Origin: Ginglymostoma cirratum
Lineage: Eukaryota
DNA: 64,000 bases
Direction: 5' to 3'
NCBI GenBank assembly: GCA_024137785.1
Contig: JAHRHZ010000021.1
Location: 21,588,632 to 21,652,631, forward strand
Shown: in pieces, positions 1-64,000 of the stretch
How positions within the stretch are numbered: position 1 is the first letter of the stretch
Layout of the letters: each line of letters starts with the position of its first letter
Translations under genes and position numbers: made by a program
The notes under the pieces: model-generated
Told to the model about the DNA's origin: nothing
Seen by the model: only the letters and a program-made list of their open reading frames with translations
Databases searched by the model: none

Positions 1-1050
1 TTGTCCTAACTAGGTAATCACAGATTTTTTTCTCTGGTCCTTGATTCTTGCAATGAGGTATGTAACCTTTCTGTATCAACTTTGTCAAGTCCCCTCAGAA
101 TCTTTCAATCAAGTCTCCTTTCATTTTTCAATGAGGCCCAACTTACTCAACCTTTCCTCATAAGACCATCTCTCTGTACCTGGGATCAACTAAGAAGATC
201 TTCTCTGGATGCCTCTAAATCCAGTATATCTTTCCTCAGATATGCAATCAAAATAGTTCATAGTATGCCATAGTATGCTACATAGCAAGATTTCCCTATT
301 TTTATATTCCTTTCCCTTTGAAATAAAGTCAACACTCTATTTGCCTTCTCTATTACCTGCGGAACTTGTATGTTAGCTGTATATGTTTTATGCACGAGCA
401 CACCTCTGTGCTGGAGCTTACTGCAGTCTTTCTCAATTTAAATAATAATCAGCTCTTCTTTCTGCCAAAGTGCATGACCTCACATTTTCCCAAATTCTAC
501 TCTATCTGCCAGATTTTTGCTCGCTTGCTTCCCCTGTCTATATCCCACTGCAGATTATTTGTTTCATTCCCCACTTACTCTTTTTACCTGTTTTTGTGTC
601 ATCTACAAACTTGACTATAGTACATTCACTTTCCTTATCCAAGCCATACATATATACAGCACATATTTATTTTTATATAGAGTGAATAATTGTCACCCCA
701 GCACTGATATTTGTGAAATTCCACTAGTTACAGCTTGTCTTCATGACAATGTCCCCCTTATCCCAAATAAATAGCCTTTTTCCTATTAGTTAGCCAATCC
801 TATGTCCATGCTAATCGACCATCTCAAACACCATGAGCTCTTAAATAAAACAGAACTGTGGATGCTGAGTTTCTGAAACAAAAACAGAAATTCAGCAGGT
901 CTGGCAAGTCCAGAGAACATTCTGTAGAGCTGAACCATGGGCCCTTATTAAGCCGCTTAATGTGTGCCACCTTGTTTCTCTGGTTAGTCATTGTTGGCTT
1001 ATCCATATCCTGGAAACCTTCCTCCCACTGGGATATATCTTTGAGTCATA
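1..1050 (-). mobile_element. Decayed CR1-type LINE fragment (RT C-terminal region), with a short Penelope pLTR piece at ~845-915
   Basis: Colinear by eye with the better-preserved minus-strand CR1 copies at 11043-11834 and 37270-38945; no intact ORF. Confidence 0.65.
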
Positions 1051-1599
1051 AGTTATTTTCTTAAGTGTCTGTATTGTTCTTCAACCATCTTCGCTACTAA
1101 TCTCCTTTTTCCGTCCACTCCAGCTAGCTCTACCCTCATTCCTCAGTTTTGACAGTCGTCTTGATTTTTTTCATTTTTCAAGAGTCATATTTGGCAGTGA
1201 CACAAGAACTTAAGATTGTGTGCTCCAGACTTTGCATTTGCAAGCATCCGCGATAACAATTGGCCTCCTGCAGTCCTATTTAGACCCCCACCTGAGGTAA
1301 CACATTCCTTAAATGCTTTTAAAACCTCAGGGCCAGATCCAAAAGGACTTTGGACCAGAACATATTTAAAGCAAGCTACTGTAACTGACAAATTAAGTTG
1401 AGCTTGAAGGAACAGTAAGATGAATTTTGAGCAAATGTGATATTAAAAATGTGAGGTGGGAGAAAGCATGACCAAGAATTTTTCTGGCATGGTGTTATAA
1501 GTAGACACCCAAAATTTATGCTGCAATCTATTACATTTCTGCTTTAGCATAGTCCTAATGGAACGTGAGAAAGGCAGTGGTGTCATTAACCATCTTAGA

Positions 1600-1800
1600 A
1601 ATCTATCAGGTACGCCTCAGGTCTATATGTGATTCCGGACCCACCATTGGTTAATTCTTAATTGTCTTTAGAAATGGCCTATTAAGCCTCATGGTCATAG
1701 GCATCCCGCTATACAACAAATGCTCAAGGCCAGTTTGAGATGGTTCGTAATTCTGGCCTTGCCAGCGATGCCCACTTCTCATGCACAAATAATTTTAAAA
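1600..1800 (+). mobile_element. 3' part of a tRNA-derived SINE with LINE-derived tail
   Basis: Tail 'ctggccttgccagcgatgcccac...aataattttaaaa' matches tails at 27755-27890 and 57065-57410. Confidence 0.55.
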
Positions 1801-3116
1801 ATTGCCATTTTGTTTTAGGTGATTTGAATGCTTGCGACACCTACCTTAAACAGAAGTTAGGCTACTTTTATATGCAAATTGGAATTGGACAATAGTGGTA
1901 GGATCCTGAATTTGAAATTCATGAACAAATAGGTGGAGGTTGGGCTGTACTTTCTCTGTCTAATTGTATCATATGTTGCTCAGCTTTCCTTATTGTGGCT
2001 GCTGAAGGCTGTTCCAAAGAAATAGCATGAGGAATTCTGTCTTTTTGCTTTTGCACGTAGGGGATGTGCTCTATCTGCTCCTACAAAAATAAATCTGGCT
2101 AACTGCTGTTGTTTTTTGTTAATGTGTGTTAAAATTTTTCGCAGCAAGTTATAATAAAAGATCATGTCAGTAAAGCATGTACAAACTTGAACAGAACCAT
2201 CTATTTGTTAATGTTAACATCTCCGCAGCAATGATTCAACAAATGGTGTATGACCAGATTTGAAGAGTCTCAATTATGTGTTGTTAGCTGATCTTTTGGA
2301 GCAAAACATAAAGCAAGAAATTACTATTGTCATGCATTTACAAAGCAAGTTCTACTGTTCTGTCTCACTTAGTCATGTATGGAAACCTATTGTTACAAAA
2401 TGCTCATTGGTGCTGCGCTGTATTACTGACGGGTAGGAGGATGTGGAATGACTACCATAGCATTGCTATGGATAAATTATTACAGATAACTACTCAAAGG
2501 TTAAAGCATTTTTATTCTCAGACCGTGGACATCACTTGCAATGCCAGCATCCAACCCAAGTCGGGTTTTATGTCGATGATAAACCATCCTCCAAGATATT
2601 GATGGGAGATCGAGAGATGGCAATATCATTGAAAGTCAACTGGAAGCAATTCAACTTTCTCGGAGATTGTCATTGCCTTATGCTTTTGTGGCATTATTAT
2701 AATTTGATCAAAGCTTGAATCTTAATAAGCTCTTGCAGCTATGGCCACATAAACTCCATTCACCATACATTGCACAATGAAGCAAAATGATGTGCAATCA
2801 TCAGTGAGCAGCTCCACTTCTGGCCTTTATTATTTGTTCTCAGGGTTTGGCCAGCGCGAGTTATGCCAGCATTTATTGCTCATCTCTAATTGTCCTGGAA
2901 AAGGTGGTGGTGAGCTTCCTGCTCAAACCACTGCAGTTCTTGGGGTATAGGGGCTTCCATGGTTCTGTTAGGAAGGAAATTCTAGGATTCTGTCCCAGTG
3001 AAGTTCTGGAGGAGAGAAAAGCATTGATGGAGCAGAACTAGGGTACTGCATGAAAAGTTCAGCAATTGCTTAGGGCTAAGATTCAAACAACCATAGTCAT
3101 CCTTGTGCTAGGTATG

Positions 3117-3225
3117 GTATTTTCTCATCAACCTTTTCAGAGATGTTATTACCCACTTCAAGAGGAGATGGCACCTCAGCACATGCCTCCTGGTTCAGCA
3201 GAAGGGACACTACTACTGTACGATA
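3117..3225 (-). mobile_element. Short (~110 bp) tRNA-derived SINE with 9-bp TSD
   Basis: Reverse complement matches the SINE at 17563-17679; flanked by direct repeat ctaggtatg (3108-3116 / 3226-3234). Confidence 0.65.
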
Positions 3226-3754
3226 CTAGGTATGACCATACCTAATGGAGTGGTTTCCTCTGATTCCCATTGACTTCAATATTATAGGGTTTCATGGCAC
3301 CATACTTCGTTGAAAGCTGCTTTGATATCCAAGCCAGCCACTTCGACTCATCCAGGGAATTTAGTTTTTTAATGCATTTTTGGACTAAGACGGTAATAAA
3401 ACCTGGAGCTAAGTGATTCTGAGTTAGCTGGGAACCCAAACCATCAGTGAACAGCTTTTCTTTCTTTGTGCTTTCAAGGAATTTGGGCAATGCTGGATCA
3501 GGCATTATTTGTTGTCCTTTGTCAGAATAGTGATAAAATACGGATCACGAATTTTCAATTGCTATCATTGGCTTTTACTACCTGAGACTTTCATGGGCTT
3601 TTAGTTAAAAGGTACTGACTTAAAAATAGCCAAACTGATCACCTGACCACAGGTTGAGCAAATGTCCAGAAAAATCAATGAGCGATAAACAAAATCAACG
3701 GAACTAAAATGAATACTTTTAATAAATAGACTGAAACAAGTAGAATGTGAAAAA

Positions 3755-4284
3755 TAGATAACAAGGTGTAGAGCTGGATGAACACAGCAGGCCAAGCAGC
3801 ATCAGAGGAGCAGGAAGGCTGATGTTTTGGGCCCAGACCCTTCTTTAGAAAAATGGGTGGCTATGAGTACCAGCATGGGCCCAAGCTATGCCTACCTCTT
3901 CATAGGTTACATGGAACAATTCCTCTTCCGTACCTACACTGGCCCTAAACCCCACCTCTTCCTCTGTTACATTGATGACTGTATCGGCACTGCCTCGTGC
4001 TCCCACGAGGAGCTCGAACAGTTCATCCACTTCTCCAACACCTTCCACCCCAACCTTAAGTTCACCTGGACCATCTCCAATACCTCTCTCTCCTTCCTGG
4101 ACACCTCCGTCTCCATCTCTGGCAACCACCTAGAAACCGATATCCATTTCGAGCCCACCGACTGCCACAGCTACCTCGAATACACCTCCTCCCACCCACC
4201 TTGATGCTGCTTGGCCTGCTGTGTTCATCCACCTCTACACCTTGTTATCTCAGATCCTTCGGCATCTGCAGTTCCTGCTATCTC
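3755..4284 (+). mobile_element. Internally deleted Penelope-like element (inverted pLTR end + RT fragment + pLTR end)
   Basis: ORF 3827-4204 has Penelope RT motifs (MGPSYAYLF..., YIDD, HPNLKFTW, SFLD); 3756-3804 is the inverted copy of 4202-4250; 13-bp TSD agaatgtgaaaaa (3742-3754 / 4285-4297). Confidence 0.85.
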
Positions 4285-4834
4285 AGAATGTGAAAAAATT
4301 GGCGTTTTCTTATTTTAACTTACACCAAGCTATATTTCACATATTGAATATGAAAGACTTGCCTGCAATTATTCAGCTTGGAAACAATGACCCAAGACCC
4401 AGGAATACATAAATGAGATGTATTTCCAGTAACCGCATTGGCAGAACAAAGAAGCTGGATTTGTAACAGTTGAGCTTTGTCTCTCCAGTCTGATTCAGGA
4501 TTGACAAAACAATATAATCAGAAGCATCCAAACACTCAAAGGTATCTGCATTCGTGGTGGTGATTCAGGACACCACCAAGCAACCTTTCTTAACTTTAAC
4601 TTTTTAACTGCTGTGTCTTTAATATTTTCCTTCGGGTCAGTGAGTAAAATTCCACTTCCTTTCACTGAAGAAAACCTTCTAATTGGCGCCTTAATGTTTC
4701 TGGTGAACTACATTTAAATTGGGGTATGGAGTAGCAATGTACTAAAACAATCATTACATCTTTGTTTGGCCAACTGAGGAGTTGAAGAGATGGAGCTGAA
4801 TCACTCGCTTTCAACTGCTCATGACAACATTCAT

Positions 4835-5105
4835 AATTGCCTTTGCACTGAGAGGCTTTCTTTGATGGTTTCAGGGGCTGTTTAAGAGCCAACCTTATTT
4901 CTGTGGGTCTAGAGTCACAGTTAGGCCAGACTAGGTAAGGATAGCAGATTTCCTTATCTAAAGAACATTTGTGAAATAGATAAGTTTTTACAATAATTGA
5001 CGATAATTTCCCAGTCACTGTTCAGAAGACTGGTTTTCAATTCCAGATTTGTTAACTGAATTTAAATTCCACCTACTGCCATGATGAAATTTGAATCTGT
5101 TCAAA
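4835..5105 (-). mobile_element. tRNA-derived SINE, same family as 57065-57410
   Basis: Reverse complement is colinear with 57065-57410. Confidence 0.55.
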
Positions 5106-5194
5106 AATTTGCAAGTGATATATTGTGTAATAGCGTTGTTCAATGACTCTGAATTGTCTTTAGTGTATTTTAAAAGCCTTTCTCCTATTTCTCT

Positions 5195-8100
5195 CCTATC
5201 GCTGTTGCGGGAGGGAAGAGAAGGGGTGAGGGCAGAAGTGTGGGAGATGTGTTGGACCTGTTTGAGGGCCCTGTCGACAACAGTGCTGTGGCTATCCTCA
5301 GTTGAGGAAGAAGGTGGTCATTTCGAAGGCTCCCTTGTTGAAGTTGGCCTTATCAGTACATATGCGACTGAGACGGAGGAATTGGGAGAATGGACTGGAG
5401 TCTTTACAGGAAGCAGGGTGCAAGAATGTATAGTCCAGGTGCCTGTGGGAGTTGGTGTGTTTATAGTGGATATTAGTGGCTAGTTGTTGACAGGGCTGTC
5501 AACCAGGTCTGAACCATCTCCCACATTTCTGCCCTCACCCCCTCCCTTCCCTCCCCCAACAGCGATAGGGCTCCCCTTATCCTCCCCTACCATCCCACCA
5601 GCATCCACTTCCAGAAGATCGTCAGATGCCATTTCCACTACCTCCAGCAAGATGCCACCACCAGACACACATTCCCCTCCCCTCCTTTGTCTGCCTTCCA
5701 CACGGACTGTTCCTCTGGGACACACTGGTCCACTCTTCCTTCACCCCCAACACCCTCCCACAGCCCTCACGGCACCTTCCTCTGTAACCAGCGAAAGTGC
5801 AGCGCCTGCCCATTTAACCCCTCCCGCCTCAGTATTCAAGGGTTCAAACAAACCTTCCAGGTGAAGCAACACTTTACCTGCACTTCTCAGAATCTAGTCT
5901 GCTACATTTGCTGCTCACAATGTGGTCTCCTCTACATGGGGGAAATGAAGCATAAACTAGGTGGCCACTTCGCAGAACATCTATGATCTGCCTGCTTAAA
6001 AGACCCTGAACTTCCAGTCGCTTTAATACACCAACTTGTTCCCTGGTCAACATCTCTGGCTTGGTGCAGTATTCCAGTGAAGCACAGTGCAAGCTGGAAG
6101 AACAAGACCTCATTTTCTGCTTGGAGACCCTGCAGACCTCCGGACTCAATATCGAGTTCAATAATTTTAGGGTTGAACTCTCCTATGTCCTAGCCCCCAA
6201 CCCCACACACCAGGCCTTGTTATCATATAGCCTGCCATTATACACTACCTATTGTTAGTCACTAACAGTCTCCATTAACAGCTATTCACCCTCCTAGCCA
6301 GATCATTATCAACTCCTTTGTCTGTCCAACTGTTCTTCTCACTCTTTGGGCTCCATCCCCAGCTATCATTCCTCCACATCCACTCCCCCCATCCTATCTT
6401 CTGCATATAAACTGACATTTTCCTTGTTATCATCAGTTCTGAGGGGGGTAGCCAGACCCAAAACGTTAACTCTGATTTCTCTTCATGGATGCTGCCAGAC
6501 CTGTTGAGCTTTTCCAGCAATTTCTGTTTTTGTCTCTGATTTATCGCATGTGTAGTTCTTTTGGTTTTTATTTAGTATTTAACTCACTGCTACATCTCTT
6601 CTAGGCATGCCCACCTTGAAGAAGTTCCCTTTCCTCTCTCCAACTGTTGTCCAATCTTTTTCCTTGTCCACTGACATTAATTTCACTGTCACTCCTGGTA
6701 TTGGCTAAAGCTTGCTTCCACAGCCACATCACATTCCTCAGAGATTGCCTCCAGCTCAGAATCACCCCACGTGGATTCCAAAAGAAGTTTCATCCCTCAT
6801 TCTTTGAATCCTCCCAGGATCACAGACTTCTCAGTTACATTCAATGTTCCACAGATAGCTGCTCTCACCGCAACCTGAGAACCACACTCAGTGCCATGTC
6901 ACCTCACATGCACACACTCAACCTCTCTCTCCAACAGCATCACAATGCATTGGCTCAGTTCCACTCTGCAGCTCTGCTTCATCCTCCAGTTCATTCGATG
7001 TGCTAGCAAGAAACTTTTTATTTTCCTTTCAGGCATCAAGGCACACAAGATGCAACAACTCATGGCCCCCTGGAACATTCCTCCCCTCCCCTTCCCTCTG
7101 ACTCCGTCACCTACCCCAACCACCTTCTGTCTAGTATTCACCATCCCTCCTAACCTTCCACTCTCCAATGCTGAACATTCTGTACTCAGCAATTGTCTCA
7201 GTCCCCACCTTAATGAATTTTGGTACGACATACACCTAACGCTTCTTTCGTCATCGCCTCCGTGCCCATTCCTTTGATCAAGAGTTCGCTCCCAGTCCCA
7301 CAGGCTCCTTTGTCGATCTCCAACACTCTCCCTCCACCTGGACCCCTCCCTCTGGCCTTTTACCTGCACACAATCTTGTCATTGAAAACTGTCGACATGA
7401 CATTGATCACCTCAATTTCTCTGCCTCCCTCACCCAATCCAACCTGTCTCCCTCCGAACTGAATGCACTCTGTGAGCTTAGATCCAGCTCTGATTTTGTT
7501 ATTAAGCCTGCCGATAAGGCGTACTGATCTCTACATTGCAGAGACTGAGTGCCAGCTGTCAGATACCTCCTCCTAGATTCCCCTGGACCGTGACCCCACC
7601 ATGGCCCGTCAGGCAATTGTACCTACCACAGTCACTGACCTCATTTCATCAGGTGATCTCCCCCAACCTACTGCCTCCAAGCTGATAATCCCCCAGCCCC
7701 CCATAGCTCGCTTCTACCTCCTTCTGAAAATCCACCAACAGGACTATCCGGGCAGATGTATTGTTTCAGTCTGCTCCTGCCCCACAGATCTCATCTCTTT
7801 CTACCTTGACTCGGTTTTTTTCTCCCCTGGTCCAGTCCCTGCCCACGTACATCTATGATTCTTCTGAAGCTTTACGCCGTTTTAGAATTTCCAGTTTGCA
7901 GGCTCCATCTACCTCCACTTTACCATGGACATGCAATCCCTTTACATGTCAATCCCCGACCAGGATGGTCTCAGGGCTCTCAGCTTCTTCCTGGGGCAAA
8001 GGCCTGAACCGTCCCCACTCACCCACCACCCTCCTCTGCTTGGCTGAGCTCGTCCTCACCCTCAACAACTTCTCTTTTAACTCCTCTCATTTTCTTCAGG

Positions 8101-9576
8101 TCAGAGGGGTAGCTGCGCATAGGGCCTAGTTATGCCTATGTCTTTGTAGGGTATGTGGAACATTTCTTATCACCGTCCTATTCTGGCCCCCACCCGCAAC
8201 TCTTTCTCCGATATATCAACGATATCATCGAAGCTGCTTCCGTCTCTTGTCTGGTATTGGAAACATTCATTGATTTTGCTTCCAATTTCCATCCTGCCCT
8301 TACTTTCACCTGGTCTATCGCTGGTTCCTCCCTTCCCTTCCCCAACATCTCTGTTTCCACTTCTGGGGATAGACTGGCCACTAATATCCACTTTAAACAC
8401 ACTGACTTCTACAGCTACCTGGACTATAAATCCTCACACCCTGCTTCCTGTACAGACTCCATTCCATTCCCTCAGTATCTCTGTTTCCATTGCAAATGCT
8501 CAGATGAGGCCAACTTCCACAAGGGAACCTCCGAAATGCCCACCTCCTTCCTCAACTGAGCACTTTTGTCGATAGGGCCCTCAATTGGGTCTGACCCATC
8601 TCCCGCACTTCTGCCCTCACCCCCTCTCTTTCCTCCTGCAACGATAGGGTTCCCGTTGTCCTTACTTACCAGCCACCAGCATCCACATCCAAAAGATCAT
8701 CAGATGCCATTTCCACCACCTCCAGCGAGTTGCCACCACCAAACACATAGCCCCCTCCTCTCTCTTGTCTGCCTTCCACAGGGACCGCTCCCTCTGGGAC
8801 ACCATGGTCCACTCTTTCTTCACTCCCAGCACGCCCCTACGGCACCTTCCACTGCAGCCACCAAAGTTGTAACATTTGCCCATTTACTTCCACCCTCCCC
8901 AGTATCGAAGGACCCAAAAATGCCTTCCAGGTGAAATAGCACTTTACCTGCGCACAATGTGGTGTCCTCTACATAGGGGAAACAAAGCGTAGACTGGGTG
9001 ACCACTTCACAGAACATCTGCGTTCTGCCTGCAAGAAAGACCCTGAGCTTCCTGTTGCCTGTCACTTTAATACACCAACCTGTTTCCTGGCCAACATCTC
9101 TGTCTCTGGCTTGGTGAAGTGTTCCAGCGAAGCTCAGTGCAAGCTGGAAGACGAACACCTCATTTTCTGCTTGGGGACCCTGCAGACCTCTAGACTTGAT
9201 ATCGAGTTCAACAATTTTCGGGCCTGAACTCTCTCATGTCCTAGCCCCCAACCCCACACACCAGGCCTTGTTATCACGTAGCTTGCCATCACACACTACC
9301 TATTGTTAGTCATTAACAGCTACTAACTCTCCTAGCCAGTTCGTTCTCCACTCCTTTGTCTGTCCAACTGTTCTTCTCACTCTTTGGGCTCTCTCCCCAC
9401 TATTGTTTCCTCCTTGCCCCTCCCCCCCAACCCATCTTCTGCATATAAACCAACGTTTTCCTGGCTACCATCAGTTCTGAGGAAGGGTCACTGGACCTGA
9501 AATGTTAACTCAGATTTCTCTTCACAGATGCTGCCTAGACCTGCTGAGATTTTCCAGCAATTTCTGTTTTTGTCTC
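5195..9576 (+). mobile_element. Penelope-like retroelement, partial tandem (inverted fragment 5195-5484; 3' unit 5485-6535; near full-length unit ~6540-9576), frameshifted
   Basis: RT motifs (RFYLLLKIH, LTLNNFSFNSSHFLQVRGVA, LFLRYINDI, FHPALTFTW); GIY-YIG endonuclease (CSQCGLLYMGEMKHKLGGHFAEHL); 5485-6535 and ~8565-9576 are direct repeats ending in the same pLTR. Confidence 0.9.
9470..9515 (+). ncRNA. Minimal hammerhead ribozyme motif in Penelope pLTR
   Basis: atcagtt-CTGAGGA-a-gggtc/actg/gacct-GAAA-tgtta-actcagat: both core boxes, stem II and a bulged stem I. Activity not established. Confidence 0.6.
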
Positions 9577-10867
9577 TCAATCATCAGGCTTTCCTGAGTT
9601 AAAAAAATAGTAATTTTATCACCTGCTAACCCTCTTAAAAATAATAAAGATGTGTGATTAGTGCTCTGCTCTTGAGAAGTAATGTGGATGCTCTAACACA
9701 CACAGGTATGAAGTGAAGTATAGGCAAAGCCTGGTATAAAGATAGGTAAAGGAATATAAGTGCTTGTGAGGCATGAGGCTTTAACATTAGACAACAACTG
9801 GTCAGTTGGATCAGGGACTGTTGCCGAGGGACGCACTAACATTAAGGGCAGCTTCTGCCAAGGCACAGTGGGGAAGGGCCTTTCTGCCGAAAGTGTGTTT
9901 AGGTGTCTGTTTAGTCATTGGACTGCCAACCCTGGTGCCTCAAATACATGTAACTATAGTCTTGTACAAGTAAGAGATGTCTTTGAAATTTGACTCTGTC
10001 CAAACAAACCAATGTTTATTTGTTTCCCTGATATACCACTGTACAGAACCGAACTGCATTTATGATGATGTTCAAAAAGGCAAAGATATTTTTATGTATA
10101 AAGTATACTTTTGATATTAAAAAATCCACAGTAATGGTTATTACAGTTATCCATTCAGTTCACAGTTCCTTTCCACTCAGTACTGTCATAGGGTGCTTTC
10201 TCTCCTTAGGAGACGATTAGAGAAAGAGAGTGTCATCAGATGGAATGCAGTGCTGCATTGTTAATTTCACCTTTACTCTCTGGAAAAATGCAGCTGCTTG
10301 TAATACATGATATCTCATACCTATGGAAGTTGTAGTTTTTAGGCTTGTTAATTGTAGGTGTGGCTTTATCCACAGCGTGCAAATGTTCTCACGAATCAAA
10401 ATTGGAGACAAACAGGCTTTCGTGCCTGGTTTCACTGCACCTAAAGAAATTATTAGTTTCAGCTCAGGTGGTTTCTTATTTAATTTACATTGGTTTCACG
10501 TAATTCAGCCAACCTGTGCCCATTTTGAATGAGTGTTTTTTTTAAAGACAATTTCAGTAAGTGAAAGTTATGGGTATTAAATCAGATGATACAATTTTGA
10601 ACATGTGGCATCTATATTTTCATAACATTATGATAACCCTCTGCTGTTTATAAAGCTGAGAATCAAATATGCTGTATCAGGAAAGCTAATAGAATATTAT
10701 GCTGTATTATGGGGAGAATTGAATGCACCAGTAGAGATGTTATGCTTCAATTACATAGGACATTGGTGAGACCACATCTGGAATACTGTGTACAGTACTG
10801 CTCACTGTACTTATGGAAGGATGTTAATGCATTGGAAGCAGATCAGAGAAGATTTACTACACTAATT

Positions 10868-11967
10868 GGGCAGCATGGTGGCTCAGTGGTTAGCACTGCT
10901 GCCTCACAGCGCCAGGGACCCGGGTTTGATTCCAGCCTCGGGCATCTGTCTGTGTGGAGTTTGCACATTCTCCCCATGTCTGTGTGGGTTTCCTCCCACA
11001 GTCCAAAGATGTGCAGGTTAGGTGGATTGGCCATGCTAAATTAGACCATAAGACATAGGAGTGGAAGTAAGGCCATTCGGCCCATTGAGTCCACTCCACC
11101 ATTTAATCATGGCTGATGGGCATTTCAACTCCACTTAGCCACACTCTCCTTGATTCCTTGCGAGATCAAGAATTTATCAATCTCTGCCTTGAAGACATTC
11201 AACGTCCCGGCCTCCACAGCGCTCTGTGGCAGTGAATTCCACAGGCCCACCACTCTCTGGCTGAAGAAATGTCCCCTCATTTCTGTTCTAAATTGACCCC
11301 CTCTAATTCTAAGGCTGTGCCCACGGGTCCTAGTATCCCCACCTAACGGAAACAACTTCCGAGCGTCCACCCTTTCTAAGCCATGCATTATCTTGTAAGT
11401 TTCTGTTAGATCTCCCCTCAACCTTCTAAACTCTAATGAATACAATCCCAGTATCCTCAGCCGTTCATCGTATGTTAGGCCTACCATTCCAGGGATCATC
11501 CGTGTGAATCTCCGCTGGACACGCTCCAGTGCCAGTATGTCCTTCCTGAGACGTGGGGCCCAAAATTGGACACAGTATTCTAAATGGGGCCTAACTAGAG
11601 CTTTATAAAGTCTCAGAAGCACATCTCTGCTTTTATATTCCAACCCTCTTGAGACAAATGACAACATTCCATTCGCTTTCTTAATCACGGACTCAACCTG
11701 CAAGTTAACCTTTAGAGAATCCTGTACTAGCACTCCCAGATCCCTTTGTACTTCGGCTTTATGAATTTTCTCACCGTTCAGAAAATAGTCCATGCCTGTA
11801 TTCTTTTTTCCAAGGTGCAAGACCTCGCATTTGCAAATTGCCCGTAGTGTTCAGGGAGGTGTAGGTTAGATGGGTTGTTGGGGGAAGGGTGTGGGTGGGA
11901 TGCTCTGAGGTTCGGTGTGGACTTGTTGGACCGAAGGGCCTGTTTCCATACTGTAGGTGATTCTATG
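10868..11967 (+). mobile_element. HE1-type V-SINE (10868-11042 and 11835-11967), split by a CR1 insertion
   Basis: tRNA-like head with A box TGGCTCAGTGG and B-box-like GGTTTGATTCC; V-domain 'tgtgtggagtttgcacattctcccc...ccaaagatgtgcaggttagg'; CR1-like tail. Confidence 0.9.
11043..11834 (-). mobile_element. Young 5'-truncated CR1 LINE (ORF2 C-terminus open, 231 aa)
   Basis: ORF 11125-11820 (LYKALVRPHLEYCVQFWAP, FFSQRVVGLWNSLP); 5-bp TSD aaatt (11038-11042 / 11835-11839). Confidence 0.92.
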
Positions 11968-12150
11968 TAATACCTGGAATGAACTGATTGCTTAATGAGG
12001 AAAGGCTAGATAGAGTAGGCCTGTAGCCTTTGGAGTTTAGAAGAGCCGAAGGTGACTAAATTGTAACATACAAGATCCTGAGGAGATGTGCAAAAGATGC
12101 TTTCTCTTGTGAAAGAATCTAGAACTGGGGATAATAATTTTAAACCTAAG

Positions 12151-12978
12151 AGATAACACAGTGTGGAGCTGGAGGAGCACAGCAGGCCAGGCAGCATCAG
12201 AGATGCAGGAAAGTTGACGTTTTGGGTCGGGACCCTTTTACAGAAAATGGGTTGGGGAAGGGAGCTCAGAAATAAATAGAGAGAGGAGGGATAGGGCTGG
12301 GGAAAGTTAGATGTGATGGTGATAGGTGTGTGCAGGTAGGTAGTGGAGGGGACTGGTCAGTGAGGTGGGGAGGGGCGGATAGGTGGGAGAGAAGATGGAC
12401 AGATTGTGTCAGGGCAAGGAGGCGGGGATGAAAGGGAGGGTTGGTCATGGGATGAGCCTGGGGACGGGGAGATTTTGAAACTTGTAAAATTGGGCCGTAG
12501 GCTCCCAAGGCGGAATGTGAGGGGCATTCCTGCAGTTTCCAGGTGGGGTCAATATGACACTGGAGGAGGCCCAGGATGGAGTCCAGGGAGTGGGAGGGGG
12601 AGTTGAAATGGTTCACGACCAGAAGGTGCAGTTGTTTGTCACGAACAGAGCACAGGCACTCTACAAAGCAGTCTCCGAGCCTCCACTTGGTCTCACCGAT
12701 GTAGAGCAGGCCACATCGGGAGCAGCGGATACAATAGACCACATTGACGGATGTGCAGGTGAACCTCTGTCTGTTGTGAAAGGTTTGTTTTGTGCCTTGA
12801 ATGGAGGTGAGGGGGGATGTGTAGGGGCAGGTGTAGCACTTCCCGTAGTTGCAGGGAAAGGTGCTAGGGGTGCTGGGGCTAGTGGGGAGTGTGGAGCGGA
12901 CAAGGGAGTCGCGGAGAGAGCGGTACCTATGAAAGGCAGATAGGGGTGGGGAGGAAAATATATTTTTGGTTGTGGGGT
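12151..12978 (-). mobile_element. Penelope-like element 3' part (GIY-YIG + pLTR)
   Basis: ORF 12266-12742 begins VYCIRCSRCGLLYIGETKWRLGD; pLTR end matches 3756-3850. Confidence 0.88.
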
Positions 12979-14266
12979 CCCTCCACCCCAGGGAAAAGAC
13001 CCTGACTGTTCACCCTAAGTATGCCCCTCAGATTTTATAAACCCCTATAAGGTCATCCCTCAGCCTCCAATGCTCCAGGAAAAATAGCCCCAACCTATTC
13101 AGCCTCTCCCAATAGCACAAACCCTCCAACCCTAGCAACATCCTTGTATAATCTTTCCTGAGTCCTTTCAAGTTTCACAACATCCTTCCTGAAGAAAAGA
13201 GACCAGATTTGAACGCAGTATTCCAAAAGTGACCTAACCAATGTTCTGCACAGCCGCAGCATGACCTCCCAACTCCTATACTCAATGCACTAATCAATGA
13301 AGGCAAACATACCAAATGCCTTCTTCACTATTCTGTCTACCTGCAAATCCACTCCTAAGGAACTACGAACCTGCATTCCAAAGTCTCTTTGTTCAGCAAG
13401 ACTCCCTATGACCTTATCATTAAGTGTATAAGTCCTTCCCTGATTTGCCTTTCCAAAATGCACCACCTCGCATTTATCTAAATTAAACTCCATTTGCCAC
13501 TCGTTGCCCCATTGACCCATCTGATCAAGATCCCGTTGAACTTAGAGGTAACCTTCTTCACTGTCCACTATACCTCCAATTTTGTGTCATCTGCAAACTT
13601 ACTAACCATACCTCCTATGTTCACATCCAACTCATTTATATAAATGTCAAAAAGCAGTGGACCCAGCACTGATTCTTGTGGCTTCCTGCTGGTTGCCGGC
13701 CTGCAGTCCGAAAAGCAACCCTCCACCACCACCCTCTGTCTCCTACCTTCAAGCCAGTTCTGTATCCAAATGGCTAATTCTCCCTGGTGGTCTAACCTTG
13801 CTAACCAGTCTACTATGAGGAACCTTGTTGAATGCCTTACTGAAGTTCATATAGATCATATCCACTGCTCTGCCCTCATCAGTCCTCTTCGTTACTTCTT
13901 CAAAAAACTCAATAAGTTAATGAGACACAATTTCCCATGCACAAAGCAGCGTTGACTATCCATAATCACTAGTCTATAATTCCCTGCCTTTTCCTTACCA
14001 CCTTTCTTAAATAGTGACACCATGTTAGCCAAACTCCAGTTTACCGCACCTCACCCGTCATTATCGATAATACAAATATCAGAAAGGGGCCCAGAAATCA
14101 CTTCCCTAGCTTCCCACAGATTTCTAGGATACACTTGATCAGTCCTAGGGATTTATCCACTTTTATGCGTTTTAAGACATCCAGTTCCACCTCCTCAGTA
14201 ATATGGTCATTTTTCAAGATTTCGGTATTTATTTCCCTACATTCTCTATCTTCCATATCCTTCTCC
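12979..14266 (-). mobile_element. Decayed CR1 LINE ORF2 (RT) fragment
   Basis: WQMEFNLDKCEVVHFG, DRIVKKAFGM, EEVELDVLKRIKVDKS. Confidence 0.85.
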
Positions 14267-15799
14267 TGGGAGTTCTGGGCAAGATTCTTACTAGGCACCA
14301 GTGAGTTCCTATTAAGAGGGATTATTGCTTTGTAATAATCTTACTAACTACATACCTCTCCTTGCATCCGAATATACCACCTGAGCAAACTAGACAGAGA
14401 ATTCTCAACATGGAAGTCAGAGCATGTACCTGGTGGCTTAAGCTTGTCATTGTCTGCAAACTGCCCCATTGTTGTCACCATGAAACAGCATCTCAGGGCA
14501 CAGTCTGTTTGCACCAGCTGCATGTGTCCATCAACGTTGGCATCCAATAATTGCCAACTCCCCAGATCATCATTACACTTCTCCAATCCAGGACACTTAG
14601 GAAGCTGAGATCTGCATTGCAGTCAGCACTGGCAACCAGCATTGAAAATCAGCTGCAAGGACACTTTGCCCACAGAGCAAGTAACCATCTTACAGTCTGG
14701 ACCAGGCTATATCTCAGGGCTGCTCTCTTAGCACTCATTCACTTAGCACCTATCTCAATGCTTGTTGTATCCACATCATGCCTTGCCTTGCCATGCCAGT
14801 TATCATACCGATGCTTCAGCCAGAACCTAAAGCTTATCAGTATTGCTGTCTTGACATGCTCTTTTGTATAGAAACACAGATGGGTTCCTTGTTATGCTTG
14901 TCAGTAGGGATCTATCCAAGGCTGGGGGAAGAGGCATATTGTTGTATGGCATACCAAGCCAACAATCTCACACCTACAGCATCTGCTAGGCGCATGTGTG
15001 GCAAAAACACTGCAAATTTATTTAGCCAAATGTCCTGGGACACTGTGATTGGACTATCATGGATGTTACAGCAGAACCTAAGGGGAGTAGGAGCTGGTGG
15101 TCATCCTCTCCCGGTAGCTGCAAAGTTGGCAGCTGCTTTGAGCTTCTATATGACTGGCTCCTTCCAGGGTGTGATGGATAACCTGTGTGCGACCTCTTAG
15201 TCATGCACCCACAAATGACCGGGATAGTGACCGATGCCTTGTGAGCAAAAGTCATCCTGATTCATTTTTAATTGCCAATGGTGAGGTCCCTCCTGCAGCC
15301 TGGGCTGTAGGACTAAGGAACATAGTGCAGTGCAGGGTGCAATCAACTGCACACAATCCACACTGACAGGGTCATGTCACAACACTGCAGAATTCATCCA
15401 TAGGAAAGAGTTCCATTTGATTAATAAGTAGGTGATCAGTGATCACCACTACCACTTGTATGTGCCCAGAACCCTGAACACGATCATGCCTCTTACACCC
15501 TGGAGCTGTCTTGTGTACTTAGAGCATCTGAGGATCCAAGGGCCTTACAAAGCTGGTTACTGGGGGACAAGGGCTACTCCTTCCCTGTCACCATAGCTCA
15601 TGACAGCATTGTGCAACCTCCTGGCTGATTCAGAACACAGATACAATGCTGCCTGTACTTCATCCTGGGCCATTTTAGAGCAGACTGTAAGGCTGTTGGA
15701 GATGTGGTTCCACAGCTTGTACCAGTCTGGGGGTGCCTCCAATATAATCCACACAGAGCTGCAACATGCGTTACTAGCCAGACCGGACCTGAATGACAG

Positions 15800-15958
15800 G
15801 AGCAAATTTCTGCAAGATGCTGGAATCTGTACTGAAAGCAAAAAGTGCTGGAGATTACGGCTCTGATGAAGTGTCATCTAGACTTGAGACATTAGCTTCC
15901 TTTCTCTCCATGGATGGTGCCTGACCCGCTGTGATCACCAGCATTTCTGTTTTCAGGA
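15800..15958 (+). mobile_element. Short Penelope pLTR-derived insertion with degenerate hammerhead motif
   Basis: CTGATGA (15863-15869)...GAGA followed by pLTR-like 3' end, preceded by an inverted pLTR piece; possible TSD tgaatgaca. Confidence 0.55.
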
Positions 15959-16194
15959 TATGAATGACATCCAGTTTCAGTAGATGAGAGCTGAGTGCAG
16001 CAGGAAATGGTGGACTGCAAAATAGTCGTCGGTCATCTGTCAGAATTTGGGTTGCGTTATGGGGGTAACCATAGCCTCCGTTGGTTTTGTTTGTGTTCTG
16101 ATTGCATGCCTGCATGTAATGTTCCCCTATTGGACAATGACATGATGAGGGCATTGAGGACAGAGTAGTGGGAAATTAGAGAGAATGTTTAGAT

Positions 16195-16330
16195 GGGAAC
16201 AAAAGCAGAAATTGCTGGAGAAGCTCAGTGGGACTGGCAGCATCTGTGGGAAGAAAGCATTGTTAATATTTCAAGTCTGGTGACTCTTCATCAGAACTGT
16301 TTGTAGGGAGGAGAAAGTGGTACTTATGCT
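16195..16330 (-). mobile_element. Penelope pLTR fragment with hammerhead core at 16261-16300
   Basis: Minus strand reads acagtt-CTGATGA-agagtc/acca/gactt-GAAA-tattaaca. Confidence 0.65.
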
Positions 16331-16399
16331 GAAGTCGAAGTTGGGAAGCAGAGGGGGTGCAGAAGGGAAAGATGAGCCCTTTCCCCAACGCCCCCCCTC

Positions 16400-16468
16400 C
16401 CCACACTCACCCACACACCCACACACACACCCACACACACACCCACACACACACCCACACACACACAC
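16400..16468 (+). repeat. Compound (CA)n / (CCCACACACA)-type microsatellite
   Basis: Directly visible. Confidence 0.95.
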
Positions 16469-17562
16469 TTTGTCTTCATCATAAATACCAGCTTTTGCAC
16501 CTGCAGTTCTTTGTCTTAATTTAGTGTATAGATGGGAGGTAGCTAAGAACAAGTAAACCATGTGACCTTGTAGTTAAACAGCGACTAGGGTGGGAATGGG
16601 TTGAATGTGTGAGGGAGTGTCAGCTGTGAGCCTATGTGCCATGAGTAATGTGGCTTTGTGGCTGCTGTGCTGTATGTTGCTGGCAAGGGGCAATGCCAGA
16701 TTGCCAACTCTTACCTGGGTCTTTTGAAAATGGCACAGGCACAGGAGGGCTTGTATTTTGGTGGATATCTGGTGTGTGGTGAATTGTTCTGGGAACAGTG
16801 GTGGTAGGATGGGGCTGGATCCATACATGAGAGATAGTGGCAAGGGAGCAATTGGTAAGATTTGTAAGAGATCTCGCTTGGTGTCACAGAAAGAAGTCTA
16901 CTATGAAACTTAACAAAACTTGACACTTTGCCAAGAATAAACATAAAATGCAGCCCATGGTAACTAATTCAATGGTTTGCTCAGAAATAGAATTAGAAAG
17001 GTCTGGAAATACTCATCTGGAAGGTCTGGAAGTATCCTCTTAGTAACTTGCTTTTATTGTAGCCAGGTTCTTCTCTGAAGGTAGACTTTAAATTGGCCCT
17101 TCAGCTTTGAGAGTGCACCGAGTGCCACCATTAATTGGACAGAGGACTTCATATCAATTAAGGGAGTGCCGCAGGCAAAATTCCAGTTCAGTGAGTGTTT
17201 CTCCCTGGTTCTGCACTTCAAGATAATCCATGCTTCTGTTTGCTGCCTGGAGCTAAAATACTGATCAATATTTCAAAGATTAGTTCTGTTTTTCTCTTCC
17301 AAAAAGCTGCTCTGATTAACAGTATCCAAAGTGTAATCTCTTCATGTTGGCATATTCAGAATCATTTTTCCCCCTGCACTTTCATTACCTTTGTTTATTC
17401 ACGTTTGTGAAGAAACACTTAAACGAAATGAGTGGAATGAAATGTCATAATAAAACAAACCTCTTCAAGTCTCATATCATGGTGAATACTTTTGAGCTGC
17501 TGGCTGAAACTCGATTAAATCATTAAGAAACATTGACGATTGTCAGTATTAGATTTGCAGGT

Positions 17563-17679
17563 GGGATTCTTGAGGTGCAGTGATAGTGTCCCTACCTTTG
17601 AGCTAGCAGGCCTGGGTTCAAATCTCAACTGCTCTAGAGGTGTGTCATAATGTTTCTGAACAGGTTGATTAAAAATACC
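17563..17679 (+). mobile_element. Short tRNA-derived SINE with 14-bp TSD
   Basis: A-box-like ggtgcagtgatag and B box GGTTCAAATC; TSD ttagat(t/g)tgcaggt (17549-17562 / 17680-17693). Confidence 0.75.
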
Positions 17680-17855
17680 TTAGATGTGCAGGTCTCTTTA
17701 AGAGTCAAGTAGAGCAATACCTGAGTTTATTCAGTTCCCACAATTCTCTTTGGAGGTGGGTAAGAGCTATATTCTTTGAGTTCAAGTTCTGTGTGATAAT
17801 ATCTCTGAACGGGGTGATTAGAAAATATGAGGAGGAATGGACCGAGTTCTCAATT

Positions 17856-18048
17856 AGAGAGAGAGAGGTTGACACTACAGGGACTGGAGTGCTTTATTTT
17901 CTCTTCCAATTCCATTTTGATTGAGTCCATCCTTCAATTCCTTCCCCTCCCCTCTCCCCTATTCTGCGATTAATGCACTGCCCTTGGTGGGCAGTGCCAG
18001 TAATACAATTGATTGTTTATTTGGTTAGATGGAAGGGGAAAAAAAAAT
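17856..18048 (+). mobile_element. Tx1-clade LINE 3' end, unit A
   Basis: Translates RERLTLQGLECFIFSSNSILI (ORF2 C-terminus), then 3'UTR with stem-loop and A-tail. Confidence 0.7.
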
Positions 18049-18061
18049 GAGCTGGCTTCAT

Positions 18062-18319
18062 CCTGACTGTCTGCCTCTTTATCACAGTGATGTCCCTGTG
18101 TGAATAACCTTGGGGAGGGAGCACATGGTGTCCACCAGTATCCTTGAGAACTTCAGAGACCGGTGAGCACCGCAGGGTTGAAATGCATTCTCTCTCTTTT
18201 GAATCCATTTTAATTTGGTTCCCTCCCATTTTCCCAACCTTTCCATCACTTCTGTGTTGGTTTTTTTTTGTTTAATTAGTCAATTGTTAAACTGGTGGGG
18301 ATTTACTCAAAAAGAAAAT
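18062..18319 (+). mobile_element. Tx1-clade LINE 3' end, unit B
   Basis: Translates PDCLPLYHSDVPV*ITLGREHMVSTSILENFRDR*APQG; then 3'UTR and A-rich tail. Confidence 0.78.
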
Positions 18320-18335
18320 GAGTGGTCTCCATGTA

Positions 18336-18450
18336 GGGCTTTTGTGGTGCAATGGTAATGTCCCCTACCTCAGACAGCAGGCCCTAGTTCATGCCCCACC
18401 TGCTCTGGAAGTGTGTTATAACATGCCTGCTCTGGTTGTTCGAAAAAGAA
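18336..18450 (+). mobile_element. Short tRNA-derived SINE inside the Tx1 array
   Basis: Colinear with 17563-17679 (gggcttttgtggtgcaatggtaatgtcccctacc...ggttg..aaaaag). Confidence 0.65.
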
Positions 18451-18463
18451 GAGCTGGCTGAAT

Positions 18464-18602
18464 AATTTTGAATTAGTTCCTTCTCTTGTTTTCCCCACTT
18501 TTTAAAATGATTGTTGCACTGCACCGATGAGCAGGCTGTGTTACTTGCTGTTTGTTTAATTAGATAATTGAGTGGTTTGGTGGAGGGATTTTTAAATAGA
18601 AA
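18464..18602 (+). mobile_element. Tx1-clade LINE 3' end, unit C (stop-codon region and 3'UTR only)
   Basis: aattttgaattagttccttctcttgttttcccc aligns with the ORF end and 3'UTR start of units B and D. Confidence 0.6.
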
Positions 18603-18615
18603 GAGCTGGCTTCAT

Positions 18616-19123
18616 TATTCTGTGGTGCTGTGCAGAGTCCGTGGTCCATATATAAACTGGATGTGGGGCAGCTGTACCCTTGTTTTTAGTCATTTGAGAA
18701 ACCTGTAATTGTTCTTTTAGATGCATTCGAGCTTCATCCTCTTGATTTTTCGGACTCGATAACAACAAAGTGATGGTGAGTCATCAGCCTCCTTGTAGTC
18801 CTGCTCCTGGGCTGCCCTAAAGATACATCAACAGTTCCAGGCAGCAGGCTGGGAGCAACCTCTCTTCTGCAGTCACGTTCATTCTCTGGTGTCCTGGGAG
18901 AAGGAGCATGCAGTGTCCACCAGCATCCTCAAAGCTTTCAGAGAGAAGTGGGAGCTGGGGTGCATTCTTTTCTGTACATGCTCCATATTGATTCAGTCCT
19001 CTCCCTTGTTTTCCCTACCCTTTTGTGTTATGCGGTCATACAGCCCCTGGTATGCAGTGTTTGTAATTTTGTTTGTTAAGTGATTTGATAGATTGGTGGT
19101 AAATGCTTAAAATTTAAGAAAAA
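18616..19123 (+). mobile_element. Tx1-clade LINE 3' end, unit D (CCHC zinc-knuckle region to tail)
   Basis: Broken frames give FCG..ESVVHI...LLIF..LLVVLLLG...SWEKEHAVSTSILKAFREKW. Confidence 0.8.
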
Positions 19124-19136
19124 TAACTGGCTTCAT

Positions 19137-19459
19137 TAGGACTGCCTCGTGAGCCACCTTATGGGCTTGGTTGGAAGGGCAATCAATAGGTCTGGACAGC
19201 GACCCATGGAAGCGCTCCGAAATTCTGACCGTGTGCCTGTATTCTACAACTCTGTTCAAGCCCAGCTGTCCTTAGAGGGAGCTTTTAGAGGAAGAAGTGC
19301 ACCGTGGGGGCTAAGGTGCATTATTTATCCCACTGACTCCATCGTGATTTAGTCTCCTCCTGTATTTCTTCCCCTGTTTGACTTTTGTTGATACACAGTG
19401 CCTGATGGTTGTATTTGATGGACTGGACAATTTAGAGGTGAGTTTCCAAAAAAAAAAAC
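19137..19459 (+). mobile_element. Tx1-clade LINE 3' end, unit E
   Basis: ORF 19149-19352 LMGLVGRAINRSGQRPME...LSLEGAFRGRSAPWGLRCIIYPTDSIVI*, then 3'UTR and 11-A tail. Confidence 0.78.
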
Positions 19460-19867
19460 GACACTGGCTTTATCACCATGTAGGATTTTGTTTCTGGATG
19501 GAAGGTCTAGAATGGAACTGTGGAAGCCACTGTTCGTGTCAAGCTGAAGATTTACAGAAGAAACATTGCAAACTTTTGAACGTCTTTTGCTGCCTAATTT
19601 GCCCTAACAATATTAATCTCTTAAGCAATGCTAACTGCTCTGGTTCACGAAAAGTCATGAAGCAGACATTGTTCCATGGATTATTAATTATAGATATAAA
19701 ATACAAATCCAGTTGTAACTGTAAAATACACACAGCAATGGAATATCAATGTAATTTTACAAACATCAACGGCAGCTTATGACAGCAACAAATTTGGAAG
19801 AGTTACTGCATATAGTTTTCTTAGAATTGAATTTACTATCCATCCATCTGTAACACAGTATTTATTT

Positions 19868-20263
19868 CAGAGATAGTAGGAACTGCAGATGCTTGTCTCC
19901 GCCTCCCTAATCTGTCCTTCCTCCCACCTATCCCCTCCTCCTACCTCAAGTCCTACCCCATCTCCTACCTACTAACCTCATCCCGCTCCCTCTGCCCTCC
20001 CTGGACTGACCTATCCCCTCCCTAACTCCCCACCTACACTCACCTTTACTGGCTCCATCCCCACCTCTTTGACCTGTCTATCTCCTCTCCACCTATCCTC
20101 TCCTCTATCCACCTTCTATCCGCCTCCCCCCTCTCCCTATTTATTTCAGAATCCCCTTCCCCTCCCCCATTTCTGATGAAGGGTCTAGGCCCGCAACATC
20201 AGCTTTCCTGCTCTTCTGATGCTGCTTGGCCTGCTGTGTTCATCCAGCTCTACACCTTGTTAT
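19868..20263 (+). mobile_element. Penelope solo pLTR with short inverted 5' piece
   Basis: Pyrimidine-rich pLTR, CTGATGA-agggtctaggccc-GCAA motif, end matching 4202-4250; TSD cacag(t/c)atttattt (19854-19867 / 20264-20277). Confidence 0.85.
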
Positions 20264-20974
20264 CACAGCATTTATTTGTTGTATAACTCAAGACATATTA
20301 TCTCATGCATGTTCAGATCGTCCTAATCTAGTTATACACTGTTTCCATCTCTTTTAATAAAACAACATATTCAGACTGAATGAAGAATTTTCATTGAACA
20401 TGGCATAATTAACATGGCATGATAGGGAGAAGTGAGCTTGCAGGAAAGCTGGAAGTAACTGGGAACTTTATTGTATGTTGTTACACATCTGTTGGAAGCA
20501 AGGTACAAAACAAATTGTTTTCTGCCATATACTTCAATTGAGTTAATTGGTTAAAACAAAAGTCCCTTTTCTGGTTTGCTGAATTACTTGCCTTGTACAT
20601 TTAACATTTGATCTATATTGGATTTAGTTTATTTATTACAGTAAAGATCTTAAAATATGAAATCTTCTCTTTTAATTATTTCTGTTGATCGTCAGGAAAT
20701 TAATCTCTTTTAGACTAAGTTATTGGTGGTTAGAGCTATTTTACTAGCTGGCACTTACCTTGAAGCATTCTATAGCCCATACAGTACCTTTGAGCCATAC
20801 TCATGTTTGTAATGCAGGAAATGCAATAAGCACATTTGCACACAACATGTGACCTCAACGTGATAATGAACAGAAGATCTGTTATTGTAAAGTTGAATGT
20901 GGGATAAATATTGACCGGTACAGCAGGATAAATTGCCTGCTTCTTTTTTAAAAAAATCTGCAATTTTTGCCTTT

Positions 20975-21292
20975 GCAGCCACGGTGGCTCGGTGATTAGA
21001 ACTGCTGCCTTACAGTGCTTGGGACCCGTGTTTGACTTCAACTTCGAGTGACTGTCTGGGAGTTTGCACATTCTCCCTATGTCTGCGTGGGTTTCCTCCG
21101 GGTGCCCCGGTTTCCTCCCACAGTCCAAAGATGTGCAGGCTAGGTGGATTGGCCAAAAATAAAATTGCCTATAGTGTTCAAGATTTGCAGAATAGGTGAG
21201 TTATGGTGGATGGGTCTGGGTGGAATGCTCTGAGGGTCGGTGTGCAATTGTTGGGCCAAAGGGTCTGATTCCACACTGTCGGGATCCTATGA
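20975..21292 (+). mobile_element. HE1-type V-SINE
   Basis: Colinear with 10868-11967. Confidence 0.88.
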
Positions 21293-24200
21293 TAGTAGGG
21301 CAGAGTCGTGGTTTGATATATCTGCAAGATGGAAACTCTAACAGTGCAGCAATGTCAGCGTGTGATTTTTGTGCTGAGGTTGAGCACTGGGACTTGTGTG
21401 CAGAACATTCTGATGCAGAGACAAATGTACCATAGCAGTAGTTGAATTTTTATCAAGCCTTCTAAGATTGACGTTGAACCAGATTTGTAGACTTCACATC
21501 CAAACTGAAGATCTAAGCAGTAGGGGGGTATGTGAGGACCCTCAAAGGAAACCGAAAAAAGTCTAAACATGAAAAACAGAAAATAACTTGCTGATATTTT
21601 AAGCCTGTCACACTCTGACAGAATTCAAACTTTGTATTCCATTGATCTCTTTACATAATACACTCCACTGTCCACAGTCCACACTCCACATAGTTCCATG
21701 AAAGGCTAAAATCCAGAAAAGAATGTGATTAATTATCCAAGAAAAGAAATCCTGGGAAATCCTCTGACCCCAAAGGTAATCAAGCAAACTCCAGGAGCCT
21801 GTGCTGACTGGTATCATTAGTTCCCAAATTAGTGTACAAATTAAGATGTTTTGCACATTTGGATACTTGCCCAATTCTCTATTAAAGGTTTGCACAAATT
21901 TATCCTCACAAAATGGACAAGCTTACAGACCAAGCGTCTGTGCATTCATATTTTAGGTTCTCAATTACCTCACTTTTGTTGTAAGTCATAATATAAACAC
22001 CAGGTGGTGCTACACCACCTTTGGAAGCACAATACGTTAATGGTCTATCTCAAAAAGGGGCTTGCAATAACAGCATGATTAACTTTAAATTACTGAATAA
22101 AATATTAACATTTAGTTAATAAATTACCTAAAATTACTGTTCCCCTGTTTCCTGGAAAATGAGGCAATACCTAGACAGCATTTATAAGATCCTATAAATC
22201 CTTTCTTTTAGAAGTAAACATGGCGATTGAGCATGGTGGAGGAGGCATAGGATCTTGGAGTTATAAGCGGGGAAATCTATTAAGTCTCCATGTGTTGTGA
22301 GGTCTCCTGGACATAGATGATTACATAACAGTTAGCTGAAAGAAGCAGATAACTATTGCTGAAAAATATTTTGTCAGATCATATTCTAAAATAAGGAAGT
22401 GAAATAAAATAAGTGAAGCTCAGCTGGAGGATATCTTGGCTAAAGAAACCAATATGCCCAGATTTTGCAGTAGTAGTGACAATGAAACTTTCAGTGATTG
22501 TCATTATTACTCCACTGAAACTGACAGCAACTTCTGCAGTCTGCACTTATGTAATTAAACATAGAAATCCAAAGTTGCTGTTGGTGATTCTGTGCTTCGC
22601 CAGAGGGCACGCTGTTGAGATCGCTTCAGAATGCAATTAGCGAAAAATTTGTGGACTGAGTATACTCTTACATTCATAATTTCACATGAAATATTTGAAA
22701 ATGTTAAACTTTGTTTGATAACTTTTTAATAGTGTACTAATTACTCACAGTTACTCGTATACAGCCTCACTAGCCCTGAAATGGTAACTTTACACCTGTT
22801 CACTATCAAATATCTTTTATGTTAAAATTCAACATATTCTCAATTGTTTGAAGAAAAATGTTTATTTATGTTATATCAGCTTCCAGCTTAATTAGATGTT
22901 GTATGTGTCAACTCCACCCAGAAAGATTTAAAATTCAAAGTGAATGAATTCAGTAGCGTTTATTTCCTGGTTTGCTTTCTGTGAGAATACTTAAATGTGA
23001 TTGCTTGCTCTGCTTGATGGTATAATTGCTACTGAATACTTGGCAATCTCCCTGACTTGGCTGTTGAATCAATCAGGAAGGGGAAGATCCATGCCACAGA
23101 GATCACTAGGCCTTTGTGGGCAGCATTCTTTGATGTCTTGGTTACTGATATTGTTACTGCTAGCCATTTAAGTCCAAGCCACTATGTTAAAGTAAGAAAA
23201 CAATAGGGAATTAAGAGCTGTAATGATTATCATGCATTTGTGTATTGAATGGCTGTTTCATTTTCTTCTGTAAACCACTTGCCTGTTGACTTAAAATATT
23301 GATTTAATACAATACATTTATGTTCCATGATAAATAGAGACATTGAAGTTTTGCACGTTAAAAATTAACTTTCGAAAATCTTTCCTAAATGGAAATTCAT
23401 TGTCTGCATCTGTTTTGGCAGCAGTTAGTGCCAGGATTAACCATAAGTGTTAGCTTCTGAAAAGTCCAAATGGCATATTTATTTTTAGACGACTTACAAA
23501 GAAAATGATATACTTTTAGAACTCCACTCTTAACTCACTACCAAAGAGAGAATTCTTCAGTAAGTAAGAGGAAATTTGCGCATCGAATAGGTCAATTAAT
23601 GATTCTTATTTGGAACACCGATTTTAATTTTCTTCTTCCTGTCTGTTAGTGCAACTGCTGAGTATAACTTTCTGAGAATTTGGTTCTTAGCTGCTGGTAG
23701 GCTGACAGACATAGTGACTAAAATTGCTGATTCAGTACAGTATGGCACAGTTAACCTTGTCGCTATGAAAGAGGTCAGCAGTACACAGCAAATAGCGTAA
23801 CACTGGCTGTGGAAACCTGATCCTCGGTGTTAAAATTAGCTTAGCCCAAAGCAACTGAACACCGCAAACCTTTTGAAATAGCTTCATGTTTGTAGCAACT
23901 GTCAAAAATCAGCATATTCAAAAAAGCAGTATTTGATAAATATTCCATCTAGGGACCATAAAAGTAGATATTTTTAGAGAAAAGAGTCATGTTTTTACTT
24001 TGCATGCTAATTACTTTCTAAACTGCCATCTTTCTCATCTTTTAAAGCTTCTCATGGCAGTGATTAATGTTATTGTATCAAGAGTTATCTATTATTTGTA
24101 GTTTTGTCAATAATTTTGGTATTTACAACAGAACTTATTGTGCATGACTCTATTACCACATGGGGATTTTGCATTTACTGACCTTTGGAAAGACGAATTG

Positions 24201-26393
24201 TTGCAACATAATGGTAAAGTAGAAATGTTCACTGTTGTTTACGGGAAGCTGCAAAAGCTTACAATAGGAATAGCATTGTCTTGTAATAGTCTTGCATGAA
24301 AGAAGGTGTGACAGAATGATCAGTAATGTACACAGCCTGATTGACAGGCTGGTGAAGGATACTAAGAAATGTATCTAAATGCATTGTTGCACTATATATT
24401 CACACATTGCATCCTCCTTAAAACCTTTCCTTGCGACAGCAGTTCCAACAACAATTTGCTTTTATATTGAGGTTTCAATACAATGAAATGTCCCAAGCAT
24501 TTCAGAAGGATATTATCAAGTAATACTTCACACCAAGCCACGTAAAGGCTTATTTGGATGGGTGGTCATGAATATAGGTTTCAAGGAAGTGACCTTAAAG
24601 GAAGGCAGATGAGGACTGAACAGTCATCAGATATGGGGCCAGATGCTGGACTGCATTACGGCTTACTAAAAATTCATGCTTGTACTTGAGTCCTCTTTCG
24701 TATCGTGTCTACAGTTCGTAAATATCTATTTCCTCCTTCAGACTTGCCAAAGGTTGCTTTGCCAATTGAAGCTTTCCAAAGGCTCATCGGAATATTTTCC
24801 AGACATTTCAAAGCCGTAATCACTTTAAATGCACTAAAATAAAGTTTGCCACACCTTCAAAATTCCCATCTGGAACGGTGTGAATGTGACACCCTCTTAA
24901 TTCGAAGTGCAAAGTTCCCATGTAAATTTTAGGTCCATTTGAACATTTTGAGCCTGAACTTCACCCAGATTTGAAAGTCCGGCTCCAAAATAAGATTTTT
25001 AGAAGTTGTTATTCAACACTGGGACCAGGCAGATGAACTGAAATGGCCTTTTCTGTTCTTGTACATTCCTGTTTAGAAATAGCTGTGTTAAACTGCATGT
25101 GTGGCTTCCACTGAGTAATAATACCTACCACTTTTAGCTCCTGTCACCCAGCCAGTCACTGGGCACAGTTTCGAAAGAGAGAACAGCTGATCTGTGAATG
25201 GCAGCGCCACTGAATCTAAAACTAATCATGTGTCAATTAGCACAAGCTGAAAGTGCAGAACAAACTGGACTGATTTTAGTCTTCAAAAATAATTGGCAAT
25301 TGCAAATCACAGAAAGAGGGAGAAATTGGATAAAACAAGATATTTAAAACATCTTTGTTTTCAAACATAGATGAGTCTAGTCTGGTTAGTGCTTTCAAGA
25401 ATATCCCGTACCAAATTTTGTTAAGTCATCAGATTATTATAAAACTAAAATTAGTTTATCATTTATTAGTTCTAGCAGTCCATTTTATTCCTAATTTCTA
25501 AGAAACAGTATAGATAGTTCAATACTTACAGTATCTGCAGTGGATTTATTTGATTATCATTATGTTAAAATGTCCATATCTGGCTTATTTAATTACTGTT
25601 ACCGTTATTTACTATGAAAAGTGGAATAACGATAAAGAAATTTTAAGTAGGGAGATACCTGAGAAAATATAAAACAGCATTTCTCATACATGTTTATAGA
25701 CCTTCAGTAACTCTGATCTGATCACAGTTAGTTGACTAATTAGTGTGTTAAATTGAATTCTTAAAATCACTAGCAATCACAATTCTGTTTCTCTTAAGTA
25801 GTAATAGATATTTCATTAAATTGAACTGTCCTCACGGTTCGATGTGCTTTTAAAAATCTATGATTCATTTCCCTGAGCCTGCAGAATGGGCAAATGGGCG
25901 CGTTAAATACAGGAAAATCATTTGGGCACCTTTCCAGGTATGCCCTTTCACCAGTCCTACTTTATTCTCTATCCTTTGTGCCCATGTAACCTAATGGTCC
26001 CCTCTGTAGACACTGTTCTCCAGTTCTGAAACTGTCAAGACACAAGGCAAATTTAATAACTTTGGTCCTCAATTCAGACCTTTGCCAGTCTGAAGTATAT
26101 CCTTTCACAGTGATTTGTATCAATGTATCAATTTTGCCAAAACCTGAGTCCGTTATGTAGAGTTGTGAATGGAGCAGAACATTCAACTGCCTGTTTCAGT
26201 GAAGGACATGCAAGGGAAAACTGGCAGGCACTCTCCTGTCTTGTACAAGAACATTTCTGTCAGCTGATCACAGAGCAGTGCTGCCAAAGGCAATGGTCCA
26301 GAATATCCTGACCTTTTGACTGGAGAAGGAAAGATATACCACTTAGAGTTACAATGGCAATCTAAAGGGTTATTTACGGACCTATATTTGGAG

Positions 26394-27101
26394 GGTATCA
26401 CAATACACAGGTTGTGTACAGTACAACTGATGTGTTCAAAGAAAAGATTACAAGTGTAATCATTCTTTTACTGCTGTTTGAGATATCTCAGCAGTCTGAG
26501 CCTTAAAAACCTATGTTTCTTGACCAAATATTCATTCTCAGGGAAACAGCGGAACTTTCTCTGTTGGATCACTATCTCAGAAATAACGAGGACAAACGTA
26601 ATCCTGATTTCAGGATGGGGTCAAATCTGGGGCAGCCCCAGATATGGGGAAATTCCTGAGTGACCCCAGAAGTGCAGCCTGATAAATGTTGCAAATCCCA
26701 AAGATGTCTACCAGAAACAGCTGCTTAGTTAAATCTGCACATCCCTGGGATATGTTCATCAGAAGTTTTAACTTTAGTGATGGCATTTATGTGTTCTTTA
26801 TCAATTAATTCACAATTATAATTTTACCTGGATCAGCTATAGAAGCATGCATCATCTAAAGGATATGTGTGTCAAGGCCTTTTGACAATATTTCAGATCA
26901 TAAAAATAACTAGTGTTGGCAGTTCACAAAGGTTACAGTGTTTGGTTAAGTCATTAAATGCATCTATTTACATTTAAAAAATGTGGTTGATTTGTTCGCC
27001 ATACCATGTGACCTCAAACAGCAGTAAAGGAATGGCTATGCTTATAATCTTTTCTTTGAACACATCAGTTGTACCGTACACAACCTGTATATTGTGATAC
27101 C
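26394..27101. repeat. 89-bp inverted repeat (26394-26482 / 27013-27101), possible MITE or fold-back
   Basis: Arms align without gaps, 8 mismatches in 89 bp. Confidence 0.85.
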
Positions 27102-27754
27102 ATATGACCATATCATCCTTTATACCCCGAGTTCCTGATTGTCTGTCTGGAAACAGCATTTTCAAGGTTGTTTTCAGCAAGTCTTCTACAAATCATTTTT
27201 AGGATTAGTAACATCTTCATAATAGGCAGTGGGATCTAGGGATAAACTCCTTCACAGAAAATTAGTGAAAATGTATGGAAATTATATGTGTGTGAAATTA
27301 AAACATTCGGCATTAAGTACAAAGGATGGGAAAGGAAGATTAAAATAAAGAGTTGATTTTAACTTTTGGTAATGGTGTAAAATGGGCAAAAGCAGTCAGC
27401 CTTGCAGGATACACCCTGTCTGATTTTCCTGTCACCTGATGTCTCTCACAACACTGGCACTTGACTATGGGAAGTTGAATTGGAAGATACTGAAGATACT
27501 GCTTGTAGTGAAACTGATGGACAAAGTGGACACTCTGCCACAAACCTGAATGGCATGGAAACCATGCTGAGGGAGAAGGAACAAAGGAAACAGGAGCAGG
27601 AATAGGCCATTTGGCTACTTAAGCCTGTCCAGCCATTCAACAATATCCTGATTACTCTTCTATCTCAACTGTTATATTTTAATATTTCAGCATGATTTAG
27701 GAATTATAATATCACATGTAGATATTCATATATATTCAGACATCTTCATTCTTA

Positions 27755-27890
27755 CTAGTGTGGCCTACATGTGACTCCAGACCCACAGCAATGTGGGTGA
27801 TTCTTAACTGCCCTCTGGGTAACTAGGGATGGGCAATAAATGCTGGCTTAGCCAGTGACACCCTCATCCAATGAATGAACTAAACAAAAT
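27755..27890 (+). mobile_element. SINE 3' fragment with LINE-derived tail
   Basis: cctacatgtgactccagacccacagcaatgt...tagggatgggcaataaatgctggc matches 57065-57410. Confidence 0.7.
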
Positions 27891-28329
27891 TCACTCCTGT
27901 ATGGTCTGTGTACTGAGGGACACATCTTTCTGCAGTACACGATGATATATGAGACATACATTCACTGCCAGATCTGGCATTTGTCTGGAAGTTTGATTAT
28001 TTCAAAATTCTGGAAATCCGAAGACATAACAGAATATAAAGAAAAATCACGAAGACAACAAGCTTTTTGCCCAGCAGGGTCTTATGTAGAGGGAAAATTG
28101 GGAAAACTCCCTGATGGTGTTTGGAATGTGTGATGATTGAGTAAAACCAAAGAAAAGGCTCATAGATAATGCAATGCTGAATAGTATTAAAAGATGTATT
28201 GGGAATTCTGCAAATGCACGATTGGACAAAAGGTTCAAAGGAATTCCATGATTTTGTGAATACAATTAGATTGTTGTGTGCGTGTGCGCTGAAGTTTCCA
28301 AAATAGGTATTTCTCCCTAATTGTAAAGT

Positions 28330-29040
28330 GCCTTGATTTTTCCAAACTTCAGCACTGTTGTTGCACCTGTAACAAAGTTGTTGAAGAAAGGCAGAACATT
28401 TGAATGGATGCTAGAGTGTCAAAGTGCCTTTGAAAACTTGAAAACTGTGCTGACAACCACATTAGTTTTGGATGTGCTGAATTATGCAAAGCCATTTAAA
28501 CTGGCTGTTGATGCCAGTGACATTGGCGTGTGGCTGTTTTGATGAGATGGGCACTGCATGGGCTGTCAGTTATTTTTCAAAGAAACTGACCGCATGTAAC
28601 CAAAGATATTCAATGGGTGAAGGAGCAATAGAGGTTGTGGTGGCTCTACATCCTTTCAAAATATACATTAGCAACAATATATAAGAAACTGTTAATTATA
28701 TGAACCACAGTCCTTTGATTTTCTCAGAAAAAATTCGGGACAAGAGCTTATGATTGTTTTGGTGGAGCTTAATTCTCTAACCCTATAATTTGAAAGACGC
28801 TCATGCGCCTAGAAAGGAAAATATTTTCGCAAACTCTTTATTACGAGCACATTTGAAGGACATTGAGTGATGTGGTGTCCTTGGATTTGTGTATGATATG
28901 GTTGCTGTGTAACTCATTGTATGTTGAATGTCTCTGTTATTACTGTTAGGGTGACATAGGAGTAGTGTTAAGATAATTTTCATGAATAAGAAGAATGCTT
29001 CTTAGTGATGAATTTTCATTCTTCTTTGGAGCCAGTGTGA
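28330..29040 (+). mobile_element. Ty3/Gypsy LTR retrotransposon remnant (RT connection + RNase H)
   Basis: FPNFSTVVAPVTKLLKK..FEW..ECQSAFENLK..PFKLAVDASDIGV, AVSYFSKKL..NQRYS, ENIFANSL. Confidence 0.85.
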
Positions 29041-29427
29041 TGCCAGTTGTGTGATTTGTGTGATTTTAGAGTTTGGATTTTGAACTGCAGTGCAAACACA
29101 CAAGCTTATCTTGGTTTGTGAAATCTTCTATCTGATATTTATGGCAGTGCAACCAATATGAGCATCTTTAGGTATTGTCATACTGCATGAGATTCAAACA
29201 TATCCATGCTGGCGGAACAGACTACAGATTATGCATGCAAATCAGTAGAAGCTGAAGATGTTATTAAAGTTGATCCATCACACATTGCAACTATTCTCAC
29301 TGGCTCTGGCCAATGAGCAATTGCCAAAGATGAGTTCATCCATTTTGGCGATGAGGAGGCTAACTTGGTAGATCATGGCTAGTCATTTTCACGATCAAAC
29401 CAGCCCTAATACTGAAAGCAATATGCC

Positions 29428-29650
29428 AAGATATCATGGATAAACACAGCAGGCCAGGCAGCATTAGAGGAGCAGGAAAGCTGACATTTCGGATCTGGAC
29501 CCTTTTTCAAAAATGGGGGAGGGGAAGGGGACTCTGAAATAAATAGAGGCTGGGGGAGGCAGATGGAAGGTGGATGAAGGAGCAGATAGGTGGAGTGGAG
29601 ACGGACAGGTGACAATGGAGCAGATAGGTGGAGAGGAGATGAAGGAGCAG
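29428..29650 (-). mobile_element. Penelope pLTR fragment
   Basis: Matches the reverse complement of ~20050-20263. Confidence 0.75.
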
Positions 29651-30439
29651 AGCCTGTCCGTCTCTTAATGATCACTTACGAGCCTCATCCCATTGCTACT
29701 GGGAGTAACCCAAGTAGAAGGTCCTGTCACCAAGTAACGTGCATGGCAGGGAAAACTGAGCATGTGTCTTGTCCCATTTAGGGGACGAGATGGGGTGGGG
29801 TCCATGATTGAAGACAATCAGTGGCTGATTTGAGGGTTTTGAAATCAGGAAGGGGAGGTTCCAATGACAGCCATCTTCCTGCCCTGTTCTGGTCCCTCTC
29901 CCCAACCTACACTCACCGTCATGTAATTAACCCCATTCCACCAGCTCTCACCTCCACTCCTGATCAATTTATGTGGGTCCTCTGTGTGATTCCAGGATTC
30001 AGGAAGGGAAGGGTGGCAGTCCCCCTCTGGCAGCAGCTGTGACCTCCTCAGGGCCAAGCGGTGCTGAGCACAGGAGCTGCTGGCCTCTGACTGGTTGCCA
30101 GCTCTCATTTGGTGGGGTTCCCAGTCCCAGGGCCTGGATCCAAGGGCTGACATACCAATGGCCTCAGCGCTGCCTGATTGCCAAGTGGTTTTAGTGGTTA
30201 CAGAAGAGGCAGTGTAGGTGAGACTCCTGAACTTTCAATGAAGCCACAATAAGATTCTGCTCCATCGGTGAAAAATGTACTTTAGTTATTTGCCAGCAAC
30301 TACAATGCCAATGTGGGGTACCAACAGATGGCACCACTATATTACCTGATTATGCAATTTCTCACACATATATGCAAAATACATAATGTTTCTAAAGGTG
30401 CAGCATGTTTCCAACAATTTAATAACATGGCAATTTTAT

Positions 30440-31378
30440 TTCAAGATGGAGGTGCTGGCATGGTAAGTAGTGTTCGGCATCCTGAGCCTGTCCAATCCAG
30501 GCTGGTGGCATCCTTTTCCTTCTCTCGTTTTTGTCTTTTTCTTTTTCTTTTCTTTCTTCATCTTTGAGGCCAGAGCATTGTTGGTGGGAGGGCAGATGCA
30601 GCGTTGCTAGTGTGTATCAGGGTTCCTGGCAGCAGTGGCAGTGTCCAGAGTGGGGAGTCCTGGCAGCAGTAGGCCCAGAGCCTGGACTCTTGGCTGCGAG
30701 ATATCGGCTGCGGTGGTGACGATGCCTGGAGCAGGGAGTCCTGGCTGCGGTAGACCTGGCATGGGGACTCTTGGTGCCGTCAGTGAGGCGGTGGTACCAG
30801 TGGAGCCACCGTCTCCTAGGCCATCGGTGTTTTTGTTACTGTACCCAGAGCGGGGACTCCTTGAGGCCAGGATCACCTTGCTCAAGCCCTGGAGCCGTGT
30901 TTGAGACCCAATTTGAACAGAAGATGGACTTTTTTTACAGAATCTCTACATGTGGAAACAGGCCATTTGGCCCAATGAGTCCATAATGACCCTCTGAAGA
31001 GCATCCTACCCAGACCCATCTGCTACCTTATCCCTGTAACCTTGCATTTCCGAAAGTTAACCCACCTATCTTACACATCCCTGAACACTACAGGCAATTT
31101 ATCATGGCCAATCCACCTAACCTGCACATCTTTGGACTGTGGGAGGAAACTGGATCACCCAATGGGAAACCATGCATACAAAGGGAGAGCACACAAACTC
31201 CACGCAGACAGTTGCCTGAGGGTGGAATTTGAACCTGGATCCCTGGCTCTGTGAGGCAGCAGCGCAAGTAACTTTTTATTCTTTTTGTAACTCAAAATGG
31301 TGCCAGATTGTGGTGACAAAACACTTTTTTCACTGTATCTTCCTAGGTATATGTGACAATAAAATCATTCATTCATAT
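30440..31378 (+). mobile_element. GC-rich non-autonomous retroposon-like repeat, interrupted by HE1 SINE
   Basis: Starts with YY1-like caagatgg; ends tttcactgtat...atgtgacaataaa plus (attc)n, a LINE-type 3' tail; no coding homology recognised. Confidence 0.45.
30937..31265 (-). mobile_element. HE1-type V-SINE
   Basis: Reverse complement matches 10868-11967 and 20975-21292. Confidence 0.85.
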
Positions 31379-34300
31379 TTCACAAAATGCAAATTCAGCA
31401 GTATCCTGTAGTTTTCTCTACATTTCTTTCCTGTTATATACAGGATGCTTTGTCTTTTAATATAGAAGAGCTCTTGATGCTTAAAACCATTAACCTCTCA
31501 GCAGACTTTTCCAGCCACTTCAATTAAGTTTTCTCAATTTCTCTTACTGTGCTAGATGACTTTCACTGGCATTGTACTACTGCGGAGAGATCAGGTTTAC
31601 AAAATAAAGGTTGCCATCTGTACCTCATTATTAAGAGAGTCTTCAAAGCTGGGGTGCAATCAGACTGAATTTTCTTTAGTAACATCATCAGACACAACAT
31701 TGCTGGACAACACATGGTGCCAGCTGGCATGCAGCTGGTTCAGATTGCAAGCTGTCTTCTCAATGTCCTTTACTATGATCAGAATTCTTTGCAACGATTT
31801 TGTTCAACTTAATTTAAATCTTGCATTTATTTTATCCATTGTTTATGGTTCCTAAAATAATTATCCCGCGTCCCTGCATCTCTTCTTGTTCTTTTTTACA
31901 ATACTGTGTTGCATGGTAGATTAAGTTCTATTCGCTTTCCAATGAACCATATTATTTTGTCTTTATTTTGTGCAAAGTATGCCAACTGATTTAGCTAATC
32001 CTGTAATTAAAGTTTTGACTGTCACTGGAAATGTAAAGCAAGGCTGTTAGAGATGCTTAAGTTGTTCACTGGAATGATTTTGTCAGCAAAATTAAAGTTT
32101 TTCTTTATTTGACCCATTTTCCTATATGGAAAAAAAAACTGAATAAGTATTGTCTACTTTGATTTGCCACATAATTTGTCATTTTCAGTCATTGTGGATG
32201 CGGAATTTTGCTGTTCACTGTGAAATCATAGCACCAATTTTTCAAGTTTAATTTCCCTGTCGAAATACATGTGTGAAGCATAACTTTAGCAGTGCCATAA
32301 TGCTGTTAAAATATGATCCCAACTGAAGACTTAGTTGCACCTTTTTACGGATTCAATAGATGCCCTGCAGTATTACAGCATATAATGTCATTTGTTATAT
32401 TGGATTGAATTTTCATTCAAGGATCTTTGGGATACATGGGATATCTTCTAAAGCAGTTGCTTATTCGTCTCTCAAATGATTAAATTTGGGACAATCCAAA
32501 ATTGTAATAAATATACATACAGAAAGAATTGAATTTTCTCGGCCTTCCCAAAGCCTTTAGAGGAATGAGAGGGGAAACTTAATTGGGTGGGAGGCAAAAA
32601 TTCCATTTTAAACCAGCAGTCTCTCTAAATTCAGGTCTCCATGGTGTGAAACCTGTTTTACTTCCGTTAGCACGTCATAAATACTTATTAAATTGGCAGC
32701 CTGCTGGAAGTACATTCACAGGCACGTGTCAAGCAAAAACAGGAAACACGCGTCCACAAATCTGATTACATACATGAAGTGTGCACCTGATGGGGTAGTC
32801 TGTTTCTTCCAAGCTGTGGTAAGTCCAAACTTCTTCACTAATGTGTCTCCTGCATTAACTGTTTCTTTGCACAAATGCTTACAGTGTAAGGGGTGAAAGC
32901 TTGCCCTGGTCAACTTCCTCCTAAGAATGTTCAATCAACCTGCAGTCTTCTTTCTTGAAGTTAAATATTGACTTTGTTAGGAGGAAAAGCCGGCTGGTCA
33001 TTACCAGTCTGCCCAAGGGAGGCAGTCTGATGCCAGTAACTCAGGCAAGTAGGGTTCAATTTAAGGAAGGATCAACTTTAATCGTGGTGGGCAAAGGGGA
33101 GAATAAATAAAGAGAGCAGTAGAAAAATGGTCTGGGTGGAAAGGAAATTTAAGGAATGGTATTTAAAGGGTGTAGTCAAGAGGGGCGCTGGATGGATCCA
33201 GAGGGAAAGTAAAAGTGATTGGGGCTTGAGACAAAGGGAAAGCTGGAAACTGAATGTTGAAGGTATGAATACAACAGGGTAATTAGGTGTGTTGGGAGAG
33301 ACATCAGGTGACTGAACAAGGGGGAAGTGTAAGAATGATGCAGGTCATCAGGATCTGGATGGAAATTGGATCAGAGAGAAACACAGGAATGTTGAGGGAG
33401 ATGTTTAATCTTTCTTTTCTGCCACGATGTCCTGGTGCCACCTCATTAGCTGAGCCTTAGGAATTCTGCTGGTTACTCTACTGTCTCAAATGTCTATGGC
33501 TGTTATCAGTTGGGCTTGAGCCTAAAGTGCTCTGGCCTACTGGGGGTCTCCTGAAAAAGTGAAGGTGCATTCTCCCTTAGTCTAACCTGCTGGATGTATC
33601 TGGGTTCCTAGTTGAGGGGTGATGTGCAGCAGGGCAATTACCAAGTACCTAATTGTCACACCATCTCCCTCTTGGTGCTCAATGGCATTCCCCTCATCTC
33701 TTTAGGGAATTGGGCACCAGGAGGGAGGTCAATGTCCTTTGCCCACTCTTACCTAGTACGTAAATAACTGACTCTGTATAGCAGCCACCACCTAGTCCAT
33801 GAAGTCAGCCAGTTGCTCACTTGCTGGAAACATGACATCAGCTAGGAGTTAAGAAGACTCCTCTGCCTTTCATTACACTGCACAAGATCTCTGAAACCTC
33901 TCTCAGATGTTCCCCATCATGCCTCTACATCTCCATCAGCTCATTAATGGCCAAGTCTGGAGGCCCATCATCTGTACTGAGCTCAACAGGTCCTGGTTCT
34001 CCAAATGCCTTCAGAATATCAGAGACTTTGGTAATTTCTTTCTCTTCTAACCTACTCTACATACTGAGTTACCCACTGAAGTTCATGTTTTTGTGCTAGC
34101 GGAGAGTGGAGTAGAAGACCATTATTATTTTATTTCTCTGAGACCCCTGACTATTCCTCCTCAGAGCTGTGCTATGGGGGCTGTTGGGCCTGTGCCTGGG
34201 GTTCTTCCTGTTCTCTTTGCCTTGGCTTGGGAGTAGGATCTGGAGACTGCAGGGTAAAATATAAAGATTTCTTAAAATGTTGTGATCCTTACTGTGACCA

Positions 34301-35101
34301 TTGCTGAGGTTTTATTGAAACGTTGCTCCTTGATGTGCAGTGCAAGCAGCTTTTTTAGGGCTTTCTGAGTAGATGGTTGCAATGATCTAAGTTTCCCTTC
34401 AGCATATACACATTCCCCTTGCTCTCCTGCCAGCCCAGTGCCCTACTCCTTGAAGGGGAAGAAGAGTCTTACATCAGGCACAGCCCCTCCCACCACCTGG
34501 GTACGATAATACTTATGTGCGTTGTTTTTCTCCTACTTAAGGAGAAAAGCATTAAGAGACATTAGTATGGGTTCCCAAACACTTTGGCTACATTGATAGA
34601 TAGAGATGGGGATGGGAGTTTGCAGAGCTCTGATTGTCCATGTGCAATATTTATAAGTGTAACATGGTACTGTGAAAGAAACTCTCAGTGGGCAGGATGT
34701 CTGCCCTCCCTTCAAGCATCCTTGGCTCTGGAAAAAGGCCCACTAGTGCTCTGTAAAGTGCTTGATTGGAACAAGATGTGGCACGCCTGCCCCAAAAGAG
34801 ATAAGGCTCTGGTCCAGTGTGTCCGAGGGAAATAAATAAGGGATACTTCACTATTATGAGGAGGTGGGTGATAGTTGCTGATGGGACTGTTGGTGTAGGT
34901 TAGGGATGGATTTGCAATGGAAAGCCAATGGCATAGATTCCTGATTAGACATTCTTTCGCCTTTTAGGATAGTTACATCACATTATGACTTGTGACATTC
35001 TGATGTAAAGGTACCTGCTTTGCTTAGAGTCTCTCTTTCTTCATGTAATAATGTCAGTGTAGTCAGTCAATGTGTGGTTATTAAGTATGATTATATCAGT
35101 A

Positions 35102-35715
35102 AGTCAAATACCTTGAAATTTATTTACAACGCTAGCTGTTTACAGGGCTACAATATCACAGGCTTACACACATAGTCTGGGTTCAGACTATGTGTGTAAG
35201 CCTGTGATNNNNNNNNNNNNNNNNNNNNNNNNNNNNNNNNNNNNNNNNNNNNNNNNNNNNNNNNNNNNNNNNNNNNNNNNNNNNNNNNNNNNNNNNNNNN
35301 NNNNNNNNNNNNNNNNNNNNNNNNNNNNNNNNNNNNNNNNNNNNNNNNNNNNNNNNNNNNNNNNNNNNNNNNNNNNNNNNNNNNNNNNNNNNNNNNNNNN
35401 NNNNNNNNNNNNNNNNNNNNNNNNNNNNNNNNNNNNNNNNNNNNNNNNNNNNNNNNNNNNNNNNNNNNNNNNNNNNNNNNNNNNNNNNNNNNNNNNNNNN
35501 NNNNNNNNNNNNNNNNNNNNNNNNNNNNNNNNNNNNNNNNNNNNNNNNNNNNNNNNNNNNNNNNNNNNNNNNNNNNNNNNNNNNNNNNNNNNNNNNNNNN
35601 NNNNNNNNATCACAGGCTTACACACATAGTCTGAACCCAGACTATGTGTGTAAGCCTGTGATATTGTAGCCCTGTAAACAGCTAGCGTTGTAAATAAATT
35701 TCAAGGTATTTGACT
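35102..35715. repeat. Perfect inverted repeat around a 400-N gap; probably one ~160-bp palindrome (78-bp arms, 4-nt loop)
   Basis: 35102-35208 is the exact reverse complement of 35609-35715; each side contains the 54-bp hairpin centre. Confidence 0.9.
35209..35608. other. Assembly gap (400 N)
   Basis: Directly visible. Confidence 1.
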
Positions 35716-37269
35716 CAACAGAAGTTGACTATCTACAGTCTATGTTACACAGGCTAATATCCTGAAAACCACAAACTGCATCTTGGTGGCAGCAAGTGAG
35801 AACTAAAAGCTAGTTGTAACAATTTGTTATTGGCAATAATTGGATGCTAAAGGATGAAGAAGTGACAGGTGTGAAATATCTTTTTGATAACAGTTATCCG
35901 TCATCAGTCCAAGTCTAGGCTGAAGTTACAACTACAACCAATATTGAAGCACTAGAACCAAAATTAAAGGCCTCAAACCTATATTGAAGTGTTATGTATT
36001 TTACATCTCCCTTTCTATTTAAAAGACAAAATATAAGAGGCTGCTGCTGATCTGATTCAAAAAAAAACTGGTAGTTTAAATGTGCTGAAAGGACATCTCC
36101 ATTCGAAAAAGAAATGTGTAAAACAAAATACAGAAAATAAACATATAAAAAGCTATTTCAGTACTTTCATGTGTACAGAAGTCAATTGAAACCACTATTA
36201 TATTTTCCCATAATGGTGCAAAAATTTTAAAAAGGCACAGAAATATTACCCTTATTTCTTGTTTTGAGGTAAACACCATCTACAGTGACAAGCCTGTGAC
36301 TTTTGAGAAGGCAACAAGTCTTAAAGCTCACACACCCACCCAAATCAACTCCAATTTCCACTGGCCCCAATATCCTCCACCAGTGCTAATACACCCCCCA
36401 ATTCAGACCTGCACTAGGCTCTCAATGACTTATCTGGCACCCTGAATATGAAGGCACTGAGAATATGACAACTGACTGCTGCAAAAGGGAGCATGACTTG
36501 ACTTTTTCCATGATCCTGTACTAGGGGGGAGCTGTGCTGGTTTCAGTTCCGCATTACCAAAGAAGACATGATCAAAATTCACTGTAAGAAATGTGGAACT
36601 CTACACTAATGCAAAACAAGTGGAATGGAGTAGCAATCTGACCGTGCTTTCCGCTCCTTGGAATATCTGAGCTAACATGTCTGCTTGTCCATGGATCAGT
36701 GCCAGACCCGCCCTCACCTCAGAGATGCCTGGATTCCTCCTCCCCTCATCACAACCATCACCTGCAACAGTGGCTGCTGCCGGTCTCATTTTTCACTTTG
36801 TTGTTTCTCATCCCGCGTCCCACACTAACCCCTAAATTGGGTTTGTGTGCTACCATGACCAACCCAGCACCCCTGTTGGACACACCTCATACCACCCTTC
36901 CAGCTCACATACCCTGCACCCACACCCCTGTGCCACCTGTCAAAGCCGGAGAACCCCAGGAGAGTGCCAGACAGTGCGGGTGCTGCTGTGTTGTTGCTGT
37001 TTTGGGTGGTGCCTGTGAAAGGGCACTTGCACAAATTGTACATGCAGACTTAAAAAAAGACCGAGGACAGTCAGCATCCTGGGAATGTCAGTCCTGGACA
37101 CTGAACAGGAAGACTATTTCTAGGATAATCCCAGAAAATCCTGGATAGCTAGTAACCCTGCTCTCCTCCACATCAACTCCAAAAGAAACCATCTGTTATC
37201 TCTATTTCTCTCTTCACGGATGCTGACAGGCCTGCTGAGTACTTCTATAGTTTTGTTTTGTTTCAGTTA

Positions 37270-38945
37270 AAGAGTCGTAAAGTTAGACAGCACGGAAACT
37301 GACCCTTTGGTGCAACTCGTCCTTGCTGACCAGATATCCCAATCTGACTTAGTCCCATTTGCCAGCATTGGACCCATATCCCTCTAAACTCGTTCTATTC
37401 GTATGCCCATCCAGATGCCTTTTAAAATGTTGTAATTGTACCAGACTCCACCACTTCCTCTGGCAGCTTGTTCCTTACATGCACCATCCCCTGTGTGAAG
37501 AAGGTCCTTTTTAAATCTTTCCTCGCTCACCTTAAACCTATGCCCTCTAGTGTTGGACTTCCCTACCCTGGGAAAAAGACTTTGGCTATTCACCCTAACC
37601 ATGCCCCTCATGATTTTATAAACTTCTATAAAGTCACCCCTCAGCCTCTAACATTCCAGGGAAAAAAACCCCAGCTTGTTCAGCCTCTCCCTGTAACTCA
37701 AACCGTCCAGTCCGGGCAACATCCTTGTAAATCTTTTCTGCACCCTCTCAAGTTTAACAACATCCTTCCTATAGAAGGGAGAACAGAATTGTATGCAGTA
37801 CTCTAAAAGTGGCCTTATCAAGGTTCTGTACAGCCACAACATGACATCCCAACTCCTATGCTCAATGTTCTGACTGTTGAAGGCAAGTGTGCCAAATGCT
37901 TTCTTCACCACCCTGTCTACCTGTGACTCTATTTTCAAGGAACTATACAACTGTACCCCTTGGTCTCTTTGTTCAACAATATTCCCCTCGGCCCTATCAT
38001 TAAATTGATTAAGTCCTGCCCTGGTTTGCCTTAACAAAATGCAACACCTCGTATTTATCTAAATTAAACTCCATCTACCACTTCTCAGCTCATTGGCCCA
38101 TCTGATCAAGGTCCTGTTTACTTTGAGGTAATCTTCTTCACTGTCCACTACACCACCTATTTTGGTGTCATCTGCAAATTTATCAACCGTACCTCCTATT
38201 TTCCCATCAAAATCATTTTTATAAATGACAAAAAGCAGTGAACTCAGTACTGATTCTTGTAGCACACCATTGGTCACAGGCCTTCAGTCTGAAAAGCTAC
38301 CCTCTACCACCACCCTCTGTCTCCAACCTTCAAGCCAATTTTGTATCCAATTGGCTACTCCCCTCGGATTCCATGTGATCTAACCTTACTAACCAGTCTA
38401 CCTTGTGGAATCTTGTCAAATGCTTTACTGAAGTCCACATGTACAATGTCTACCATTCTGCCTTCATCAATCTTCTTTGTCAACTCTTCAAAAAACTCAA
38501 TCAAGTTAGTGAGACACAATCTTCCATGCACAAAAGCCACGTCGACTACCCCTTAACCAGCCTTTCCTTTCCAACTGCAAGTAAATCCTGTCCTTCAGAA
38601 TCCCCTGCAACAAGTTACCCACCACTGACATAAGGCTAACTGGCCTGACTTTTCCTTACAGCCTCTTCTAAATGATGGAACTGCAATAGCCAACCTCCAG
38701 TCTTCTGGCACCTCACCTATGACTGTCAATGATACAAATATCTCAGCAAAGGGTCCAGCAAGCTCTTGTAGGTTCCGACAAAATTCTGCGAAATACCTGA
38801 TTAGGTCCCAGAAATTTAGCTAACTTTATGCATGTCAAGACCGCCAGCACCTGCTCTTTTGTCATGTGAACTATTTTCAAGCCATCACTTTTTATTTCCC
38901 CAAGTTCCTTAGCTTTCAGGTCCTTCTCCACAGTAAATACTAACG
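37270..38945 (-). mobile_element. CR1 LINE ORF2 RT region and 3' tail, decayed
   Basis: CLTNLIEFFEELTK, VDFSKAFDKIP, KFADDTKIGG, LYRTLIRPLLEYCIQF. Confidence 0.92.
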
Positions 38946-38967
38946 GGAAATATTTGTATTGTATTTA

Positions 38968-39548
38968 AGGTTTTAGCAAAGATTTGTAGCTGGGGTTGTG
39001 GGTGAGGTTATTGACTTGCTTGCGAGCTGGCTTGTTTTCGTTCATATGTTTCATCGCCATGCTAGGTAACATCATCAGTGCAGCCTCCAATGAGGCGATG
39101 TTGTTCTACTCCGTTTGGAATTTATACTGTCTGGTCCGTTGTGGTGAGTACTGTCATTTCCGGTTTTGATCTGTATGGGTTTATATATGGGGTCCAATTC
39201 TATATGTTTGTTGATTGCATTATGGGTTGCGAATCATGCCTCTAGGAATTCACGTGCATGTCTATGTTTGGCTTGGGTTACTATGGTTACGTTGTTCCAG
39301 TTAAACTGATGGCCTTCATTGTCTGAGTGTTCTGATATTAAGAAAAGTTTGTTGTGTTGTTTTTCTGCTAGTTGATGTTCCTGTATTCTGATGGCTAGTT
39401 TCCTCTTGTCCAGCCGAAGTAATGCTTGTGGCAGTCGTTGCATGGTATTTTGTAAACTATGTTGATTCTGGGAGTGGGGCCTTTAATCCTTGTGAATGTT
39501 TGTTGTTGAATGGCTGTGGGCTTGTGTGCCACCATGATTCCTAGTGGT
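38968..39548 (-). mobile_element. Penelope-like element 3' part (second family; GIY-YIG + pLTR with hammerhead core at 39041-39084)
   Basis: RKLAIRIQEHQLA...HQFNWNNVTIVTQAKHRHAREFLEA; minus strand CTGATGA-tgttacctagcatggcgat-GAAA. Confidence 0.8.
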
Positions 39549-39880
39549 TATAGGAGAAAGTCCACTCCCCCTCCTCTCTTGCCTCCCTTTTATCCTTCCT
39601 ATGGCATCTATACCTGCAACATTAAGCTGCCAGTCTTGTCCCTTCCTGAGCCATGTTTCTACAATAGCTATGATATTCCAGTCCCATGTTCCCGACCATG
39701 CCCTAATTCCATCTCCCTTAACTGTCCAGCCTCTTGCATTGAAGTAAATACAGTTTAATTTACCATTCATATCTCATTCTCTGTCAAGCCCTTGTCTGCC
39801 TTGACTATTCGACTTGCTCCCCTTACCTACTATACCAGGCTCATACCAGCTACTGTTTTTTCACTATTGCTTTGGTGGAA
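39549..39880 (-). mobile_element. CR1 ORF2 N-terminus (APE endonuclease)
   Basis: KLNCIYFNARG...WDWNIIAIVETWLRKGQDWQLNVAG. Confidence 0.85.
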
Positions 39881-40189
39881 TGTCCACCAACTATGTTCGA
39901 CGTTGTGAGTTGTTCACTCTCACATAAATTTCTGACCTTTGTGATGAATGTGTGGACATACAATGAGATTTTGACATCTGAATTGAACTAGAACCATAGA
40001 TACAGTCTCACCAGTGGAAAACCAGAACATTTTATCAGTGGTCTGACCATTTCCCCACAGCTTATAAACACACTTAGCTCATAGCAACACTCTTCACCCT
40101 GGACCCTGGTTTAGAATCTAAATGCCAATTGGAAGTATTGTCATATCATTTGGTAGTTTTCTTCCCCCTCACTTGTACAATAGAGTTAG

Positions 40190-40393
40190 GCAATCAGCAA
40201 GCTCAGTTGGCTGAACAGCTAGTTTACAATACCAACAGCAGGTATTCACTTCCTGTAATGGTGGAGGTTACTCTGATGGTCCCACCCCCTCAACCTCTTC
40301 CCTTGCCTGAGGCGCTGAGTATAAGCCACCACCAGCCATCTTTCTCTGATGAAGAAGCAACCCTGTGATCCTCTGGGACCAAGGTGACTTTAT
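40190..40393 (+). mobile_element. tRNA-derived SINE (third family); partial minus-strand copy at ~55850-55950
   Basis: A-box-like gctcagttgg head; 3' half matches the reverse complement of 55850-55950. Confidence 0.55.
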
Positions 40394-40753
40394 GAACTAA
40401 TTACAAAGGCAGATTTCAGCACACATTCTCTTTTTCTTTGAAGTGAAATCATCCTGAGGTTATAGGGAAAGATGAGTCTGTCTTCATCCTGATAAACAAT
40501 GATCTTTATTAACTATTTGCACAATATATATTTAAGTGGGTAGGAGAAGGCATTTCCAAAAACCTGCAGGCTATGTCCTAGTTCCATTTGCTCCTTATGT
40601 CAACAGGCATCACTTACATCAAACACTATTTGTTAGAACAAGAGGACTTACCCATTATTCTACACTGCTCATCTGACATAAAGTCAGCACAGAAACTATT
40701 CAAACCCCGTAAAAGCAGTGTGCAAGTTATGTCATGGTGTTACTATCAGAATA

Positions 40754-40952
40754 CAGGGGGTCCTAAATTTACTAACGTCTGATTTACGAACATGATTGCA
40801 TACAGTGGTACATTAATATTAATTTTAATGACCTGACATATGAACTTTTCCTCATATTTATGAATGGCTATTTTATATTGTTGTGCTACGTGTTCCAACG
40901 TGTACCAATCGACTTTCAAACGGACTCAAGAATAGAACTCATTCGCAACCTG
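40754..40952. mobile_element. Tc1/mariner (Tigger/pogo-like) MITE
   Basis: TA-cagggggtcc...ttacgaac start and ttcgcaacctg-TA end; TA dinucleotide on both sides. Confidence 0.55.
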
Positions 40953-42879
40953 TACAGGAAAACGCCTTGTGAAGTTTGACCTGCGGGATTTTTTCCTTTA
41001 CAGATCCCAACTTGAATTGTTTTACCAATCTTTAATTTACAATCAAATACATTCTTAAATTTTACCTAATAAACATGCAGTCTCTTCCTGTTTTTATATG
41101 TTTTTAGAGTCAATGGGAAACAGGGAAAAATAAAAATTGTTTTTTCCTGGAGTTCAGCATGAATTTCCAGGTGCCCCCTCTGGATGTTAACATTCTGGCA
41201 TGTTGACATGACTTGCTAATCCAGACAGAAGCAACCTTTAAAACTGTCCCCTGGTCAATAAGATGCTGCATGTTTCTGTTCAAAATTTCAGGTGACAGCT
41301 AAGTGAAATGTACAAACATTATTGTAACTGCAACAGAGAACCAAGTTAGATCTTTGAAAGATTTGATCACAACAGTAACATGATTTTGCAGGATTTTTTG
41401 AATTGTTACAGGGAGATTTCCTGCCCCAACTCTGGAAGAGTCTGTGGGGAATATATCCTGACCCCATCACTGCGGCCCCCACTATTTAATATTCAGCTGG
41501 AGGCCCCACGTCTGTCCGTCACTTGGGTGAAGTTTCTCTCTTAAAGAGTTGCCAGCAAATCTGATTGGTTGTCCCAGCAGTGCCAGTGCCAGTGGTAGAC
41601 AAGACTGGAACTACAAGCTGTCCTCAGATTTTAATCACCTAGTCCAAGACCAGGCCAATGTCACGTGTTGGTACATTCCTAAATTAATCTAGTTACTGTG
41701 CCTGATAACTTCTTATTTATTTAAGTGAATGAACAAATAAAAAGGTGCAATTTGCCTGGCACTTGTTATTGTTAGAAAAAGATATGCATCACTGTAGCTA
41801 CACAGGACTGCCATTCTATTTCTTTAACCACAAGTTATTCTTGTTGTAAATATTTAATTTTGCAGAGCAGGAAATTTTGTCTGGCTCCTGGCAACCAATA
41901 ATGATGATCCTGCCAACATCGCATTTTGAAGTTTCTCTTGCTTTATTGCCCTTAAGTATTTATGAGAAGTACTCCTTTATTTTTGCAAGTGTTCCTCCTT
42001 AGCGCTTAGACTGCACTTTGCTCTCACTTCCTTTACACTAAATGTGACAAAATGTAAAAACAAAATTTAGGCTCCATTGTTTGACACTTTCAATATTGAA
42101 TAGAGGATCATCCACAGTAGGAATCTGCTAATGGCCGAAAACCACAACGTACATAGCACTGCAATTACTGGCCCTCAATGCAGTGCATTTGACCAATAGA
42201 AATATGTATGAAATAGTTATTTGTGAAACATGAAAATTTTAGTCTGGGGAGAAGTTCTTACGATTATACGCTTATGTTCTGTTTCAAAACCTTTTTTCCC
42301 ATTTAACTTGTTCAAAGGCCTGTTCTAACACCACTACCCAGCCTTCCAAGCAAAGACGATTGGCCAAGATATGCACGGTTGTAAAGAAAGGTTACTTATT
42401 CACCAGAAGCAAGCAAAACAAAAATATGGATTTAGAAAAGAAAGTGTTTCAGAAGGCAATTTGAGCTACTCGGCTTTTGTCAGCATTTTAGCTCATATTC
42501 AATCATCTTTTTTACCATCTTCACAGTTTGCATTGTTCATTTTACACATGATATCAGAGACACCAATGGATGATGACATCCATTGTTCCAATATAAACTC
42601 AATTAATTGGAATAAAGAAGTCTCAAGTTTTCCACATTGTGCTATGTAAATGTCTCCACTGAAAAGGTGCTCCAAATGTTGATTCAGTATTTACATGATG
42701 TGTTACCTGATTTTTCTTGTGCATTTTCCTTTCATCAGCTTTAGTCAATGCGCCATCCTCTGTTCTATTGTTCAGCTTTATATCAAACTACGTATCAAAT
42801 TTGCATCCGAGATAAACTGACCCCGAAATTCACCCATTTTTGGAAGTGAGAATTAGGGTTCATGGCCTGTCCAATATCA

Positions 42880-43335
42880 TAGCTCCATGTCATATTTATG
42901 GCCCAGGAGGAGAACTTTAGAGTCATTGTGAATCTGTTGGCCGTCTGAAAGAGCCATTCCATGAGTGCCTCTTCACTGCTTTCTCTCCAGCCCTGATTAT
43001 TCTTCCTTTTCAGGGATAATCCACTTCCTTCTTTGAATGCCTTAATTGAACATGCCTCCACCATACTCTTAGGCAGTTTTGCATTCCTGGATGCACTCAC
43101 ATAAAATAAATGTTTCTGCATGTGCCCATTGCTTCTATTTGTCATTAACCCCAAATCTGTGCCCTCTGATTCTTGATCCTTCCAGCTATGGGAACAGCTT
43201 CTCTCTCGCTACTTTGTCCAGATTCTGCATGATTTTAATAACATATCACATTTCCTTCCCAACTTCTCTTCTTTGATGACAACAGTCAAATCTTTCTTAT
43301 CTATCAATGCAATTGGAGTTCTTCATGCCTGGAAG
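42880..43335 (-). mobile_element. Decayed CR1 3' end
   Basis: LPKSMVEACSIKAFK on the minus strand; colinear with 11043-11460. Confidence 0.65.
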
Positions 43336-44588
43336 GCAGATTGCACATTTAGTGTTGTCTCCTATCTGATGGCAGTGATGGTCTGAACTGGGTCACATTA
43401 ACCAAGCAATCAGCAGGAGGCCCTGCAGTGTACTGGTATCAGCCAGCCTTCTCCTCTTAAAGTCAAACTGTCCCTCTCAAAGGGGAGCAACACACCGTGG
43501 ATGAGAACTGTTGTCAGCTTCCAATGTTGAAACTGGCTTCTTTTATGAGCTGTACAATTGGAGCACCATCAAAGAGGGAGGGTTTCTATGTTTATAGATG
43601 GGACACTGAAATGTTTGTTAGGGAGGAGGAGAGAGTCCATGTTTCTCTGAAGCCATAAGGAGAATTCTTCACAGGAAATGGGAATACGTGACCAGGGTGA
43701 AAAGTTTGGCCCTGACAGCAGTGGCATAATAAGTGTAATGGCTTCACACAAGTGGTCAAGGTCAATAAATGCATCTTGAATTCACCTCTTATCCAATGCA
43801 CCAACAATCTCTTATGCTGTTCAATGCACCAAACTGCATCACTTAAATACAGCAGGCTTGCGACTACAGCCCCTGTACTAATTACGAGCTTTATGTGAAT
43901 ATTTCATCTGTTCCTCTGACCAATCTATGAGGATGCTGTTAGTTATGACTCACAACAACCTCTCCAAATTATTCCTCATTACTTTTAATCAATGGCCACT
44001 TCAGGGCTTCCTCCCATTGCCACTGTGATTTCTCCCATGGCAGGGAAGGCTGTGGCCAAGTGTCAAGGCTGCCAGGTGGAACCTACTGGCAGTATGGCTG
44101 GGCTGTGAGTGTGTCTCTTGGTTGGGCACATTGTGCCCATTGGAAATCCCATTCTTGAGATCATACGCCTTTACGATTCCCCCCTCCCACCTGCCCTGTT
44201 GTCTTCTGACCCCAAGCCCCAACACGAGGCCTGCCAGCCTATCCCTAGTGAGACTCCAGACTTGCCTTCCTCCCGTCTACATGCCTCCTCATCTTTGGGA
44301 TTGCATCCAATCCCTGCAGGGGCCACTCGTCCTGCTGATATTGCCAGTCATTAAACTGACCATGGAGTGACACCCAATGCAAACCAACTTAAAGGTCCAA
44401 AAGTCATTAATTGGCCTTGAACATGTTCAACAAATGCAGACAGGCTCAGTTCCGACTTTTATAGTGGGACAGGGGCGAGAGATGCCATCATTGCTTTATA
44501 AAATTCAGCCGCTGAATACTTCTTCACCACTGTGTACCATGCTTTGAATATTTATTCTTGAATATCTTGGTGGTGAACCTGTTATGAA

Positions 44589-45024
44589 GGCTGAATTTTG
44601 ACCAGGGCACCCTTCACTCTTAGCAAGACCTTTTTCTGATTTTCCGAGGGGAAATCTCTCAAAAGAAATTTCTGAAGCTTCAGGTGCTGCCTTCTCTTCC
44701 TATGACCATCGCTTTCATTAAACGTTTGACTCCACTGCTACCGCCCAACACACACACAAACACACACACACACACCCCCCAACCTCTGCTAAAAGGGCAT
44801 TAACGGCTTGGTCTTCCCATAGATTAGGATCAATTCACCATGGGCAAAACATGGGTTGTCTGGTAAAATGGCCATTAATAGAGTCTATGCATATTCAAAT
44901 TGGCTGTTGTCTGTCTTTACTGATGACAAGACTTTGTCATGGAGCTGATCCAGTTTGGCTTGCTGTGATTTTACCGGCTTCCTGCCTACATTTCAGTTTC
45001 TGGGGACCCAGTAAAATTCTGTCC
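44589..45024. mobile_element. Putative Harbinger-type MITE
   Basis: Imperfect terminal inverted repeats ggctgaatttt / aaaattctgtcc; internal (CA)n. Confidence 0.4.
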
Positions 45025-45109
45025 AGGTTTGCCCTGCTCCTAGATCTTGCACTCAAACCAGTGAGATCTAGAGCCTTACAATTCTTACCCATGAAGTTTG
45101 AGAATCTCA

Positions 45110-45277
45110 AACATTCGGATATAAAAGGCATTTGGACAGATATGTGGATAGGAAAGGTTTAGAAGGATATGGGGCCAAACACAGGCCAATGGAATTAGTC
45201 AGTTTAGAAAACCTGGTTTGCTTGGATGAGTTGGGCAGAAGGCCCTGCTTCTATGCTGTAAATTTCTATGACTCTAA
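45110..45277 (+). mobile_element. CR1 3' tail fragment
   Basis: Matches the reverse complement of 37270-37430. Confidence 0.7.
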
Positions 45278-47277
45278 ACCTTTTACTCAGGCAATGGATC
45301 AATAATGGTAAAGTTACAAATAATTTAAAGAAATTGGCATTAAATTTGCAATCTTAGTTAAATTAAGTAACTTGGTGTAGGCTTGTAACCACTATTGCCA
45401 CAATATAAAAATATTGTTTTGAGTCTGCTGGATAAATGCAATGTAAAATATTGTCTGGATGTTTGTGGGGCATGTTCAGTGGCAGGAAGCTTGTGGCAGG
45501 ATGTCAGTTTTACGTAGTGAGAACACAAGCAGCTCCACATTGCTGCTTTCACAGCACTGCAAAAACAGCTCTAGTTTATGGGCAATGTTCTGTCCTGTAA
45601 ATATAGATTCCTAATGAGTGTTTGCCCTTGAAACATCTGCTAAATTTCGAGCTATAAGTTAAGTTGCGAGCGTATGATGAAATAACCACCTTCCACCCCC
45701 ACAACTACTCAACCTCAGCAATATCTACTTAAGTAAAATACACTTAAGCAGTTTCCGTCAGTGTAAGCACACTGTCAGTGGTACATGGCATTACTCTATT
45801 TTAGTCCAACAGAGGCTCGATCCAAAAAGAAACGTGATATTCCTGTGTTAAATTACCAAAACCATACATGGTAAGAAACCACCTGTTTTGCTCTAACCTT
45901 CATAAAACACAACAGTCTGTTAAACACACCAGGCAAAATTGCAGAAACCCAAATGAAACATAGAGATAGATTTATTCCAGTGGATTTTCAACGGTACTGC
46001 TCATGGCTAGTCTTATTTGGGATCTTCAGCTGCAAACCTGGTTTGTGCCCTGAGATCACTGCTCAGATTAGGCAATTCCAGGTAATTATAGCCATTTATA
46101 ACTGTTGAGTTCAATCAAAGGTCAGTCAAAACTGCCTATAAATTCCTGCTTCCCAGGATGTTGGCTGATTTTCTTAAGTTTTCTTTCCCTCTGTAACAAA
46201 GTACACCAACCAGCATGTGGTTTTATGGATGTGTGCTAGGTACCAGAGAAACATATTGTTGGATTGAAATGCAACCATGTACAAATGTCTGTCCTAGTCT
46301 TTCTAAGTGACCTCTACAATGAGGCACACAACCTGAAGGCAGATTTCTTAAGCTCCACTTCAATAAACTCTCCATATTGAACAATCTACTGTTGTACACT
46401 TGAAACATATGTCGGGTCCAAAATTTCATGAGCCTTCGATCTAGGTTTAATGACTGTGACCTCCCCTCACAGGTGACCAAAGTTAATTGGTCTTTGCTGG
46501 TCTCTGGGCCTCAAATGATCCACCTCAAAAGTCTGTCCGGCCCAACACGCTGCAAAATTCAGGGGAATTCACTCATGCTGACAGCAAACTAAATACTTGC
46601 CACACTACACCAAAATACACTGCACTGTAACAGAGCAGAAGAGAATCCTTTAAATTAAATTCTTTCCACAGTGGAGGACATATCTGAGGTTGGTTCTCTG
46701 AGAATAGTTGCACTTCTTTTGATCACACCTCTTATTTCTTGATGCTACGAACCACCATATCAGAAACAAGGGTTCTTAGCTCTGATCATTTTCCTCTTGT
46801 GTCACCGGCCTTGATATGGGTTAGTGGGAGCCCTTAATGAGTTCTTTGGAAATGCCTGCACACATTTGGGAAGTGAATAACCAGACCCCAGCCTAAATTT
46901 CAGTCCTTCTGATAGAGTTGCAGATGGACTCTGCAGAACTGTGGTGTAGCTACGCCACATGAACTCCATGACTCAAGAAGGCTGGTCAATGCCACCATCC
47001 CAAGGACAATTAGCAATGAGCAGTAGATGTTGGCCTAGCCAGTAATGTTCACATGTCCAGAATAGATAAATAAAGATAATGGGTTACCTTGGGCATCTGA
47101 CCTCATAGCTCAATACATTGCCATACTTTGTTACCAAGGTATTTTTCCTTTAGTCATGTAGCACAGTATATTAGGAATGTTGGGGGCTATTGCTACATTC
47201 TGTATTGACAATAAGGTGAACAGCTCTTGTGCGATTTGAATTTCAAATTTCAAGCCTGTGCAAAAGTACACCAAATT

Positions 47278-48755
47278 TTTATATTCACTCATGGGACATG
47301 GGCATTGCCGGCTGGCCAGCATTTATTGCCCATCCCTAATTGCCCTTGAGAAGATGGTGGTGAGCTGCCTTCTTGAACCACTGCACAATGTCCTTAGAGA
47401 GGGAAGTCTAGGATTTTAACCCAGTGACAGTGAAGGAACGGCGATATGCTTCCAAGTCAGGATGGAGAGTGGCTTGGAGGAGAAATTGCAGATGGTGGTG
47501 TTCCCATGTGTCTGCTGTCCTTGTCCTTCTAGATGAAAGTGGCCTAAGGATTCTTGGTGAGTTTCTGCAGTACATCTTGTAGATAGTGCACGCTGTGGCT
47601 ACTGCGCATCAGTGGTGGATGAAATAGATGCCTATGGATATCATGCCAATCAAGCAGGCTGAGTTTTCCTGGATGGTGTCAAGCTTCTTGAGTGTTGTTG
47701 GGCCTGCACTTATCCAGGCAAGTGGGGAGTATTCCATCATACTCCTGACTTGTGCTTTGTAGATGGTGGACAGGCTTTGGGGAGTCAGGAGGCGAGTTAC
47801 TCACAACAGTATTCCTAGCCTCTGACCTGTTCTTGTAGTCACTGTATTTATGTGGTGAGTCCAGTTCAGTTTCTGGTCAATGGTAACTCCCAGGATGTTG
47901 ATAGTGGAGGATTCTGTATATCAAGGAACAGTGGTTAGATTGTCTCTTATTGGAGATGTTCTTTGCCTGACATTTGTATGGCACAAATCTTAATTGCCAT
48001 TTGTCAGTCAAAGCCTGGAAATTGTCCAGATCTTGTTTCATTTGAACATGGACTGCTTCAATATCTGAGGAGTTGCGAATCATGCTGAACATTGTGCAAT
48101 CATCAGTAAACATCCTTCTTCTGACCTTATGATGGAGGGAAGGTCATTGATGAAGCAACTGAAGATGGTCGGGCCTAGGACACTACCCTGAGGAACTCCT
48201 GCAGAGATATCCTGGAGCTGAGTTGGCTGACCTCCAATCACAACAACCATCTTCCAATGTGCCAATCAGCAGAGAATTTGCTCCCTGCTACCCTAGGGCT
48301 CCTCGATGCTACAGCCTTGATATCAAGGGCTGTCACTTTCACCTCACCTCTAGAGTTCAGCTCTTTTGTTCATGGTTGAACCAAGGCTGTAATGAGGTCA
48401 GGAGCTGAGTGACCCTGGAAGAACCCAACTGGGCATCACTGAGCAGGTTATTGCTGAGCAGATGCTGTTGATGACACCTTCTATCACTTTACTGATGATT
48501 GAGAGTTGACTAATGGAGTAGGAATTGACCAAGTTGGATTTGTCCTAATTTTTTGTGTACAGGACATACGTGGGCTGTTTTCCACTTTATCAGTTAGACA
48601 CCACAGCTGTAACTGTACCGGAACAGCTTGGCTAGGGCAATGGAAAGTCCTGGAGCTAAGTCTTCAGTACTATTGCCGGAATGTTGTCAGGGCTCATAGC
48701 CTTTTCAGTATCTAATGCCTTCAACAGTTTCATGTTATCACATACAGTGAATCAA
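47278..48755 (-). mobile_element. Decayed CR1/L2-group LINE (RT to 3' tail)
   Basis: SAGVPQGSVLGPTIFSCFINDLP, MFTDDCTMF, DKWQLRFVPYKCQ; 3' tail shared with the SINE at 57065-57410. Confidence 0.85.
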
Positions 48756-48943
48756 AATTTAAAATTTGAAAAGCTTTACACACTTATTCAAAGGTAGCTG
48801 GCCAAATTATGTTGAAGCAGATACTGGAGGTCTCTATCACTTATATTCCAATTTAACAGAGGATGTGGCCTTATCCAACAATATTAAACTTGTCCACCTC
48901 AGGAAAGTCCAGCAGAATCAGTGTCTGATGAATATTTGTAATA

Positions 48944-49830
48944 TGTTATTATAACCATCATCATGTTTAGGTAATAATGAATCAGAATTTAGGTAGTAAT
49001 GGTAAATGGTTTTAGTTTCATAGTTCTGTGCTTTTAAAGTTTAGAAATATTATTTTAGCAGTGGGTCAAACAGCATTTCAGAGAAATCACATGACTTAAG
49101 CTAAAGTGAGCCAGAGACATAATTGCTGAAGTGTTTAAGGTTGAGCTTTTAAGACTTACAGACAGAGAAGCCAGAAGCTGGAGCTGACGCAGTTCAAAAC
49201 AAAAGATCCATTCCACCGTAAGGCTATAAGACACTGGAAACAGCGTTAAGCCATTTGGCCCACTGAGCCCAGCAGAAGGGCTTTGAACATCAGCGCCGGA
49301 AAGAAGTCTGAAGCTGCTTCATCAGTCCAATAAGACAGGGCTGGAAAAAGCCCTGGGTTTCCATTAGAGATCAGTGAGGAAAAAGTCAGCCAGTTAGCTT
49401 GTGTTTGTATACCTCAGAGAGAGACAGTAATAGCAAGAATCACATGTGGTGAATGTGGAGAAATCCACCAAGGACACTGTTTGTGACCTTGTCAGTTATA
49501 TAAGAAATTGAAGAGTTAAGATAGGTGTAATATTTCACTGGGGCTGAATGCCTGTAAAGGATATTGCTAGGAATATATGGTGACTCTTCCTTTTTTTGCT
49601 GCTTATGATAAGATCTTTCCAAATTATCTGATATAAAATCTTCAATTTATTTACTTTGTGTGATAAACTTAATTCATTTGTTAAAAGTACATGAGCAACA
49701 TTCTGCATGTATGTTCAATGATTGACTATCGCAGTAACCAACTTGCAAAAATAAAACTTATGGACTATCAAGCCAAGTTTCACTTTGGAATCTGACTTAT
49801 CCAATATTACCATCAGCTGTGATCATTACA
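48944..49830 (+). mobile_element. Possible solo LTR (Gypsy-type)
   Basis: tgttat...attaca termini with AATAAA-like signals near the 3' end; TSD not found. Confidence 0.35.
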
Positions 49831-50059
49831 AATGCTTAGAACGGTGGGTGAGTGAAAGGGCTTACCCAAAGATGAACACAAGAGGTTCCTAAGGCCCAGG
49901 AGAAGGGAATGCACAAGATACAAAATACCAAGGCCTACACCTGAGGTTGGGGGTAGGTGGAGGAGGATTGCAGTGTTAAGCGGATATTTTCCAAGCACTA
50001 CCAGGACAACAGCAATCATTGGCCAAGTAGACTGTCAGTTTGGGTTGTCTACACACAAA

Positions 50060-50165
50060 AAGGAGTTCTAAGGAAGGGTCACTCAACCCAAAAACATTAA
50101 CTCTGATTTCTCTCCACAGATGCTGTCAGACCTGCTGAGACTTTCCAGCAATTTCTGTTTTTGTT
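50060..50165 (+). mobile_element. Penelope pLTR fragment
   Basis: Matches 9473-9576. Confidence 0.75.
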
Positions 50166-53100
50166 GTCTGTACACTTGGTTGGCCATTTTGAACAGTGTC
50201 AGAATAAGAACAATAATTGGCCGAGTGGGATGCCACTGATCACCCAGTTCGTCCTTTCTTGCTTGCCTTTTGTGAGGAGAATTCTGTGTGAGGGTACAAC
50301 GTCATAGAGTATATGTTCAATCAAAGATATCTATAACATGACAATTTTACTTTAAACTTAAAGATACGGAATGGGTGGAAGATGTGGAACACAGCTGGTA
50401 CTTTGTACAGAGCTGGAGCATGAGGTAAACCATTTGCCTCTATGATTAGTTAATGGCCCTACCCCTATATCTTTCCTCACAGTTTAATAAGGCAATGTTT
50501 TGACTCCTTTGTTTCCCACACCACATGATGTCATGTATCCACAAATCCATGCATCCTGACATCCTCCTACTTTTTGGCTCTTCTTGATTCTTCCTGTTCA
50601 ATGCTCCTACCCTGAAACTTTCCTGTGAGTGAACACGTGAAAGAGAGATGTCAAGTAGGAGAAGGCCAGAAAAGCAACAATCAAGGACAGAGAGGATACT
50701 TCGTCATTGAGTGTGGGGAAGAAGGGAGCTTAAAGTCCCTCTGAGAGGCCAATCCTAAAGGGCTGTTTGCATGTTTATTTGCATGAGAACACAACGGGAT
50801 ATAAATTATCTTTAATAGACTACCTTAATATAAATTGTTCCAGACTGTTGAGAGGACAAATGACGTTGCAAAAATTCCAGATATTACATATGAATCTGTA
50901 CCCAAAAATGCTTCTGGTTGAAAATTTGTATTTGAGACAAATATCAATGATATAGTAATCTTTACAATATATTCATGTAAGTTGAGGACATATATGTGAC
51001 AACACCAGAAATAGTGCATTAGTCAATTGAATTACTTGTTGATGTCATTGGATTTGAAGTTGATGCTATATTTATTCTACTGTAAAGCCACATATTTTAC
51101 TTTTTTGTCCAAGTGTGTTTCAAAAAAGTTTTCAATAGAACAACCTTACTTTTATAAAGTGTCTTTATCAGATTCTCACAAAAGTGCTTTACAGCCACTG
51201 GAAGTACTTTTGCAGTCAATATTGGTATGTAGGGAATTCCAAGTACTCACTTTTCACTTGGCAAGATTTACAAACAGAAGACCAGATCCTGATTGCAAAA
51301 TTGGACTTTAGGATGGTAAAGGTTCTTAAAGTTCTGAAATGGAGTTTGCGACATGTGAACACACTTCCTGCCAAATTGTATTTCAAATAAAACTTTCCTA
51401 ATTTCAATTGGTCTCTTCATATCCTATGAATTTTCAGTCTAATTAGTTTGTCAGATACTCTTTAAAAATGCTTCTTACATTACATTCACTTCTTGCCGTA
51501 AAAACTGATCTGCACGAGCGTGACATCAGTAATGGAAATTAGAAATTACAAATTACAAATATTTGAAAGAATGTAGCGGTTATAATTAAGCATGAAGAGC
51601 TCAAATTGAAGAACGTTGATGATGAATCCTGGAAGAGGATAAATTAGCATGCATGATTGATGGTGAGGGTTAAAGTTAGGGTTTGGTGAGTGGACATGAA
51701 GTTGGATATAGAGCTTGGAAACAGGAGAAACATCAAGGTCTACCATTTCTCTCCCTATCCCACAGGAAAAGAGGGCTGCTGGACTAGTGGTCTGCCCCAC
51801 TGTAGTTCCAACAGTATTACCATGGAAAGGAATAATCCTGGACTTGGATTTGCCCATGAAGAATAATCATCTAAATGAGGTATCAGATGGTGATAGATGT
51901 TAAAGGATCCACAGTGTGCTTAGAAGACGAGGGCCAAAACGTTAGTACAATCTCTATTCATGCTCAAAATGTAGTTCTATTGTGAAGGTAGTTGGATTAA
52001 GTCAACAGGTCATTGTAAGAACATGGATTGAACAAGAATGTAACTGTTTTCAAATAAATAAGAGCCTGTGCTGTTAATGAAATATTGTCAGCATATTAGA
52101 GAACTTCCTACGTAAACTAAAGCTCTCGCAATGCCTGGAGCTGCCAGTAACCAACTCATTGTTATAGGAAATGATCATCACAGAAAGTTCCTGCTACAAC
52201 AAAGACAGGCAACTGGTTGCAAGCTTTTTCCATTAAAATAATTCATGTTTATGTTCATTCTTACTAAACACTAACAGATTTATAGTTTCCAAAGTGATGA
52301 AATAATTATAGCACTGAAGTTCTTCGGATCCCTTTGATCAAAGATCTGGCTATTTATCCAGACAGACATTTCTCAGAGATACTTTCCTTTGAACTATTCC
52401 TGACTTTACAACGCTGCTCAGGTGAAAATTTCCAGTAAAATATTTTTTATAAATACCAATCGTTCATTATGTCTTTTGTAAATAGGGATTTATGCAAATG
52501 AAAGCTTTCTATTTTTGTACAAAGAAAAGATGTTATTCTGGAAGATCAAAGAAAATTCATTATAAGGCCTTCCTTTTCTTAATGATGTATAATGGTATTC
52601 ATGGAGAAAGGATTAATTTTCGAGAGCAAAAACAAAACATTGATTAATAAAGCATAACATTGCATTAAAAATTGACGTGTCATTACAATCCTGCGAATTG
52701 TAATAAAAAAATCTCCTTGCATTATACAACATACATGTTTCATTTCACATTATGAGGTACATAAATGTGATGATTTGACATTAAGAAGTTGAACAACCTT
52801 GCATTGAAAACTAAAATATCTAGCAGAGCTAATTATCCTAATAGAGTCTGCCTAATTCAGTTAATGTCCTCTTGAAATGTATAAAAGATAATAAGCTATA
52901 CACTTACTGTTTCTTTTCAAAAAGCACATTACATACCACCAGGCGCCTGAGATGGATCATTGCAAATTCATCACCTGTGTTAATATTATTTACTATGGTT
53001 ATTATCCTGTGTAATGATAATTGAATTTGAAGACTGCTCATGTAACTACCTTTAAAGCTATTTCTGTAAAATTCCCAGCATCATCTGAAATGTGTCCAAT

Positions 53101-53439
53101 ACCCTGCTATTAAAGTCCGCTATCAGAAAACAATCTTTGTAATCTAACAGATATAATCATATAGTTTTCACTATTGTACAGTCTGTCTCCATAGAATGTT
53201 TGTGCAATTGTCAGCTTAGAACGGAATATTTTCCATTCCTTTTCAGGGAGCATGACTCTCTATATAGAGCTTAATTTACAAGGAGTGATTAAAAAGGGGC
53301 CGATCAAATCACTGACAAAGCTAAGGAGGATCTCTGAAGTAACAGAATCAGCATTTTGCAATTAAAAGAGTGAGGCACAAAGGCTCCCATATACCTGCAC
53401 AGTCATTTATCATCGTGTAACTTGCAAATTTGCACCTAC

Positions 53440-54740
53440 CGTTTCTAATATTCCATATTTGAATCTCTCCAATCAGTTTCTATCCCTGCCACTATACTGA
53501 ATCAGCTCTCAATAAAGCCACAAACGATATATGCAATTGGGATAATAATAAATTAACCCTCTTCAACATTTTTGACCTGTATTTTGATCCAGTTAACTAC
53601 ACCATTCTCCTCTGACACTTTTCTATTGTTATTCATCTGTGTAGGATGGCTGTTCCCTGGTTCCATTCTTAGCTATCTTAGTCTGCTTTGGTAGTCCCAC
53701 AGGATCAAGGATGACTCATTTCCACCCTGGGACATGGGTTCTGCAGTGGCTGAATAGTTCAATTCTAGAGATGCAGACCCTGCCACAGGTGGGACAGGTG
53801 GAGTTTGGAGTGGATGGATGGGACTGTCTGGATTCTGTACACTTTTTCCACAGCTTGTGTTTGCTCCACTCAGTAATGCGCAAGTGCTTGATGTCTAGGA
53901 TGCTTCCATGCCAGTTTGTGCATTCTAGGGCAAGCGATTCCCACGTTATTAATCGGAATGTTGCATTTGTTTAGGGAAGCTTTCAGAGTGTCTTTGCAAC
54001 ATTTCCTCTGCCCTCCTAGTGATTGCATTGCGGAGCTCCAAGTAAAGCACTTGTTTAGGGATGGCTTGTGACAGGCAGGCAGACAACATGGCCTTCCCAT
54101 CTCAGCTGTTCGTGCGTTACTAGTGCCTCAATACTGGTGATATTGGCCTGGAAGAGGATGCTCATGCTGCTATTGGATTTGCAGGATTTTGCAAGCAGTG
54201 CTAGTGATAACGCTCTAGGCATTTGAGGTGTCTGCTGTACATGGTCCATGTTTCTGATGCATACAGGAGGGTGGGGACCATGGCTGCTCTGTGGACCATA
54301 AGCTTGGTGCCGAGTTTGAGTCTCAGACTTCAGACACCCTGTTCCTGTGGAGTCTGAAGGCTGCACTGGCACAATGATGTCAATGTTGGACTTCATCATC
54401 AATGACTGCTCACACCCTAAGGGTTAATTTTAATCATATAGCTGGGGTTTAACTTGTTAGGCTTCTCTTGTTGTTTTCACATCATATCTCCGGTGTCTCT
54501 AGGAACTGCCCTTGGCTCCCTCCAACTTCTTGTTCATATAATACCCCCTGGGAGCATCATCCAAAAGTACAGTGTCATCTTTCATGTGTACGTTGGTGAT
54601 ACTCAGCTCAACCTTCCATCATCTCTCATGTCACATTCACTTTTGTCAAGTTAGTGGATTGCTTATCCAACATTCAGCTAGATGAGCTGCAGTTTTCACT
54701 GTTAGTTTTTGGGATGATTTAAGCCATTGTTTTTGATCAG
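53440..54740 (+). mobile_element. Decayed L2 LINE RT (53440-53680 and ~54405-54740), split by an RTE insertion
   Basis: FESLQS..CHYTESALNKATNDI...WFHS before the insertion; GTALGSLQLLVHIIPPGSIIQKYSVIFHVYVGDTQLNL after it. Confidence 0.7.
53680..54402 (-). mobile_element. RTE-clade LINE 3' fragment
   Basis: ILFQANITSIEALVTHEQLRWEGHVVCLP, GGQRKCCKDTLKASLNKCNIP. Confidence 0.85.
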
Positions 54741-55013
54741 CTATCCAGCAGAAAGTTTTAGAGTTGATAAGGATGTAGTTGCTGATTAATACACCACTTT
54801 GCTGTGATATGGGAACTTTCATGGGGTTATTTTGTTCATCTAAGACTGTAAAGGATACAGTATGGGGTGCAATAATTACTCCTCATTCATTTATAGGAAT
54901 GATGTTAGGAGTTTTTCTTCATAAGAACAGAAGACAAAAGGAGAATAATTCGCAACCCTGTCAGATTAATGATCGGTTAAATACTTGTATTGAATTTATT
55001 TATAAAGGTGAAG

Positions 55014-55084
55014 AAAGAATATCATTAGCAGCTATATTTTAAGTCAATGTTTGACTTAAAATATAGCTGCTAATGATATTCTTT
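55014..55084. repeat. Perfect hairpin/palindrome, 34-bp arms, 3-nt loop
   Basis: aaagaatatcattagcagctatattttaagtcaa-tgt-ttgacttaaaatatagctgctaatgatattcttt. Confidence 0.95.
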
Positions 55085-56499
55085 TGTGTAGGTCTGTATG
55101 GTGACAAATATTCTCATTATGGGCCCTGATAATCTTGCATGATTAATATCTGCCTGATAATCAAAGGGAAACTATTTAGTGAATATTAGAGGGGTGAAAG
55201 TCTGCTGTTTCCACTCAAGTCTGGTGTCAGACAACAGTGTTTCACAGTTCGAAATACCTATGCTACAGTCATGATTTAGATTCTAAATAAGAGCACTCAT
55301 CTTTCAATGCCTTGAGCCTACATTTGTAGCAATTCTTTTCCAGATCTAGGTTTCGAGATGATATTGTTATATTACCAAATGATATCTACAATTCCCCTGT
55401 ATATATTAAATACTTGCATTGTGTCATACAGACTCAGCAGAAACCAAACCAGTCGTCCTTTGTGAGCACCTGTCATAGTCACCAATAATCAGCTCAGCAG
55501 ATGGTCATTTTACCACCCTTGGGTATTACAGTTTGGTTATGGGTCCAAGCTCAACCAGCCACATGACACATTCAAGAGACTCAGACCTTGCCCTCTTCAC
55601 ACTGAAATTTGAATTGTTCTACTATCTTTATCCCCCAGCAAAGGAAACCTACCCAGTGGAACTTATTGTTAACTTTACACCTCAGCTAAGAGAGATTTCA
55701 GGTCAATAAAGGAACTTCACATTACTCGCTACAAATTGGATTCTTTAGTAAAATGCTCTCCCCTACAGGAGTTTTCAATCTGACAAAATTGTCTCAGGTG
55801 GAAAATATCTATAGTTCAAGGTAAAGTCAATGTAGACCAACATGGCCAGGGGGCTGCTCTCTTGTTACAGACAGACAACTGGTAGTGGTTTAGCTTGAAG
55901 GCCACCAAATCTCAGTTGAGCGGAGAGGTTGAAAAGGAGAATCCTTTATGGAAGCAGAAATACTATAGTAGAAACAGTTTTTCGAAGTTAACCAATATTA
56001 GCTCCTAATGTAAGAATTCAGATATTGCTATGTGTGTGGATTATTCAGGAATTAAGTTTGAGACTACATCTTTTTCATACTTATAAACATTTACTAAAAT
56101 AACTGATTCTGCAACACATTATAATTATGTCATAGAGTATATGCTCTATAAAAGATACCTATAACATGACAATTTTACTTTAAATTTAACTTCAAACTTC
56201 AAATCCACCTAAAGAAAAATTAGACATTTAAACAAATATGTCAAGACAACATGCTTAGAATGCAGTATAATTTCTTAGTAAGATATTGGGCTAAGTATTA
56301 ATTTCTTTTGACTAAGTGCCACTTGCATCAATTTTTTGGAAGGTTGATTTCTGTGAGATCTGGCGAAACATCTTGCTGTATCTTAGCAAATTTGTCTCAT
56401 TAACTATCTTCTGTCCCTACAGCATCTGTCATGTTTGATTTGAGCATCATTTACTGAGGGTTGTTCCCAGAACAATTTGCCAAATTGACCAGCATTTTA

Positions 56500-58550
56500 T
56501 TTTTAAAAGGCCACTGTGCACTGGAAAAGTCCTGTCAGCCCAGACTTGCACTGTACGGATTGTGACATTTGCTTTGGACATGCAGGCAAAGGGGATTGTG
56601 GCACCTTACATTGTGGGCAGGGACCTGGAAGTCTTACAGAACAGGGTGATGCACAGTTGGGACATCCACTTTCTCCAGCACAAGCAATTGAGGCTACAGC
56701 ACCAGACAATGCCAGCCTCATCTGTGGTTTCCACCTACCTCAATGCAATCTCAGTGTCTGGAAGAATGCACAGCAGTGTTGGAAGAAGATCAATGTTCTT
56801 TACCACATCACTGGCATAAGGGCTGCCATCTTCTCGCCAATACTATTTCTGCTATTGTACCCACCTCCCACCAAAGATCATGCTTGCTATTACCTGCAAC
56901 ATATTCCCTTACTGATTACTGCCCACCGCAATCCCAACATCACAATCTCTGCATGCCCTCAGCACTATCTACTCAATCTCCCAGCACACCTCTTCAACAG
57001 CACCAAGAGCTGTGCCACCCACTTATATCTCCTTTAGTATCTGCCTCTCTCTCACGTGCGTAGATGGTGATGAAGTGGTAATGTCACTAGACAAGTAATC
57101 CAGAGCCCTGAGTTAATGTTCTGTGTTCATGGGTTCAAATCCAAACATGGCACCCAGTAGCATTTGAATTCAATAAAAATCTGGAATTAAAAAATAGCTA
57201 GTACATATTTTCAAATGTCTTAAAAAACCCATCTGGTTCATGGATGTCCATCAGGGAAGGAAATATGTTGTCCTTAACTGGCATGACCTACATTTCACTC
57301 CAAACTCATAGCAATGTGGTTGGCACTTAACTGCCCTCTAGACAATTAGGGATGGGGAATAAATGTTGGCCTATCCAGCGACACCCATGTCCGTCGATTG
57401 AACAAATTTCAGGAGGAAAACAGCTCAAAATAGGGCCAAAGGAGTCAAGGTGGATGGTGGGCTGCCCAGGATTTGTTTCCTCATCCCTAATGAAGAGAGC
57501 ATGCTGACTCTGACTGCCTTAAGTGGCTGATTGACCATCTCCAAGCACTTGGACTGGGATTGGATAAGGCCCTGGGCTTACTGAGCCCGGACCCTGTGAT
57601 GAAGGCTGTTGGCCTTGACTTGATTGAGAAACATTGGCAAATATGACAACCATGAAATGTTCCTGCCTTTGTGCCTGCCACAATCAGCAAAGAGTGATAG
57701 GAGACTGGTATCTCTGCCTGAGGGGACAAAACACAAAAGAGGCAAGGCAATACAACACAACATAGGGATGCATCCAGGTAGGCTCAGAGTGCGTGAATGC
57801 TATGACACCAAGTGAACAGGCTGGACATGCAGCCTGCTCCAGTGTATAACCTGTGTTTTTGTCCCTGAGCACTCAGTGCCATTGCAGCAAATTTGCTCTT
57901 ATAGTTTCTGGTGCTGCCCAAGGTGGAGCATTGAAATACAGAAGTATACTGTAAGTGGATTGGAGATGTGCTATGAAAGTTCTTAAAACTGACACATGGC
58001 AGGTGCCAATGTCTGTGAACATGCTGTGCATGTGACTGATGCCCATGGAGTGTGTTCTGAGATGTTGCTGCTGGTATCCAGTATGAAGGTCAGTTGAAGA
58101 AAGCAGTGAGCCGAAGTAGCCAGGTACCTATTCCATGTTGAGAATTCTCATCTGCATTTTGGTCGACACATCTGGCACAATAGAAATATATGAAGTGAGT
58201 TGAGTCATTAGTAAGGCATTTAACAAGATATAACCCCCCACAATTGGCAACTGGCCACACTGCTCGGCAAATGCATAAAAGATTTGGATTTCCTCCCAGT
58301 GTTAGGATCTTCTTGCCCAACTGTGACACAAATCTTGCGATAGCCTCCATTGTTCAGGTGCCCATAAAATTCTGTCCAAAGTGTCTTTGTCTCAACCTCT
58401 CTATACTAGAAGAAGTCTTTTTGCAGATTCTATGTGCAGTCGAAACATGGCCATTCTGGGCTGTCTCCACTGACCACAAAATCCGAGTTTTAGAGAAATT
58501 TCCTACTGCTGTCTGTGGGTCTAGAAAAGAACTGCTATTGTTCATTGTTA
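56500..58550. mobile_element. Decayed Harbinger element: Myb/SANT-like gene remnant (+, ~56580-56820) convergent with transposase remnant (-, ~58120-58480)
   Basis: APYIVGRDLEVL...LNAISV-WKNAQQCWKKINVL resembles the Harbinger Myb-like protein; the minus-strand translation only weakly resembles the transposase N-terminus at 14880-15280. Confidence 0.55.
57065..57410 (+). mobile_element. Full-length tRNA-derived SINE with LINE-derived tail
   Basis: A-box-like gaagtggtaatg, B box GGTTCAAATCC, tail caattagggatggggaataaatgttggcc. Confidence 0.75.
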
Positions 58551-60391
58551 CATCTTATGAAAGGCAGAACTCTTGATAAATTATAATAATTCCTTTTTGA
58601 AAAGTCTATTTAACACTAAACAACCTCACAGATGCAACACCATTCACACCTCCCCAACTATCTGCAATGTAATTCAAGAGCTTGCTCCCTGCAAAATTTC
58701 ACATTTTCACACTGTTTGGTTCTTTGAACTTAACATTTTAATTGCTGGATTAATGAGGAAGTTTATTTCCAGGGAGACTTCTTAGGAAGGCCAAGCAACA
58801 CTGGGTTCGCAACCATTCCACCAAAAAGTTTTGGTAGGCACATACAATGCAATAATGACTTGGATAAATTTATTGCTCATTCAAAGCATTACTTTATAAT
58901 GTGTGACTTATCCTACAGAATATTGCTTTATTTAGGTTAGCCAGTGGAATTCCAATATAAAAATTCATGGTTCATTCTATAAACATTGCAATGTACTGTT
59001 TGGTCATCCTAAGGATTATTGTTAGTAGTTGTATCATCAAATGCACTGAATTATCCAGATTTATATTGAGTTTTATGTGCTGTCGAGAATAAATTGTGCA
59101 TTCTGTGTAATGTAATATGATTTAGAGAACTACAGAGCATAATAAACTGCTCATCCAATGGAACTTTGTTCTGTACATCTTGTAGTATTCTACTTTTGTA
59201 ACTCATCTCCTGGATTTTACTCTGTAATATTCTTCTTTGGCCTTCCCTAAGATTGGCACAGAACATTGAAACTGCCTGGAAATATTATACTTCCCAAACC
59301 CCCATTGTGCTGTATTCTATGCCACAAAGTCTTGGAATGTGAAAATGTAACTGAATGCAAAATGTGAGAATCCAGCCAGCTCTACAATAATATAAGAAAT
59401 GGCAAACATGCTGAACTTTTTGTAGCTAATGTTGTTTTCAGGTAAATATATTATGGAGATCCCACCCTTCAGGTTACAACTCAGTTTGACCAAAAGATAG
59501 GTTTTTGTCTAATATGTATATTAAGTGTTATGTATTATGTTGCATAACAGCAATAAATTGAAGGCACTAGAACAACTAAAATATTTGAATATTCAAATAT
59601 CTGGAAGTTATACTAGCACATGAGGGAATGATGCAGTTACATTTTCTAAGTTCTACCTTTGGAATAAGGCCATAAGGTACAAAGGTCTAGACAATGATTC
59701 TAATCAGGAAGCAATTAAACGGATAGTAGGAGATCTGTGACACTGCTGCTATTCTGTAAACACCTGTTTGATTGATGCTCTATTCTGTGGTGTAGTTGTA
59801 AATGCCTTTGTGCTTCTTGCACAAGCAAACACAATCTGACAGTGAACATTTGTAGCACTGGCAGATCAGAAGAACTAGAAGTATCGAGATGTTCCAGGCT
59901 GGATTTTCATAAAATATTTAAATGCCACAAAATTTATATGCTTCAATGTTTACTTAGCATTCAGCAGATCAGCATTTTATCCTAATTACATCCATCATTT
60001 TAAAAATGTTGTTATCTTATTCTTCCCTTATTTTATTTGAAACATATGATACACGATGCATTCCCGTGATACAGACCTCACTTCCAGTGGTGTGTCGAGG
60101 CTGCAAAGTTGAGCATTCATTCTGATTGGCACAATTCTTGACATGCTGCATTTAGTGGCATCCAGTGTGGGAGGATGATAAGATCCAACCAAAACATGAA
60201 AAGACAATATTTTAAAACATGGCACCAGAAACATACAAATATTCAGGGATGAAAGGGATTGCTGAGTATAAAAATATGTTGAGTGGGCAACTGGAATGTT
60301 GTGACATCCAACCACGTTGTTCACTTTAAACATAAAATTGGCAACCTTTGTGAAACTTGCAGATAAATGCTTATGACTGTTCGCTTATCAC

Positions 60392-62550
60392 CAGGGTTCC
60401 CTCTAATTTGTCTGGTGCCTTGGTGGAACTCGGAGTAATCTGAATGGCGCATTGCAACCAATAAACAGAAAACTTACAGCATTTTTTCTACTGTATGTCT
60501 ATTAACAGTTAAAAAGCATGTGCCTACATTATTATACAGATGTTCTACCTGTTAAAATAAGCAGATGCCCAAGGTATTTGTTTATTGGTGGCACTATGTA
60601 CACCATGCATAATACACAGCCAAAAGACAACACTCAATTTCTTCACTCCATTGTTGGCAATGGATGCCTAATGACTGTATACCGCATCATGTTGATATTT
60701 GGCTGCGTGAAATGTGCAACTTAATTTGCATCAAGTTCTCCAAGTGATCTATTTCTAATCTATTTCCTGATGTATACTTAGTCAAGTTCATGAGCTAAAT
60801 CTACATGCAGTCAACATTTGATGCCTGATAGTTGGCACCAATGTCCAGAAGAATAAATATTTCTTGAAACTGGTCATTTTGTAAGTCATCATTCATCAAA
60901 TGACTGAATATCTGAATGGAATCTGTCTTGACTTTATCACAATTATAAATTTGAATTCGGAGTATTATTTGCGTATCTTTGTGGCCACAGTTTTGATATA
61001 GTTTGGTAAAGTGTGAAATATTTTGAAATCAGTTGTATTTTCCAAACTCATAATTAGTTGTCTTTGTGATTGCAGACTGATCAAATGCATGTCACTCCAT
61101 TCATTTACTTTCTGGAAATCGACTATCTGGGTGGTCACATGGCAACTGAGTAAACGGAAGGATTGTCAACATCACTGTCTAGAGCAACCAGACCCTTCTC
61201 AAAATCCTCACTCCAATAAACATGTTCACCTAGAAACTGAGTCTTCACTTATTATTCTTGCCTTTGCAAAATGAATAACCTCAATTGTTGTCAAATTGCT
61301 TCTTTGAAAGAATGTGTCCAGCAATGCCTAGTTCACTTAGAAATTCCTACAGAGCTGTTGATACAACGTGATAGTGTGGCTGTCTGATTGTTTTTCAGGC
61401 AATATCTGTAGATTGGTTCATTGCACTTATTCGCATGCTCCGTGTGCACCCGGTCAAGATGTTATAGTTTTGCAATAGTGCACATACTGCAAAGTGACAG
61501 CCACCTCTTTCAGTCAAAGGTCAAAATGCCACTGTATCACACTCAGCAACTTTGACAACTTCTTCAAAACAACTTTTCTTCATAGGTGACTTGGTGAACA
61601 TTGTATACGCTGTTCTTAGAAGAGTTTCAATAGCATGTATAATCGAGACCTGTTTCCAAGCACCATCTATTCCAAGATCTTCTCTGTGAACAGTGCAACA
61701 CTGTTCTGACAAATGATTGATTTCACGTTGCACCACAGCCACTATTCCATTTTTCTTTCTGAGCATAACAAGAATTCTGTCTGATGTAAACATCGCCGTC
61801 TTCTGTAAATCAAGGTAACTGTCAGCATAAAATTGCTTGATTGCTGCCACATTGGAGATAATGTTGCTAGCAGTCTGTTTCAAAATTCCTGCAGAAGACA
61901 GCCTTGTAAGTAAGTTCAGATCGTGGTCAAAAGTTGTTGTACAAACTGAACATTTTTTGTACGGAAATGTCTGTACTTTTGTCCGCTATCACCATACGAA
62001 AATGCAATTTGCGCAATTTATCTAGGAACTGGTCCTGCATGACAAATTCCACAAATTCAAAATTGTAATTCTTGCTGTGTCAGCTCTCAGCAATTGCTGT
62101 GTACTTCGCTACATGGACATGAATCTCTTGCACAGATAGCATGGACATATTCATTTTCATTGCAGGAATGACATTATCAATGAGAACTTTCACCATCTCG
62201 GGGTGGTCCTTCTGAGCTCTGGATATTCCACTCTCAGTTCACATTCTCCTGGTATTTTGACAGGCATTCGTATAATTCTACCTTTGTTGTGGTTTCAGAA
62301 CCCAATTACAGAATCCACTTTTTGGTTCAATTGCTGCTATGGGTTGTTCAGTTTCTATCTGTACCACTTTATTACAGTGTTGAGCCTGCCACCTACATTT
62401 GCTTTAAAGCAAATGTGATGTCGACAGTTTCACAGTGAGTGAAAATCTTACTGATTCGTACCTTCGGTTTCTACGTTGAAGATGGCATTTTGGCTTTAAT
62501 GGTCTCAGAAGGCCATCTTTTTTGAAATGCATGCAGGATTTATTTCCTAA
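60392..62550 (-). mobile_element. hAT-superfamily transposase pseudogene (ZNF862-like type)
   Basis: ORF 61521-61883 FTSD..VML.KKNG...HLSEQCCTVHREDLG (CxxH motif region)...IETLLRTAYTMF; decayed dimerisation-domain-like segment ~60720-60860; TIR-like cagggttccctctaattt at 60392; many stops and frameshifts. Confidence 0.75.
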
Positions 62551-62669
62551 GGAGCTTAAAGACTCATTTGCTTTTCCTTTGGACTTATTTTAAGTCTAAC
62601 TTATCAAGGCAACAACATATCAATCAGTTCTGAAGTCTGGGCTTGGTGCTTGGAGGTTTATGAGGCATG

Positions 62670-62990
62670 CACAGTTATCTTTGCTTCATGTCTAGCTGCA
62701 CATGTGCAGAGCTTACAGGGAACATCTGCCAGTCAAATCCATTGAGTAGTGTTGGGCATGAAGTGCCTGCCAGTCCCAACAGTTTTAGGGCACCTCCATC
62801 CTGCCACTTCCGCATTAAACTCAGCACCTCACTAGCATTAACAATGGATTTGCCTGCTGTCCATTGCTTTCTGGTGCTCGGTTTTGCCTTCAACCACCAT
62901 TAGGCTGCAACTGTCCCTTATTGTACGATGCTACTGGAGGTGACCTCCTAATGGTGCTCCTCCAGCAAGATCGTGCCAATGAATAGTCAT
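62670..62990 (-). mobile_element. Possible Harbinger Myb/SANT-like remnant
   Basis: TRKQWTAGKSIVNASEV..MRKWQD fits the W..IA..VNA...KW.D pattern. Confidence 0.4.
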
Positions 62991-64000
62991 GTTACCTCCG
63001 GATTCACAAACCAGAAATCAGCCTGGTGGCGTGTTCGCAACTGCTACAGGAAATGCAGTCTTATGTTTATTTATTGCTGAATTAAAAATCTACTTCGGCA
63101 AGTCAAACAATAAACGTATTACAATAAACAGCATGGGAAAATCTTTTTCCATGTCATTTCCTGACAAAGCACTGTTCCATATATATCAAATTTAGGCATG
63201 CATGTATTAGAAGCCTTTAGGTGTAGTTGGGTTTTTTTTAATCTGACCAGGAAGTATATAGCTAGATCTGCAGCTTGCAGCATTACAGGAGGGGTTGTAG
63301 CTGTTTAGAATTATTATTACAACCTTATCAGTGTGAATAGCCTTGAAAATGTTTTTTGGCATGATTGGAATGCAAATGTTTCCAAAAAGAACTCTGCTTA
63401 GGTAGCTTCAGAATTACATTCCATTTTATGTATATCAATATAAAGCTATGATGTTACGGAGGGCATTCATTCAATTAATGAAATAAGGAATTGGAAAACT
63501 ACATTGCCTAATATAATATAACACATCAGAAAATGTTGAAACGAGTTAACATATAGAAAGCAAAAGTAACACAAGGAAATGTAAGTGTACTCAGATATTA
63601 AATGCATCCTAGTAACAAGCTACAATGTGTAGCAAAGATCCACAGCATATCACTATAGCAACAGCCTAAGATGAGTCAAGAAAGTCAAAGACTGATTCAC
63701 AATTATGTAAATTCTTCTGAGTGGGCAATCGATCATAGAACTGGCGTTATCTGATTAATCTATGGACATTGTTTGGGTCAAGTCTTAGAGCTCATTTAGC
63801 TGTGTGGTGAATTTTAAGCAATGAAGGAATTTTCCAATGCATTTTTTCCGTTTTTTTCAAATTTGTTTACCTTTGTGTGAACAGCAAAAATAGCACTATA
63901 TACTTGGCCCGTCCATCATGTAACATAAATTCATTTCAACAGGATGAGCCTTTACAGAAAATGTACTATTAATGGCACTTTGCTAGACTATTTCATAACT

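What the first reader, a model, noticed from the sequence alone, without database searches (positions are those of the whole stretch)
17856..19473. Stack of five independent Tx1 retrotransposon insertions at one self-regenerating target motif (GAGCTGGCTTCAT)
Seen: five same-strand LINE 3' ends lie head-to-tail. Each is truncated at a different 5' point (A at RER, B at PDCLP, C at the stop, D at the FCG zinc knuckle, E at DCLV), and they are clearly diverged from one another. Each A-tract is followed by the same motif, and the next unit starts within a few bases of it: gagctggcttcat 18049-18061, gagtggtctccat 18320-18332, gagctggctgaat 18451-18463, gagctggcttcat 18603-18615, taactggcttcat 19124-19136, gacactggctttat 19460-19473. 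Known: the Tx1 clade includes sequence-specific families (Tx1L, Keno in U2 snRNA, Dewa, Kibi, Koshi), and target-primed reverse transcription duplicates the target. Inference: the motif is the TSD of a sequence-specific Tx1 lineage, so each insertion recreates the site and the locus accumulates copies over long periods. I do not recognise the motif as rRNA, tRNA, snRNA or a microsatellite, so it may be an undescribed target. A uni-stranded stack like this could also act as a piRNA source.
Basis: partly seen in the sequence, partly recalled or inferred. Interest (0 to 1): 0.82.

Follow-up and report, generated by a model that had tools for sequence, protein, structure and literature searches.

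The report
Retrotransposons stacked at one shark site
Five decayed copies of a jumping gene and one short passenger element landed one after another at the same short DNA sequence, copying it each time; this behaviour is known from crocodilians, but the sequence itself matches no target we could find described.

Summary
Five same-strand, 5'-truncated ends of a Tx1-clade LINE (17856-19459) lie head to tail, each followed by a copy of a 13-nt motif. No other Tx1 end was found in the 64-kb window. Two corrections: a near full-length tRNA-like SINE (18336-18450) sits between motif copies 2 and 3, so there are six inserts; and no motif copy is recognisable 5' of unit A. One new point favours a target-site duplication (TSD) over an element-borne motif: the copy in front of the SINE runs on into sequence that otherwise occurs only in the unique right flank. 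That also suggests growth at the 3'-most copy. Best reading: a sequence-preferring Tx1 endonuclease re-used one site, regenerating it by TSD. This kind of system is published (crocodilian Tx1-Mar/SINEU-3 tandem insertions sandwiching a TSD). The target matched no Rfam family, microsatellite or paper searched, so it may be undescribed. Family-wide specificity is untested because no other genomic copy could be fetched. Long-term accumulation and a piRNA role are not shown. Verdict: new member of a known kind.

The parts
17856..18048 (+). Unit A: last ~21 codons of Tx1 ORF2, 3' UTR, A-tract 18039-18047; no motif copy recognisable at its 5' end
18049..18061 (+). Motif copy M1 (13 of 13; used as reference)
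18062..18319 (+). Unit B: Tx1 3' end starting at PDCLP, flush with M1; 2 stops and a frameshift
18320..18335 (+). Motif copy M2, best read as a longer duplication with short deletions that runs about 9 nt into the sequence found after M6
18336..18450 (+).
18451..18463 (+). Motif copy M3 (11 of 13)
18464..18602 (+). Unit C: Tx1 stop-codon region and 3' UTR only
18603..18615 (+). Motif copy M4 (13 of 13)
18616..19123 (+). Unit D: longest Tx1 end, from inside the C-terminal zinc knuckle; 4 stops and several frameshifts
19124..19136 (+). Motif copy M5 (11 of 13); shares A at motif position 3 with M6
19137..19459 (+). Unit E: Tx1 end with a 70-codon open frame and a ~10-codon in-frame deletion; A-tract
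19460..19473 (+). Motif copy M6 (9 of 13), the copy that keeps the original downstream flank
19474..19491 (+). Unique right flank; matches the sequence at and after M2 (17 of 20 columns)
17562..17679 (+). Same-family SINE S1 with its own unrelated 13-nt TSD (17549-17561 and 17680-17692, 12 of 13 identical)
17785..17827 (+). 5'-truncated same-family SINE S4, ending 28 nt before unit A
3113..3221 (-). Same-family SINE S3 far from the stack, with an unrelated TSD (control)

Best explanation
An old insertion hot spot in a shark genome. A Tx1-clade LINE whose endonuclease prefers this site nicked the bottom strand at the left edge of the motif (or in the A-run just before it), reverse-transcribed its RNA there, and cut the top strand at the right edge of the motif. 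Each event left a 5'-truncated copy between two copies of the site, so the site survived and was hit again: five times with Tx1 RNA, once with a tRNA-like SINE RNA. At least the SINE, and probably unit E, went into the 3'-most copy, the one still joined to the original downstream flank, so recognition probably needs motif plus downstream bases. Shown: Tx1 identity, architecture, flush 5' junctions, the longer duplication at M2. Inferred: endonuclease specificity, order of events, that Tx1 enzymes moved the SINE.
For: Four Tx1 units (B, C, D, E) start within 0-3 nt of the motif's 3' end although truncated at four different points. A non-LINE insert carries the motif on both sides, while 2 other copies of that SINE have unrelated TSDs, so the motif is not part of the SINE. 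18326-18345 matches the unique flank 19473-19491 in 17 of 20 columns; it was the only non-self segment of 14,120 scanned to reach that score. No other Tx1 3' end in the window (nhmmer next best E 0.039; tblastn) although it holds 105 TTAAAA sites and 51 runs of 6 or more A. Relatives: 26 hits, of which 24 align over the ORF2 C-terminus; a 622-aa relative is 41% identical over 617 columns to Xenopus Tx1L ORF2 (E 1.5e-138) against E about 1e-6 to human L1 ORF2. Tx1L endonuclease is sequence-specific in vitro (PMC1950540, passages), and tandem insertions sandwiching a TSD are reported for SINEU-3 and Tx1-Mar (PMC4494074).
Against: One locus only; no outside copy was seen, so family-wide specificity is untested. 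No motif copy 5' of unit A (1 of 6 inserts lacks its left copy). The left edge of the TSD cannot be placed because A-rich tail and target merge. About half of the M2-to-flank match lies in the SINE head and may be microhomology or chance. The M5/M6 shared base is one nucleotide in copies about 15% decayed. Only 1 of 4 SINE copies is at the motif. No multicopy host for the target was found: both flanks are unique in the window. No endonuclease sequence survives in the stack.
Confidence: 0.74

Rival explanations
1. Passive hitch-hiking: the enzyme has only an L1-like liking for T-tract/A-run junctions, re-cuts at the A-run, and an arbitrary neighbouring 13-mer is copied along in a TSD of about 23 nt, as in tandem Alu insertions.
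For: A-runs before the six copies are all 8-10 nt and four share an interrupted AAGAA-like pattern, including the one after the SINE, whose other copies do not end that way. Tandem Alu insertions exist (title only, in a reference list; mechanism recalled).
Against: 105 TTAAAA sites and 51 A-runs in the window hold no Tx1 end. The right edge is the same within about 1 nt in 4 of 5 events. Recognition of the previous element's own tail is disfavoured because at least one of C, D, E inserted behind the SINE tail.
Confidence: 0.13
2. The motif is element-borne: part of the RNA's 3' end or of read-through transcript, so it appears after every tail without being a genomic target.
For: Every Tx1 tail is followed by the motif and unit A has none in front.
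Against: The motif also follows the SINE; other copies of the SINE lack it. M2 continues into the unique right flank. It would not explain why six inserts abut at one spot.
Confidence: 0.07
3. Local tandem duplication of one unit followed by deletions and decay.
For: A clade of B, D and E is not rejected (p-AU 0.209). Differences are spread over all codon positions (52, 49, 71 in 138 codon pairs), so much is neutral decay.
Against: Each deletion would have to end at the motif's 3' edge. The units group together in 0 of 200 bootstrap trees and each is closer to outside proteins than to the other units (weak, since decay alone gives the same pattern). No tandem repeat found here. Does not explain the SINE.
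Confidence: 0.04
4. One event with template jumps between RNAs, or an assembly artefact.
For: Same strand, short pieces.
Against: Template jumps would not place target sequence between pieces. Units only 56-76% alike cannot be collapsed or duplicated reads. The only N gap is 16 kb away.
Confidence: 0.02

Closest known systems
Crocodilian Tx1-Mar LINEs and SINEU-3 in Mariner-N4_AMi (Kojima 2015, PMC4494074)
   Same: Tx1-clade LINE and a SINE share a target; tandem insertions sandwich a TSD and are read as sequential; old, about 85-90% to consensus.
   Different: There the SINE heads come from U1/U2 snRNA and the target lies in a known Mariner; here the SINE is tRNA-like, the host of the target is unidentified, and the stack holds six inserts. 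The published 16-nt TSD resembles this site only weakly (5-14% of 8,834 background segments score as well).
Xenopus Tx1L (YTX2_XENLA), targeting Tx1D
   Same: Closest named full-length protein (41% to relative P0029); sequence-specific APE endonuclease (PMC1950540 passages).
Keno (U2), Kibi/Koshi (microsatellites), Dewa (tRNA spacer), Mutsu (5S)
   Same: Target-specific elements of fish named in PMC4494074 and PMC3706591.
   Different: No U2, 5S, tRNA or microsatellite at this site.
Tandem Utopia copies in U2 genes; tandem Dada-U1 copies separated by a TSD
   Same: Repeated insertion at a site that survives insertion (passages of PMC4640811 and PMC3706591).
   Different: Different enzymes (restriction-like endonuclease; DDE transposase) and snRNA targets.

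Membership tests
Tx1 clade LINE | ORF2 closer to Tx1L than to L1 | tested here: met
   Indirect: B, D, E match P0029 (E 1e-7 to 6e-5); P0029 is 41% identical to Tx1L ORF2, E about 1e-6 to L1. Direct window-only profile against Tx1L is weak (3.8 bits); the relatives' profile gives 118 bits.
Tx1 clade LINE | C-terminal CCHC zinc knuckle | tested here: met
   Unit D is truncated after the first Cys and keeps the second Cys, the His and the last Cys; relatives hit Pfam zf-RVT below the cut-off.
Tx1 clade LINE | A-rich 3' end with variable 5' truncation | tested here: met
   5 of 5 units.
Tx1 clade LINE | Placement by RT phylogeny; APE endonuclease | not testable with these tools
   The units hold neither domain; no named Keno, Koshi or Tx1-Mar sequences were retrieved.
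Sequence-specific Tx1 family | Same target beside more than 20% of family copies (criterion of PMC4494074) | not testable with these tools
   No shark DNA collection; searches confirmed 0 of 15 and 0 of 34 pattern matches.
Sequence-specific Tx1 family | Target duplicated on both sides of each insert | tested here: met
   5 of 6 inserts (B, SINE, C, D, E); unit A lacks the left copy.
Keno / Mutsu / Dewa | Target in U2, 5S or a tRNA array | tested here: not met
   Rfam 0 hits at gathering score in 64 kb; best E 1.3 in 16500-20500; ARAGORN 0. Short decayed fragments could be missed.
Kibi / Koshi | Target in TC or TTC microsatellite | tested here: not met
   No tandem repeat at the junctions.
Tx1-Mar / SINEU | Target in Mariner-N4_AMi | tested here: inconclusive
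   Weak same-strand likeness to the published TSD, p about 0.05-0.14; no convincing terminal inverted repeats around the stack.
Tx1-Mar / SINEU | SINE head from U1 or U2 snRNA | tested here: not met
   No Rfam snRNA hit; A-box and B-box-like stretches by eye against recalled consensus.
Tx1-Mar / SINEU | SINE shares the LINE's target preference | tested here: inconclusive
   1 of 4 copies at the motif; 3 of 4 within 900 bp on the same strand (simulated P 0.0006, post hoc).
piRNA source locus | Gonadal 24-32 nt RNAs map here | not testable with these tools
   No small-RNA data.

The most novel reading that the evidence does not exclude
A shark Tx1 lineage, with a tRNA-derived partner SINE, has an undescribed target (the motif plus downstream bases) that is not a multicopy RNA gene or microsatellite, and builds polar arrays across the genome that grow at the 3'-most copy and so record the order of subfamily activity like strata.
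Probability: 0.45. Interest if true: 0.62.

Novelty: new member of a known kind. Interest (0 to 1): 0.42.

Why it matters
Target-specific LINE endonucleases are few in vertebrates and are of interest for safe-harbour gene insertion; a new target would add one specificity to compare with Tx1L and Tx1-Mar. Ordered stacks give relative ages of Tx1 and SINE subfamilies and near homoplasy-free markers for shark phylogeny, with the caveat that a site hit six times is prone to parallel insertion. The locus itself is a fossil; nothing here points to a host function.

Tried and rejected
Word-seeded homologue search with the unit E peptide: 0 of 20 candidates; ESM Atlas and Pfam gave nothing for it. Outside genomic copies: none in the bacterial/archaeal genomes or plasmids. 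Unit A continuing upstream through SINEs S1 and S4, or the right flank being another Tx1 piece: scores 26.5 and 23.7, within the range of 30 shuffles. Right flank as a decayed SINE head or Penelope-like end: 31-281 of 500 shuffles scored as well in 8 comparisons. Target as a deleted piece of the Penelope-like repeat at 39024, which holds both halves 18 nt apart: 2 of 40 simulated windows scored as well; not accepted. Ferritin as target, prompted by a Heptranchias gene model that joins a Tx1 end to ferritin: best tblastn E 0.54. Motif-like stretches at 17496, 17753 and 17828 as the missing left copy: too weak or not adjacent to unit A (read; not scored separately). Host gene: 32 stop-free frames from selected parts of 1-38100 and 17 others gave only one retroelement domain; a full six-frame scan was not completed, so intronic or intergenic position is open.

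Full report
1. Observation. The motif by itself is not over-represented: 27 matches at up to 3 mismatches against 20.6 +/- 4.5 in shuffles. The context is non-random: 7 of the 155 sites with 9 or more matches follow an A-rich run, and 6 of the 7 are this stack; 1.1% of all positions have such a run, so about 1.8 would be expected. Units A-E align to each other; 10 of 10 pairs beat all 200 shuffles, at 69-76% identity over 92-221 columns.

2. What the units are. A profile of four window peptides found 26 proteins at E up to 0.001 among 1.84 billion. Two are repetitive false hits (P0014, P0026) and were dropped; 24 share the ORF2 C-terminus. Of 20 proteins looked up, 12 are whale shark gene predictions, 1 is a Heptranchias model and 7 are unnamed, so the window is probably from a shark (inference). 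A profile of the hits gave one longer relative, P0029. It has RT and zf-RVT matches below the Pfam cut-offs, is 41% identical over 617 columns to Xenopus Tx1L ORF2, and matches human L1 ORF2 only at E about 1e-6. B, D and E match P0029 directly and by frameshift-aware alignment far above shuffles; A is marginal and C nearly all UTR. The link to Tx1L is indirect: the window-only profile scores 3.8 bits on it.

3. Corrections. Between motif 2 and motif 3 lies a 115-nt element that recurs at 17562-17679, 17785-17827 and 3113-3221 (minus strand). It has A-box and B-box-like stretches (by eye, recalled consensus), so I call it a tRNA-like SINE; ARAGORN and Rfam do not score it. Two other copies have their own unrelated TSDs. 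So the stack has six inserts, and the motif flanks a non-LINE insert as well. The left flank is not Tx1 and shows no clear motif copy before unit A; target truncation at the first insertion or later deletion would explain this (inference; PMC4494074 reports both duplication and truncation for SINEU-2).

4. Target or passenger. B, C, D and E begin within 0-3 nt of the motif's end though cut at four different points. The stretch 18326-18345, at and after motif 2, matches the unique flank after motif 6 (19473-19491) in 17 of 20 columns; among 14,120 window segments it was the only non-self one to reach that score, one other came within a point. About half of this match is in the SINE head, which fits microhomology at the 5' junction but weakens it as a count of duplicated bases. 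The simplest reading is that the SINE insertion duplicated motif plus about 9 nt of genomic flank. Then the motif is genomic, and C, D and E were not yet present. Motifs 5 and 6 share an A at position 3, which fits E going last into the 3'-most copy; this is one base and weak. The site is strongly preferred locally: no other Tx1 end was found by nhmmer (next best E 0.039; the model was built from the five units) or tblastn (7 outside hits at E under 0.05, five to non-Tx1 tails of gene models and two at E 0.03-0.04; none under E 0.5), against 105 TTAAAA sites and 51 A-runs.

5. Age and independence. Codon-mapped identity is 56-60% in 5 of 6 pairs (the sixth has 4 codons), with differences at codon positions 1, 2, 3 of 52, 49 and 71 in 138 codon pairs that are not independent. 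This suggests heavy decay plus some divergence between source elements. The three longer SINE copies are 67-73% alike. On a 73-column tree of 29 rows the three units never grouped in 200 bootstrap trees, but a clade was not rejected (p-AU 0.209; 1 of 26 inner branches well supported). The time span of accumulation is therefore open.

6. What the target is. Rfam: 0 hits at gathering score in the window, best E 1.3 near the stack. No tandem repeat here. Both flanks are unique within the window. Leads to a Penelope-like repeat, a decayed SINE head, ferritin and the crocodilian TSD did not pass their controls or stayed borderline. By analogy with Tx1L and Tx1-Mar the likeliest host is a decayed transposon (inference, untested).

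7. Mechanism. Target-primed reverse transcription by an APE-type Tx1 enzyme with fixed cuts either side of the motif, regenerating the site each time (confidence 0.74). The main rival is passive copying beside an A-run hot spot (0.13); four junctions share an interrupted A-run, so the true TSD may include it. Three of 4 SINE copies lie within 900 bp on the stack's strand (simulated P 0.0006, post hoc), which hints that the region attracts the SINE too, but only 1 of 4 uses the motif.

8. What is known. PMC4494074 (main text read, parts 1-4 of 5; supplements not available, and its target figures could bear on novelty) describes Tx1-Mar and SINEU sharing a target in a Mariner element, with tandem copies sandwiching a TSD. 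Passages only were read of PMC4640811, PMC3706591, PMC1950540 (supplement listed, not read), PMC3747384, PMC5499810, PMC6719617, PMC5203782, PMC8455134 (states that whale shark has Tx1 repeats), PMC8869645 and PMC3783187 (a reference title only). PMC3272032 gave no passage. Christensen 2000 was not held; Kojima and Fujiwara 2004 was not read. A search for the motif found 7 papers whose titles and abstract starts are unrelated to transposons (listing only). Searches listed no paper on a shark Tx1 target. The library lacks most subscription papers and Repbase Reports, and Repbase and Dfam could not be searched, so 'undescribed' is provisional.

9. Unchecked. Other genomic copies, orthologous loci, host gene context and small RNAs.

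10. Verdict. Real and well explained by a known mechanism; the possible news is the target sequence, the tRNA-like partner SINE and the hint of polar growth. New member of a known kind, interest 0.42.

Noticed in passing
window 55014-55084: Near-perfect palindrome, about 35-bp stem with a 3-nt loop; perhaps a tiny MITE-like remnant.
   Followed up: no
window 26394-27101: 89-bp inverted repeats, 91% alike, about 530 bp apart; probably a non-autonomous DNA transposon. TSD not determined.
   Followed up: partly
window 35102-35715: A 400-N gap (35209-35608) flanked by 107-bp exact inverted copies; likely an assembly artefact.
   Followed up: no
window 39024-39066: A Penelope-like repeat (family name recalled) holds both halves of the extended target 18 nt apart; 2 of 40 simulated windows scored as well.
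   Followed up: yes
window 14685-15800: Decayed frames that look like a Harbinger transposase by eye (recalled); no Pfam hit for the one frame tested.
   Followed up: partly
window 28327-28539: RT_RNaseH_2 domain, E 1.2e-8: an LTR retrotransposon fragment.
   Followed up: no
window 61521-61985: 153-codon minus-strand frame that looks like a hAT-type transposase piece by eye (recalled); no significant Pfam hit.
   Followed up: partly
window 50301-50361 and 56129-56189: 61-bp direct repeat, 92% alike, 5.8 kb apart; unexplained.
   Followed up: no
window 17496-17511: Motif-like stretch with a 3-nt insertion, 345 nt before unit A; the sequence between is not Tx1.
   Followed up: partly
protein P0023 (XP_067834083.1, Heptranchias perlo): A gene model named ferritin heavy chain B-like begins with a Tx1 ORF2 C-terminus: probably a mis-prediction beside a Tx1 insertion.
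   Followed up: partly
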